Below are positions 1 to 64,000 of a stretch of DNA of 64,000 bases, one piece after another. Within the stretch, counting starts at the first letter, position 1. Each line of letters opens with the position of its first letter. The DNA is from an uncultured archaeon (GTDB lineage: Archaea; Asgardarchaeota; Lokiarchaeia; Sigyniarchaeales; SOKP01), in contig CAZALK010000001.1 in NCBI GenBank assembly GCA_964486045.1, positions 552,242-616,241 on the forward strand, given 5' to 3'. A model generated the notes under the pieces. It did no database searches and was not told where the DNA came from. It saw only the letters and a list, made by a program, of their open reading frames with translations. Made by a program: the position numbers and the translations under genes.

Positions 1-717
1 TTAACACACATAAATTTTGTGTATGGGTGATTTATATTACGATTTTTTGGAGTTGGTGTAATTATCTCTTGAGCAGTAAAGGATTTTTTGGACCAAGCAA
101 AAGGATTATTCGAGGCCATTTTACTGAATTTTTCAAAAAGTCCCCCAATATTTAACTGATGTTCTTTTAAGTTTCTCCTTGAGGCTCTCCTTAATGCGGT
201 TTCGAAAATAGCATATGATATTGAGGGAATATATAAGCTGTATTTTTTTTCAAATTCGTTTAAGCTTTTCATTTTTCCTGCTTCTGGGAATTTAGATTTT
301 TTGTATTTCGGCCAGTTTAAAACAATCTCTCCTTTTCGTGCTAGACTCGTTGAATACCATGTTTCTCCGCCTGCAATGAGGATCATTTTACTTTTTCCTT
401 CAATTATAGATAGAGCTGCTTGATTGAGTAGTTTTAGAGATGTATTTCCACCAGATGATGATAAGACTTTATTTAATGGTTTTATTCCAAGCATCTCACA
501 TAATTCACCAGGAGCATCCTCATATGACCAACTAACAAAAAATACAAGAGAGACTAAATCAATTATTTCATTTAAATATACTATTCCGGTATCCTCTATC
601 GCTAATTTACTTGCTTTAGCAATTAACTTAAGCGGATCTAGTGGATTTTGTGTTTCTTTAGGTTGAGTATTACTGAGCCGCACCAATAATAATTGGCCAA
701 GATTTTAAATTCTTCAT
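1..717 (-). pseudogene. thiolase-like acetyl-CoA acetyltransferase, 5' part, frameshifted after codon 15; runs off window edge
   Basis: Manual translation: MKNLKSWPIIIGAAQ* then, one base shifted, TQPKETQNPLDPLKLIAKA...SGGNTSLKLLNQAA...ILIAGGETW...YAIFETA...NPFAW...HPYTKFMC. Extra A in CAGTAATACT (~670). Confidence 0.7.
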
Positions 718-755
718 AGTTAGAAAAAAAAATTTGTATTGAAATCAAAGTTAAA

Positions 756-1301
756 CTATAATTTCATTAAATATTCCTCTGGAATTTCTTGTCCTAAACC
801 AGCTTCTTTAAATTTCTGACCATTTTGCACGTAAAGATTCGAACCTCCTTTTCTTATTTTACTGCCGGGATACTCTTTCTTTTTCGTTGCTGGTATTCCT
901 GCATAAAGACAATTATCATCTGCTTGACCTCCAATAACAGATCCCCCAGCTATGATAACTCCGCTTCCAATAATAGAGTTGTGCAGAACAGTTGCTCCCA
1001 TACCTATAAGAGTTAAGTCTCCTATAGTTGCTGGACCATGGACAATTGATAAATGCCCAAGAGTCACATTTTTTCCTAATTTTACTAAACCTTTAACTGT
1101 GGTATGGATCACACAATTTTCTTGAATGCATGAGTTTTTCCCTACTATAATTTTTCCCCAATCTCCTCTAATTTTGGCTCCAAACCACATGTTCACATAA
1201 GCACCGATTTCCACATCTCCAATTATAACTGCGTCTTTTGCAATGAACGCGGTGGGATGAATACAAGGGATGGTTCCGTCAAAAGGTGATTTAACAATCA
1301 T
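756..1301 (-). CDS. gamma-class carbonic anhydrase / hexapeptide-repeat family protein
   Basis: IHPTAFIA..A.IIGDV.IG, IRGD, IQENCVIH, GHLSIVHG. Confidence 0.9.
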   Translation of the reverse strand: MIVKSPFDGTIPCIHPTAFIAKDAVIIGDVEIGAYVNMWFGAKIRGDWGKIIVGKNSCIQENCVIHTTVKGLVKLGKNVTLGHLSIVHGPATIGDLTLIGMGATVLHNSIIGSGVIIAGGSVIGGQADDNCLYAGIPATKKKEYPGSKIRKGGSNLYVQNGQKFKEAGLGQEIPEEYLMKL

Positions 1302-1460
1302 TTTATCACACTCAATTCCTTTTAAAAAATTCGTTGATTTTTAAAGATTCATTAATTATTTAAGATTTTTGGATAGATTTTCTAATGAAGATCCTAAGTC
1401 ATAGATAATGAAAAATTAAAAAGTCAAAAATTCTACTTTTTAATTAACTATTAAATCTCG

Positions 1461-1955
1461 TTGTGGATATATATGAGAACCAATGTTATTTATGAAGAAA
1501 ATCTACAAATTTCAATTAACCAAGCGTATGATATCACACTGCAGTGGTTAAATAGCCAATATAAAGCAAAGATAAAAGAGTCAATCTCTCCCAATTTTAT
1601 TGATGCGAAGCAGGGGACAATGATGACTAACACTGGTCATGATCCGAATTGGAAAAAGAGAATTCGAGTTAGTTTTTATGAGCTGGAAGGAAGTAGAGCA
1701 TTAATAAGAGTGGAAACAAGACCATTATCACGGAATATATTAAGAGTAGAAAAGCTCAAACAATCATGGTATGATGGATTATTTATCCATTTATTCTCTT
1801 TACTCCGTACTGTCGGAAAGGATTCACAACCAGAGATAATTGCTAAAATTAAAAGTGAAGAGCAACCCAACATTAAATACTGCTCTAATTGTGGGAAAAA
1901 AATTGAAAAAAAAGCTATTATCTGCTCATCTTGTGGAATTGAAATAAACTACTGA
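1461..1955 (+). CDS. hypothetical protein with C-terminal zinc ribbon
   Basis: YCSNCG...CSSCG at C-terminus; ATG at 1473 is the more likely start. Confidence 0.75.
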   Translation: MWIYMRTNVIYEENLQISINQAYDITLQWLNSQYKAKIKESISPNFIDAKQGTMMTNTGHDPNWKKRIRVSFYELEGSRALIRVETRPLSRNILRVEKLKQSWYDGLFIHLFSLLRTVGKDSQPEIIAKIKSEEQPNIKYCSNCGKKIEKKAIICSSCGIEINY

Positions 1956-2213
1956 ACTAAGAAAACGGCAGAACTAATTAAGAAGCAAAACATTACAATC
2001 ATTAATAAAAAACTTATAAAATAACAAGATTCATCACCAGTTATATTACAAACAGTCGAAATCCAAATATACAAGATAATAGAGATTATAAATAAAAGAA
2101 ATGATAAAGTGATTTTATATTTCATTGCAATACGAAATCGCTTTATTCTATTAAGGTTTACTTTTTATAGTGTGTGACTAGGAAATGGTAAGATAGTACT
2201 TTTTTTCAATTTT

Positions 2214-2705
2214 TTACTTTTTAAAATTTTTCTTCTTTAACAAATGAGTCATCTCAAAAGACATGATAAATTCTTTTGAAAAGTCAGGATGAATTTTATT
2301 AATTGTGAATGAAGAATCTAATATACCTCTCTCGGAATAAGTCTTCGATTCTCTAGTAGTAAGAATTATAACTTCAACTTCCATTGTATCACCTACTCTT
2401 AAAGAGGTTTTAAATAGTAGATTTTTAATACCTAATAATGCGATGACTGTTTTTTCATAAACTCCTAACTTCAAAAAAAGCCCAATTGCCAAAGGAATGA
2501 TAAAGGGGCCGGGAAATACAGGTGATTCATAAGGCATTTCATTAGCAGCATAAATTTCGTCAAAAAACATTGATAAATTAAACCAGCATAAATTACAAAA
2601 GTCCATTAAGTCAGCTTCTCTTAAAGTCCTTCTAGAGGTTAGAAAAGTATCCCCCTCTTGAAATTCTTCAAAATATTTTCCTCTTCTTTCAGAAATATCA
2701 TTCAC
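2214..2705 (-). CDS. MaoC-family hot-dog fold dehydratase-like protein
   Basis: GKYFEEFQEGD..TSRRTL.EAD, LRVGDT; catalytic GDxNPxH motif degenerate. Confidence 0.8.
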   Translation of the reverse strand: MNDISERRGKYFEEFQEGDTFLTSRRTLREADLMDFCNLCWFNLSMFFDEIYAANEMPYESPVFPGPFIIPLAIGLFLKLGVYEKTVIALLGIKNLLFKTSLRVGDTMEVEVIILTTRESKTYSERGILDSSFTINKIHPDFSKEFIMSFEMTHLLKKKNFKK

Positions 2706-2930
2706 CCAACTGTCGCTTACTTTGTATCTGCGCAGTATTTTAATTTAAGTTCCACAATATTAATAAATTTTGATTTTTCAAAAAAATAGCTTATCATATC
2801 AATTTATATTAACGTTTTAGCCAAAGTTTTTAATTTTCTTCCTTCATTCTGTGAATAATCAAACACCTCAAAATTTAATGAGTAGAAAATAAAAATTGTG
2901 AAGAAAAGTAAACCAGTGATGAAAGTATAA

Positions 2931-3416
2931 ATGAAAAAAAACTGCGTTTCAATCAAAAGTTTCAATGATATCAATTATTATATTTCCGTAAAGATTGAAA
3001 GAAATGGTGAATTAAATAATCTTCAAAAAGGGGAGGAGAAAGTAGTAATTTATGTAAGAGACGATCCAGTAATAATAATACCGGGAACTTATTTTTCTTC
3101 GTTTAAAGATGCAATTGAAGAATTATCTGAAAAATCTCATCTCCATAATAAAAACAATGAAGAAATGACAATAGAAGTTCTTTTTACGAGGCTTTGTTTT
3201 GATATTCATACTTGGTCTGAAAATAATTATGGTAGTCAATATTTACATTTTAAAATTTCTTTACCACTTCTAAAAAAGCTTAGGGATGTAGGAGAAACGA
3301 AATTTCAAATTATTTTTCAACAAGAAATTTTAACAAGATATGCTACAAGTACAGCAAGAGTAAAAGGATTTTTAGAACAAGAAGGGTATTTAAAACTTAT
3401 TAGTGACTTTTTTTGA
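2931..3416 (+). CDS. hypothetical protein (Lokiarchaeia-type helical domain)
   Basis: F..LC..IHTW.ENNY.SQYLH.KISLPLLKKL.DVG...F..EI..RY, recalled from Lokiarchaeia LRR-associated proteins. Confidence 0.55.
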   Translation: MKKNCVSIKSFNDINYYISVKIERNGELNNLQKGEEKVVIYVRDDPVIIIPGTYFSSFKDAIEELSEKSHLHNKNNEEMTIEVLFTRLCFDIHTWSENNYGSQYLHFKISLPLLKKLRDVGETKFQIIFQQEILTRYATSTARVKGFLEQEGYLKLISDFF

Positions 3417-3665
3417 ATTGTTGAATTTTGATTTATATATGTCTTTAGCATATTATCCTATTTTTATCTTATAAACTAGTTCTCAACATCAAAAAACCTA
3501 ATATATCCTTGACATTAGCGTCAGAATCTATTATATATGTATAACTAAAAGTAGAGATCTCTGCTTAGGAATATTGATAAATTAAACGCTTTAAGAAAAT
3601 TATTATTCTTTGAAATCTTTTTAGAATCATCTATTTTCAATAAATTTTTAGATTGGACTCTTGGC

Positions 3666-5198
3666 TTGGAGAATAACAACATGAATACAGAAGAGAAGTT
3701 AGAATTAATGAAAGTTATGTTTAATCCCAAAAACGTAGCAATTATAGGGGCCACTGATAACATGATGAAAATTGGTTCTCGTGTTTTTACAAGTGTTTTA
3801 GGTTGTGGTTTTACAAAGAATGTTTATGGTATAAATCCTAATCCTAAATATGAAAATAAGAAAGTTTTTGGCTGTGATGTATACCCATCGCTTGATAAAT
3901 GTCCTGAACAAATTGATCTTGTAGGAGTGGTTGTTCCCCCACATGCTGTTGTAAGTTCAGTAAAATTAGCTATTGAAAACGATGTTAGAACAGCAGCCAT
4001 TATTACCGCGGGTTTTGGAGAAGTAAAAAATGAAGAACGACAAGATGAAAACAAAGAATTAGTTAACGTCGCTAAAAAGGGAGGATTGATTTTTGTAGGG
4101 CCTAATTCAATGGGTTTTTATTCATCAGAAGATAAAGTATCTCCTCTTCATTTAGGATTTGGATTTATGATACCAAGACCCGGAAATTTGTCAATTGTTT
4201 CGCAATCTGGAACAATGGGAACTGTTCTATGTAGTGCGTTTCAAAATATCAGATATTTTGTATCAAGTGGGAATGAAGCATCCCTAACTTTAGAAGATTA
4301 TTTAGAATATTATGCCCAAGATCGAGAAACTAAAACAATAGCTTTATTTGCTGAGGGTTTACGAGCAGGTTCACGATTTAAAGACATTTGTACTGAAACT
4401 ACAAGAACAAAACCAATCATTTTTCTTAAAGCCGGGACCACTAAAACTGGAGCTAGAGCCGCAAACAGTCATACCGGGTCAATAGCAGGTTCATTAAATA
4501 TTTACAAATCTTTATTTAAACAAACAGGTGTGATTTCTGCAGATCAAATAGAGCAATTTGTTTATTTAGTTAAAGGAGCGCAATTTTTATTGCCACTTCC
4601 GACAAATGGGCGTTTAAGGGTAGGAATCATTAGCGGGGGAGGTGGATTTGTTGTTCACCTTACAGATCTTTGTGAAAAACACGGGATTTATGTTGTTGAT
4701 TTAAAAACTGAACCTAATGGTCTCAAACTTATAGAGGATATTTCAGAACATCTTCCTTTTTATTGGAGCCATAACAATCCTGTTGACCTGGTTGCTACTC
4801 GTAATCCTGGAGCTTATCGGACAATTACTGAATTAATGTTAAACTCCGATTGTTTTGACATAATTCTTACAATGTCATCTGCAAGCTTCCTAGATCGAAT
4901 GAAACTCTTAAAACCTTTAAATGAGTACGGAAAAAAAATGATGGAAATGATGATGCATAGAGCAAGTGATCGGTATGACCAAGCAATCGCAAATGAAATT
5001 GAGTTATGCCAGAAATTCCCCGATAAGCGGATAATATATATTTCCTTTACATCAAGTATGGGGAGTCTTTCTCTTGAAAAGTATGATGAGAATAAGATAA
5101 TGGTTTTTGGAGGGAATCCCGAGAACGCGGCTGTAGTTTTAAGAAAGCTTCACGACTATCAAAAATTTATTAATGCGAAAAAGAAAAAAAAGACGTGA
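3666..5198 (+). CDS. ADP-forming acyl-CoA synthetase alpha subunit (CoA-binding protein)
   Basis: FNPKNVAIIGA, ITAGFGE, VGPNSMG, VSQSG, phospho-His motif SHTGS, NNPVD. Confidence 0.9.
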   Translation: MENNNMNTEEKLELMKVMFNPKNVAIIGATDNMMKIGSRVFTSVLGCGFTKNVYGINPNPKYENKKVFGCDVYPSLDKCPEQIDLVGVVVPPHAVVSSVKLAIENDVRTAAIITAGFGEVKNEERQDENKELVNVAKKGGLIFVGPNSMGFYSSEDKVSPLHLGFGFMIPRPGNLSIVSQSGTMGTVLCSAFQNIRYFVSSGNEASLTLEDYLEYYAQDRETKTIALFAEGLRAGSRFKDICTETTRTKPIIFLKAGTTKTGARAANSHTGSIAGSLNIYKSLFKQTGVISADQIEQFVYLVKGAQFLLPLPTNGRLRVGIISGGGGFVVHLTDLCEKHGIYVVDLKTEPNGLKLIEDISEHLPFYWSHNNPVDLVATRNPGAYRTITELMLNSDCFDIILTMSSASFLDRMKLLKPLNEYGKKMMEMMMHRASDRYDQAIANEIELCQKFPDKRIIYISFTSSMGSLSLEKYDENKIMVFGGNPENAAVVLRKLHDYQKFINAKKKKKT

Positions 5199-5266
5199 TT
5201 TGTTTTAATCCTTATTATCACCCGAAATTTAAGGCATTTAGTTTAATAGACTTTTTTTCGCTTCCT

Positions 5267-6718
5267 TTATTCTAAATTTTCATCTGCCTTGATGTGATTG
5301 TTTTGTACATAAATGGTTTCTAGGTTAGGTAGAACTTTAGTTTTCAGTATGTTGATTTGGTCTAAAAATCCCTTTCTCAGCTTAAATATTTCTTTATTAA
5401 TAACCAAAGTAGGGTTAACTGAAGTATAGGATCCATTAGTTGCTGAAATCCACTCCCTTTGATTTAATTTTTTAAGAGCATCTCTAACAATTTCTTTTTC
5501 AGTTTTCATTACATTACTCAATGTTGATTCACTAGCAATTCCTAATGATAAAAGAGTTGTGTAGGTTCTTATTTCAGGATCAGAAACGTTTAGAAATTGC
5601 ATATCCTTTAATATAGTTCCATCTATTTGTGTAATTCGCGTTTTTTTCCTCAGAGATTCTTTATCGATTTTTAAGATATCAATTTCATTAGAAGTAACGA
5701 TTTTTTTGGCCTTTACTATCTCATTAAAGATTTTTGCTCCTATTTCTGTTCGTACTACTACACTATTCCACTCGTTTTTAGGTACACCTACGCTTCCTAC
5801 AGATATATCAGCAATTTCAGCACTAAAATCTTTGCAATATTGACAACTTTCCCATGTATATTTCTTAATTTCCTTTAATGGAACCTTTTTTATAGTATCA
5901 TCATTCAAATAGAGATAGAATTTACCGTGCGAAACATCCATTTTCTTCACGCTAATTAGTGGTATTCCAAGCTCTCCCTGGATAAAATTTGTCATTAAAT
6001 CATAAGAATAGTTTGAGAAGCAAAAAAGTCCTATTATTAAGGTAAACTTCCCATATTCTTTTGAAAGAGGTGAGAACAATTGTAATTTTCTTACTGCATG
6101 AATTTGGCAAGGCATCCCAACAAATGCTAATTTTTCTAGTTTAAACTCATTAATAGCATTGTTATAGCTGCTTAAAGTTGGGGCGATAGTATATTTAGAA
6201 CCCATACACGACATTATTTCATTTGCTGTTCTCGCGATTATGGGTTTTGGAAACCAATGATCATCTTTATCTGTAAGAAGAACTCCGTCTATTAATCCAG
6301 TATCTAGAGCATGAATGAGCAGTGAAGATACTACTCCCCCGTTTTGAGCAACTTTCAATATTACATCATCCGTAGTTTTTGCCGCAACTATGTTCTGATA
6401 ATACCCCAATGGAAACCTTTTTTTTACTTTATCCTTAAATAATTCTCGTTCAAATATCTCTGCAGGAAAATACGTCCTAGGACAGTACCTGAAGCAAGTA
6501 GAACATTCAGGATCATACTCTAATAGTGTAGGCTCATTTTCATTCATCCCTATACGAGGGCATAATGAATCACATGCCCCACACAACACACAATTTCCTT
6601 TACTTATCACATGGTTATGTAATTCTTGAAACCCAATTCCAAGAACATTTGATTCCAAATAATTTTTCAGCTGATTTCTTCCTTCCATTTGCTTTTCCTC
6701 TATTTTATCATTCCCCAT
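5267..6718 (-). CDS. F420 hydrogenase/dehydrogenase beta-subunit family protein with N-terminal ferredoxin and C-terminal TrmB-like winged HTH
   Basis: CVLCGACDSLCP / CSTCFRYCP; AQNGGVV, GSKY, VGMPCQ, IGLFC, CQYCKDF..E.ADISVG; extra ~115-aa HTH-like tail. Confidence 0.85.
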   Translation of the reverse strand: MGNDKIEEKQMEGRNQLKNYLESNVLGIGFQELHNHVISKGNCVLCGACDSLCPRIGMNENEPTLLEYDPECSTCFRYCPRTYFPAEIFERELFKDKVKKRFPLGYYQNIVAAKTTDDVILKVAQNGGVVSSLLIHALDTGLIDGVLLTDKDDHWFPKPIIARTANEIMSCMGSKYTIAPTLSSYNNAINEFKLEKLAFVGMPCQIHAVRKLQLFSPLSKEYGKFTLIIGLFCFSNYSYDLMTNFIQGELGIPLISVKKMDVSHGKFYLYLNDDTIKKVPLKEIKKYTWESCQYCKDFSAEIADISVGSVGVPKNEWNSVVVRTEIGAKIFNEIVKAKKIVTSNEIDILKIDKESLRKKTRITQIDGTILKDMQFLNVSDPEIRTYTTLLSLGIASESTLSNVMKTEKEIVRDALKKLNQREWISATNGSYTSVNPTLVINKEIFKLRKGFLDQINILKTKVLPNLETIYVQNNHIKADENLE

Positions 6719-6763
6719 GTTTCATCACTATACACTCTAATTGCGTTACCTCTCCGTGAATAG

Positions 6764-6824
6764 CCTTTTCTAATAATAATCATGTTCTAAGCGAACACAT
6801 CCGTGAAGCATTTATTAGAAAAGG
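6764..6824. promoter_or_regulatory. 13-bp perfect inverted repeat upstream of the FrhB-HTH gene
   Basis: CCTTTTCTAATAA (6764-6776) / TTATTAGAAAAGG (6812-6824) enclosing inner hairpin GTTC-taagc-GAAC. Confidence 0.6.
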
Positions 6825-7169
6825 TTAGGCGGAAGTGTATCGCTTATAAAATCAATACTACTACGATAATACTAATTAAGGATAAAAATCCCCTCGTCAG
6901 TATTTTTGAAGCAGTATGATTTGAGTTCATAATTATATGATAATATCTTTTGAACATTTATAAACTTTTAGTTCATGTTTCAAAAGGAAATTACAGTATG
7001 GCTTGAAAATTCAATAATTAAACAATTTATTGACTAGACAAGGTTCCCTACTTGGTTATTATTGTTGTTGATAGAAATGTAAAAATTTAAATTTATAGCT
7101 GTAAATTTTTATTATACTATTAGTTTTTTACAAATTTGTAAAATAAAGAATTAAAGAGAGTGAAAAAAC

Positions 7170-7490
7170 ATGTATATATTAATAACCGTATGGTTCCCCG
7201 CTAGCAAAGCAGTTGAGGTTGGAAAAAAAGCACTTGAGATTATGGAAAAACTTCCGCAAGACGAGATGATCTCAAAGACAATTCTACCCGGGGGCTTAAT
7301 GAGAACCAAAAATGGAACAAAAGGAATCGCGGTTTATGAAGTTATGGAAGGTAAATTCGAGGAAGCCTTTAACCGAGCTAGTGAAATTCTAGCCCTTTAC
7401 GCAGAAGTGGAAGGATTGAATAGTAGAATAGACACTATGACAACAGCCGCAGAAGCTTTGGAAACCACAGGTCTTGCGATACCTGCCTAA
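7170..7490 (+). CDS. small hypothetical protein
   Basis: Clean ORF, GTGA-type RBS upstream, T-rich terminator downstream. Confidence 0.8.
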   Translation: MYILITVWFPASKAVEVGKKALEIMEKLPQDEMISKTILPGGLMRTKNGTKGIAVYEVMEGKFEEAFNRASEILALYAEVEGLNSRIDTMTTAAEALETTGLAIPA

Positions 7491-7608
7491 TAATTGAAAA
7501 ATTATTTTTTTCAATCTTTTGTTTTATTTTTATCATATCTCTTAAAGAAAACTTAGGAAACAACTTAGGAAAAAAATTATATCACATGTAAATCTTCAAA
7601 TTTTTGAG

Positions 7609-7992
7609 TTATTCATTTCCCAAAACGGCACGGGCTTTTTCCATGTTATCGACTCCGAGGACTAACTTATTGTTCTCGGCAAAATAGATTAGATCAATAT
7701 TAACACCAGTATCACCTATTTTACGAGCTATCTTGCCACCTGTCCCTGGTTTTCCTGCAATATTTCCAACATCAATAACGATGACTTCACGAACCGCCCG
7801 TACTTCGAAACCAGCTGCTTCCAGTACCCATTTGGTCGTGGTTTCATCTTCTACTAATATATGAATGATGGCTTCCTCTTTTAGAGGAAAACCGCAAATA
7901 CCTTCCATATTGATGTTATTTTTCCCCAAAATTTCCCCCATATCAGCTAATATACCCGGTTGATTTTTCAAAACAACAGTCATATCTTTCAT
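7609..7992 (-). CDS. tandem ACT-domain (amino-acid-binding) protein
   Basis: NQPGILA..LGKNNINME and KPG..GKIA..IGD.GVNID.IY; GGAGG RBS. Confidence 0.9.
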   Translation of the reverse strand: MKDMTVVLKNQPGILADMGEILGKNNINMEGICGFPLKEEAIIHILVEDETTTKWVLEAAGFEVRAVREVIVIDVGNIAGKPGTGGKIARKIGDTGVNIDLIYFAENNKLVLGVDNMEKARAVLGNE

Positions 7993-8225
7993 TATTTTAT
8001 TCCTCCTTTTCCTGCTTATTTATTTCTTATTTCATTTATAATTTCATTGTCACGAGAATTTCTTCCAATACATAATTATGTCTTTTCCCTTTTTAAGCTT
8101 TCTTTTAAATTTTATTTTATCTTAAATAAAGATAAGTAGGTATTCATAATCATCCTTACTTTTCTACATCTCAACAAACCGATACCCCCTATTTATTTTT
8201 TTTCACATATCGCACAGAATAAGTC

Positions 8226-9413
8226 TCAGATTATTAAAAAAAACCAATATAGCCCTAGTAATATTATAAAAGAAATAAGGATTGGTTTACCTAATAGTTT
8301 TATGACGCTAAAGAAATCTGCCTCAAAATATTCAATACTATAGGCAACACAAGGGTGAATAGGGGTAATTAGATACCCTAAAGAAATTGAAGTGTAGATA
8401 AAAATGAAATCTAAGAGTGGCATTGTATTACCAGTAAATTGTGCTATGTATATAGGAATTAAGATTGAAACGGGTAATTGAATACGTCCTGTTGCAAACC
8501 CAAGAAAAAAGCCAAGTAATATTAAAAGAAAAACTGATAAATCTAATGCAGCAATTTCCTCAGGGGCACCGGAGAGAACAAATACTTCTAAAAATATGAA
8601 CATAGAAAAAATTATTAGTGGGAATCGCCAAATTTTCATTTTTTTTGATATTTGTTTCACATTTGATAGCTTCATCTTCCCGAACCGTAAAGCTATCCAA
8701 ATGCTAAAAACAAGACCAATAAGGAGGATTATTTCTGGAACGGCGATATCAAAAAAAGTCCTCCCGATAAAATCAATTATTGGAGCAATCAAAATTGGAA
8801 GTAAATTATGAAATGCCCCTTTAAGATCCCTTTCCCCTTGTTCTGAGAAAGGAGAAATATTTTTGACCAGAGTAATGTACCCTATTAACCACATTACAAT
8901 TAGACCTGGTAACAACCCAAGTACAAGTATATAGAGATTAATATTAGTGAGAAAACTGGCTATAATTAATGAAGATGATAAGGGATAAATTATCAGCAAT
9001 ATGTGTCTATACCACACATTGATTGAGACTTTCTTGTTAGCATCCGCTTCAGGATCAATCTGTTGGACAATAGGTGCTGACATTAAGGCTCCCCCGGGTA
9101 CGGGTAATAACCCAAACAAAGCTGGTATCATCATTATAGAGGATTTCCGAGATATTCGCATTTTTCGAATCATCCCCATCATCAATCCCGATTCTTCCAT
9201 GATCCCTCCCAGAATTGGAATAAGGGTCATAATTATCATTAATGACAAAATTGAAGGATCTGTTAGCACGTTTATTAATGATTGTAAAATATTAACCCCC
9301 GCCAAAATAGCAAACCCTACGGCTCCTAAAGTTAATACTATACCTAATTCATACTTGGAAAGAGCCATAACTATGCCAATAATGATGATAAAACTTAACC
9401 AAGCTTGTAACAT
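8226..9413 (-). CDS. DUF401-family multi-pass membrane protein (IT-superfamily-like transporter)
   Basis: PALFGLLPVPGGALMSAP, INVWYRH, TPIHPC. Confidence 0.85.
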   Translation of the reverse strand: MLQAWLSFIIIIGIVMALSKYELGIVLTLGAVGFAILAGVNILQSLINVLTDPSILSLMIIMTLIPILGGIMEESGLMMGMIRKMRISRKSSIMMIPALFGLLPVPGGALMSAPIVQQIDPEADANKKVSINVWYRHILLIIYPLSSSLIIASFLTNINLYILVLGLLPGLIVMWLIGYITLVKNISPFSEQGERDLKGAFHNLLPILIAPIIDFIGRTFFDIAVPEIILLIGLVFSIWIALRFGKMKLSNVKQISKKMKIWRFPLIIFSMFIFLEVFVLSGAPEEIAALDLSVFLLILLGFFLGFATGRIQLPVSILIPIYIAQFTGNTMPLLDFIFIYTSISLGYLITPIHPCVAYSIEYFEADFFSVIKLLGKPILISFIILLGLYWFFLII

Positions 9414-9604
9414 ATCTATGAAAGTTAACGGCTATGATATTTCTACAAAAGTATTCTTAAAAAAATAAATGAGTCAATAATTACTTTCTCCTAAACTAAA
9501 AAATATTATCGAAAAAAATTTTTAAAGTGTTTGTTTTATCAAGTTCTATCAAAGCTGCTACCCTATATAAAGTAATGTACAATTGCCCATTATTGATATG
9601 CTTT

Positions 9605-10042
9605 TTAAAAACAATACATAGGCTTTAGAAGATCATTATCTAACATACTAAATTCCTCGGGAGTAGCTCCATGCAGTAAGGCAAGATGCAGTAACTTCAT
9701 TTTTAAGTTTTCTAAAGGTATTATTCCTTTGTGTGTTTGAATCTCATTGAGTAAACTTTTTACCATTTCATTTACAGGGAAAAATGGGTCTCTAAGCATC
9801 CCAAAATATCCACCAAATGCTAAAAACATGTTCGCAATGAGATTAATATCTTCATCAGAATTTATCGAATAACAGTGAGTACAAATCACCTTGAAATGAA
9901 ATTCTTCAGAATAAAATGCATTTCCTTGCTTGATTTTCTTATGACAAATTCCACAACTCTCAAAATTATGGGATTCCCTTTCCAATTCTTTACTTCCAAT
10001 CATTTTATGATCACTCTCTTTTTTACATTTATTGTTAAACAA
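9605..10042 (-). CDS. hypothetical protein with CxxC...CxxC zinc finger
   Basis: CGIC...ICTHC followed by FLAFGGYFG. Confidence 0.7.
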   Translation of the reverse strand: MFNNKCKKESDHKMIGSKELERESHNFESCGICHKKIKQGNAFYSEEFHFKVICTHCYSINSDEDINLIANMFLAFGGYFGMLRDPFFPVNEMVKSLLNEIQTHKGIIPLENLKMKLLHLALLHGATPEEFSMLDNDLLKPMYCF

Positions 10043-10205
10043 AGATCTATTTTATAGTTTCATTCTCGAAACTTTCCTTAAACTTTTAGATTTCTTTTAG
10101 ATTTCTTTAAAGGACTCAAATTCATCATTTCCAACCGTCAAGATTAAATTATGTTTAATTTCTAAAATTCTAAAATTTTAAAAGCTTAAAAAAAAAGAAT
10201 CTCAT

Positions 10206-10535
10206 ATGATAGCTAAAATCAATTTGGAGAGAAAAATTAAAGAGATTAACGGAAAACCATGGTCACCTATAGATATTACTCAGATAAATGACCAAGTAGT
10301 GAGATTGGCTCTAGTAAAAGGAGAATTTCATTGGCATAAGCACACAGATGAAGATGAACTTTTTTATGTTTTAAAAGGAAAAATCATTATCCAGCTAAAA
10401 GATCAACCCAATATAAATCTGAGTAAAGGAGAAATGGTAGTTATTCCCAAAGGAGTTGATCATTGCCCAAAAAGCTCAGAACCTTCTTATGTGTTATTAT
10501 TTGAACCATTAATTTTAAAAACTGCAGGAGATTAA
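10206..10535 (+). CDS. cupin domain protein
   Basis: GEFHWHKH.DEDELFYV..G; GEMVVIPKGVDHCP. Confidence 0.9.
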   Translation: MIAKINLERKIKEINGKPWSPIDITQINDQVVRLALVKGEFHWHKHTDEDELFYVLKGKIIIQLKDQPNINLSKGEMVVIPKGVDHCPKSSEPSYVLLFEPLILKTAGD

Positions 10536-10592
10536 AATCCTATCTTTTATAAATCTCAAAAAACTACAAAACTGATGGATTTCACGGTACAA

Positions 10593-10862
10593 TTAAAAGG
10601 AAGATTTTAATTCTTTTACTTCAGAATAGTCAACAGTTATTGAACTCTTTGTTTCGATAATTTCTCCAAGTATCAATACAGGTTTTTCTAAAAATTTATG
10701 CAACTCAGGGTCGTTCTCCCATGATTTTGTTTTTTTCCTCACAAGAATTTCCGACCACCGGTTTTTATACTCACCAATCGGCCTGATGTAATATTTTGGA
10801 CCTTCTGATCTTGAATCTTTTCCCACTATTACAGTGAAAAGTACACCTCTAATTTCGTCCAT
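10593..10862 (-). CDS. hypothetical protein (small beta-rich domain)
   Basis: Clean ORF downstream of, and co-oriented with, the esterase. Confidence 0.65.
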   Translation of the reverse strand: MDEIRGVLFTVIVGKDSRSEGPKYYIRPIGEYKNRWSEILVRKKTKSWENDPELHKFLEKPVLILGEIIETKSSITVDYSEVKELKSSF

Positions 10863-10882
10863 AAGATAAACTAGTTTTATAA

Positions 10883-11860
10883 TTAAAGATATTTATGGAT
10901 AAATTCATTTACACTTTCATATGCCTTTCTACTTTCGGATAATTTATCTCCAAAATTTTGAAACACGTGAGACATGTTCTCATATACTTCAAGTTTAACA
11001 TTTATTCCAGCTATTTTTGCTCGTTCGGCTAGGGAGATTGAGTCGTCTAATAATGCTTCAATTCCACCAGCCTGAATTAGTAAAGGGGGCAATCCTTTTA
11101 GATCAGCAAATACAGGCGAAATTAAGGGACTACTAAGGGGCTCATTCTGGGCGTATGATTTAGCCATATTTTTCAATCCTTCCTTAATGAGTGGTTCATA
11201 TTTTTGGTTACTAATAAGAGATCTTCCGCTTCCTGTAAGATCTACCCATGGTGACATCAACACTCCTGCTGCAGGGAGTGATATTTTTAACTCTTTTAGT
11301 TTTAATAGAGTTGCAATTGTTAATCCGCCACCTGCCGATTCACCACCGATAATAATCTTTTCCGAGTCAAACCCTTTCGATAGTAACCATTTATAAGATT
11401 TAACAGAATCATTTAAAGCTGCCGGAAAAGGATATTCAGGAGCTAATCGGTATGCTATGTTCAAACAGCGTAAATGAGTGACTTTTGAAAGGTGATAAGG
11501 GATCGTTCGACGGCTTTCTAAAGTGCCCATGATATAGCCTCCCCCAAATAAATTAAGAAGCACATTATCTTCTTTAACTCCAGGAATGGAAATCCACTCA
11601 GCAGGGATGTGACCAATTTTAAATTGTTCTATATTTACATCTTTCGGGATATTTTTACTGCGCTCTTCTCCTAAGCTATTCGAAATATGTCGATTAAATT
11701 CTAACATGGTAATTCCATCTACATTTCCTGACGCTAAGTCTCTAAGCGGTATTCCTTTTTGAGTCGCAAACTCTCTAGCAATCTTTCTCCTTATTTCAAA
11801 ACTATCTTCTATTAATTTACCAAGTTCTTTATGAACTTTCGAGATTTCTTCATATGACAT
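10883..11860 (-). CDS. alpha/beta hydrolase, HSL-family esterase/lipase
   Basis: FGGGY (normally HGGG), YRLAPE.PFPA, GESAGG, E.LLDD, HVFQ. Confidence 0.9.
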   Translation of the reverse strand: MSYEEISKVHKELGKLIEDSFEIRRKIAREFATQKGIPLRDLASGNVDGITMLEFNRHISNSLGEERSKNIPKDVNIEQFKIGHIPAEWISIPGVKEDNVLLNLFGGGYIMGTLESRRTIPYHLSKVTHLRCLNIAYRLAPEYPFPAALNDSVKSYKWLLSKGFDSEKIIIGGESAGGGLTIATLLKLKELKISLPAAGVLMSPWVDLTGSGRSLISNQKYEPLIKEGLKNMAKSYAQNEPLSSPLISPVFADLKGLPPLLIQAGGIEALLDDSISLAERAKIAGINVKLEVYENMSHVFQNFGDKLSESRKAYESVNEFIHKYL

Positions 11861-11963
11861 TTTTACTATCCATACTCAATGTTACTTATTAAAGTGTAAA
11901 TCTAAAACTCACGATAATCCTTAATACTATAAAAGACCCAAGATATTAATAAAAACTTCTTAA

Positions 11964-12872
11964 TCATGAGATTTTTTTGGATTTTAAATCCTGTATTATT
12001 AGTTTAATTTGATTATAATCCTTCCAAATCCCATCAAATCGATTCTTCATACCGGTCTCCCAATTTGCCCCAATTTCGGTAAAAATGTAAAATATGTCAT
12101 TCTTGATTGCTTCAAATACAATATCTCCGGATTCATCAGGCGGAGTTCCTTTTTCCCATATTTTTGGAGCTTCTCTGACAAGTACTTCTGCTTCAGGATG
12201 ATTTTTTATAATTCTTTCAAAACTTGGAATATAATCTGGACCACTAAATTCTGCTGGACGATTTCTTTCGCTGGTTGTAATTTTGGTGTTTACAACTCCC
12301 GGACAAAGAACTGAAACACCTATTTTGGATCCAAAAAGAGGATTCGCGAAACCCGTCCTAAGACTTTCAGAAAGGGCCACTACTCCTTGTTTACTAACAC
12401 TATAAATCCCATTTATACCGTCTCCATGCATTAATCCCGCCATAGATGACGTATTAACAATATGACATTCATTATTTTGTTCAAGCATTATAGGAATAAA
12501 CGTTTGAATCCCATTAATTACACCCCATAAATTTACTCCTATAACCCACTTCCAATCAGATAAGACACACTCCCAAAGTGCACCTGGAACGGCAACTCCT
12601 GCATTATTGCATAATAAATGGACTTCTCCAAATGATTCAATTGTTTTTTGGGCTAATTTTTCAATATTTTCTAATTTTGAAACATCTGTCACTACTGATA
12701 TTACCTCAGCTCCTGCTGACTTTAATTCTTTTTCGGTTTGATGTAGAGCATCTTTTTCAATATCAGCCAATACCACTTTCATACCTTCTTTGATAGCTCT
12801 TCTGGTTATACCACGACCAATTCCACTTGCCGCACCAGTTATTACTGCCACTTTATCTTTAAATTCTCTCAT
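11964..12872 (-). CDS. short-chain dehydrogenase/reductase
   Basis: TGAASGIG, NNAG, YSVSK. Confidence 0.95.
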   Translation of the reverse strand: MREFKDKVAVITGAASGIGRGITRRAIKEGMKVVLADIEKDALHQTEKELKSAGAEVISVVTDVSKLENIEKLAQKTIESFGEVHLLCNNAGVAVPGALWECVLSDWKWVIGVNLWGVINGIQTFIPIMLEQNNECHIVNTSSMAGLMHGDGINGIYSVSKQGVVALSESLRTGFANPLFGSKIGVSVLCPGVVNTKITTSERNRPAEFSGPDYIPSFERIIKNHPEAEVLVREAPKIWEKGTPPDESGDIVFEAIKNDIFYIFTEIGANWETGMKNRFDGIWKDYNQIKLIIQDLKSKKIS

Positions 12873-13057
12873 TAATTACAAACTTCTTCTTTACTTTTTT
12901 TATTATGTATTAATTTTTTACGTAATATAAACTAGATCTTGACTTTCAAAAGAAACAATTTCAAAAGTTTGCAGAACTTTAAGAAACTTTCCGATAAAAT
13001 AAGATTTTTTGAATATAGTACATATTTTATTACATAATTTTAAAAGAAAGATTAAGT

Positions 13058-13891
13058 ATGCCAATAGATTTAAACGCAATAGGTCAAACAAAGGAAATTG
13101 TCTTTGAATATAAATGGAGAGACGTTGTGCTCTATGCATTAGGGATTAGTGCTCAAACTAATGAATTACCATTTCTTTATGAAAGAACACAAGGAGGAGT
13201 AAAAGTGTTTCCAAGCTATGCCGTTATTGCTGGAGATGGTGAGGCTCCCTTTGAAAAGCTTGGAAGCGTCGAATGGGCTAAATTAATACATGGAGAGCAA
13301 TTTATAAAGCTTTATCGTCCATTTCCGTCACAAGGAAAAATAACAAGGAAGGGAACAATAACAAATATTTATGGTAAGGGAAGAAATGCAATAATTCAAT
13401 CAATAAGGCAAGGGTTTAATGAGAAAGGAGAACATATATTTGATGCAAAATGGGTACATATTTTATTAGATGGTGGTGGATTTGGTGGAGAATCTGGGCC
13501 AAAAGCCCAATCTTTGAAACCTCCAGAGGGAGTTAAGCCTGATTTTAGTATATCTTATAAAACTACCGAGAATCAAGCTGCTATATACAGACTTAACTGA
13601 GATCTCAATCCTTTACATTTAGATCCCAGTTATGCTAAATTGAGTGGTAGATTTAATGAGCCTATTCTTCATGGGTTATGTACATATGGTTTTGCTGCTC
13701 GAGCAATATTATATGGAGCTTGTGAAGGCGATGTGAATCGGTTTAAAGAATTTAGTGCAAGATTTTAACTACCGGTTTATCCTGGTGACATAATTACTAC
13801 AGAAGGCTGGAAAGATAACGGACGATTTATTATTCAAGCTCATACAGGGAAAGATGTAGTAATAAGCAATGGTTATGCAATTGTAGAATAA
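13058..13891 (+). pseudogene. double hot-dog enoyl-CoA hydratase 2 (MaoC/MFE-2-like) with two in-frame stops
   Basis: Frame continues YRLN*DLNPLHLDP...PILHGLCTYG...ARF*LPVYPGD...YAIVE*; stops at 13598-13600 (TGA) and 13766-13768 (TAA). Confidence 0.85.
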
Positions 13892-13990
13892 TTTAAGCTC
13901 CTAGACGGGGAATCTAAACGAAAATTGCCGATTATAAAAGCTTATTAGATTAAGGATCAATTTAGGATAATTTACCTTAATTCAAATTCA

Positions 13991-14830
13991 TTGATCGAAA
14001 CCTATTTAGATTTCAAATACTTAGATTGTTCTATGGTGAATGAAAGCTTAAGATCAGTTCGGGTGTCACCAGAGAATGAGTCAATGTTCTATAATCACAT
14101 TAAAAATAACTTCGCAGACTATTTTTTTTTCCATGTTGACTATGCTCAATATCCAGAAAGAACTGAAATATATATAGCGCTAGATAATGAAGAAAAAATT
14201 CAAGGAATGGTCCTAATCTGGAAAAATATCAAACGAAGAATTCAATTGAGAGGATCTCTTACAAGTCTTGAATTTTTATTAAATCGACTGAATCTTAATC
14301 CGATATCTGTTACTGGATTTGATAACCATAAAAAGGTGATTGCAAAATTCTTTCCAGATTATAAAATAGAAATTGCACTATATCGTATGGGTTTGAAAAA
14401 AGGAGATCAAAAAAATTTTGAGAATTACAAATTCAAAAACCTCTCTGAATCTCATAGAGAAGAGATTACTTCGTTGATGAGAATTGCAGATCCTATTTAC
14501 TGGGGTTCACGCAATCCAGAAGATATCCTGATTGATGAAAATAATGTTTGGTATGGTTTAATTGAAAAAAAAGAGTTGATAAGTATTGTGGCGATATGGA
14601 AATATCAAAGTGTAGGGTATTTCACTATTGTTGGGACTCATCCAGATTACTGGAACCAAGGATTTGCCAGTTCACTAATCTCTTCAGCATTAAAAGAAAT
14701 ATTTCGAGACAAAAAACAATCTTTTATTATGGTAAGGGTAGCCAATGCTCCTGCTATCCATACTTATGAAAAATTAGGTTTTTCGATTTGTAATACTCAT
14801 TATTCTTATGAGAGATTGAAGTTTTCATAA
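13991..14830 (+). CDS. GNAT family N-acetyltransferase
   Basis: VGTHPDYWNQGFAS, N.PAIHTYEKLGF. Confidence 0.9.
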   Translation: MIETYLDFKYLDCSMVNESLRSVRVSPENESMFYNHIKNNFADYFFFHVDYAQYPERTEIYIALDNEEKIQGMVLIWKNIKRRIQLRGSLTSLEFLLNRLNLNPISVTGFDNHKKVIAKFFPDYKIEIALYRMGLKKGDQKNFENYKFKNLSESHREEITSLMRIADPIYWGSRNPEDILIDENNVWYGLIEKKELISIVAIWKYQSVGYFTIVGTHPDYWNQGFASSLISSALKEIFRDKKQSFIMVRVANAPAIHTYEKLGFSICNTHYSYERLKFS

Positions 14831-15035
14831 TAAAATCTAATCTCGAGAACTTACACCCTACTACACACCTAATCATAATAACTAGCCATCCAACAAAATG
14901 AATTGTAATAAGAAATTTTAAATATAAAAACGATTTTTCATTGAATTTTCATTGAAGGCAGACTCTGAATTTACTCTTCAAGGATTATTAAAAACCAAGC
15001 GAACACTATAATAATGATTTTATATAAACTAGAAT

Positions 15036-15869
15036 ATGAATCGTATCCAAATTAAAGCTCGTGGATTCACATTTGATGCCTGGTCAGCTGGACCTAAAGA
15101 GGGACCGTTGATACTATTACTGCATGGTTTGCCCCGAACGAGCTGGGAGTGGCACCATCAGTTGGCGAAATTAGGCGAGGCGGGGTTCAGAGCTGTTGCG
15201 CCTGATCTGAGGGGTTACTGTCCAGGTGCGAGACCTGAAGGTGTGAAGGCATATGTTGTAGATGAATTTGTTCAAGATATCCTGGCAATCGCAAACCATC
15301 TTGGATGGACAGATCGTCCCTTTCATCTTATGGCTACCAGTATTGGATCTGTGATCGCATGGTGGCTTGCTGGAAACTATCCACAACGGGTAGCAACGCT
15401 GGCTTGCATTAACATTCCACATCATATGGCACTCCTTGAGGTGATGGAGACAAAGGCGGCGGATAAACTACGAAAAGGGTTTAGCTATTTTTCTAATTTC
15501 AGAAAGGAAGGCATGGAATTGAAAAATTTTGAGGACTCAATTAAACGCATAGGATTGCCAGCCGAAGAAACCAATCCCTATCGTAAGGCGCTCAGCAGCG
15601 AAGAAGCACTTCGAGCTGTTTTTCACTGGTATCGGGCACTACCCTCATGGTCGTCTCAACCATTAAAGTCAGTTGTCATGCCCACTCTATATATCTGGCC
15701 CCGAAATGCTGGCAATGTGACAAAAGAGGCGGCTGAGGCGAATGCGCATTATGTTAAGGGACCATATCGATTCGAGATCCTCGAAATTGCGCTCAATTGG
15801 GCACTTCAAACGGAGCCTGAGAAAATAACCCACCTATTGCTTGAGCATCTGGCGGAACACGCCCAATAA
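15036..15869 (+). CDS. alpha/beta hydrolase, epoxide-hydrolase-like
   Basis: LLLHGLP..SWEWHHQ, AVAPDLRGY; nucleophile elbow reads ATSIG. Confidence 0.85.
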   Translation: MNRIQIKARGFTFDAWSAGPKEGPLILLLHGLPRTSWEWHHQLAKLGEAGFRAVAPDLRGYCPGARPEGVKAYVVDEFVQDILAIANHLGWTDRPFHLMATSIGSVIAWWLAGNYPQRVATLACINIPHHMALLEVMETKAADKLRKGFSYFSNFRKEGMELKNFEDSIKRIGLPAEETNPYRKALSSEEALRAVFHWYRALPSWSSQPLKSVVMPTLYIWPRNAGNVTKEAAEANAHYVKGPYRFEILEIALNWALQTEPEKITHLLLEHLAEHAQ

Positions 15870-15975
15870 AACGATGTGTTGCCCCTCCCTAAAAACTTCG
15901 ACAAATGATATAAGATCTTAGATTATTACATAATTATTTTTTGGTTAAAATTCCTTTTTCAAAGGATTTTTCATC

Positions 15976-16068
15976 GAAATCAGACGCTGAATTTACCTTT
16001 CCATCAAAATAAAAAAAATAATCAAAATAAGAAAAAGAAAAAATTATATCCGCTCAGGAACATACTCC
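15976..16068. repeat. copy of 23S rRNA 3'-flank (distal half plus core)
   Basis: ATCCGCTCAGGAACATACTCC at 16048-16068 is identical to 18248-18268; preceding ~70 nt similar to 18182-18247. Confidence 0.85.
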
Positions 16069-16146
16069 TTTAAGGCAATCGAAAATGTACCTACTCTCAT
16101 CCAAATGCCCATCGAAAGTTAATAAGTGAATAAGTGAATTAAAAAA

Positions 16147-16478
16147 TTGAGAAGGGAACACTACTCCTCTCAGCAAAAAAAGAGTAGCGCCCATGAAACC
16201 TCATTTTGTTCAAATACATCCCTTGCACACATCTTCAAGGAAATATCCATAACTCTCTTATATACACTATACTGGACAAAACTACTATATAAAATTAGCT
16301 CAACTATAAAAAAATTAAAAAAAAAAACCGCCAATATATGAGACCTGCTCTCAAAAAACTAGTTTCAAATGGTTTTATTATTATACGTCCAGGGAGTAAG
16401 GAAACAAGTTATTATTTAAGCTCAGATGGGTTAAAAGCATGTAATTTATTGAAAAAAGAGCTTGAAAATAGTATTTAA
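16147..16478 (+). pseudogene. split winged-helix protein, frameshift at an A11 run
   Basis: ORF 16147-16341 overlaps a shifted frame 16338-16478 MRPALKKLVSNGFIII...SYYLSSDGLKAC (recognition helix + wing); A11 at 16317-16327. Confidence 0.5.
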
Positions 16479-16564
16479 ACCTGAAATTTACAGTTTATAA
16501 TGAAATAACACCATACAAAATATTTTGTATCTTTGTTTGGCTAAAAAAAAGTTTGGAGGATTGA

Positions 16565-16849
16565 TTGAGAATGTTTATTTTAAGAGCTGCTAATCAAATA
16601 AGGAGGAAAAAAGCTCTTGAGAATAAATGGTTTTTGTATGAGATTATCGATAAGAATCCTGGTATGACTATCTACAACTTAAGCAAGAAAATAAATTGGA
16701 CGCCTGGCAAATTAAAATATTATATTCAAAAATTAGTAAAAGATGGAATGATAAAGAACTCAACAAAGAACATCAATGGAAGAACTCAGAAAAGATATTA
16801 TGGAAAAACCATAAAAGAGTTTATTAATTGGGAAGAATGGGATAAATAA
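16565..16849 (+). CDS. winged HTH (ArsR/MarR-like) transcriptional regulator
   Basis: I.KNPGMTIYNLSKK.NW..GKLKYYIQKLVKDGMI. Confidence 0.8.
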   Translation: MRMFILRAANQIRRKKALENKWFLYEIIDKNPGMTIYNLSKKINWTPGKLKYYIQKLVKDGMIKNSTKNINGRTQKRYYGKTIKEFINWEEWDK

Positions 16850-16964
16850 AATTTCACTATTTTTCTTTTTTCTATTTTTTGTGAATCTCACTACAAAATA
16901 ATGTTATTGATTTGAAAAAGTGAAAAATTTTATTAATAAATAAATTTTCTAACTGTTCTATGCC

Positions 16965-17783
16965 TTAAGTCTTATTAATACGCAAAAAGAATATCTTTTC
17001 TTCTCCATCTCCTAATAATTCTCTTCTAATCGCTATTTTTTCACCGATAGAATCTAAAATAGTCCGGATATATGATGGACCTCCAATTATCCTGTAAAGA
17101 AACAACGACTTGGAATTATTGTCAATAGAATTTAGATGTATTTCAACTCCTACTACATCTGTCCCAAAAAAATTCTCTTTATTATATTTTACATGAACAA
17201 GCTCTACATCAGTTAAAATTATATCTCGTTGCTTTTCTAAAAATTCCTTAGGATGTCTTGAAGTATCAATTCTGAGGTTATTAAGAGATTTCAAAATCCA
17301 ACGTCTATTAGTCAAAACAAAGGTATCATGATATTTCCACAGTTCTCGATGCGAGATAATCGCTTCTCTTTTGATTTTCACATAATTTTTCAACCCTCTC
17401 CCTATCAAATATGATGTAAAAATTACAAAGAAAATATCAGACACCACAAATATAAACGATACATCAGATGATAAGAAAAACGTAAAAAATAGAGAAACGA
17501 TCACAGCTGGAAGCCCAAAAACAAATCCACCTTGCAACCTACTATAAGCATCATTTAAGAAATTACTTTTCTGAGTGAACCTAAATAAAATTTCTTCCTT
17601 AGGACTTAAGAATCCCTCGAGACCTTGTATTTCAGCATCTAACACCTTATTATAGTTATCAACAGATTTTTTTCTAATGTGCCTTAGGATATGTGTGGTT
17701 GGGAAAGATTTTTCACATTTTGGACAGTTCTTCATCCAATCATCCAATTTTGCTCCACAGATGAAACAATATTTTACCGTCAT
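16965..17783 (-). CDS. zinc-ribbon membrane protein with two TM helices and possible PH-like C-terminal domain
   Basis: YCFICG..CPKC; L...EEIL; two hydrophobic helices; FVLTNRR. Confidence 0.7.
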   Translation of the reverse strand: MTVKYCFICGAKLDDWMKNCPKCEKSFPTTHILRHIRKKSVDNYNKVLDAEIQGLEGFLSPKEEILFRFTQKSNFLNDAYSRLQGGFVFGLPAVIVSLFFTFFLSSDVSFIFVVSDIFFVIFTSYLIGRGLKNYVKIKREAIISHRELWKYHDTFVLTNRRWILKSLNNLRIDTSRHPKEFLEKQRDIILTDVELVHVKYNKENFFGTDVVGVEIHLNSIDNNSKSLFLYRIIGGPSYIRTILDSIGEKIAIRRELLGDGEEKIFFLRINKT

Positions 17784-17806
17784 TTCTTTCTAATTGAATT
17801 AATATT

Positions 17807-17860
17807 CTCAGGAATATACTCAGGAACATACTCCCACACCTTACTCGCTTCCCATCAAAC
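17807..17860. repeat. copy of 23S rRNA 3'-flank (core plus proximal half) with partial tandem duplication
   Basis: CTCAGGAACATACTCCCACACCTTACTC at 17819-17846 is identical to 18253-18280; CTCAGGAATATA at 17807-17818. Confidence 0.85.
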
Positions 17861-17869
17861 CAACCTATT

Positions 17870-18089
17870 CTTCGGTATCCATAGATTTTCTTTCAAAATT
17901 GGTACTGATCAAATCGGCCTCGGGGTCATTTTCTCGATTATGGGGGTGTTTACGTTTATAATATTGGCTATTAATCCAATTCTTTTCGAAATTGTTTATG
18001 TAGTTTCACTCGTGGAAGGAGTAGGCCTTTTAATTGCTGGAATTATTTTGATTATTAATGGTGCTTTAATTGAAAAAAGAAGTAATTGA
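17870..18089 (+). pseudogene. 3' remnant of a membrane protein gene
   Basis: Two TM-like helices IGLGVIFSIMGVFTFIILAI / GVGLLIAGIILIINGAL; the upstream part of the ORF runs through the repeat and the opposite-strand gene. Confidence 0.45.
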
Positions 18090-18344
18090 TTAGCATATTT
18101 TTACAATTAGCAGCTTAATTTCCTAACTTAATTTGGAGTAGTTTATAGTTTTTAACTAGTTTTTCCATTTCAAATTCCCTTGAAATCAGAATCTGATTTT
18201 ACTTTTTTATTAAAATAAGAAAAAATAGAAAAAGAAAATAAAACAAAATCCGCTCAGGAACATACTCCCACACCTTACTCACTTCACTTCTTATCAAACA
18301 ATCAGCCATGATTACCTTACCATACCGCAATACACTTCAATAAA

Positions 18345-18368
18345 CCCTTACGCGCTAAGCCTGAACCT
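18345..18368 (-). other. 3' arm of pre-23S processing stem BHB (partner 21841-21863)
   Basis: 5' arm CCUUA-GGC-AAGC-[AAU]-CUGAAU pairs with 3' arm GUUCAG-GCUU-[AGC]-GCG-UAAGG. Confidence 0.8.
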
Positions 18369-18489
18369 TATGCTCCTCTTTCGACAGCCATACACTCGTG
18401 CTGTTGAGAGTAGCGGGCTGAATAGGTCGCCCGTAAGCTCCCTACGTACACCCCTACCTCACCAACCCCGTCTTTTACGGGGGCACTCG

Positions 18490-18722
18490 TCTCGATTCCG
18501 CAGTTCACGTCACCGCGCCCTGCTCTCGTTATCAACGCTTATAACCCATTACAATTATGGCTTTATACTACATGCTTTTGGCAAAGCTCAATCATCAAGG
18601 TCTCCCCCAATAATTTAAACTTCACCTCTACACTCCGAACTGACTTCCGGCTTTCACAGGACTGCCTTGTCAATTCAACCAACTGCAATACGCTAAAAAG
18701 CGCCTAACATTATTGATCGAGA
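18490..18722 (-). other. 23S expansion segment ES39 (H98 region), ~233 nt
   Basis: Long insertion closed by UCUCGAU/AUCGAGA between conserved H97 and H99 regions. Confidence 0.8.
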
Positions 18723-18977
18723 TTGGCTGACTATTTTCGGGTCCGGCTTCGTGCTTAGATGCTTTCAGCACTTATCCGTTAGCGCGTGGCTGCCCAGCAA
18801 TACCTTGTCAGATAACTGGTACACTAGTGGCGCCGGCAAAATGTTCCTCTCGTACTGATTTTCCCTTACCCTCAGTCAACCTACAAGCCCAGCAGATAGA
18901 ATCCGACCTGACTCACGTCGGTCTGAACCCAGCTCACGTTCCCTTTTAATGGGCGTACAGCCCCACCCTTGGAAGTT

Positions 18978-19020
18978 GTGCACCCGGCATTAAAACCGTT
19001 TTAACGGCCCCAAAACCGGT
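18978..19020 (-). other. 43-nt insertion in H91 loop of 23S; probable BHB/BHL intron
   Basis: GGGAG-C-GCAC-[AUA]-CCGG...CCGG-GUGC-[ACA]-A-CUUCC. Confidence 0.65.
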
Positions 19021-19629
19021 ATGTGCGCTCCCAGGATAGGAAGAGCCGACATCGAGGAAGCAAGCCACGAGGTCGATAGGAACTCTTGCTCGTGACAACT
19101 CTGTTACCCCCGGGGTAATTTTTCTATCACCTTAACCACCCACACGAGGTTAGTTAAGGATCGCTAGACCAGGCGTTAGCCTCAGGATTCCTTGGTGATC
19201 AGAATCCAGTCAGACCAGCTTTTGCTCTTAAACTCTTCAGCGGATTCCTGACCCGCTTGAGCTGATCATTGGTTACTCTAGATATTTTTTCTAGAGTGAG
19301 CCGCCCCAGCCAAACTGCCCACCTGCGGATGTCCAACACGTTTTGTGCCGTTAGCGATTTCAGAAAGGAAGGCCGGTATTCCATTTGTGCTCCACCGTGA
19401 CCGAAATCACGGCATCTCCGCTACCGACTATACTCTGCATTCAGTCCAAAACCGCAACAACAGGCTGCAGTAAAACTCCACGGGGTCTACTCGTCCCGCT
19501 GGGCTTCTCCGGTCCGTTCGCCGGAGTGTAATTTCAATCGTCAGAAGGCTGGGACAATGGGGAGAACGTTGGACCATTCATGCACGTCTGAACTTACCAG
19601 ACAAGGCATTTGGCTACCTTAAGAGAGTT

Positions 19630-19686
19630 CTAACTCCGTCTGTCGGAATGACGCGATTTACGCTATTGGAATGATGATAAGACGGT
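19630..19686 (-). other. 57-nt BHB intron in H69 loop of 23S (after E. coli U1917)
   Basis: GGGAGU-AACU-[AUA]-CCGUC...GACGG-AGUU-[AGA]-ACUCUC; excision restores GGGAGUAACUAUAACUCUCUUAAGG. Confidence 0.9.
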
Positions 19687-21002
19687 ATAGTTACTCCCGG
19701 CGTTTAGCAGGACTTACTCTGGTTGTAACCAGGATTTATCAAACTGCCACTGGCCAGGTTTCAGCTTCTGTAAAAAAGCTTTCGCTCTATCAGAAACCTA
19801 TGTTTTTGTTAAACAGTCGTCCCCCCCTAGTTATTGCAACTTGTGAGCCCCTTCACACTACCGAAGTTGCGTGAAGAAGTTCGCAAGCAAGCCTTCTCCC
19901 AAAGTTACGGCTCTAAATTGTCGATTTCCCTAGCCTCCTTTACACGAATACGCCTTAGGCTACTCACCTAGGGGCACCTGTGTCGGTTCTGGGTACGATC
20001 ACGGCATTTCTTGTTGATGTATTTTTATTAAGTCCTGGACTCAGCGGAGCCTTCCACAATTGGATGGTTATTCATGCTTTGAGCTGGGTCTAAGATTTAC
20101 TCTATTCACCAGCTTTATACATTTAAATAGGGAGATATTCGACGACCCTATTCTACTTATCCGGAACTGTCTACATACAACCATGCGTCACCGCTATTCG
20201 TAGTGCCGTGGTACAGGAATATAAACCTGTTTCCCTTTCGCGCGTACCAGTTAAGGGTGCGCTTAGGATCGACTAACTCTTCGCTGACGACGCGTTGCAA
20301 AGAAACCCTTGCCCTTTCGGCGGATGGGATTCTAACCCATCTATGCTTTTACTATTACCAGGATTTTCACTCCGAAGCGGTCCACAGGAACTCACGCACC
20401 TGCTTCAGCCCACTCCGGACGCTCCCCTACCAGATCACGGGGTTCTTCCGCCCGTGCTCTTGGGTCTCGGTGGCAGATTTAAGCCCCGTCCATTTTCGGG
20501 GCTATATTTCTCGGCAAATGAGTTGTTACACACTCGTTAGGGAATGGCTACTTCTATACCTATCCTTTTGCTGTTTTAGAAATATAACGCCCTTTCGTTT
20601 AACACTTAACCTGCACTTAGGGACCTTAACCCAAGTCTAGGTTGTTCCCTTCTCGGCGATGGACTTTACGCCCACCAACCCGTTTCCCAGAGTCTACAGT
20701 GCCAGCAAATTCGGAGTTTAAGAGCGAGGAGAGGAATTCCTTCCCCTTACCACACAATTAGTGCTCTACGTCACTGGCGACTTCGTCTGAGACTTGGCTG
20801 ACACCAACTTCGGGGAGAACCAGCTATCACCGATCTAGATTAGCCTTTTGCTCCTATTCCCAGTTCATCCAAGAGAATTGTACATCATCACTGGTGCAGA
20901 CCTCCATCGCCCTTTCGAACGACTTCATCTTGACCAGGAATAGATCGACCGGCTTCGGGTTTTACAGCAGAAACTTTTGGCCCTTTTAGACCATTCTTCT
21001 GG

Positions 21003-21089
21003 CCTAACTCCTTAGTAGGATTCGCTAAACGTTATCAGAGTGGCAAAACCACGCGTCAACGAGTAAACCTTCCTAATGTGATAGTTAGG
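21003..21089 (-). other. 23S expansion segment ES9 (H30 region), ~87 nt
   Basis: Insertion closed by CCUAACU/AGUUAGG between GGGAAACC and GGUCUAAAAGGGC. Confidence 0.7.
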
Positions 21090-22462
21090 TTGCAAGAATA
21101 TTGGTTTCCCTATGCCTTCGTGGGTGATCCACTTAAGCTTGCTACTACTGTAAACTCCCTGGCCAATGATTCCAGACTGATGATGCAACCCTAGTCCTCT
21201 GTGCTTTGACATTCCGTCACCGGAACTCATTCGCGCAGAATCTATCCTTTCAGGCTGCATCCTTACTAAGCTATTTGGTTTCAAGCACTTTTCACGACCC
21301 TTCCGGGTTACTTTTCATCTTTCGCTCACGCTACTACTTCACTATCGGTCTTGGGTTATATTTAGATTTACCAGCGTGTATCTGGTACATTCATACGAGA
21401 AAACCATCCCGCATTACTCGGGAACTCTCGCAGCAACCTTCTAGATTTTTATTACGCGGCTATCACGCTCTATGGCTCAGCTTTCCAGGAGTATTCATAT
21501 TCTCTAGAGAGGTCGTACAAGGTCCACACACCACATTTCCACTAGGTTTCCCTAGGGATTCGGTTTGATCTATTCCGCTTTCGCTCGCCGTTACTAACGG
21601 AATCACTATTGTTTTCTTTTCCTCCTGATACTAAAATGTTTTACTTCTCAGGGTTCCCCTTCCCACGAGGGAATCTTGCGGATTATTTGGCCGCAAGTGG
21701 ATGTCCTATTCGAGGATCTCGGGGTCAACGTCTTCATGCGACTAGCCCGAGCTTATCGCAGCTTGTCACGCTCTTCATCGGTTCCCAAGCCAAGATATCC
21801 ACCAAATAGCGGAGGCGTATTGGCGTCTAGTTGAGGAAAGATTCAGATTGCTTGCCTAAGGGTTTGGCATATTCGGTATTAGTAAGTTTTTATAACTTTT
21901 TTTTATAAATTATTATCAATTCTGACGATTGATAAGAAGCCTTAAATAATATGGGGAGTATGTTCCTATGAGCATGATTTATCATGCTTGGCTTCGGTTT
22001 ACTTAGACCAACCAATGTGAAGGTCAGTTTAAGCACCCACATCCTGTGGCACCATCATTTTGACCGAGGTCTTTTCTGGTGTACTTCTGTGAGGCCTAAG
22101 CCGGCTATTGGCCATATTTCATCGACTATCGATGAGATGTTTTTCTAACCAATAACTTGTCGATGACGACAATTCAAATTTTTAAAAGCATTTAATGCCA
22201 TCGACGAAGTATAAGAGTAAATACTTGGTTAAAAATTTTATGGTCTAAACACATAAACATTAAAAGGCATTATGAAGATTCTGGGGTGTAATAATTAAAA
22301 GGTTTACTACACATTTATAAATCGAAGCAAAAAGGGAAATAAATTTGAATCAGAAAATTAAGGAAATTTGAAGTTTTGAATTCGAGAACGATTAATTATT
22401 AGCAGTAAGAAAAGACGAGTTTGAAGATATCGTGGTAATATTTATAAGAATTAGGGTGTAAA

Positions 22463-23332
22463 ATGGTTAGTAAAGTATTGGTTGGTACATCTGGATGGGG
22501 ATATGATGAGTGGATTGGTCTATTTTATCCGAAGGGTTTAGAGCAGAGTGACTTTCTAAGGTATTATTCTGAAATTTTTATCACGAATGAGATTAATACG
22601 ACTTTTTACCACACACCTACAAGCAGGGTTGTAGAAAGTTGGGTAAAGAAGACTCCTAGGAACTTTTTATTTTCGGCAAAAATACCTCAAACAGTTACAC
22701 ATACTCACAAATTAGATGTTGATTTTTGCTCAAGTAATTTGGATCACTATTTAGAAGCTATGAATCCCTTAATTGAAGCGAAAAAATTGATATCATTTTT
22801 AATTCAACTTCCTCCTTCGTTTAACAAAAAAGATCATTTTAGTAACTTAAAGGAGTTTATAGAGAGTTGGCCAGGGGATCTTGAAAGAGATAATTACCAT
22901 TTAGTTGTTGAGTTTAGGCATAGCTCTTGGATTGATGAGGAAGTATTTCAGTTTTTAAGGAAGAACCATTTAACTTATTGTGCTGTAGTTGAGCCGTTAT
23001 TACCTCCGAGAATGGATGTAACTAACCCATCTTTCGTTTATATTAGATTTCATGGATATGGTAAAGAGATCTGGTTTGATTATTTTTTTAAGGAAGAAGA
23101 AATAAGGAAGTGGGCACAAACTATTAAGGATGTTATTCCAAAAGCGGAAAAAATCGGAATATATTTTAATAATCATTTTTCTGGATATGCAGTGAAAAAT
23201 TCGTTAATGATGATGAATGAATTGGGAGTTCAACCAAGAAGATCACCTGAGAATGTGAGTCTTTTGGATATTAAAAAAAAATCGGGAAAATATTCAAAAG
23301 GTCAGACGGGTTTAGATAAATTTATAAAATAA
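22463..23332 (+). CDS. DUF72 (YecE) family protein
   Basis: VGTSGWGY..W...FYP, EINTTFY, QLPPSF, VEFRH.SW, YIRFHG, YFNN. Confidence 0.95.
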   Translation: MVSKVLVGTSGWGYDEWIGLFYPKGLEQSDFLRYYSEIFITNEINTTFYHTPTSRVVESWVKKTPRNFLFSAKIPQTVTHTHKLDVDFCSSNLDHYLEAMNPLIEAKKLISFLIQLPPSFNKKDHFSNLKEFIESWPGDLERDNYHLVVEFRHSSWIDEEVFQFLRKNHLTYCAVVEPLLPPRMDVTNPSFVYIRFHGYGKEIWFDYFFKEEEIRKWAQTIKDVIPKAEKIGIYFNNHFSGYAVKNSLMMMNELGVQPRRSPENVSLLDIKKKSGKYSKGQTGLDKFIK

Positions 23333-23396
23333 AGTAACAATCCTCATCTAAAATGATTTTATTTAATTGAAAATTTAAAAAGATTTCTGAAGTAAT

Positions 23397-24404
23397 TTGA
23401 GTAAACAGAAAATAAGAATTGGATTTATTGGGGCTGGATCTATAGGTAGTTTATTTGGGGGGTATATAGCAAATATTGAGTCTGATCTTTTTGAATTAGA
23501 TGTAAATTTTTTTTGTACCGGTGATCATGCTGCAGCAATTAACCAAAACGGGTTAGAAATCGTCAAGAATCAAATTGTTCAAAAAATCAATACCATCCAT
23601 GCTTTTGAAGATGAGAAATTTATAGAAGAATGTATAAGGAATAATCCCACTTTTCGATTCGATTTTATTTTTCTTACAACAAAGACGTATGACATAGAAA
23701 CTGCAATAACCCAATATCAAAAACTTATTGAAGTTAGTAGTTGGATTGTAATTTTGCAGAATGGGATAGGGAATGAAGATATGGTAAGTAGCTATATTTC
23801 AAAATCAAAGATAATAAGAGCGGTGACAACAAATGGGGCAATGTTAAAAGATCCAGGCAAAATAATTCATACAGGTCAAGGTTTAGTAAAAATAGGCTTG
23901 GCATTCCCAGAAGATCTCAATTTGAATGAGGAAGAAGGAAAATTTAAGGAAATTAACATTGGATTGCTCTTGGATCTATTGAGATTAGGGGGTTTTGAAG
24001 CTGATATTACGGAGAATATTATTAAAGAAAGTTGGGAGAAGGTATTTGTAAATGTTGGGATTAATGCTTATGGGGCGTTAACACGGCTGAAAAATGGTGA
24101 GTTGATGAAATTTAAAGGATTAAAACATTTAATGAGTAAGGCAATTAAAGAGGCAATTGAAATCGCTAAACTAAAGCATGTTGAGCTTGCCGAGAAAGAT
24201 TTTGTGGCAATAACTTATGATGTTGCAAAGAAAACAGCGGAAAATAAGAATTCAATGCTACAGGATATTTTAAATGGAAGTTTAACCGAGATAGATTATA
24301 TAAATGGAAGAATATTAACGTATGCTAATGAGTTAGGAGTTAGGGTACCGATTAATGAAATTATAACGTATTTAATCAAAGGTTTAGAAACATCAACCGA
24401 TTGA
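23397..24404 (+). CDS. panE: 2-dehydropantoate 2-reductase
   Basis: GAGSIG, LQNGIG, WEKVFVN, NSMLQD, TEIDYING. Confidence 0.92.
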   Translation: MSKQKIRIGFIGAGSIGSLFGGYIANIESDLFELDVNFFCTGDHAAAINQNGLEIVKNQIVQKINTIHAFEDEKFIEECIRNNPTFRFDFIFLTTKTYDIETAITQYQKLIEVSSWIVILQNGIGNEDMVSSYISKSKIIRAVTTNGAMLKDPGKIIHTGQGLVKIGLAFPEDLNLNEEEGKFKEINIGLLLDLLRLGGFEADITENIIKESWEKVFVNVGINAYGALTRLKNGELMKFKGLKHLMSKAIKEAIEIAKLKHVELAEKDFVAITYDVAKKTAENKNSMLQDILNGSLTEIDYINGRILTYANELGVRVPINEIITYLIKGLETSTD

Positions 24405-24932
24405 TTTTTTTTTAGAGTTTAATGTCATGTAATAAGCGTTTTCTCCATCACGGTAATAATTTTTTTTGATGTTAATTATTTGAAATTTGAATTGCTCATA
24501 TAGTTTTATAGCGTTATAATTAGATACTCTTACTTCAAGCACATATTCTTGAATCTTATATTTTTTTACTGCTAACATACTATTTGACAACAAAACTTTT
24601 GCGATTCCTCTTTTTCGATACTCTTGCGAAACAGCAATTGATACAAGATGTCCTTTAGTAATGTATCGTATGCTATCGAGAGAAGAAGTCTTTTCAACTC
24701 TCCACATAATGTAACCGATAATTTTAGCAGCATGATTTTGAGCTACCAAGAAAGATTCTGGAAAATTATCAAGAATGCTTTTATAGAAAAAGTAGGGATA
24801 ATCTTCTGGGAGTTCTCGTTCATTAACTCCTATCACACCGTCTAAATCATCTAATGTGCATCTTCTTATTAGAGATTTTTGGCTATTTAGATAGTCTAAA
24901 GTATTGTCCTTCGTCTCTTTGTTGGTGGTCAT
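24393..24932 (-). CDS. N-terminal acetyltransferase (RimI/Ard1 family)
   Basis: LPEDY, GHLVSIAV..YRKRGIA, LEVRVSN..AI.LY, YYRDGENAY. Confidence 0.92.
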   Translation of the reverse strand: MTTNKETKDNTLDYLNSQKSLIRRCTLDDLDGVIGVNERELPEDYPYFFYKSILDNFPESFLVAQNHAAKIIGYIMWRVEKTSSLDSIRYITKGHLVSIAVSQEYRKRGIAKVLLSNSMLAVKKYKIQEYVLEVRVSNYNAIKLYEQFKFQIINIKKNYYRDGENAYYMTLNSKKKSIG

Positions 24933-25035
24933 CGTTAACCTTGTCTAAACGGTCATTTATAAAAGAATAGCATTATTTATATATAGGATATAAGAATAGA
25001 AACTTTTAAGTTTTTATGAATCCTAAAAATAAAAA

Positions 25036-25836
25036 TTATTCATCCGTTAAGATTTTAAAAGCCTCCTTCTTTTGTTTTGAAATGTAATCTATTATCAAAT
25101 CTAATGTTTTTTGGATATTCAATGTATTATCAAAATTATTTATAATTTCATGTAATTCATCGGTATTTAATTTCTTAAATTTTTTTGCGGTTTCAATCAT
25201 TTCGGGAATAGCTCTTATAACATTATCAACTATTGTAATATCTGCCCACAACGCAGTTCTACTTAATGGATTTAGATCAATAGCTATCACTTGTTTTTTT
25301 AATTTTTTCAATGTTTCAGTGCGATCACCATCTTCTAAGGGAACCATGACAACATCCGCTCTTGCGATAAAATCTACTTTTCTTCTATTACTTTCAAGTC
25401 CATCTAGTATAGTCATCTCATTTTCATTAGTTCCTTTAATATTAGCAGCTCCCGCGTTTTTTAAAACATTAGTGATTGCTTGAACTCGACCTTCCTTAAA
25501 ATAAAACAAATTTATTTCAAGGGGTATGTTTAATAATTTAGATAAACCAGCGAGTTCATTTGGTACTAGAGCCGCTACATTTCCATTTACACTGATAACA
25601 GGATTTTCTGCAACCAACAACGCAGCTACAGCTGCTTGTATTGCATCTTTAGCTGTTTTGGTTGTTTTTTCACCTATAATATAATCAAAACATTCACCTC
25701 GACCATGTGCTATTAAACCTGCTTCTGCAACAACTAAATTCTTCATACCTTCGATAATTTTATGTCGATATTTTAGGCTAGTATAGCGAGGGTGTGATTT
25801 AGGAACATCCTGGTCAATGTTTTGGTTCAAAGGCAT
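25036..25836 (-). CDS. phosphopantothenate synthetase (archaeal PPS)
   Basis: P.SHPRY.SL..R, IAHGRGE.FDY, SVNGN, VPLEDGDR, IDLNPLSRT. Confidence 0.93.
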   Translation of the reverse strand: MPLNQNIDQDVPKSHPRYTSLKYRHKIIEGMKNLVVAEAGLIAHGRGECFDYIIGEKTTKTAKDAIQAAVAALLVAENPVISVNGNVAALVPNELAGLSKLLNIPLEINLFYFKEGRVQAITNVLKNAGAANIKGTNENEMTILDGLESNRRKVDFIARADVVMVPLEDGDRTETLKKLKKQVIAIDLNPLSRTALWADITIVDNVIRAIPEMIETAKKFKKLNTDELHEIINNFDNTLNIQKTLDLIIDYISKQKKEAFKILTDE

Positions 25837-25925
25837 ATTATTTCACATGATTTAAATATTGATCTTTATATAAATTGGTATAAAGAAAAAATATTAATCT
25901 TTTGGATAATTTTAAACCATTATAG

Positions 25926-27206
25926 ATGGTTATGAGTACAGGTACAAAAAAGATGTCGAATGATTTACAGATCTACAAGACGAAAAAATTATTAAGTGAT
26001 CTTAAAAAAAAAAAAGGGTTTCATACAGAATTAATTTCATTATATATTCCTCACGATAGGAAGATTTCGGATGTTACGAATCACTTAAAGAATGAAGTGA
26101 GTGAAAGTCAAAATATTAAATCAAAGTTAACAAAAAAAAATGTGCTGGATAGCATTAGTAGTCTTTTAGGTAAGTTAAGAAATATAAAGGATGTACCCGA
26201 AAATGGTTTGGTTATGTTTTCTGGGGCAATCCCCCAAGGTAATACTGCAGGTACTGAGAAAAATGAGTTATACATTGTAGAACCTCCTGATCGAGTAAAA
26301 ACATTTAGGTATCACTGTGCAAGTGAATTTTTATTAGACCCTTTGGAGGATATGCTTTCTCCAAGGGAAACATTTGGATTATTAGTAATAGGACGAAAAA
26401 AGTCAGCAGCAGGATACATCAAAGGAAGTAGAGTTGAAGTAATAAAGGAATTCACTTCAGGCATTCGTTCAAAACATAGCCAAGGTGGTCAATCTCAAAG
26501 ACGATTTGAAAGGTTAAATGAAGAAGCTGAAATTGCCTTTTATAGACGAATTTCTGAAGTAATAAATGAGAAATTTTTAGGATTTGAAGATTTACAAGGT
26601 ATTTTTGTAGGAGGACCAGGTCCATCAAAAGAAAAATTTGTAAAGGATGAGAGTTTAGATTATAGATTAAGGGGAAAAATTCTAGATGTTGTAGATATTG
26701 GTTATGGTGGGCGTGACGGTATACGAGCTTTGATTGAAAAAGTTAAAGATCAGATGGTTAATGTGAAGTATATTCGTGAACAAAAGATTATGCAGCGCTT
26801 TATGAAAGAAATTACTAGTGAAACAGGATTGGCTACATATGGATTAGAAGAAATACAGAGGGCATTAAACTATGGTGCTGTCGATACTCTCTTACTTTCT
26901 GAAAAGATTGATATCTATAAAGTCAAATTAGGATGTTTTAATTGTGAATACGCTGAAGAAAGAACTGTAAAACAAAGTTTGTTAGAAAAATTTAAAAGAG
27001 ATTTGCAAGAAGAAAGTTGTTCAAATTGTGGTTCAAATGCGTTTAAAATTATCGAAATAATTTCATTAATTGAGGAACTTGGAGAAATAGCAGAATCTAC
27101 AGGTACAAAAGTAGAGATATTATCAACGGATACTGAAGAGGGTGAAATGTTGAACAGCACATTTGGTGGTATTGCGGCAATTCTCCGGTATAAAATTGAC
27201 TATTAA
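25926..27206 (+). CDS. prf1: peptide chain release factor aRF1
   Basis: TELISLYIP, NIKS, YHC, GGQS..RFER, FGGIAAILRY. Confidence 0.97.
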   Translation: MVMSTGTKKMSNDLQIYKTKKLLSDLKKKKGFHTELISLYIPHDRKISDVTNHLKNEVSESQNIKSKLTKKNVLDSISSLLGKLRNIKDVPENGLVMFSGAIPQGNTAGTEKNELYIVEPPDRVKTFRYHCASEFLLDPLEDMLSPRETFGLLVIGRKKSAAGYIKGSRVEVIKEFTSGIRSKHSQGGQSQRRFERLNEEAEIAFYRRISEVINEKFLGFEDLQGIFVGGPGPSKEKFVKDESLDYRLRGKILDVVDIGYGGRDGIRALIEKVKDQMVNVKYIREQKIMQRFMKEITSETGLATYGLEEIQRALNYGAVDTLLLSEKIDIYKVKLGCFNCEYAEERTVKQSLLEKFKRDLQEESCSNCGSNAFKIIEIISLIEELGEIAESTGTKVEILSTDTEEGEMLNSTFGGIAAILRYKIDY

Positions 27207-27253
27207 AAAGAATAAATATTTAAAAAGGATTAAATAGTAATAAAAAAGCGATA

Positions 27254-28246
27254 GTGACAAAGATGGGACTCGAGGATCAATTATTAAATTTAAAAATGAT
27301 TATGTTTGGGGGAAAAGGAGGTGTTGGAAAAACTAGTTGTGCTGCAAGCTCAGCAATTTGGGCTGCAGAGCATGGGAGAAATACGTTAATTATAAGCACT
27401 GATCCTGCACATTCATTAGGTGATAGTTTAGGTATTGAACTATCACCAGGTATACCTACACCAATCGAAGGGATTGAGAACCTTACTGCATTAGAGATTA
27501 ATCCTAAGGTAAACATATCAGAATATAAGGAATTGACAAATATTAATCCTATGGAAGAGATGGGTATGTCTGGATTGATGGATAGTTTACCGATATTTGG
27601 GGATATGGAAGAATTAGCCTCAATGACACCCCCAGGAATTGATGAGGCTTTAGCTTTTGGTAAAATTTTAGAATTTGTTGAAATGGAGCACGACTATGAT
27701 TTAATAGTATTTGATACAGCACCAACAGGACATACTCTAAGATTTTTGAGCTTACCTGAGACGTTATCTGGGTGGATTGGAAAGTTAATAAAAATGAGGT
27801 TAAAAATAGGGAATATGTTTGGAGCTGTTAAAAGGATGTTTACTCGAGAAGAAAAAAAGGAAGATAATTCATTCGAAGTTTTACAAAGGTTAAACAACGC
27901 TATTTTAAACGCGAGGGAAGATCTTACAAGCCCTGTTAAGAATTCATTTATCATCGTAATGATACCTGAAGAAATGGCAATTACTGAAACCGGACGATTA
28001 CTAAATGAATTAATCAAATATAACATTCCCGTTACCACAATAATAGTTAACCAATTGTACAAGAATCCTACGGAATTTTGTGAATTTTGCAAAGCGCGTA
28101 GAAAAATGCAACAAAAAAATTTATCAAAGATAAAGGAAATTTTTGAGGGGAAGTTAAATAAGAATTTGATCGAAGTTCCCTTATTTAAAGAAGAAGTTAG
28201 AGAATTTGAAAAGTTAAAAGAAATGGGAGAATATCTGATAAATTAA
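27254..28246 (+). CDS. ArsA/GET3 (TRC40) family ATPase
   Basis: GKGGVGKT, STDPAHSL, PGIDEA, DTAPTGHTLRFL, CEFC. Confidence 0.92.
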   Translation: MTKMGLEDQLLNLKMIMFGGKGGVGKTSCAASSAIWAAEHGRNTLIISTDPAHSLGDSLGIELSPGIPTPIEGIENLTALEINPKVNISEYKELTNINPMEEMGMSGLMDSLPIFGDMEELASMTPPGIDEALAFGKILEFVEMEHDYDLIVFDTAPTGHTLRFLSLPETLSGWIGKLIKMRLKIGNMFGAVKRMFTREEKKEDNSFEVLQRLNNAILNAREDLTSPVKNSFIIVMIPEEMAITETGRLLNELIKYNIPVTTIIVNQLYKNPTEFCEFCKARRKMQQKNLSKIKEIFEGKLNKNLIEVPLFKEEVREFEKLKEMGEYLIN

Positions 28247-28248
28247 GG

Positions 28249-29235
28249 TCATTGATTAAATTCTTTTAAAAATCGACAATAGATACATAATTGGGCTTTT
28301 CCACATGGATACCCACACGATTGACAAGTTTGGTAACCTTTTTTTTCTAATTGGTTATAAAGAATAGATGATAGTTCTAAAAATCCATTTAATAAATTGA
28401 ATTCAATTTCGGGACTATATTTTTTGCATTCTTGAATAAAATCTAAAACCCTCTTTCTGATAATTGGATCTTTTTCTCGATAAGAGCAATGTGATGGATA
28501 ATAATTAATTTTTTTTATATTCGCATAGAGGAAAATTTCTTCTTCAGGAATTCTCATTAAAGGTCTAATTTTCTTAACGAAGAATTTATTTATATTAGGA
28601 TTTTCCTCCTTAAAGATATATTGGTTTGCAATTAAGTGCAATCGTTTGTATAAAATATTCATTAGATACGTTTCAGCTATGTCAGTGAGATTATGTCCCA
28701 TTGCTAAAATCGTTCCACCTAATTCTTTTGCTCCATCATTTAATAATCTTCTCCTTATTGTTGCACAGTAATTACATGCATACTTGTAATCCGGGAGTTT
28801 CTTTTTTAGGTTTATAATCTCATCTAAAGTATACCCTATTTTTTCTTTAAAAGAGATAATTTTATGTTCAATTTCCAGTTTTTCACAATATTCTTTAGCA
28901 TTCTTAATCGAGTTCTCTCTATAATCAAAGATACCCTCATCGATAATCAAAGCAGTAAGTTCCTGAGACTGAAATTGCCTTTTTTGAATCTCGTTGAGAT
29001 TATATAGGAGAGAAAGAGAATCCTTACCACCTGACACGGCTACAATGATTTTATCATCATTTTTTAACATCTTGTATCTTGAGATGGTTTTAAATATGGA
29101 TTTTTCAATATTTTTCTCAAAGCATTGTGGACAAAGTTCTTCACCTGAATATTTTCTCTGTATTACAATTGAGTTGTTACATCTTAAACATTTACCTCTT
29201 TTTAAAAAAATATTGTAATTACCCATTAAAACCAT
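28249..29235 (-). CDS. tRNA 2-thiolation protein (TtuA/NcsA/Ctu1 family)
   Basis: N- and C-terminal Zn fingers, PP-loop SGGKDS, CNYC, GHNLTD. Confidence 0.9.
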   Translation of the reverse strand: MVLMGNYNIFLKRGKCLRCNNSIVIQRKYSGEELCPQCFEKNIEKSIFKTISRYKMLKNDDKIIVAVSGGKDSLSLLYNLNEIQKRQFQSQELTALIIDEGIFDYRENSIKNAKEYCEKLEIEHKIISFKEKIGYTLDEIINLKKKLPDYKYACNYCATIRRRLLNDGAKELGGTILAMGHNLTDIAETYLMNILYKRLHLIANQYIFKEENPNINKFFVKKIRPLMRIPEEEIFLYANIKKINYYPSHCSYREKDPIIRKRVLDFIQECKKYSPEIEFNLLNGFLELSSILYNQLEKKGYQTCQSCGYPCGKAQLCIYCRFLKEFNQ

Positions 29236-29255
29236 TTAATTGATAAATTAACAGA

Positions 29256-31073
29256 TTAAATCCAAAAGAGTAATCCACCAAAATTTATTAATGATAGTAT
29301 AAAATTCCCCGCAACAATAAATAATGTGATTAGTCGTATTGAATTCAAAATATCCCTTTTTATCTTTCTCTTTTCATCATAATAATGATCGTAAGATATT
29401 TCGATTCTGCAACCTTCAGGTAATTTTTTCTGTTCAGGGAGATTTAACGAAACAGTATCTTTAAAACCGTCTCCGATTTTATCAATCAATTTATAATTTT
29501 CTTCTGCAAGTATAATTCTGCTCGAATTTGTAAATTTTGATTGATCATCCATGATAATTTCTATAGAATTTATTTTATCGACACGATATTCTGATAATTC
29601 GTAGTCTCTTTCATCATTTTTGAAAAAGTATTTATCTTTCTTATTCTTGAGAGACTTGTAATCCTCTCCTATACCCCAATTTATTAATTCTTTTACGAGC
29701 CTATCACCATCAAATACAGGCAAAGGTAACATATTGAATAAAGTAATGCTAAATGCGATAACAAAAAGCCATAATATTTCTCTAAATAATATTACTGGCC
29801 AAGTGCTTGTAAAGAATTTTGCTACATCATTTTTATGCATAAAATAATAATTGGGTCCAATTCCAACAAATACTCCTGTTATATTAACATTGAGTGTATA
29901 ATTTTCTGTGTCGGTACTCAGAGTTAAATTTTTTAAATCAAATAAAGTCAGTGCCTTTCCTAATGTGGTCCCATTATTTCGACTGATCGGAACGCCATTA
30001 ATTTTATTAATTATTAAATCTACTGTTAAACTGGTATTGAAATTATTTCCTCCCTCACTTTCACTGAAAATTTTTGTTATTTGTATTTCTGTATCAGAAA
30101 TATTAGTATATAAAATGCCGATATAGTATCGTGGTCCTAGAATAATATTTTTTTCAAGAATCACATCAGAAGAAGGACTATATATTTTAAAGGTTAGATT
30201 ATCTCCAATAGAGCATTTTAAGCTTGTCTTGTTATTTAAAATATTGGTAAAAGTTCTTCCCTCGTAGTTATCAAGGGAGATATAATCTTCATCTAAAGCT
30301 CCTTGTTTTTTAATTGCTAATATAACATCACCTGTAGAGAGGTTTCCTTCATTGAATCCTCCTTGAGCTTCTGTAAGTACTGAATTTACTTGAGTAACCT
30401 GACGATACCACGGAGCTATAATTAAGGGAAATGTTAAAATTAAGATAAATGCTATCCCTGCTGTAATTCCATTAACAAAAGTACCTGCAGCTGCGATTCT
30501 TAATCGTGTATTTCTTTGAAATTTATTTGAGTTTAATTCCCTTTCATCTACTTCAACAAATGCACCTAATCCAATAATGAAAAATACGCCTGCTCCAAGA
30601 ATTCCGGTAGATTTAACATCCACATCCTCGGCACCTGCGGCTATTCCATGTGCAAATTCATGAGTAGTTACAATAAATAAAAGGGGAAGAATTAAGTAAA
30701 AAAATAATGGGAGATCAATCGTAACTCCAGGAATAAGAGGAACTAGTGCTTGTTCGGGTCTTGGATCTATAATTAGGTTAACAAAGTTTGTAAAAAAGAA
30801 ATAAAACGCGTAAATTGTAAATGCAAATGAAATAAAGATCCCAATAGTCCAGAAAATCTTCCAAGCTTTTGGTGCTTTCTTGGAAATCCTTCTAAGAAAT
30901 TTGTTTAGTCTTTTTGTTTTGAACATTGCTAATAAAGGGAAAAAGAGATAAGCAGCACCTTTCTTCTTTCTTAATAAATACGCAAAAACTAAAACAATTA
31001 ACCAAAATAATAAAGATAAAATAAACCAGGGATTAAGAAAAAAATCTAAAATTGGATTATTAAACAAAGGCAT
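29256..31073 (-). CDS. site-2 protease (M50 family) with PDZ-like inserts
   Basis: HEFAH, GAFVE, AAGTFVN, NMLPLPVFDG. Confidence 0.92.
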   Translation of the reverse strand: MPLFNNPILDFFLNPWFILSLLFWLIVLVFAYLLRKKKGAAYLFFPLLAMFKTKRLNKFLRRISKKAPKAWKIFWTIGIFISFAFTIYAFYFFFTNFVNLIIDPRPEQALVPLIPGVTIDLPLFFYLILPLLFIVTTHEFAHGIAAGAEDVDVKSTGILGAGVFFIIGLGAFVEVDERELNSNKFQRNTRLRIAAAGTFVNGITAGIAFILILTFPLIIAPWYRQVTQVNSVLTEAQGGFNEGNLSTGDVILAIKKQGALDEDYISLDNYEGRTFTNILNNKTSLKCSIGDNLTFKIYSPSSDVILEKNIILGPRYYIGILYTNISDTEIQITKIFSESEGGNNFNTSLTVDLIINKINGVPISRNNGTTLGKALTLFDLKNLTLSTDTENYTLNVNITGVFVGIGPNYYFMHKNDVAKFFTSTWPVILFREILWLFVIAFSITLFNMLPLPVFDGDRLVKELINWGIGEDYKSLKNKKDKYFFKNDERDYELSEYRVDKINSIEIIMDDQSKFTNSSRIILAEENYKLIDKIGDGFKDTVSLNLPEQKKLPEGCRIEISYDHYYDEKRKIKRDILNSIRLITLFIVAGNFILSLINFGGLLFWI

Positions 31074-31360
31074 ATATTTCTGATGATATTTGCTTATTTT
31101 TTATTAGGTAAGTTAATTATAAAGTTAAACTTTTTCTATAAAAAATTCATATGTTTACCAGCACACTCATGACTATATAAGTATGAAAATTTTTAGTTTT
31201 TATGTTGTAGTGTCATTTAGATTTGAAAATTTTCTTCTTTATTTCAATTAACGTTTAAAATTAAGTATAAGTAAAAAGTAAAACATTTTATTTTAGGATT
31301 TATATTCATTATATATAATAAGTATGTATCAGTACAAAATGGTCCCATAAATTTATTCAA

Positions 31361-31485
31361 AGCGGGGTGGGCTAGCCTGGTTTATGCCGCAGGGCTCATA
31401 CCTTGATGAAGTGCGGAAAAACAAAAAATACCGTTCTTTAGAATGAGAAACCCTGAGATCGTTCGTTCAAATCGAACCCCCGCTA
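31361..31485 (+). tRNA. initiator tRNA-Met(CAU) with 49-nt intron at 37/38 (31401-31449)
   Basis: A1:U72 acceptor AGCGGGG/CCCCGCU, GGG/CCC anticodon stem, CU-CAU-A, central helix CUCA/UGAG. Confidence 0.92.
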
Positions 31486-31638
31486 CTAATAATTACTAAT
31501 AATATCCCTTGTCATTTTTTTCTCATTGATGTGATGAGGAATAATAAAAAAGAGGACTTTCATATTATACCCTTAATAAGTATTTCTAAATTATACGAAA
31601 TTTAATTTTTAACTATTAGCATTAGTAAGTGAATTAAA

Positions 31639-32178
31639 ATGAGTGGGAGTAGTAGTTATAAAAGAAATCCTGCAATTCATTGTTGGATAAGACATATCGT
31701 AGAGAGTGAATTTGAAGAAGGAGAGAATTCTTTTGATACAATCTTTGGAAAAGTTAAAAGGATTCGCATTATTGGGACAATAATTAGGAAAAATGAAGAA
31801 CTTAAAGAAGTTGATGAGTATAATTTTGGACTAGAAGATGCTGCAGAAGAAAGTACACAATTAATATTTGAAATAGACGATAGTACAAGTTTGATTAGAG
31901 CAATATTAGATAGTGTTAATCCTGAAAAATTTAGGAACTTTAATGTAGGTCATATTGTTGATATTGTTGGTCGTCCTAGGATAAGAGAAGGAATTTTGTC
32001 CCTTTGGATAGAAATTATTAGAAAAGTGGAAGAACCTAACTTTATTTTATTGAGAGATGCAGAAATAATTAGGAGAATTAAATCAGGAGATAATCAAAAA
32101 ATTCCGGTTATTTCTGATAGTAAAAGTGAAGATTTATCAAAAGAAATAGATATAAATAATTTATTCGAAGAGGATTGA
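31639..32178 (+). CDS. RPA32-like OB-fold ssDNA-binding protein
   Basis: RNPA..C.I, V.RIRIIGTI, IDDSTSLIRA, VDIVGR, E.IRKV..PNF.LLR..EI. Confidence 0.75.
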   Translation: MSGSSSYKRNPAIHCWIRHIVESEFEEGENSFDTIFGKVKRIRIIGTIIRKNEELKEVDEYNFGLEDAAEESTQLIFEIDDSTSLIRAILDSVNPEKFRNFNVGHIVDIVGRPRIREGILSLWIEIIRKVEEPNFILLRDAEIIRRIKSGDNQKIPVISDSKSEDLSKEIDINNLFEED

Positions 32179-32201
32179 TCCTATTAGAAACTTAAGAATT
32201 A

Positions 32202-32262
32202 GGAGAAAATTATGAGGGGTTAGTTTAACTCTCTAAAGATCCTAAAAAACAACTGAGTCTCC
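32202..32262 (+). ncRNA. candidate C/D box sRNA
   Basis: Terminal stem GGAGA/UCUCC, box C-like AUUAUGA (32209-32215), box D CUGA (32253-32256). Confidence 0.3.
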
Positions 32263-32370
32263 CCGATGGAAGATTAATTATGTATTAAAATTTCTTACTT
32301 TTATTTTGAATAAAGGTAAAATATTTTTCTTATGAAGAATTAATTAATTTTAAAAAAGAAAATAGATGAA

Positions 32371-32790
32371 ATGATTATGGATTTAAATAGTTATGAGGAA
32401 TTGCTAGATAAAGCATATGAAAAGGTTCCAGAAAATGTAAAGAAATCATCAAGGTTCGAAATTCCTAAAGTAAATCTAAGAATTGAAAGCCGAAATACAT
32501 TCATCACGAATTTTAATAAAATAATTAACACTCTTAATAGGGATAGAAGACATTTTTTAGGTGTCTTTTTAAAAAAAGCGGGTACAATGGGGGAAATTAG
32601 GGGCCAGCAGTTATTTTTGAAAGGTCAATATAAGGATCAAGTATTAAATCGATTAATTGAGAATTATACAAAAACTTACGTGCTCTGTAATATTTGCAAC
32701 AAACCAGATACGCAAATTCAAAGAGAAGGAAAGCGCTATTATTTGAAATGCACCGCTTGTGGTGCTAGAGAAGAAATTAAAGAAAAATAA
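32371..32790 (+). CDS. eif2b: translation initiation factor aIF2 beta subunit
   Basis: YEELLDKAY, RFEIP, T.ITNF, LNRD, CNICNKPDT, CTACGA. Confidence 0.95.
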   Translation: MIMDLNSYEELLDKAYEKVPENVKKSSRFEIPKVNLRIESRNTFITNFNKIINTLNRDRRHFLGVFLKKAGTMGEIRGQQLFLKGQYKDQVLNRLIENYTKTYVLCNICNKPDTQIQREGKRYYLKCTACGAREEIKEK

Positions 32791-32794
32791 AATA

Positions 32795-33109
32795 ATGGGA
32801 ATAAAATATTCAATGAATGTATATCTCAAAATTCACTATAGGGATGACGATGAAACTATAGCTTGTTGTGATGAAGAACTCCTCAATCAAGTAGTAAGAG
32901 AAGGTAATCTAAAAATTGAAATATCGAATCAGTTTTTTGGAGGAAAATTGTTAACTTTAGATGAAGCAATTGAGGTTTTAAAGAAGGCTTCTTTTTTCAA
33001 TATAGTGGGAGAAAATATAATTGAAAAAGCTATCGATTGCAATTTATTACTTAGAGATGGTATTAAGCTAATAAATGGAGTCCCAATGGCAATAAAGATG
33101 ATGATTTAA
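32795..33109 (+). CDS. DUF424 family protein
   Basis: IACCDEELL, FFGG, NIVGE, INGVP; ATG at 32795 or 32813. Confidence 0.88.
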   Translation: MGIKYSMNVYLKIHYRDDDETIACCDEELLNQVVREGNLKIEISNQFFGGKLLTLDEAIEVLKKASFFNIVGENIIEKAIDCNLLLRDGIKLINGVPMAIKMMI

Positions 33110-34020
33110 TGCCTAATCGATTCTGTGCGATATGCGGAAAAAAATTAGATAAAGATTCTCCTCATATTGGGATGTGCATTAATTGTTATTCAGAGGAACA
33201 TCCTTTATTCGATTTACCTAAAAAATTCACAATAAATGTTTGTATGGATTGTGGAAATTATTCTAAAAAGGATGTTTGGTTTGAACCTTCTGAGGATGAC
33301 TTATTTTCGATTCTAAGTGAAACAGTCCAAAAATTCTTGTTAAAATCGCTCATAAAAAATAACCAAATTAATCTCTCATTATCAATTAATGAGAATTCTT
33401 TAGTGTATTCTTCAAAGGATTTATTGAAATCTGTAGAAGTACTTATTAGTGGGGCTTTGAAGGGAAATTCAAATGTAAAGCACCAAATGGTAGTTCAACT
33501 AATTTTGAATCATTCTCTATGTAGGAATTGCTCTAACATACGGGGAGGCACTTACTTTGTATCAATTCTACAATTACGATTAAAGGATGAGAATCAATAT
33601 GAATTCATCCAAAAAATCTTAGAGGAGATAAATAAGTTTACTGCAAATCTTTCTACTAAGGACCATCGGCAATACATTTCAATGGTAGAGGATCAGAAAC
33701 ACGGAGTAGATTTATATCTTAGTACAAATGAAATAATGAATCATATTATAAAATTTCTAAGATCCCGTTATAACTTTTTATTAAAAAGAACAAAGAAATT
33801 AGTAGGAAGGGATAATCAGAGAGGTAAAAATCTTTACAGGTTAAAAGCTTCAATAAAATTTTTACCAGTAGGCTTAAATGATAGGGTTTTGATAAACGAT
33901 GAAGATTATATTATAGAAAGTATTACAAGAAGCAAAATAATTCTAAGAAGTAAAACCAATTCTAAATTGATAAAAAATTATTCATATTTTTTTAATGATA
34001 ATTTATATCAGAAGAAATAG
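33109..34020 (+). CDS. nmd3: NMD3 family ribosome biogenesis protein
   Basis: Four CxxC pairs, GGTYFVSILQLR, GVDLYLS, KLVGRD...G..LYR. Confidence 0.9.
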   Translation: MPNRFCAICGKKLDKDSPHIGMCINCYSEEHPLFDLPKKFTINVCMDCGNYSKKDVWFEPSEDDLFSILSETVQKFLLKSLIKNNQINLSLSINENSLVYSSKDLLKSVEVLISGALKGNSNVKHQMVVQLILNHSLCRNCSNIRGGTYFVSILQLRLKDENQYEFIQKILEEINKFTANLSTKDHRQYISMVEDQKHGVDLYLSTNEIMNHIIKFLRSRYNFLLKRTKKLVGRDNQRGKNLYRLKASIKFLPVGLNDRVLINDEDYIIESITRSKIILRSKTNSKLIKNYSYFFNDNLYQKK

Positions 34021-34033
34021 AGGAAAATATTAA

Positions 34034-34870
34034 ATGGGAGAATTTGATGAAGATTTTGATGATTTCAACGATGAAGAATCAGCAAAAAAGTTCAATTCTA
34101 GCATTGATCAATTAGAAAAAAAGGGAATTGATTTTAAAAGAATAAAAAAGATTGATCAATCAAAGAAAAGAGCTGTAATTGAGTCAGTATTTGATGAACG
34201 CACAATTTTTAGTCTAAATAAGTTACTAGTAAACGGTCCATTAGAACGCGTAGAAGGTGTAATTTCGGCAGGCAAAGAAGCTAATGTGTATTTAGGTTAC
34301 GATGGTAACGGGAAAGAGGTTGCAATTAAGATTTATAAAATTGATAGTAATACTTCCAGATGGATGAGAAACTATATTGTTGGGGATCCAAGATTTAAGA
34401 AACTTCCTCACAATATTTCAAAAATCATCTTCCTGTGGGCAGGCAAAGAATTTAAAAACTTGAAAAGAGCGTTTAAAGTTGGTTTGAGCGTTCCTAAGCC
34501 AATTTATATTAGAGATAATATTTTAATAATGGAATATATTGGTTTTGAATCGATTCCCGCCCCATTATTAAAAGATATTAGAAAACCCAAAGAACCTCTT
34601 AACTTGTTTTCTGAGATTTTAAATTTCATGAAGCAATTATATAACAAAGCAAAATTAGTCCATGGAGATCTTAGTGAGTTTAATATTTTATATCACAATC
34701 AAAAACCTGTTATTATTGACATATCTCAAGCAGTTTCTACTCAACACCCTAAAGCGGAGGTTTATTTAGCAAGAGACATCAAAAACATTTTTAATTTTTT
34801 TGCTAAGTTAGGAATAAAAACATCAAACCCAGAAGATTTCTATTATGATGTTATCAAAGTAGATATTTAA
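34034..34870 (+). CDS. rio1: RIO1 serine protein kinase/ATPase
   Basis: ISAGKEANVY, AIKIYK, YIVGDPRF, LVHGDLSEFNIL, IDISQAV. Confidence 0.95.
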   Translation: MGEFDEDFDDFNDEESAKKFNSSIDQLEKKGIDFKRIKKIDQSKKRAVIESVFDERTIFSLNKLLVNGPLERVEGVISAGKEANVYLGYDGNGKEVAIKIYKIDSNTSRWMRNYIVGDPRFKKLPHNISKIIFLWAGKEFKNLKRAFKVGLSVPKPIYIRDNILIMEYIGFESIPAPLLKDIRKPKEPLNLFSEILNFMKQLYNKAKLVHGDLSEFNILYHNQKPVIIDISQAVSTQHPKAEVYLARDIKNIFNFFAKLGIKTSNPEDFYYDVIKVDI

Positions 34871-34915
34871 AAATCTTAAATCTTTCTATAAGATATTAAA
34901 ATTTAAAACCTAGGC

Positions 34916-35473
34916 ATGAAAATCGGTAAAAATAGGATAGCAGTTCTAATCGGAATAGATGGAAAAATAAAGAAAGAGATCGAAAAAGCCCTAGGTGTAA
35001 AACTTGATATAGATAGCAAGACCGGTGACTGCGAAGTTTTCCCTATAATAGATGATCCGAATTATGTTCCACTTAATGTTTACACAGCTCAAAAAGTCGT
35101 CAACGCGATTAATAGGGGTTTTAACCCTTCTAAAGCTATGAAATTAATGAAAGAAAATTATGATCTTGAAGTTTTTAACCTACTTTCAATATTGGGAAAA
35201 TCAGAAAAACACGTGAAACGAGTAAAAGGACGAATCATTGGAAGGAACGGAGAAATGAGAAGAGCTATTGAAAGGTTTGGCGAGAGTTTTGTATCTGTTT
35301 ACGGTAAAACTGTTTCTATAATTGCGCTATATGAAGATTTGCAAATTGCACGGAAGGCAATTAATATGTTAATAAAAGGATTACCCCATAATATGGTTAT
35401 AAAATATTTAGAAAGAAAATATAATGATAAAAAGAAAGAACAATTCAAACAAATGTACAAACCAGAATTCTAA
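34916..35473 (+). CDS. KH-domain pre-rRNA processing protein Dim2/Pno1
   Basis: RIAVLIG..G, AINRGF, KGRIIGRNG, VYGKTVSII; follows RIO1. Confidence 0.92.
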   Translation: MKIGKNRIAVLIGIDGKIKKEIEKALGVKLDIDSKTGDCEVFPIIDDPNYVPLNVYTAQKVVNAINRGFNPSKAMKLMKENYDLEVFNLLSILGKSEKHVKRVKGRIIGRNGEMRRAIERFGESFVSVYGKTVSIIALYEDLQIARKAINMLIKGLPHNMVIKYLERKYNDKKKEQFKQMYKPEF

Positions 35474-35478
35474 AATTA

Positions 35479-35844
35479 TTATGGAAATGTATCATTATAC
35501 ATTTTCAAAACTTGATTTCCTAAATCCTTACCATTTATAATTTCTCTCAATTCGATTAAAAGAGCTTTTTGACTTTCAATTTTCTCTACGGAATATAGCT
35601 CCTTAAATTTCTCCGTTTTGAAATTTTGAAGGTGCACTTCGAAGCTTTTGATTGAATATAAATTATCTTCATAAGATTTAAAAATAACAATACAACGCGG
35701 ATAAAGGTTCTTCTCTCGGAGGAAAATAGCCCATCCATCATAATAAAATTCAGAGTTAAAATAAAAAATATCTTTCCAAAACTGTAATTGTGTTAAAATT
35801 TCTTCGAACTCACTTTGTATTTCTTGAGAGAATTTGTTATTCAT
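35479..35844 (-). CDS. hypothetical protein downstream of ftsZ
   Basis: Clean ORF co-oriented with ftsZ. Confidence 0.7.
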   Translation of the reverse strand: MNNKFSQEIQSEFEEILTQLQFWKDIFYFNSEFYYDGWAIFLREKNLYPRCIVIFKSYEDNLYSIKSFEVHLQNFKTEKFKELYSVEKIESQKALLIELREIINGKDLGNQVLKMYNDTFP

Positions 35845-35885
35845 ACCATTAATTTAAATAGAGGTATAAAAAGAGATATTAAAAA

Positions 35886-36992
35886 TTAATCGAACGAAAT
35901 TTCGCTAATGTTAAAAATTTCATCTGATAATCTTATTTTTGACGGTTTAATATTTGTTTGGTGAACTGATTTATCCATTGAATATCCACTACCAAAAATT
36001 TGAGGAGATTTAATCCCTGTTATCAAGAGCATAACTCTAATGAATCCATCAAATTCATCCGAAACTCTAGCTCCCCATATCACCATAGAATCATTCACAG
36101 CCATTTTTTCAGAGATTTTTTTAGCAACGGAATTTGCTTCTGCAAGTGTCATATCATTTCCTCCACAAATATGAATCAAAGCTCCTTTTGCTCCATCAAT
36201 ACTTACATCTAATAATGGAGTATTCAATGCGTCATTAATTGCATCATCAACTCTATTTTCTTTTTGGTTGGATTCCCCAACACCTACAATCGCAACCCCA
36301 CCTGTGCTTAATATAGTTCTGACATCTGCGAAATCTAAATTGATCAAAGAAGGTAGTGAGATTGTTTCTGTTATACCTTTAACCATTGTCGCTAATACTT
36401 CATCAGCAACGCTAAATGCTTCAATTATTGGTAAATTGGGGGCAATTTCTAATAATCTATTATTATCAATTACCACTAATGTATCAACATATCGTTTTAA
36501 TAGATTTAAACCTGCTTTTGCTTTATCAATACGACCTATTTCTGTATCAAATGGTAATGTAACTACGCCTACGACTATTGCTCCTTCTAGTTTTGCTATT
36601 TCTGCCACAATTGGGGCGCTTCCCGTACCCGTGCCCCCCCCTTCACCACAAGTTATGAAAACTAAATTAGATTCCCTTAAAACTTTGGTTAAATCTTCTC
36701 GAGATTCTTCCGCTGCGGCTCTTCCAACTTCAGGATTTCCCCCAGCACCTAATCCTTTTGTGAGATTTTTACCAATTAAGATTTTAACATGTGATTCGAT
36801 ATTATCTAAATGTTGGCAATCAGTGTTAACACCCACGCATGTTGCACCTCTAATTCCTATTTTCATTAATCTATCAATTGTATTATTTCCAGCACCACCG
36901 CAGCCTATGATTTTTATATTAGCATAGCCAAAATTTGCTACCTCTGGTCTGATTACATCTCTTTTGCGTGCCTTTTTAATAAAAGTTTCCAT
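35886..36992 (-). CDS. ftsZ: cell division protein FtsZ
   Basis: GCGGAGNN, GAGGNPEVG, GGGTGTG, INLDFAD, VIWGA. Confidence 0.97.
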   Translation of the reverse strand: METFIKKARKRDVIRPEVANFGYANIKIIGCGGAGNNTIDRLMKIGIRGATCVGVNTDCQHLDNIESHVKILIGKNLTKGLGAGGNPEVGRAAAEESREDLTKVLRESNLVFITCGEGGGTGTGSAPIVAEIAKLEGAIVVGVVTLPFDTEIGRIDKAKAGLNLLKRYVDTLVVIDNNRLLEIAPNLPIIEAFSVADEVLATMVKGITETISLPSLINLDFADVRTILSTGGVAIVGVGESNQKENRVDDAINDALNTPLLDVSIDGAKGALIHICGGNDMTLAEANSVAKKISEKMAVNDSMVIWGARVSDEFDGFIRVMLLITGIKSPQIFGSGYSMDKSVHQTNIKPSKIRLSDEIFNISEISFD

Positions 36993-37092
36993 AATTACTC
37001 CTTTCAGTCATTTTTACTACAAAAAAATATGAATAAAAAAATTAGAATTAATGTGTTATTGGGATAATACTTGTTTAAAATCTTGCTTCAAC

Positions 37093-38322
37093 TTATGTTA
37101 AGAAAAAATCCTTATCAATAATTGGATCAAAAATGGGTGTCCAGTTTTCATCCTTCACAAGAAATATTTTTGGTAAAGGATAAGGGAACCGATTTGAAAA
37201 AGTTAAACAATAAGCACCTGTGTTGGTTACGAGCACAATATCTTGTTCTTTTAAATTTTTTGTAAAAAAATAATTCTTTGATAATACATCTTGGTCTGTA
37301 GGAACAATCCCTGCAAAAGAAGTTTTATATTTATGAGGTTCATTAATCTGAGAAGCGTTATAAAAGCGTAAAGAGCATCTTGCAAATTTTGGACAGATAT
37401 GATTACCTATATTTAAAAATATCCACCGATCTTCATCTACTTTGATAATTTTAGTTATAAACATTCCAGAATCTCCTACGAAATATCTTCCAGGTTCAAA
37501 TGAGATACTGTCATGACTAATACCAGATTTATCTAAAATATCTTTCAAATTCTGAGCAATCTCCTTTAATTTTACACGGGGCATTACAGTAGCTTCTGGA
37601 AATCCTCCACCTAGATTTATATTCTTAATACTGATATCTTGCTTTAATAACAAATTCAGACTACTTACCAAAGATCTTATATTTTTTTCAAATTGATCAA
37701 TATTGTTCATTTGAGTCCCGAAATGAGATAAAACTGACGTTATTTTGATATTGTCATTGCTTTCTATTGATCTCTTGAGACGCTCAATATTATTGACACT
37801 TAATCTGATGCCTAAGTTACTATTATATTTTTGGGAATTAACTCTAATACATATGTTTTGAACCATATTACCTTCCTGAGCGATTGAATTTATTTTCTTT
37901 AAGTCATTTAGATTATATACTATAATCTCTTTAACATGATTTTTAATACTTTTTCTTATTAGCTCCCCTGGTAAATAAGGACCACCTACGATTATTTTTT
38001 CAGGTGAAAAACCAACATTTAATGCTAAATTAAGTTCGGGTAAACTTACGAGTGTAGCGCCAACACCTTCAGAATTTATAATTTTGCATATATCAAGAAG
38101 ATAATTAGCTTTTAATGAGTAATAACATTGGAAATTATCAAAAATATCGTTAAATATACCATTAAAAGATTTTATATTGTCCCGAATTCGATTTTCTAAG
38201 AAAATCATTAATGGAGTTTTGAATCTTTCTATTAAATCAGCCAAAGGTAGCGAATCTATAACAACTTTTCCATCTTTCCGATTGATATATGGATTTCCAG
38301 AGATTTTATTCATATATTTCAC
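37093..38322 (-). CDS. group IV PLP-dependent decarboxylase (diaminopimelate decarboxylase-like)
   Basis: YSLKAN, NLGGGFP, FEPGRY, TGAY; catalytic Cys missing. Confidence 0.8.
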   Translation of the reverse strand: MKYMNKISGNPYINRKDGKVVIDSLPLADLIERFKTPLMIFLENRIRDNIKSFNGIFNDIFDNFQCYYSLKANYLLDICKIINSEGVGATLVSLPELNLALNVGFSPEKIIVGGPYLPGELIRKSIKNHVKEIIVYNLNDLKKINSIAQEGNMVQNICIRVNSQKYNSNLGIRLSVNNIERLKRSIESNDNIKITSVLSHFGTQMNNIDQFEKNIRSLVSSLNLLLKQDISIKNINLGGGFPEATVMPRVKLKEIAQNLKDILDKSGISHDSISFEPGRYFVGDSGMFITKIIKVDEDRWIFLNIGNHICPKFARCSLRFYNASQINEPHKYKTSFAGIVPTDQDVLSKNYFFTKNLKEQDIVLVTNTGAYCLTFSNRFPYPLPKIFLVKDENWTPIFDPIIDKDFFLT

Positions 38323-39620
38323 TTTTCAGTTTTTATTAATTTTTGATACATTTGATGTGTGTGTCTTGCGACTATTTCCCAAGTGTAATTTTGAGATACC
38401 CTTAATTGACCAGCTAAACCAAGCTTTTTTCTTAATTTCTTGTTTTTTAGTAATTTTATAACTTTTTGAGCAGTATCCAGAGGATCATCAAACTCAACCA
38501 ATAGCCCATCAGTATTTTCCTTTATCACTTCGGGAGTAGCACCGATATTTGAGCCTACAACAGGTATTCCTGCAGCCCATGCTTCTAAAAACGCTATTCC
38601 AAAAGCATCACTCCTGCTGGGCATTAAAAATAAATCAGCTTCTTTGAAAGCTGTTAATTTTTTTTTATCATAATATCCAGTTAAATTATCAGGTGAAAAG
38701 TTAATAATTCTAGAATTTTTGAGCTTCTGTATTTTTGATAATTCTTGGTTGAAAGCTATCGTGGAAGGTCCGATAAAAACGAAATAGACTTTTTTAATTT
38801 TTTCAAGAATGAATGGAATTGACCTTAAAATAGTCAAAGCTCCTTTTTCAAAATTCTTACTTCCACAATATAATACTAATTTGTAATTTTTCTCTTTTTT
38901 TTTGAAAAATTTTTGTTTAAAGTAATAATTCATTAATTTAGTGTTATGTACATTTTCGAATATTTTATAATCTACTCCCATTGAAATAACTTTTATTTTT
39001 TCATCTCGGATCTTAAATTTTTTTACAAGAACATCTTTTTCAAGATTAGTACATGCGATTATCATATCGAACCTCTTTAAAATCTCAATTAGATCCGAGT
39101 TTAAATACCGGGGATTAGAAAAATGGAAAAACGGAGTACAGATAACAGGTATATTGATATATTTTCCAAGAATCAAACTTATAATCAGGTTAAAGTAAGG
39201 GAAAAACGTTGTATGGATTAAGTCGTAGTTTAATTTTTCTTGTTTTAAGAAATATTCTATTAAATCTCCCGTGAAGGGGCCGTTTTTAATGAAATTTTTT
39301 AATAAATTGTTGGAGAGATCGAGAGAATTAAATGATGAAATTCTTTTTAGCCTTTCAAGAATTTTTTCCTCGGTGATATTATATTCTATGGAAAATCTAT
39401 TTATTTTCAATGAATTTACTTCATTATAAAACTTATTATTCTCTCCTATTGTTTTTCCTTTGGGATCTCTTAAGGCTTTAAAATCAATAGCGTTAGATGT
39501 AAATATATCTATTTCATAGTTAAATTTATTAGTTAAGATCTCTGCCATTCTTTGAAAATAAAGTTCCGCGCCAGAAATGGAAGGAAAATATCGAGTTGGT
39601 AGATATAAGATATTATTCAA
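38319..39620 (-). CDS. glycosyltransferase family 4
   Basis: P..SGAE, KG, PSRSDAFGIAFLEAWAAG.PVV. Confidence 0.92.
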   Translation of the reverse strand: MNNILYLPTRYFPSISGAELYFQRMAEILTNKFNYEIDIFTSNAIDFKALRDPKGKTIGENNKFYNEVNSLKINRFSIEYNITEEKILERLKRISSFNSLDLSNNLLKNFIKNGPFTGDLIEYFLKQEKLNYDLIHTTFFPYFNLIISLILGKYINIPVICTPFFHFSNPRYLNSDLIEILKRFDMIIACTNLEKDVLVKKFKIRDEKIKVISMGVDYKIFENVHNTKLMNYYFKQKFFKKKEKNYKLVLYCGSKNFEKGALTILRSIPFILEKIKKVYFVFIGPSTIAFNQELSKIQKLKNSRIINFSPDNLTGYYDKKKLTAFKEADLFLMPSRSDAFGIAFLEAWAAGIPVVGSNIGATPEVIKENTDGLLVEFDDPLDTAQKVIKLLKNKKLRKKLGLAGQLRVSQNYTWEIVARHTHQMYQKLIKTEK

Positions 39621-39672
39621 TATTTTAAGGATCTTTTTTTATCTTTAAATAATAATAATATATTGGATACAG

Positions 39673-49598: not shown

Positions 49599-50338
49599 CC
49601 CTTTAAAAATTCAGTATTTTAATTCTCATAATTGATTTTGCACATATAAATATTTGCGTTTGGTGGATTTATCCATTAATAATAATCTCGTTTTATCAAT
49701 TTTGAATTATAGTTTAGATCTTAAAATTTTTATAAGTTTCTTTTTTGTCTTAATATAATGCGACATTAATATAAGGCACACGGTAAATATTATTATCTTC
49801 GTTCTTTTCAAACTTAATGTCCTAAATGCAGCATAGATGCTTTACATTGGGAATGCTGGCATGAAAATAAAACCTTTTTTACCTATCCCCCTTAAACAAA
49901 ATTACTACATCATTTTTGTCGGTATAAGAAAGTGTGAATACAAAAACGGAAAGTTGTTATTGTTACAGTGGAAGGTTAAAAACGTATTTTAGAATATAAG
50001 TCCCCAAGCTGGCCTATATGTGAAAAATTATTCAAAAGTTTAATAAATTAAGATGATCATTTACAGAGATTAGGAGAGCCAGATTTTTAAAATCAAACTC
50101 TTTTCGAGAATATATTGAATTCTGAAATAAGAGATCGATTGATAAAACAAAGAATCACAGATCTAGATCTAACGCATATTAAGCAAAAATTTGGCAGAAT
50201 TAAAATCAATAAAAAGAAATAAATTGATCAATTTCTTCTTATCGATAAATTTTTAATAAATCAGTTTATAATTATTTTATATTAAATTGTGATGTCATTA
50301 AATAACCGAATCAAATTCATAAAAAATAGTGAAAAATT

Positions 50339-50986
50339 ATGCCAGTAGATCCAGCAACAGCTGTCTATAATTTAATGCAAGCAGATCCTAGTATAATAGC
50401 GGGAGCTGTTCTCAAAGGTAAAGAAATTATTTATTCTACAGATAATTGGGATATTAGTGCAGATGTAGGTAGAATTGTTTCTAGTTGGATTGGACAAAAT
50501 GCCCGATTTATTATGGTTTCAGGAGTTAAGTATTCGATGTTGCAGATGGAAGCTGAACGAATGGTTGCCATGTCTTACAAAGGTGAAGGATCCATCGTAG
50601 CAGCAAAGGATGATGAACATAAATTAATTGTTTATGTAGGTCCTGATGGAGACGGTAGGGGTGCTGCGATGGATGTTCAAAAAGCCCTTGCAACATTGAG
50701 CTCAGAGGCAGCATATATAGACGCAAGCGCACAACTGGGTCAAAAAGGTGATCAAATGGGAGGAACAGCTTCCGCAGGAGGAACTTCAATGCAAGCAGCA
50801 CCTTCAGTTGGGGGAACGAGCGTAGATCCCCAATTACAAGGTGAAATTAAAGCCTTTTTAGATTGGATTAAAGATGGGGAAGGTTTAGCAGGATATGTTA
50901 GTTATTATCTTCAACAAAATAATGCCCAAATCATTTCTGAATTATCAAAAATCTACAATGAATTAAGACAAATCTTTGGCGTCTGA
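50339..50986 (+). CDS. Asgard profilin-like protein with C-terminal linker and helical extension
   Basis: IIYSTDNWDIS, VSGVKY, ERMVA...KGEG, IVYV.P match Loki profilin motifs (QTENWNIS, QGIKY, ERKIG...GKG, TYVNP). Confidence 0.75.
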   Translation: MPVDPATAVYNLMQADPSIIAGAVLKGKEIIYSTDNWDISADVGRIVSSWIGQNARFIMVSGVKYSMLQMEAERMVAMSYKGEGSIVAAKDDEHKLIVYVGPDGDGRGAAMDVQKALATLSSEAAYIDASAQLGQKGDQMGGTASAGGTSMQAAPSVGGTSVDPQLQGEIKAFLDWIKDGEGLAGYVSYYLQQNNAQIISELSKIYNELRQIFGV

Positions 50987-51152
50987 TTTTTCATAAAGTT
51001 ACAATTTCTTTATTAAGTTTGCATTGATTTTGTCAGAAAAAGCTAAAAATTTTTTTTTAGCTAAATTTATATAATTTCGAGGATCATATTATAAGTAAAT
51101 TCTAAAATTTATCATATTAATGATAGTTTGAGAACCTATGATTTATTTTTGA

Positions 51153-51635
51153 ATGAAGAAAACGGGAAATTCAATGAGTAAAAAGAATAAACGCCATAAG
51201 TCTGAAAACAATAACGGTAATAAAAAAGAAAATGATAGTGAAGGAAATAATCACTCAGAATTAAAAATATTGAGTGCAGATTCGAATATTGAAGATAAGG
51301 CGCTTGCTATTCCTGCTATTCCTGAGCTCCCTAAACAAAAAGAGAAACTATTAATAAATTCTCCAGATCTAGCTCCTGATGTTTTAATGAGGATTAAAAA
51401 AGTAGAGTCTCCTGAAATGAAGGTGGTTTTAGTCAATTGTGAACGATGTAGAGCAGTTATTCCTATTCCAGTACCAAAAATATTGGTTACCGAATCAGAA
51501 TTACCAATTGTACCTATTAGTTTTGTCCACAAAAATCTTGGTAATGAAGACCGACATTGTATAACTATTCATTTAGATCATGATTTTGATATTAGAAGGC
51601 AGAGATTGTCTGATGTGGTTATATCATTGGATTGA
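51153..51635 (+). CDS. hypothetical protein with Cys/His metal-binding domain
   Basis: CERC...FVH...HCITIHLDHDF.IRRQ. Confidence 0.7.
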   Translation: MKKTGNSMSKKNKRHKSENNNGNKKENDSEGNNHSELKILSADSNIEDKALAIPAIPELPKQKEKLLINSPDLAPDVLMRIKKVESPEMKVVLVNCERCRAVIPIPVPKILVTESELPIVPISFVHKNLGNEDRHCITIHLDHDFDIRRQRLSDVVISLD

Positions 51636-51695
51636 TTTTTTTTTCATAATTAAGATCTCTATTAAAAAGTATTTAAGGAAGATAAGAGGACAAAA

Positions 51696-52070
51696 ATGGA
51701 GTTGTTAGCAGCAAGGAGTATGAAAGTTGAAACCATTACAATCTTTTTAAAACTCTTCCAGTTATTTAAAAGTTTTTTATTACTTATTTCTGATCAAGAA
51801 AATATGGGTATTGGAAATGTCACTTTAGGCAGCCCTTCACTTGTTAAGGGTGTTAAATCCCCAACTTCTTCCTATAATTTATTTGGTATGAAAGGTAATT
51901 TATTAAGTTCAATAATAGCTGAAAAAGCTTCTAATGCATTAAAAGCTCCAGTTTTGCTCTTATTATTTTTAAAAAACAAGATTGAGGATGAAAAAATTGT
52001 AAAACCCATTATTAATTTTTTAAACGTAGTTTTAGGCGAGATATCTGAAGGAAATAAAAGTATAAAATGA
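51696..52070 (+). CDS. possible proteasome assembly chaperone 4-like protein
   Basis: LLISD...IGNVTLGSP...LFG...IAEKAS...PVLL pattern. Confidence 0.45.
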   Translation: MELLAARSMKVETITIFLKLFQLFKSFLLLISDQENMGIGNVTLGSPSLVKGVKSPTSSYNLFGMKGNLLSSIIAEKASNALKAPVLLLLFLKNKIEDEKIVKPIINFLNVVLGEISEGNKSIK

Positions 52071-52112
52071 TTTTTATTTCTTGAATTACTATTTAATTTA
52101 AAAATTCCTAAA

Positions 52113-52276
52113 GCAGGGATAACCAAGTTGGCCAACGGTGCCGGACTCTTCTGAGAATATTTAATCTTATTAGCTGGATTCAAGATCAATTTAATCTAAA
52201 TACCGTTGAATGAACCAATTTTTGATGAGATATCCGGTGAGATAGCTCTTCGTGGGTTCGAATCCCACTCCCTGCA
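52113..52276 (+). tRNA. tRNA-Leu(CAA) with two introns: 32/33 (52147-52179) and 37/38 (52185-52231)
   Basis: GCAGGGA/UCCCUGC acceptor, long variable arm, CCGGA/UCCGG stem; spliced loop CU-CAA-GA; both introns form BHB. Confidence 0.9.
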
Positions 52277-52371
52277 TTTCCAAAGTAACGAGATTTTTAA
52301 AAAATAATTTTCAATTTAAATATTTATGATTAATTTATGAAGAACAACTATTTAAGGTAAATTTCTCACTC

Positions 52372-52611
52372 CTAACCACCAAAGAGGCTTGGAAGAAATA
52401 AGATTAGTATCATTCCTACCATCATTACAATTAAGAATATACATTGGAACCTTCCTTTCTTTTTCTTCTTTCTTTCACTTTCTACTAAATTGTCTTTGCA
52501 GCTTTGACTACAAAATTTTTTGTCTGTTGGCATAGCTTTGCCACAAATAGGACAATGACTATGAGGTCCCCATTTTTTTTTAATTTGTTCTTTCCATGAA
52601 GATTGAGACAT
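52372..52611 (-). CDS. DUF2116 family Zn-ribbon protein with C-terminal TM helix
   Basis: PHSHCPICG..P.DKKFCSQSC + basic patch + hydrophobic tail. Confidence 0.85.
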   Translation of the reverse strand: MSQSSWKEQIKKKWGPHSHCPICGKAMPTDKKFCSQSCKDNLVESERKKKKKGRFQCIFLIVMMVGMILILFLPSLFGG

Positions 52612-52689
52612 TTTGTTTTCCTTTAAGTTTTTCTTAGCCTTGAAAGTTATCTTTGTAAAATAATATTATTTAAATAATTTTTGTATTAC

Positions 52690-53400
52690 TCACTCTTTCG
52701 AGATAATTGTACCATTTATTTCTTTTTCTCCACCCCAAAATTTTTTGAATTCGTTTAGGTCTTTACCTGATGTGACTATAACTCGAATATTACTACGTTT
52801 TAAAATTTGTAGCGAGACAAAATCGAAAATTCGATATTCACCTGCAGCAACCTGATCGTCACCTTGAAGATTTAAAAAGAGGTCCTCAAGTTGCTTATAT
52901 GTAAGATGTTTCATCAATTGAGCATTGTTAAACTTTTTAGGATCTTTATCAAATATCCCTTCAACATCTGTTAAGATCACTAACTCTTCTGCTCCACTAA
53001 ATTCTGCAACTTCTAAAGCTACGGAAGTAGTAGATTGACCAGGTTGTAATCCTCCCATAATGATAATCTTATTAAAAAGTAAAGCTAGTGAGAGTTCTTC
53101 CATGGATTTTGGGACTTGAGGATAAGCGAAATCTTGAAGAGAGGCTATTAATAATTTAGAATTAATTCGGGAAACTTCTATTCCAAAAATATCAGATAAT
53201 GCTTCAGATCCTTTCAGAGATCTTACAGTATTTATATATTCTCTTGCAATTGACCCCCCTCCGCAAATAATAATGAATGGTTCAGTGAATTTCCTACTTT
53301 TAAAGATATTACAGAATTCCGTAATTTTTTCAGAATTTATTTTATTATTTTCAGTGAATAATAAAGATCCACCAATTTTTATAACAGTATTTTCATTCAT
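52690..53400 (-). CDS. pyrH: UMP kinase
   Basis: VIKIGGS, GGGSIAR.YI, D..GI..SR.N, GG.QPGQST, TDVEGIFDKDP. Confidence 0.93.
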   Translation of the reverse strand: MNENTVIKIGGSLLFTENNKINSEKITEFCNIFKSRKFTEPFIIICGGGSIAREYINTVRSLKGSEALSDIFGIEVSRINSKLLIASLQDFAYPQVPKSMEELSLALLFNKIIIMGGLQPGQSTTSVALEVAEFSGAEELVILTDVEGIFDKDPKKFNNAQLMKHLTYKQLEDLFLNLQGDDQVAAGEYRIFDFVSLQILKRSNIRVIVTSGKDLNEFKKFWGGEKEINGTIISKE

Positions 53401-53469
53401 AACATTTTCATTCTAATTTTTTATTTATTAATATATAGATGATTTAATAAATTAAGTTACTTACCTTCT

Positions 53470-54432
53470 ATGGCACCCTATAAAAGAGAAGTTATTGTTG
53501 AAGTACCTCATAGAATTTCTGGTTTTTTTGAAATAGTAGATGAAATTAATGGTACTAAAATAGATAATCCCGAAAGAATTGGATCAAGAGGTGCTGGTTT
53601 CAACTTAAGTGCTGTAGGAAGAACTAAGATTAAGGTTGAAAGGATTAGTAAGATTGACAGTCATGAAATAGGAATTTTTATCAATAATGTAAAGGTTGAT
53701 GAGAAAGCTGAGACGACCTATTACATTTATAATTACATTAAAAGATTTTTAGAAAATTCAGTAAAGATTACAATTTCTCATAACTTTGATTTACCTGTTG
53801 GATGTGGATATGGAGCTAGCGGATCGGGGGCTTTAGGTTCTATTTATGGGTTAAACAATGTTCTCAATTTAGGATTATCAAATATAGAAAAAGGCAAAAT
53901 AGCTCATATTGCAGAAGTTGTGAATCGTACAGGTTTGGGTACTGTTTGTGGACAATTACGCGGTGGGTTATGCATACTTAAAGAACCAGGTTACCCTTGT
54001 GTGACTGAAAGTATTAAGGTGCCTAGAGATTTAAAAATAATCTGTGGATCCTTTGGAATGATACATACGAAGTCCATATTGACAGATCCAGTGTTAAATA
54101 TGAAAATAAAAAGGGCAGGTAGAAAAGCACAAAAAAAGATATTACGAGAACAAAGTGTTGGATCTTTTATAAGAGCGTCAATAGACTTTGTGAAAGAGAC
54201 TGATATACTTGACATTCTTGGTTTATATGAGATAGAAGAGTTAGTTCGACATCTTAATAAATTGAGGATTTTAGGGGCAAGTATGAATCAATTAGGAAGA
54301 TCTGTTTTTGCAATCTGTAAAGAGGAAGATGAGAAACAAGTAAAAGAGATTTTTTATCCCTACGAACCAGAAATAAAAATTTTCAATTTATCTATTAGTA
54401 CGAAAGGGCTACATATTTTAAATACCAAATAA
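53470..54432 (+). CDS. pantoate kinase (GHMP family)
   Basis: VP..ISGFF, GSRGAG, PVGCGYGASG, AH.AEV..RTGLG, SMNQLG. Confidence 0.9.
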   Translation: MAPYKREVIVEVPHRISGFFEIVDEINGTKIDNPERIGSRGAGFNLSAVGRTKIKVERISKIDSHEIGIFINNVKVDEKAETTYYIYNYIKRFLENSVKITISHNFDLPVGCGYGASGSGALGSIYGLNNVLNLGLSNIEKGKIAHIAEVVNRTGLGTVCGQLRGGLCILKEPGYPCVTESIKVPRDLKIICGSFGMIHTKSILTDPVLNMKIKRAGRKAQKKILREQSVGSFIRASIDFVKETDILDILGLYEIEELVRHLNKLRILGASMNQLGRSVFAICKEEDEKQVKEIFYPYEPEIKIFNLSISTKGLHILNTK

Positions 54433-54433
54433 A

Positions 54434-55249
54434 CTAAACATTTTCATTCATAGATTTAGATTTTAAGGTTGCAACTTCTACCGCCCTGATAAGTGTGGCC
54501 CTTAATTTTGCGGATTCAATTTCATGAATTGCGGTAATAGTTGTACCTCCCGGAGTTGCCACCATATCCTTTAATTCTCCAGGATGTTTTTTAGTTTCTA
54601 ATACTAATTTTGCAGCACCTAATACTGTTTGGGCTGCTAATTTTACAGCAATGTCTCTAGGAAGTCCCATTTTTACACCCCCATCAGCTAAAGATTCAAT
54701 TATAATAAATAAGTACGCGGGTCCACTTCCTGATAAACCTGTTACTGCATCAAGGTGTTTTTCTTCTAATTCTACCACGAGTCCAAGAGCATTAAATAAA
54801 TTTATAACATATTCCAACTCTGTTTGTTTTATAAACTTATTAGATGATACAACTGAGGCAGCTGCCCTTACTAATGCTGGAGTATTAGTCATAACCCTCA
54901 CAATGCTCACATTTTTATTAAAATATTTGTTAACATGATCTATTGAAATTCCCGCTGCAATTGTAATGATTATATGATCTTCTGTTATTAACGGACTAAT
55001 TTCTTCTAATACACTATCAATCACTTGGGGTAACACAGCCAATATTATGAATTTAGATTCTTGGACTACAAATTTATTACTATCAGCAAAATCCACCTTA
55101 TTTTCAGTGGCTATTTCTTGTAGGATATCTTTTCTTATATCATGAATTATTATTTTTTCACTTTGTATCGTTTTTGAATTAATTAACACTCTCAATATAG
55201 TAGATCCAATTTTCCCTACTCCAATGATGCCCAATTCTTTTTGAAACAT
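54434..55249 (-). CDS. proC: pyrroline-5-carboxylate reductase
   Basis: RVMTNTP, TGLSGSGPAY, VATPGGTT. Confidence 0.95.
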   Translation of the reverse strand: MFQKELGIIGVGKIGSTILRVLINSKTIQSEKIIIHDIRKDILQEIATENKVDFADSNKFVVQESKFIILAVLPQVIDSVLEEISPLITEDHIIITIAAGISIDHVNKYFNKNVSIVRVMTNTPALVRAAASVVSSNKFIKQTELEYVINLFNALGLVVELEEKHLDAVTGLSGSGPAYLFIIIESLADGGVKMGLPRDIAVKLAAQTVLGAAKLVLETKKHPGELKDMVATPGGTTITAIHEIESAKLRATLIRAVEVATLKSKSMNENV

Positions 55250-55416
55250 ATATAATAAATTCCAGCAATACTTAAAAATTAAAGGATTTATTCTAAAAGT
55301 GATAAAACAATCTCAAGTAAATCTTAACAAGATAAGTTGTTAAAGGGGATCGTATAGGATAGATCATACCATGAGGAAAAACATTTAGAGAAAAGTGTTG
55401 AATATTGTTCTGTCTC

Positions 55417-56158
55417 TCAATTATATAAATAGGATTTTAAGTTTTCGATTAGATCAGATCTAATTCTTCCATGGTTTCTGTCATGTCCTTCACAAACCAT
55501 ACTTCTGACACCAATAATATCTGGCTTTATTTTTCTAATTTTTGATAAAACACTTTGCTTTAAATTACCAGCTAGAGCAACTTGTAAGTTTAAATTCCCC
55601 GCTTTTTCTTTAAATTCAATTAGTTGGCTAACATTTAAAAAATCAAATAATCCTTTTTTGTCTTTAATGTATGTATCAAGCATAGCAACGTCCGCACCAG
55701 ATTCAGCAGCTATTGTGGGAATTGTAAGGAAATCTAAGGAAGTGTTCATTCTTACATAATCCGCATATCCTGCGGTTACAACCTTAATATTATTATTGTA
55801 ATTTTTTACTGCTTTTACAACATTTTTCATCAACTTTATTCCTTCCTCAACATTTTTGGGACCTTTTAAACCCACTTTTACTATATCCGCACCGGAGACT
55901 GCAGCACCCAATGCCGCTAAAGAGGCAGATCCGGGTAAATTAGGAAAATCACCTATAGTAGCGCTTAACAATTGCGAACTGTTTTTAGGAAGCAGATCTT
56001 TCATTTCTTTTATAATCCAAGGAAAATTCGCTCCAAGTGAACCCTCATCTGGATTTTTACAATCAATAATACCTACTTGAGATGATATCACGATTTTAGC
56101 TTCTTCAATTGTTTTTGGGCTTATCAGAAGTTGAATTTTATGGCACATGACTGTCATA
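55417..56158 (-). CDS. mfnB: 4-(hydroxymethyl)-2-furancarboxaldehyde-phosphate synthase (methanofuran biosynthesis)
   Basis: LLISP...EA, DCKNP.EGSLGANFPW, SATIGD, KVGL, MLDT..KD, ALAG, GVR; start moved to MTVM... Confidence 0.9.
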
Positions 56159-56342
56159 TATAATTTAAAAATATTAAAAAATTTATTTAAGACGTTAATC
56201 AATTTTTTTTCAAATTTAAGAATAATTATATTAAGATTATCAATATTTAAAAATATCAGAGAGGTTGAAGAATAGAACAATTATATAAAAATTTAAATTA
56301 TATCATTTTTATTAAATATAAAAATATGAATATTAAGTTATT

Positions 56343-56870
56343 ATGTCTCCTAAAGAAATTACCAAATTAGATATAACGAACGAAGTATTTAAAGAACCAA
56401 AAGAGGTAATTGACCAGTTATCTTCGAAGATGGATCTAAAATATACTAAAGTAATACAAACTTATGTTATGGAAGATCGAAGATTGAATTTAACTTTAGA
56501 GAATGAAGGGTCTGGATATTTTAAGGGAAAAGTCGTTTGGATTGGCAATAAAAAGGACGACACAGAAGGATCGATTTTTTGCGTTGATACTAAAGATGAA
56601 ATAAAACAGATCAACCCCACTGCAGAAAATACTGAAAAAGTAATATTAGATGTAAAGAAGGACTTAATCAAAATATCTACTGCCTCGAAGACAAAGTGTT
56701 CTGTGTGTGGGAAAAATATAGAAATTTTTGATGAATTAAATGGTTGTCCTATATGTGAAGCAAAAGCACACAAAGATCATTTAACAGATTGGGTTAGAAT
56801 GAAGCATACATGTCCAGTTTGCAAAAAATCATTAAGTGTTTCCAGCACTGGCGTAATTTTTATAGAGTAA
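56343..56870 (+). CDS. protein with C-terminal RING-like zinc finger
   Basis: CSVC-x11-CPIC...AH.DH..DW.....CPVC. Confidence 0.75.
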   Translation: MSPKEITKLDITNEVFKEPKEVIDQLSSKMDLKYTKVIQTYVMEDRRLNLTLENEGSGYFKGKVVWIGNKKDDTEGSIFCVDTKDEIKQINPTAENTEKVILDVKKDLIKISTASKTKCSVCGKNIEIFDELNGCPICEAKAHKDHLTDWVRMKHTCPVCKKSLSVSSTGVIFIE

Positions 56871-56873
56871 AAT

Positions 56874-57617
56874 TTATACAATAGATAAATTTCTTACTTT
56901 TTCAATATTTATTGTGCCATCATATAAAGCAGTAGCAATTAGTACTCCTGCGAAGTTGAGATTTTTATATTTTAATATATCATCATAATCTTTAATTCCA
57001 CCACCCACAAGAATATTTCCTTGGAATGATTTTTGAATTTCTAGGTATTGTGGAGGAATTCCCCCAATTTTTTGGCCTACCCGGAACAAATCTAGAAGTA
57101 TTAATTCTTTTACGCCGATTTCTTCCATAATTTTAACAATTTCTATTGGGTTTTTATCTTTTACTTTCTCAGCATTTGATATTACTTTCTCTTTATACAT
57201 ATCGATACTAAGAACTAATTTATTCTTTCCTATTATTTTTAGAGCTTCTTTAATTACTTCTAAATTTTTTACCGTTTCTAACCCAATTATCAGTTTATTA
57301 AAATTAAATTTAGAAAAACGTAGAATATCATTAATATCAACTATTCCTAAATCGATCATTACATTAATATCTGATATCTTCAAAATTTTGTTCAAAATGG
57401 GAAAACTAGGTTTTCCTTTAATTATGGCATCTAAATCTGCGATGTAGAAATCCTTGAATTTATAATTAGATGCAAGGATTTTTAAAATTTCGAGTGGTTT
57501 AGATGTTTTAAATAATTTTGAAGTAAGGGGTTTATAGCTATTTCTTTCACCTCTTATTGCATGCACTGATTCTGAATTTAAAATATCTAAAACCGGAATT
57601 ACTTTAAACTCTTTCAT
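56874..57617 (-). CDS. HisA/HisF-related TIM-barrel protein (C1-cofactor biosynthesis-linked)
   Basis: VIPVLD...VHA..G.R..Y.P, YIADLDAI, LDL.RVG, VGGGI. Confidence 0.85.
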   Translation of the reverse strand: MKEFKVIPVLDILNSESVHAIRGERNSYKPLTSKLFKTSKPLEILKILASNYKFKDFYIADLDAIIKGKPSFPILNKILKISDINVMIDLGIVDINDILRFSKFNFNKLIIGLETVKNLEVIKEALKIIGKNKLVLSIDMYKEKVISNAEKVKDKNPIEIVKIMEEIGVKELILLDLFRVGQKIGGIPPQYLEIQKSFQGNILVGGGIKDYDDILKYKNLNFAGVLIATALYDGTINIEKVRNLSIV

Positions 57618-57800
57618 AAATCTCTGAATTAGGACTTGAAAAAAGGTTTTTTGGTTTGAAATTTAATCATTTAATTCTTTATTACATAAATGAAAAATTA
57701 CCTTTATTTGATACTCTCTAATTTTAAAAGAATTATATTTTAATTAACAAATAATAATTTTTTTTTTATATAATAAATACTAAATAATTTTAATAATTAG

Positions 57801-59540
57801 GTGAATTTTAGCATTATGAGTGAAATGAAAACTGAAGTATATATAAACAAGATTATTGAAAATACTGGCTTAACAAGAAAAGAAATTCAAGATATGGTTG
57901 GAGATAAAAAGAATGAATTAAAAGGTTTAATATCTGAGGAGGGAGCATTATTTATTATTGCCAGAGAGTTGGGTGTTGATGTAAAGGAGGAGAATAAAGA
58001 GTTAATACAGGATATCGACATATTTATATCAGATATTTCTCCTAATATGAAAAATATCAATTTAGTTGGAAGAATTAATGAGATCCATCGCGTTAACAAA
58101 TTTAATAAGACCGATGGTGGAGTTGGTTATGTGGGTTCTTTCTTATTACACGATAAGACAGGAGATATTCGAATTGTATTATGGGATGACCAAGTAAATA
58201 TATTTAATGACAATAATTTTGAAATAAATGAATTAGTTAAAATTATAAATGGAACTGCGAGGAAAGGGAGATATGATGAGCTGGAAATACATATCGGAAG
58301 ATTTGGAAAAATAATATTATCTCCTGATGATATAGATTATAAAGATTATCCCAAAATAAAATTTAAATTATCGAACATAAATGAAATTAATTTGGGTCTA
58401 AAATCTATATCAATTGAGGGTAGAATAATTCAGATTTCACCAATAAAAGAGTTTACAAAAAAGGATGGCGAATTAGGGAGGGTAGGATCTCTAACACTTT
58501 TAGATTCTACAGGAGATACAAGATTAACATTTTGGAACGATGATATTGAAAAAATTGAAAAATTAGAAATTAATGATGTCATCACAATATCTAATCTTAC
58601 TCCAAGATTAAATACTTATGATTCTAAATCTATTGATCTGTATGCTAATAGAAGCTCGGTTGTTAAAAAGATATCAAAAGACATACAAATAAAGGGAGAG
58701 TTAGTACAAAATATTGGCATGCTGCAAAATCATAAAGGTATTGTATCATTTAAAGGGAAAATAATATCGATTGATAATTTAAAAACAATTGAATCAAAAT
58801 CTGGTGAAACATTTTCACTTTTAGGATTTGTAGTTAGTGATGATACTGACGGGATTAGAATTACAATATGGAGAGAAAAAGCGGAGGAATTCTCAAAGAA
58901 ATTGTCGATTGGTCAAGGATTATTACTAAAAAACGTTATGGTAAAGTACAGTAGCTTCTCACAAAGAAATGAAATTTCATTAATAAATGAATCAATTTTA
59001 GAATTAAAAGAATTTGAAATTGAGAACTTGAAGACAATAGATGTAACGAAACCTAACTCTCGGGCTAATTTTTCTGGTAATTACAAAAAAATCGACTCAA
59101 TTAATGTTCCGACTAATGTTGAATTAAAGGGTTATATTGCGAAAGATCTCAACAATATAAATATTTATGAAGCATGCATAAAATGCTTTAAAAAAGTGGA
59201 TAACTGTACGTGTAATGAGACAAACGAAACAGAATATCGAATGATTGTTAATCTTTTAATTGATGATGGAAGTGGTTCAATTAGAGTGACATTTATTGGT
59301 GATATAGCAGAAAAGTTTATGATGGTAAAGACAGAAAAACTCGTTCAAATTAAGGAAACTCCTGATTTTGATAAATTTATGGAGAAAAAATCTTCTGAAC
59401 TTTTGGGTAAAGACATAATAATTAAAGGTAAAGCAAAATTCAGCGACTATTCAAACTCTTATGAAATAATGGCTTATGATTTCAAATATTTAAATGTTGA
59501 TGAAGAATTAGAAAGGGAAATAAGAAAAATTGAAACCTAA
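57801..59540 (+). CDS. replication protein A large subunit (RPA70-like, multiple OB folds + Zn finger)
   Basis: GLISEEGAL.IIA.ELG; DKTGDIR.VLW, DSTGDTRLTFW, DDTDGIRITIW, DDGSGSIR; ACIKC..CTC. Confidence 0.9.
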   Translation: MNFSIMSEMKTEVYINKIIENTGLTRKEIQDMVGDKKNELKGLISEEGALFIIARELGVDVKEENKELIQDIDIFISDISPNMKNINLVGRINEIHRVNKFNKTDGGVGYVGSFLLHDKTGDIRIVLWDDQVNIFNDNNFEINELVKIINGTARKGRYDELEIHIGRFGKIILSPDDIDYKDYPKIKFKLSNINEINLGLKSISIEGRIIQISPIKEFTKKDGELGRVGSLTLLDSTGDTRLTFWNDDIEKIEKLEINDVITISNLTPRLNTYDSKSIDLYANRSSVVKKISKDIQIKGELVQNIGMLQNHKGIVSFKGKIISIDNLKTIESKSGETFSLLGFVVSDDTDGIRITIWREKAEEFSKKLSIGQGLLLKNVMVKYSSFSQRNEISLINESILELKEFEIENLKTIDVTKPNSRANFSGNYKKIDSINVPTNVELKGYIAKDLNNINIYEACIKCFKKVDNCTCNETNETEYRMIVNLLIDDGSGSIRVTFIGDIAEKFMMVKTEKLVQIKETPDFDKFMEKKSSELLGKDIIIKGKAKFSDYSNSYEIMAYDFKYLNVDEELEREIRKIET

Positions 59541-59676
59541 TTCTTTACTATCCTTTTCTATAATTCGTTAAACTCATAAACTAACTTGTATATAAAATTC
59601 AGGTGGAGCTACACACCTTTTGAAGGAAAATTAGTTTAAACTTTATTCTAATACCTAACAATAAAATTCAATACAC

Positions 59677-60111
59677 TTATTGAGAAATCAGACATATATC
59701 GCTAAATTCTTCAGGGTTCTTAATAAGATTATTATATAATTCATGGATCTTCTCAGTAGTTATGTTTAAAAGTTGATGATTGAATGGCCAAACACCAACT
59801 ATTATATCGCCTAATTTTTTAACGTTACCGATTAAATATCCTCTTTTTTCTCCATTTGATGTATAGAGGATTACTAAATAATAATTGAAGTTAAATTTTG
59901 TCTCAGCATTACCCACAACTATAACTTCTTCAATATTTTGAAAAAAAACTATCTTCTTATTTTTTGCACTTAAATTTTTTAATTCCAAAATCAAATTTGC
60001 AGGAATTGTTATGGGATTTTCTACGTTTAAATCTTTAAAACTTAAAGTGAGATTTCTATTCTCAAATTGCTCGATTGCTTTAAATATGACTTTATAAATT
60101 ATAGAATCCAT
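59677..60111 (-). CDS. hypothetical protein
   Basis: Clean ORF downstream of aIF1. Confidence 0.7.
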   Translation of the reverse strand: MDSIIYKVIFKAIEQFENRNLTLSFKDLNVENPITIPANLILELKNLSAKNKKIVFFQNIEEVIVVGNAETKFNFNYYLVILYTSNGEKRGYLIGNVKKLGDIIVGVWPFNHQLLNITTEKIHELYNNLIKNPEEFSDICLISQ

Positions 60112-60206
60112 ACAAATTGTTAAAATAGATATTTTTTAAATTCTTAATAACTAATCGTTTAATACTTTTGCCAAAAATAAATGCTTGTAATAGTTTAAGA
60201 TAATAT

Positions 60207-60527
60207 TTACTTCTGCTGGATAAGTATATTTTCTTCAGGAAACCCTAAATCGATTAGCAGTTTTTTTATCTTAAATCGATGATCTCCTTGAAGCTCAACT
60301 TCATTATCTCTTACAGTTCCACCAGAGGCGCATTTCTTTTTTGCTTTTGTCAAAATGTTTTTCAAATTTACATCAAAGCTTCCGACAAAAGTAATTACTG
60401 TAACAACACGCCCCCATTTACGCCTATCGTTTGAGATTATTATTTGTTGTTCATCAGCGCTTAAACTATCACAAATACACAGCTCTTTTGGAAAACTACA
60501 TAACGGACATATGTCGTCGTCTTTAAT
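60207..60527 (-). CDS. sui1: translation initiation factor aIF1 (SUI1/YciH), probable ATT start; absent from ORF track
   Basis: IKDDDICPLCSFPKELCICD...RRKWGRVVT...CASGGTV...VELQGDHR...LGF*; in-frame TAA at 60534-60536, no NTG before conserved residues. Confidence 0.93.
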   Translation of the reverse strand: MKDDDICPLCSFPKELCICDSLSADEQQIIISNDRRKWGRVVTVITFVGSFDVNLKNILTKAKKKCASGGTVRDNEVELQGDHRFKIKKLLIDLGFPEENILIQQK

Positions 60528-60754
60528 ACTCTCTTATCACAACCTTCGTTATTCAAAATATATTTATTATTAATTAAAAGGTACTAAGCAATAATAGAAT
60601 AAAATCTTATAAAAATCTTTTTCATTTTAGAAAATAACTCTCTTCTTATTCACCCTATTTAAAAGAAAGCGTAATCAAAAAAGTATATAAAGTTAAATTT
60701 TTATTATTTATAAATAAGTGTGTTCTTTTTGTTTGGAAATTTAGGTGGTTTACG

Positions 60755-61291
60755 ATAGGACAGAGTTCATGGATATTTAAAGTTATAGTGGCTGGTGCGG
60801 GGGGAGTGGGAAAAACAGCAATGATAACACGTTACTGCTCCGGAAAATTCGAAGAAGGTTATAAAATGACAATTGGAGCGGGATTTCACACCAAATCTGA
60901 AGTTCTTGATACAGGAGAAGCCGTTAAAATGCAGTTATGGGATTTTGCTGGTGAAAAGCGGTTTCGTGAACTCTTACCGGATTATTGTAAGGGGGCGAGT
61001 GGTGCTTTTATCTGTTTTGATATTACTGATTATGATACTTTCAGAGAAATTCAGGGGTGGCTTAAAATCATCCGTCAAAAAGCTGGCTTCGTTCCTATAA
61101 TCCTAATGGGTATGAAATGGGACCTCCAAGATCATGAAGTAGATTTTGAAATTGCGAATAATTATGCTCTACAGGCAAAATGTAATCAGTGTGTATTCTG
61201 TTCTTCAAAAGGGGATATAAACATAAATGAATCATTTCAAGCTATGGGAAAATGGTTGATTTACTTCGCAACTCAAACCGATAATAAATAA
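60755..61291 (+). CDS. Rab-like small GTPase (start probably non-canonical, upstream of GTG 60788)
   Basis: WIFKVIVAGAGGVGKT, TIG, LWDFAGE.RF, GMKWD, CSSK; no prenylation motif. Confidence 0.9.
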   Translation: MGQSSWIFKVIVAGAGGVGKTAMITRYCSGKFEEGYKMTIGAGFHTKSEVLDTGEAVKMQLWDFAGEKRFRELLPDYCKGASGAFICFDITDYDTFREIQGWLKIIRQKAGFVPIILMGMKWDLQDHEVDFEIANNYALQAKCNQCVFCSSKGDININESFQAMGKWLIYFATQTDNK

Positions 61292-61394
61292 AACGAAAAA
61301 TAGTCTAAATTCCTAATTTAAATTAACCTTAATAGAGAAAAAGCTAAATATTATATTAAATAACATAATATATTAAAAAAAAAATAGCAATAAA

Positions 61395-61499
61395 GCCTCC
61401 GTAGCTCAGCTAGGTAGAGCACTCGGCTGTTAACCGAGCGGTCGCATGTTCGATTTCATTGTTCAGTCTCTGGACAAGACGAGTTCCATGCCGGGGGCG
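61395..61499 (+). tRNA. tRNA-Asn(GUU) with 31-nt intron at 59/60 (61455-61485)
   Basis: CUCGG-CUGUUAA-CCGAG anticodon arm; T-arm GCAUG-UUCG-[AUU]...CGAG-[UUC]-CAUGC BHB. Confidence 0.92.
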
Positions 61500-61576
61500 C
61501 AATTTTCTCACTTACTTTTTAGCTTTCTTACTCAAAATAATAGATACATATAATTTTTAAAGTTATAACCGATTCC

Positions 61577-64000
61577 TCATTGATTATCTTTAGGAACCAG
61601 ATCTGGGTAAATCGGTTCAAATTTTGAAGTAAATACCTTTGGATTTTCCCAACGCTTTTGTTTTTTATTCCACTCGAGATTTTTCAAGGGGTTGTAGGAC
61701 TTCAGAAAGTCTAGTCCTCCATAAATAGATTTAACCAAATTACTACCATCAACTAAGTCGTTTAGAATAATGTAATGTTCAACCTCTAAATACTCGAACA
61801 GCAAATCAAATAATCTTTCAAATTCACTAATTTCACATTTTGGAAACTTAATTTTAATCATAAGCCCCGTCGGGAATTGTATTTGTTGTTTAAACCCATA
61901 AATGAAATACTCTCCCTTGATTTCATAAATAGTTGCCACATTAAAAAAGCTGAAAACTTTTACGACAGTGTCGATTGATTCTTTTTTCATATTAGGCACA
62001 ATTATGTAAACGATGTTGTGAAGGTCTAAATTCTTTAGAGAGAGATAAGGGAATATTAAGTTCTTTTTAAGCAGGCTTGTGATATGATTTATAGTTTTCA
62101 CTTTTTTTGTAGCTAAAAATGACTTTATATCAATTGATTGGGTGTCATAAATTTGGGATAACGATTCAAATTCAGGAGATTCTGGATCTAAGTACGATGA
62201 TATTGATTTTTTTCCTATTTCAAACTCTCTTATCACTGAATTCTTTACAATATATTTTGAATTGAATAGTACATTTTGCATATGCATTTTAAATCTATCT
62301 TTATCATAAATCCAACCTTCTTGGCTAAGATTATTGTTAAAGTGAAGAATTTCATAAACTTTATTTATAAAAAAACCACAGTATTCTCGGATTATCTTTT
62401 TTGACCTTGCTAACCAGTGTAGATACTTCAGGTTAGGTGATCCATAAGGCATAATGTATTTTATGAAAAGTGAGTTTGATGTATCTATTGATACGGGATA
62501 TTTAATCTTTTGAAACGTATTTAAGAAAAGAAGCTTGAAATCAAGTTCATTCATATTTGTCGGGTAAAGATAAATGAAATATTGTTCTAGTCCAAAATTT
62601 TCAAAAGAAGGAATGAATTTTATAGAATTAATATAATTGTCGAAAAAATATTCTTCCTTGGCTTTTTTAAATTCAACATTATTTATCAGATATCCTTTGA
62701 GGTTTAAATGAAACCTTAATAACTTTTTTAAATGTATGTCGTTAAAATCGTTATTTTCTCTCATGACACGAGTGTTAACTCTGTTCACTAAAGTTAATAA
62801 ACTTTTTTCTTGTGACCAAAATTTTTCCTGATATTCATTCTTCTCTTCTCTCCGAGATTCTAATTCATTTCCAAATATACTTCTTACATATAGAAAATAT
62901 TGTCGGTAGAGATCTTTTGTATAAAAAAAAGTCTTGCTATCAAAATCATAAAAATTTTTGCTAGATAATGCTTTAATCGTACCACTCCATAAGAATGATT
63001 TCCCGTAAAGTAAATTTTCTTTAAATAAATTATGGAGAATTGAGAATAGGTGTCTTTTTTCTTTTTTGGTGAGATAAGGAGTTGAAATTTCTACATAGAT
63101 TAAGCTATTATTAGATATTAAATCTTTTGTATAATTCACGAGAATTCTAGGGAAAATTTTTTTGATTTGAGTTATATCTCTTTGAGTTTTTTGAGAATTA
63201 GCTAAAAATAGTTGAAGAAAATCATTTACATATTCTTTTACCATAACTGTATTAATTAATAGCGGTTTGATAACCGGCGGTTCATTATTCAATAATTTAT
63301 CCAATATATTATTGATTTCTTGACTAGTTATTTGATAAAGTTTGATTTTTTCATAGTATTTTTCTAATTTTTCTTCTTTTTTAGAATAAATTTTACCTAC
63401 TAAATTCTTATCTGTTATTATCTTTTTAATATCTTTTAGGTTAAATACTTTCAAATTATAGAAGACGTTCATTAAATCATAGAAATTCTTGAATTTCTCG
63501 ACTTCTTCTCTATATTTTTCTTTAGATTCAAAATAAATTGAAAAAATATCATTTAAAACAGTATCTATAAGATTTGTATTTTTTATTCTGATATTTTCTT
63601 CAACTAGATTCAACTGATTTAGTTTTTTGAAGGTTTTATGAAAATCAGTTAATGTTTTAATTTTTGGATTTTTTGCGAGTACCCTATCCATTAAATTCAA
63701 GATTGCTAAATACTCATCTAATATTTCTTTTATAGAGAAAAATCCAAAATCCACATTTTCTTTAAGAAATTGAAAAAATTGTAATTGTAGATTTTCTGAA
63801 ACATAGAATTTATTTAAAATTTTTTTTAGATTTGTTAAAAGTGTTTGTTGGGTAATAACTTCATCAACCAAATCTGATTTTATGGTAGCCAGAGTCTCAG
63901 TGTTTCTTTCAAATCCAAATCCTGTTACAGAAAACATTCTAATTCTATCAAGTATTAAAAAATCGAGAAGAGAAAGCTCAAAACTAGAAGTAATATTACC
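61577..64000 (-). CDS. paralog of the 1219-aa giant protein, 5' part beyond window
   Basis: Shared FSV.G.GFER, PYLTKKEK, KNFYDF..K.FFYTK.LY, FGLEQ, LLFLNTFQKIKYP, FPKCEISEF, YNPLKNL.WN. Confidence 0.9.
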   Translation of the reverse strand, partial: GNITSSFELSLLDFLILDRIRMFSVTGFGFERNTETLATIKSDLVDEVITQQTLLTNLKKILNKFYVSENLQLQFFQFLKENVDFGFFSIKEILDEYLAILNLMDRVLAKNPKIKTLTDFHKTFKKLNQLNLVEENIRIKNTNLIDTVLNDIFSIYFESKEKYREEVEKFKNFYDLMNVFYNLKVFNLKDIKKIITDKNLVGKIYSKKEEKLEKYYEKIKLYQITSQEINNILDKLLNNEPPVIKPLLINTVMVKEYVNDFLQLFLANSQKTQRDITQIKKIFPRILVNYTKDLISNNSLIYVEISTPYLTKKEKRHLFSILHNLFKENLLYGKSFLWSGTIKALSSKNFYDFDSKTFFYTKDLYRQYFLYVRSIFGNELESRREEKNEYQEKFWSQEKSLLTLVNRVNTRVMRENNDFNDIHLKKLLRFHLNLKGYLINNVEFKKAKEEYFFDNYINSIKFIPSFENFGLEQYFIYLYPTNMNELDFKLLFLNTFQKIKYPVSIDTSNSLFIKYIMPYGSPNLKYLHWLARSKKIIREYCGFFINKVYEILHFNNNLSQEGWIYDKDRFKMHMQNVLFNSKYIVKNSVIREFEIGKKSISSYLDPESPEFESLSQIYDTQSIDIKSFLATKKVKTINHITSLLKKNLIFPYLSLKNLDLHNIVYIIVPNMKKESIDTVVKVFSFFNVATIYEIKGEYFIYGFKQQIQFPTGLMIKIKFPKCEISEFERLFDLLFEYLEVEHYIILNDLVDGSNLVKSIYGGLDFLKSYNPLKNLEWNKKQKRWENPKVFTSKFEPIYPDLVPKDNQ

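What the first reader, a model, noticed from the sequence alone, without database searches (positions are those of the whole stretch)
19630..19686. Perfect BHB intron in the H69 loop of an Asgard 23S rRNA
Seen: textbook bulge-helix-bulge; removing 57 nt exactly restores H69 (GGGAGUAACUAUAACUCUC), the intersubunit bridge B2a, so splicing must be obligatory. Archaeal rRNA introns are best known from Thermoproteota and DPANN. An ORF-less one in Asgard suggests past homing-intron invasion or intron seeding from tRNAs. It contains UCAUUCC twice.
Basis: partly seen in the sequence, partly recalled or inferred. Interest (0 to 1): 0.75.

Follow-up and report, generated by a model that had tools for sequence, protein, structure and literature searches.

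The report
Mini-intron in ribosomal helix 69 loop
The only large-subunit rRNA gene of this Asgard (Loki-type) archaeon carries a 57-base insert in the tip of helix 69, shaped exactly like the signal cut by the tRNA-splicing enzyme; it is a real but fairly ordinary small archaeal rRNA intron, at a site and in a lineage not described in the papers I could search.

Summary
The 23S rRNA gene (window 18384-21826, minus strand) has 57 extra bases at 19686-19630, in the loop of helix 69 between E. coli positions 1917 and 1918. The insert and its flanks form a strict bulge-helix-bulge (BHB) motif. Cutting after the second base of each bulge gives exactly the helix 69 sequence of intron-less genomes of the same genus.

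Seven other inserts of 29-46 nt, with different sequences, occupy the same site in a congener, nine metagenome contigs and one other MAG. All keep the BHB, and all four pairs of the inner helix show compensatory changes.

The genome has one 23S gene, two EndA paralogues and RtcB, so splicing is very probably needed for working ribosomes.

No ORF, no Rfam family and no second copy in the genome were found. A separate family of mini-introns, and one 1235-nt ORF-bearing intron, sits 10 nt downstream at the known L1927 hot spot in relatives.

This scan had already recorded BHB mini-introns in other Asgard 23S genes. I class this as a new member of a known kind, of moderate interest.

The parts
18384..21826 (-). 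23S rRNA gene (3443 nt), the only one in the genome
   Evidence: RF02540 at 2487 bits, model positions 1-2987. A whole-genome search finds one match.
19630..19686 (-). 57-nt ORF-less BHB intron between E. coli positions U1917 and A1918, in the helix 69 loop
   Evidence: cmscan insert. MAFFT insert against G047, G253, G041 and G032. Intron-less congeners carry the predicted spliced sequence.
19693..19698 (-). Outer helix h, 5' strand (GGGAGU); this is the helix 69 stem
   Evidence: Read from the sequence. 8 of 8 aligned sequences pair.
19689..19692 (-). Central 4-bp helix H, 5' strand (AACU; helix 69 loop bases 1912-1915)
19686..19688 (-). 5' bulge AU|A; predicted cut after U (19687)
   Evidence: The cut position is inferred from BHB geometry and from the intron-less alleles.
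19680..19685 (-). Inner helix h', 5' strand (CCGUCU)
   Evidence: Compensatory changes in all four aligned pairs.
19636..19641 (-). Inner helix h', 3' strand (AGACGG)
19632..19635 (-). Central helix H, 3' strand (AGUU, intronic)
19629..19631 (-). 3' bulge AG|A; predicted cut after G (19630)
19623..19628 (-). Outer helix h, 3' strand (ACUCUC)

Best explanation
This is a bulge-helix-bulge (archaeal, tRNA-type) intron in the pre-23S rRNA.

Proposed mechanism:
- The helix 69 stem serves as the outer helix.
- Loop bases 1912-1915 pair with four bases near the 3' end of the intron to form the 4-bp central helix.
- The two splice sites lie in 3-nt bulges on opposite strands.
- The splicing endonuclease EndA cuts after the second base of each bulge. 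This genome has one paralogue with the Tyr/His/Lys catalytic residues and one that seems to lack the His, which suggests an alpha-beta heterotetramer.
- RtcB joins the exons, restoring the universal helix 69 loop, and probably closes the 57-nt intron into a circle.

The geometry matches a canonical tRNA intron at position 37/38: a 7-base loop, with the intron between loop bases 6 and 7.

Shown: the anatomy, the exact boundaries, the intron-less alleles, the covariation, and the presence of the enzymes. Inferred: cleavage, ligation, circularisation, and the need for splicing.
For: - The insert lies exactly in the helix 69 loop.
- It forms a strict hBHBh' motif; 0 of 20000 shuffles match it, and the constrained fold is within 0.1 kcal/mol of the MFE.
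- Same-genus G001, G045 and G047 carry the predicted spliced sequence.
- Eight distinct inserts (29-57 nt) at the same site keep the motif. 95.5% of pair cells are paired against 37-55% when the partners are slid. All four h' pairs have changes on both sides, and 0 of 500 shuffles reach the covariation score.
- Presence is patchy on the 23S tree, with at least 4 changes of state.
- The genome has one 23S gene, two EndA homologues and one RtcB.
- A tRNA(CAU) in the same window has a 49-nt intron with the same loop geometry.
Against: - There is no RNA evidence.
- The 57-nt version was seen only in this assembly.
- A BHB shape at moderate stringency is common by chance. A genome-wide scan gave 8261 hits, against 8551 for the mirror-image control. 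The case therefore rests on the site, the exact restoration and the covariation, not on the shape alone.
- Three of the eight variants have an A.C mismatch in the central helix, and one has a weak inner helix.
Confidence: 0.88

Rival explanations
1. The insert is a retained expansion of the helix 69 loop: it is transcribed and kept in the mature ribosome.
For: Asgard 23S rRNAs do carry large expansion segments elsewhere (PMC7594248). This gene is about 400 nt longer than the model even without the insert.
Against: - The helix 69 loop is invariant in all intron-less relatives seen and forms intersubunit bridge B2a (PMC2602781).
- The insert is absent from congeners.
- Its sequence and length vary freely, while only the BHB-forming ends are kept.
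Confidence: 0.04
2. EndA cuts at the two bulges but the exons are not rejoined. This would leave a 23S rRNA fragmented at helix 69, as happens with bacterial intervening sequences.
For: Nothing in the DNA distinguishes ligation from no ligation.
Against: - RtcB is present.
- A nick in the helix 69 loop would sit in a functional bridge.
- Known archaeal BHB rRNA introns are described as spliced and ligated (PMC4496867, PMC3608112).
Confidence: 0.04
3. The insert is an assembly artefact, or the gene is a dead rRNA copy.
For: Several MAG contigs of relatives break within about 20 nt of helix 69.
Against: - The gene lies inside a large contig that also carries the 16S gene and rtcB.
- It scores 2487 bits end to end.
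- It is the only 23S gene in a genome scored 99% complete.
- An artefact would not make a perfect BHB, nor recur as related 30-31-nt forms in independent assemblies.
Confidence: 0.02

Closest known systems
Short (<50 nt) hairpin-forming BHB introns of Thermoproteales 16S rRNA genes (Jay & Inskeep 2015, PMC4496867)
   Same: ORF-less. Little more than a BHB plus a hairpin. Located in conserved rRNA loops. Patchy among relatives. Some lie a few bases from a homing-endonuclease intron site (S1205 next to S1213), as 1917 lies 10 nt from 1927.
   Different: Different gene (16S), different phylum (thermophilic Thermoproteota), different sites. The window's intron, at 57 nt, is somewhat longer than that class.
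Vdi141.L1927 of Vulcanisaeta distributa, a 586-bp BHB intron encoding the LAGLIDADG endonuclease I-Vdi141I (PMC2602781)
   Same: A BHB intron in the 23S rRNA, in the helix 69 region. The endonuclease's DNA target is given as bases 1915-1938, which includes the 1917/1918 site.
   Different: It lies 10 nt downstream (1927/1928) and carries an ORF. The window's intron has none.
Canonical archaeal tRNA intron at position 37/38
   Same: Same geometry: a 7-base loop on a stem, loop bases 1-4 forming the central helix with the intron, and the intron between loop bases 6 and 7. An example is in this window (tRNA-CAU, intron 31401-31449). Same enzymes.
   Different: The host is an rRNA hairpin, not a tRNA. 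There is no sequence similarity to any other locus of the genome.
[quoted passage not shown]
   Same: Introns in a 23S rRNA gene. From my memory only, not from a text I could read: they are small, of roughly this size, and ORF-less.
   Different: Thermoproteota. I could not read the paper, so their sizes, coding content and exact positions are not compared.

Membership tests
Archaeal bulge-helix-bulge (BHB) intron | [quoted passage not shown] | tested here: met
   AACU/AGUU with bulges AUA and AGA. 87.5% of central-helix cells are paired across 8 variants.
Archaeal bulge-helix-bulge (BHB) intron | Flanking helices h (exon) and h' (intron) | tested here: met
   h is 6 bp, the helix 69 stem. h' is 6 bp. 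All four aligned h' pairs show compensatory changes.
Archaeal bulge-helix-bulge (BHB) intron | Cutting in the bulges restores the conserved mature sequence | tested here: met
   The predicted product equals the helix 69 of intron-less G001, G045 and G047.
Archaeal bulge-helix-bulge (BHB) intron | The host encodes the splicing endonuclease and the RtcB ligase | tested here: met
   Two PF01974 matches (102 and 67 bits) and one PF01139 match (557 bits) in the window's own genome.
Archaeal bulge-helix-bulge (BHB) intron | Excision and exon ligation seen in RNA (spliced junction, circular intron) | not testable with these tools
Homing-endonuclease (LAGLIDADG) rRNA intron | An intron-encoded endonuclease ORF | tested here: not met
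   At 57 nt there is no room for an ORF. None of the 8 variants at this site exceeds 57 nt, but the scans that found them only admitted inserts of 28-58 nt. Among the 400 genomes, only those with odd match geometry were opened, and none showed a long insert at 1917/1918.
Group I intron | A catalytic core recognisable by Rfam models | tested here: not met
   Only the LSU model matches 19480-19900 at E <= 0.001. The insert is far too short.
rRNA expansion segment | Retained in the mature rRNA and shared across a lineage at a tolerant site | tested here: not met
   Absent from congeners, patchy on the tree, and located in an otherwise invariant loop. Retention in RNA was not testable.

The most novel reading that the evidence does not exclude
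The 1917/1918 site may be colonised repeatedly and independently because the helix 69 hairpin mimics an anticodon stem-loop. ORF-less mini-introns would then enter at the RNA level, for example by reversal of the EndA/RtcB reaction followed by copying back into DNA, rather than by homing endonucleases. If so, this site would be a natural reporter for how Asgard BHB introns spread. A weaker variant of the idea: an insert at 1917 breaks the 1915-1938 target of L1927-type endonucleases and so protects the gene from them.
Probability: 0.15. Interest if true: 0.75.

Novelty: new member of a known kind. Interest (0 to 1): 0.42.

Why it matters
Helix 69 is among the most conserved and functionally loaded hairpins of the ribosome: it forms bridge B2a and contacts the A- and P-site tRNAs. 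An intron in its loop means that this archaeon, with a single 23S gene, very probably depends on its tRNA-splicing enzymes to make any working ribosome.

The wider result is that the same site holds at least eight different mini-introns in at least four lineages. A second mini-intron family sits 10 nt away across Asgard archaea. Protein-spliced rRNA introns are therefore common in the closest prokaryotic relatives of eukaryotes, not only in thermophilic Thermoproteota.

A practical consequence is that such inserts break primer and probe sites. They may also contribute to the contig breaks seen near helix 69 in several MAGs.

Tried and rejected
- **Genome-wide BHB count.** I scanned for h >= 3, H = 4 and h' >= 5 pairs at 24-69 nt, against a mirror-image control. 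The result was 8261 against 8551 hits, so there is no excess. At this stringency the shape alone is uninformative, and the scan cannot confirm or deny the many mRNA introns noted by others in this genome.
- **Intron seeded from a tRNA intron or a repeat family.** blastn-short of the 57 nt against the whole genome gave only itself. A 17-nt match on C6 lies inside a repetitive stretch that looks protein-coding.
- **Nested or duplicated intron as an explanation for the two UCAUUCC copies.** No second BHB can be drawn, and a repeated 7-mer occurs in 4.4% of shuffles.
- **Guide RNA (C/D or H/ACA) in the intron.** No Rfam match at E <= 0.001, and no box motifs by eye.
- **G270 intron ORF.** Pfam and PDB sequence searches gave no hit. 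The LAGLIDADG call rests on two motifs read by eye.
- **ARAGORN.** Intron placements in this genome are unreliable, and the window tool found no tRNA at all.
- **Taxonomy of L065.** The relatives of its MAG have 0.3-1 Mb genomes and only 63-71% identical 23S. The contig's origin stays open.
- **Literature.** Kjems & Garrett 1991 (PMC50826) is not held.

Full report
**Observation.** The window holds one archaeal 23S rRNA gene on the minus strand, at 18384-21826. It is 3443 nt long against a 2987-position model and scores 2487 bits. A focused cmscan of 19480-19900 shows 58 bases where the model has one, inside the helix 69 loop. A MAFFT alignment with the 23S genes of G047, G041, G253 and G032 independently places a 57-nt insert starting at window 19686. 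Against the congener G047 it is the only difference longer than 13 nt.

**Anatomy.** The parse below is read on the RNA strand.
- The helix 69 stem GGGAGU/ACUCUC is the outer helix.
- Loop bases AACU pair with AGUU near the intron's 3' end to form the 4-bp central helix.
- AU|A and AG|A are the two 3-nt bulges on opposite strands.
- CCGUCU/AGACGG is the inner helix.

None of 20000 shuffles of the insert gives four central pairs plus six inner pairs in this register. The MFE fold finds the outer and inner helices. A fold constrained to the full BHB costs only 0.1 kcal/mol more, -19.9 against -20.0. The spliced product folds into a 6-bp stem with a 7-base loop.

**Intron-less alleles and relatives.** The window's genome (G000) has 5.18 Mb in 45 contigs. 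Its genus includes G043, whose contig is the GenBank record 'MAG: Promethearchaeota archaeon isolate 9R3_44'. That phylum belongs to the Asgard kingdom Promethearchaeati. Three congeners (G001, G045, G047) carry GGGAGTAACTATAACTCTC with no insert, which is exactly the predicted spliced sequence. So do most genomes of the family and order that cover the site.

G043 has a different 30-nt insert at the same position. An exact-flank pattern scan allowing 28-58 nt of insert found nine JGI metagenome contigs and two GTDB genome contigs. Together with the window this gives eight distinct inserts of 29, 30, 30, 31, 31, 34, 46 and 57 nt.

Seven of the eight show at least 3 of 4 central pairs and at least 4 inner pairs, which at most 4 of 20000 shuffles reach. 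The 34-nt one is weaker. On the alignment of the eight:
- 95.5% of pair cells are paired, against 37-55% when partners are slid by 1-3 columns.
- All four aligned inner-helix pairs have changes on both sides.
- No shuffle of 500 reaches the observed covariation score.

This comparative evidence supports a structure that is selected for, with everything except the BHB free to vary.

**Distribution.**
- On a tree of about 1.2 kb of flanking 23S sequence, the window groups with the three contigs carrying the 31-nt form (99 SH-aLRT) and then with G043 (93). One gain probably underlies this sub-clade, and the 57-nt form is a longer derivative there.
- The three contigs with the other 30-nt form sit inside a different genus next to an intron-less genome.
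- The 46-nt form lies in the family that appears to contain Prometheoarchaeum and Lokiarchaeum (single-contig genomes of 4.4 and 6.0 Mb, identified by size from memory, not tested).
- The 34-nt and 29-nt forms lie on distant branches.
- At least four changes of state are needed.
- The contig with the 34-nt form has a 4111-nt 23S and a 2180-nt 16S gene, so it is heavily interrupted.

**The neighbouring site.** Ten bases downstream, between 1927 and 1928, relatives carry another set of BHB mini-introns:
- G041 (30 nt), G202 and G203 (31 nt), G227 (29 nt);
- the small Odin-sized genomes G302 and G303 (29 nt), and G073 (50 nt);
- G270, with a 1235-nt intron that has the same BHB frame and a 370-aa ORF.

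The G270 ORF has two LAGLIDADG-like motifs by eye but no Pfam or PDB sequence hit. L1927 is a published archaeal intron site. Vdi141.L1927 encodes I-Vdi141I, whose DNA target is given as bases 1915-1938 (PMC2602781). Group I introns at LSU/1923 and LSU/1931 are also known in archaea (PMC6125680). No allele seen here has both a 1917 and a 1927 intron, but the sample is too small to read anything into that.

**Machinery and need for splicing.** The genome has one 23S gene, and one 16S gene 52 kb away on the same contig. It has one RtcB (557 bits) and two EndA homologues of 201 and 200 aa. The first EndA homologue shows the Tyr, His and Lys expected of a catalytic subunit. The second seems to lack the His. 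I read this by eye as an alpha-beta pair, the architecture that a 2026 preprint reports as consistent with what it finds in 44 of 60 Asgard genomes.

With a single gene and an insert in the bridge-B2a loop, splicing is very probably essential. This is inference.

**Geometry.** The helix 69 hairpin has a 7-base loop, and the intron lies between loop bases 6 and 7. A tRNA(CAU) gene in this same window (31361-31486) has a 49-nt intron at 31401-31449. It uses loop bases 32-35 (CUCA) paired to UGAG, with bulges UA|C and AA|A. This is the canonical 37/38 arrangement. The helix 69 intron is thus presented to the enzyme just as a canonical tRNA intron is. Whether that explains why the site is used repeatedly is speculation.

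**What it is not.**
- No ORF fits in 57 nt.
- No other Rfam family matches the region at E <= 0.001.
- No other copy or relative of the intron exists in the genome.
- The repeated heptamer is within chance.
- A genome-wide scan for moderately strict BHB shapes gave no excess over a mirror-image control. This shows that the shape alone is weak evidence and that the case rests on position, exact restoration and covariation.

**Known or new.** BHB introns in archaeal rRNA genes have been known since 1985. Short, ORF-less, hairpin-forming ones are described at seven 16S loci in Thermoproteales, one of them spreading by co-conversion with a neighbouring endonuclease intron (PMC4496867). In the papers I could search I found no BHB intron in the helix 69 loop and no description of BHB introns in Asgard rRNA genes. 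The Asgard expansion-segment paper mentions an analysis of introns without details.

Earlier notes of this scan already record mini-introns at 1927 in other Asgard 23S genes. They also record many candidate BHB introns in tRNA and protein-coding genes of this very genome; I did not test those.

**Verdict.** The intron is real. It is a new member, at a new site and in a new host lineage, of a known kind. Interest is moderate.

Noticed in passing
window 18978-19020 (minus strand): A 43-nt insert in the helix 91 loop of the same 23S gene can be drawn as a BHB (GCAC/GUGC, bulges AUA and ACA, inner CCGG/CCGG). It is missing from G032 of the neighbouring family (41 nt there). It is present, 13 nt shorter, in the congeners G047 and G041, and also in G253 with indels. 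It is therefore either an old fixed intron or an expansion, and the predicted product differs by 2 nt from G032's loop.
   Followed up: partly
L026 (G041), L034/L035 (G203/G202), L041 (G227), L078/L079 (G302/G303), L080 (G073): BHB mini-introns of 29-50 nt lie between 1927 and 1928, 10 nt downstream of the window's site. The central helix is CUCU paired to AGAG, GGGG or GGAG. They occur in several Asgard families, including the small Odin-sized genomes.
   Followed up: partly
L036:1453-2687 (G270), ORF 1556-2668: A 1235-nt BHB intron at 1927/1928 carries a 370-aa ORF with two LAGLIDADG-like motifs by eye. It has no Pfam or PDB sequence hit, so it may be a divergent homing endonuclease.
   Followed up: partly
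L057:1092-5202 and L060:705-2884, 6375-10485: A linked rRNA operon from estuarine-sediment metagenomes has a 4111-nt 23S and a 2180-nt 16S gene, about 1100 and 700 nt longer than the models. It must hold many inserts, one of them at 1917/1918.
   Followed up: no
L082 (G253) and L074 (G041): G253 has a 31-nt insert after the position matching window 19982. G041 has a 125-nt insert after the position matching window 18912. These may be further mini-introns in 23S genes of this family. G041 also holds a second, 4029-nt LSU match on another contig.
   Followed up: no
window 31361-31486 (plus strand): A tRNA(CAU) gene has a 49-nt canonical 37/38 BHB intron at 31401-31449. The window ARAGORN tool misses the gene, and command-line ARAGORN calls it tRNA-Ser(AGA) with a misplaced intron.
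   Followed up: partly
G000:C1:570625-574067 and 626407-627898: The single 23S and single 16S genes are 52 kb apart on the same strand, so the rRNA genes are unlinked. The 16S (1492 nt) has no large insert.
   Followed up: no
L004 start (G001), L003 end (G008), L051 start (G226): Contigs of several related MAGs begin or end within about 20 nt of the helix 69 loop. Assemblies may break here because populations mix intron-bearing and intron-less alleles.
   Followed up: no

Follow-up and report, generated by a model that had tools for sequence, protein, structure and literature searches.

An AUU start codon in the gene for initiation factor aIF1 of a Loki-type Asgard archaeon and its probable role in autoregulation

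In the window analyzed here, which is the whole stretch of 64,000 nucleotides from an uncultured archaeon of the Lokiarchaeia, the gene for the initiation factor aIF1/SUI1 presents no canonical start codon, and the question arises of where its translation begins and whether a start-fidelity factor could limit its own synthesis through such a start. A sequence-only reading had proposed initiation at AUU, with a feedback resembling that of bacterial IF3. The minus-strand sequence on which it was based (TGA TAA GAG AGT ATT AAA) was confirmed at its place, as was the lack of a canonical start ahead of the zinc knuckle, over the entire stop-to-stop frame of 108 codons (60533 to 60207, minus strand, terminator at 60209 to 60207). 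In particular, the frame is shut upstream by an in-frame double stop, TGA TAA (60534 to 60539, minus strand), whose TGA position is likewise occupied by TGA in 52/70 genomes of the Loki-type family, and contains no ATG, GTG, or TTG between these stops and the first Cys codon (60509); an ORF lister using normal starts did not report aIF1 among its ORFs of at least 60 amino acids.

The identity of the product is clear from a Pfam scan (PF01253 SUI1, 67.6 bits against a cut-off of 25.5) and from the alignment with the archaeal aIF1 structure 4MO0 (E value of 5e-26, residues 5 to 103, from the zinc knuckle onward). Together with the alignment of sister lineages, these data delimit a coding sequence of 106 amino acids initiated at ATT (60207 to 60527, minus strand). 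The N-terminal zinc knuckle (60471 to 60509, minus strand), located by alignment to 4MO0, lies upstream of every canonical start; its four Cys residues are invariant in 21 Asgard sequences, and the alignment that includes 4MO0 shows that the basic loop RRKWGR is retained. Zinc knuckle, basic loop, SUI1 core, and single copy are shared with aIF1 of Pyrococcus, Methanocaldococcus (4MO0), and Sulfolobus, and, by likeness to the Sulfolobus and Pyrococcus proteins, 30S binding and rejection of near-cognate codons are putative functions of aIF1 in this genome.

The genome, rated 99% complete, carries one copy of aIF1, and no second intact gene was found in it; across the Loki-type family, the frame is intact, 82 to 95% identical, and present once per genome. 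Among relatives that carry a name, the nearest are bins of Promethearchaeota (Loki-type Asgard). As for the reads, two public runs, possibly the source of the assembly, show the same letters at the start, and none of the differences listed for runs X3 and X4 falls at 60525 to 60527. Since the two runs agree and none of the 70 family genomes has ATG at this position, an assembly slip can be ruled out. An exact look-up of two forms of the aIF1 protein matched no entry. In two other genomes, the matches are irregular: G006 (C1) has aIF1 in two places about 350 kb apart (L017 and L028, residues 1 to 27 and 22 to 107), due to an assembly break, an inversion, or an insertion, and G007:C18 (L027) has a second, divergent copy with two internal stops, which represents a pseudogene or contamination. 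In the window, aIF1 lies outside the ribosomal protein cluster; a conserved gene of 144 amino acids without a Pfam match (59677 to 60111, minus strand) is located 3' of it, and a gene with an RPA-like OB fold (57801 to 59540, plus strand) faces it.

To establish the start codon, aIF1 genes were gathered from about 140 Asgard genomes, and the codons ahead of the zinc knuckle were read, leaving the ambiguous starts of G020, G164, G168, G187, and G176 out of the tallies and of the tree described below. The start is ATT in 61 of the 70 genomes of the archaeon's own Loki-type family (12 genera), ATA in 5, ATC in 3, GTG or ATA in 1, and ATG in none, counts that overstate independence inasmuch as the family genomes are related. 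The third base is thus varied, yet it is never G after AT, and the retention of ATT itself in 61/70 genomes places it beyond chance. Sequence conservation begins at this codon, and an in-frame GTG upstream of it, where present, is part of the Shine-Dalgarno (SD) sequence. The main proof comes from the sister family, where the aligned position is occupied by ATA in three cases, TTG in six, GTG in one, and ATG in three, and from one further family, where it is ATG: because the position alternates with ATG and TTG in sister lineages, it can be recognized as the aIF1 start. Among the sister-family genomes, two closed ones exemplify this variation, with TTG in G039 (L086) and ATG in G049 (L084). 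Initiation of aIF1 at the ATT of positions 60525 to 60527 (minus strand), as originally suggested, is therefore well supported by the comparison of these genes. The accompanying expectation that gene callers would miss or truncate the gene was borne out only in part: in JGI, ENA, and Logan, many entries are shortened to 70 to 90 amino acids, and some database entries begin at the Ile directly before the first Cys, whereas in several NCBI entries this codon is already taken as the start. The proteins are often labelled YciH in databases.

The context of the start is distinctive. A split SD, AGGTTGTGAT (60536 to 60545, minus strand), is complementary to the genome's 16S tail in 8/10 bases, with a duplex energy of -9.3 kcal/mol; its 9-mer is exact in 47/70 family genomes and is absent from the 5' ends of all other genes in this genome. 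The spacer of 9 nt given in the sequence-only reading is correct when counted from GTGA, but from GTGAT, as it was put there, it is 8 nt; in the family (n = 70), the spacer is 9 nt in 53 genomes and 8 nt in 10. Further upstream, the alignment of the upstream regions revealed a conserved BRE/TATA-like block (60592 to 60622, minus strand; TATA-like box at 60614 to 60607), which suggests a leadered mRNA with a leader of about 55 to 60 nt and no ATG inside, the transcription start being placed according to the usual archaeal promoter spacing. The initiator tRNA-Met (31361 to 31485, plus strand), recognized by its A1:U72 pair, GGG/CCC anticodon stem, and CAU anticodon, contains an intron of about 50 nt located after the anticodon, and ARAGORN overlooked it. 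A special initiator tRNA was rejected, as the sole initiator found, in a tRNA scan left incomplete by introns, is an ordinary CAU one. No conserved RNA structure emerged over the aIF1 start, where the consensus fold was empty; a weak hairpin occurs in the archaeon's own genus only and may contribute to the GAC bias there.

This bias concerns codons 2 to 6 (60510 to 60524, minus strand), a zone poor in out-of-frame ATG according to the Asp and Ile codon counts. In the family, Asp before G is encoded by GAC 81 times and by GAT 8 times in these codons, against 29 and 98 times in the gene body, while for Asp before other bases the two counts are 23 and 25; similarly, Ile before TG is ATA in 5/69 cases, against 66/90 in the comparison. 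Out-of-frame ATG is thus avoided just downstream of the AUU, as would be expected if AUG outcompetes AUU in local scanning. A weaker trend of the same kind extends over the genome, where an out-of-frame ATG within 20 nt was observed in 8/74 genes with an ATT, ATA, or ATC start (hereafter ATH) versus 76/296 windows further down. The out-of-frame mini-ORF of four codons noticed earlier at 60496 to 60510 (minus strand) exists as described, but it lacks conservation, for only 5/70 genomes have the first of its ATGs; since out-of-frame ATG is moreover avoided next to it, a role as a regulatory element or uORF was rejected, and the mini-ORF is considered incidental. In a related strain of run X4, a change at 60510 abolishes it. 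At the second Cys, 61/70 genomes have another out-of-frame ATG further along (as ATG-TAG in 44), but A-ending codons before other Cys codons yield equivalent ATGs.

An AUU start can be interpreted only against the background of the other genes, for which ribosomal protein clusters of 40 genomes were compared. An ATH codon occupies the Met position of uS14 in 8/16 family genomes, of uS3 in 4/16, and of uL15 in 3/14, and also occurs in eS4 and uL22; uS14 has a non-ATG start in 11/16 family genomes. In the archaeon's own genome (L269, G000:C15), uS3 starts at ATC (about position 5560) and uS14 at ATA (about 9510), and a PheT-like gene, named from its N terminus (L291:96-1772, minus strand, G000:C1), has an apparent CTG start 5 nt behind GGTGA. 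Close to the 5' ends of genes in this genome, the triplet 6 nt behind GGTGA is ATH in 41/101 in-frame cases versus 5/176 out-of-frame ones, and the excess of ATH starts amounts to about 50 to 140 SD-led genes, depending on the definition of the SD and on the background. Single genes confirm the tendency: TFS starts at ATA here and at ATG in 25/27 relatives, FwdC at ATT here and at ATG in 20/27. The small GTPase (Rab/Roc-like, Pfam Ras/Roc) divergent from aIF1 (60743 to 61291, plus strand) represents an internal control with a near-cognate start, ATA at 60755, 6 nt behind a newly gained SD (AGGTGG, 60743 to 60748), whereas 45/48 family genomes have ATG; SD and ATA occur together in the archaeon's own genome and in two of another genus. 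The GTG start at 60788 chosen by the ORF lister for this GTPase would remove the first strand before the P-loop. Because AUU and AUA starts are thus a family-wide, SD-led habit, the AUU of aIF1 is by itself no sign of a special loop.

However, aIF1 departs from this background. In 27 control families from the same genomes (the automatic procedure dropped families low in ATG, such as uS14 and uS3, which were counted by eye), ATG is the start in 482/540 cases (89%), and the 15 to 19 ATH starts are scattered among genera; an SD-like motif precedes 14/15 of the ATH starts versus 144/412 ATG starts. In other genes, ATG and ATH interchange within a single genus, but ATG is absent from aIF1 in all 12 genera, and, while other ATH starts peak 5 to 6 nt behind GGTGA, that of aIF1 lies 9 nt behind its split SD. 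With ATG in 0/70 genomes against 89% in the controls, the weak start of aIF1 appears to be conserved beyond the background.

Other archaea offer a comparison without such a habit. In Thorarchaeota (13 genomes, the family being assigned by identity with L211), aIF1 starts at CTG in 8 cases, GTG in 4, ATT in 1, and ATG in none, even though a 200-kb sample of one genome showed no excess of ATH or CTG in other genes and the ribosomal proteins mostly start at ATG. The start is ATA in Baldrarchaeum (L187) and in two more Asgard families, and CTG in another; samples of these lineages likewise showed no general ATH or CTG excess, and in samples of 200 to 400 kb from two sister-family genomes the ATH excess is weak or none. 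It follows that a weak start nearly unique to the gene of the factor is found in Thorarchaeota and the other sampled families and not in the archaeon's own. Many other Asgard families start aIF1 at ATG, for which reason a loop based on this start would not be universal in Asgard archaea. Among non-Asgard archaea (n = 69, a sample rich in Thermoplasmata), and different from the gene studied here, aIF1 mostly starts at ATG (65 cases, with TTG in 3 and ATA in 1); in an aIF1 of Aenigmatarchaeota (L232), no canonical start is present, and ATA behind an SD is the likely one. On a quick aIF1 tree of 100 columns, the near-cognate label needs 10 changes, at least 4 of them forced by strong branches; having no direction, this tree does not separate an ancestral from a repeated origin.

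Self-limitation of fidelity factors is known from two systems. The infC gene for IF3 in Escherichia coli starts at AUU and is under translational autocontrol (Butler et al. 1987, reviewed in PMC4705826), and in Staphylococcus aureus the infC start is AUA, a near-cognate codon being conserved in this gene (PMC13009471). The aIF1 gene resembles E. coli infC in that a fidelity factor's own gene starts at AUU behind an SD; on the other hand, the aIF1 fold is unrelated to that of IF3, the feedback is proven for infC and inferred for aIF1, and AUU starts are very rare in E. coli, unlike here, where dozens of genes start at ATH. In eukaryotes, eIF1/SUI1 is autoregulated through an AUG in poor context (Ivanov et al. 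2010, cited in PMC6237735 and PMC4705826). The family (PF01253) is shared and the logic is alike, but eukaryotes weaken the context of AUG under scanning, whereas aIF1 in this archaeon has a start codon that is itself a near-cognate one and is positioned by an SD. Near-cognate starts behind strong SDs, a motif on which the ATH starts of the Loki-type family likewise depend, are also known for cvfC1, ccpN, and citZ of S. aureus and pcnB of E. coli, where they amount to a handful per genome, compared with about 50 to 140 genes here.

Sequence comparison establishes the AUU start of aIF1, the position of its SD, and a selection against ATG both at the start and immediately behind it, and the biochemistry of aIF1 suits a similar circuit. 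At the P site, the factor competes with the initiator tRNA (PMC6237735, PMC6412873) and, as published for Sulfolobus and Pyrococcus in vitro, rejects mismatched codon-anticodon pairs (PMC6237735, PMC4705826); Sulfolobus 30S complexes bind both AUG and AUU mRNA without aIF1 and AUG mRNA alone with it (PMC4705826). From the distribution of aIF1 start codons and this published discrimination against AUU, we infer that aIF1 probably limits its own synthesis via its AUU, by a feedback like those of infC and eIF1; this interpretation is backed by the fixation of a non-ATG start in aIF1, which recurs in further lineages of Asgard archaea, and in it aIF1 would be a normal translated gene. The split SD on a leadered mRNA would position the 30S subunit, and the initiator tRNA (CAU) would start at AUU with a third-base mismatch. 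An abundance of aIF1 would lead to rejection of its own AUU mRNA, whereas under scarcity of the factor the AUU would be accepted. Such negative feedback would set the stringency of start codon selection, with a set point in this family permissive enough for the approximately 50 to 140 other SD-led ATT, ATA, and ATC starts. In the most speculative step, aIF1 might act as a sensor for the whole class of near-cognate starts. Counting against the feedback, uS14 also has a mostly non-ATG start, though it is no fidelity factor, and the ATH starts of ribosomal proteins indicate that, in this family, an SD may make AUU a reasonably efficient start.

The alternative that survives best, although we regard it as unlikely, is a fixed attenuation without feedback, in which AUU, split SD, and long spacer keep aIF1 low because an excess would block near-cognate starts. 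A fixed weak start fits plain low expression as well as it fits autoregulation, and so do all the sequence signs of selection for it; besides, in S. aureus, output falls to about 10% with non-canonical starts (PMC13009471), and E. coli pcnB and S. aureus ccpN are precedents. Yet, if aIF1 rejects AUU as published, feedback follows almost automatically, and several lineages chose the codon where a weak promoter or SD could suffice. Less probable still is a by-product of relaxed start selection, whereby ATH behind an SD is read almost like ATG and an ancestral ATT of aIF1 was kept by inertia. The in-frame excess of ATH behind GGTGA, the ATH starts of TFS, FwdC, and the neighbouring GTPase where relatives have ATG, and those of essential ribosomal proteins all agree with it. 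However, this explanation is opposed by the constancy of aIF1 among genes that flip within a genus, leaves unaccounted for the CTG and ATA starts found in Thorarchaeota and in further families where such codons show no overall excess, and conflicts with the avoidance of nearby ATG, which implies that AUU is weaker than AUG. Finally, a start elsewhere or otherwise (a later Ile codon, as in the database entries that begin just before the first Cys, frameshifting after initiation at an upstream GTG, RNA editing, an unusual initiator tRNA, or a nonfunctional gene) is highly improbable, given that residues are conserved after the ATT and not before it, that sister lineages carry ATG or TTG at this very position, that the frame is intact and present in one copy per genome, and that the initiator anticodon is the ordinary CAU.

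With respect to the literature, reviews list only AUG, GUG, and UUG as archaeal start codons, and self-regulation of aIF1 is not described in the reviews consulted; one ATT start has been noted for an Asgard tubulin (PMC13394414). In a search short on subscription papers, we found no published report on the start codon of aIF1 itself or on a frequent use of ATH starts by Lokiarchaeia, nor, in the literature searched, one of an archaeal start-fidelity factor limiting its own synthesis. Thus, the logic of autoregulation is known from IF3 and eIF1, and what would be new is its occurrence on archaeal aIF1.

If the loop is true, the principle of self-limiting fidelity factors would reach the third domain, within the eIF1 family, and the near-cognate start of aIF1, conserved in several Asgard families, represents a natural substrate for testing aIF1 proofreading. 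The ATH starts behind SDs also mean that databases contain truncated versions of many Loki-type proteins, aIF1 included. Should the loop exist, aIF1 would tune the other ATH genes of the family as well. It is possible to hypothesize, more tentatively than autoregulation itself, that aIF1 was made a stringency sensor repeatedly among Asgard archaea via AUU, AUA, AUC, or CUG and that, in the Loki-type family, the output of about 100 SD-led ATH genes, including those of ribosomal proteins, is set by the loop as a genome-wide stringency regulon and possible forerunner of eIF1 autoregulation. Such a regulon, if true, would sit in the lineage closest to eukaryotes.
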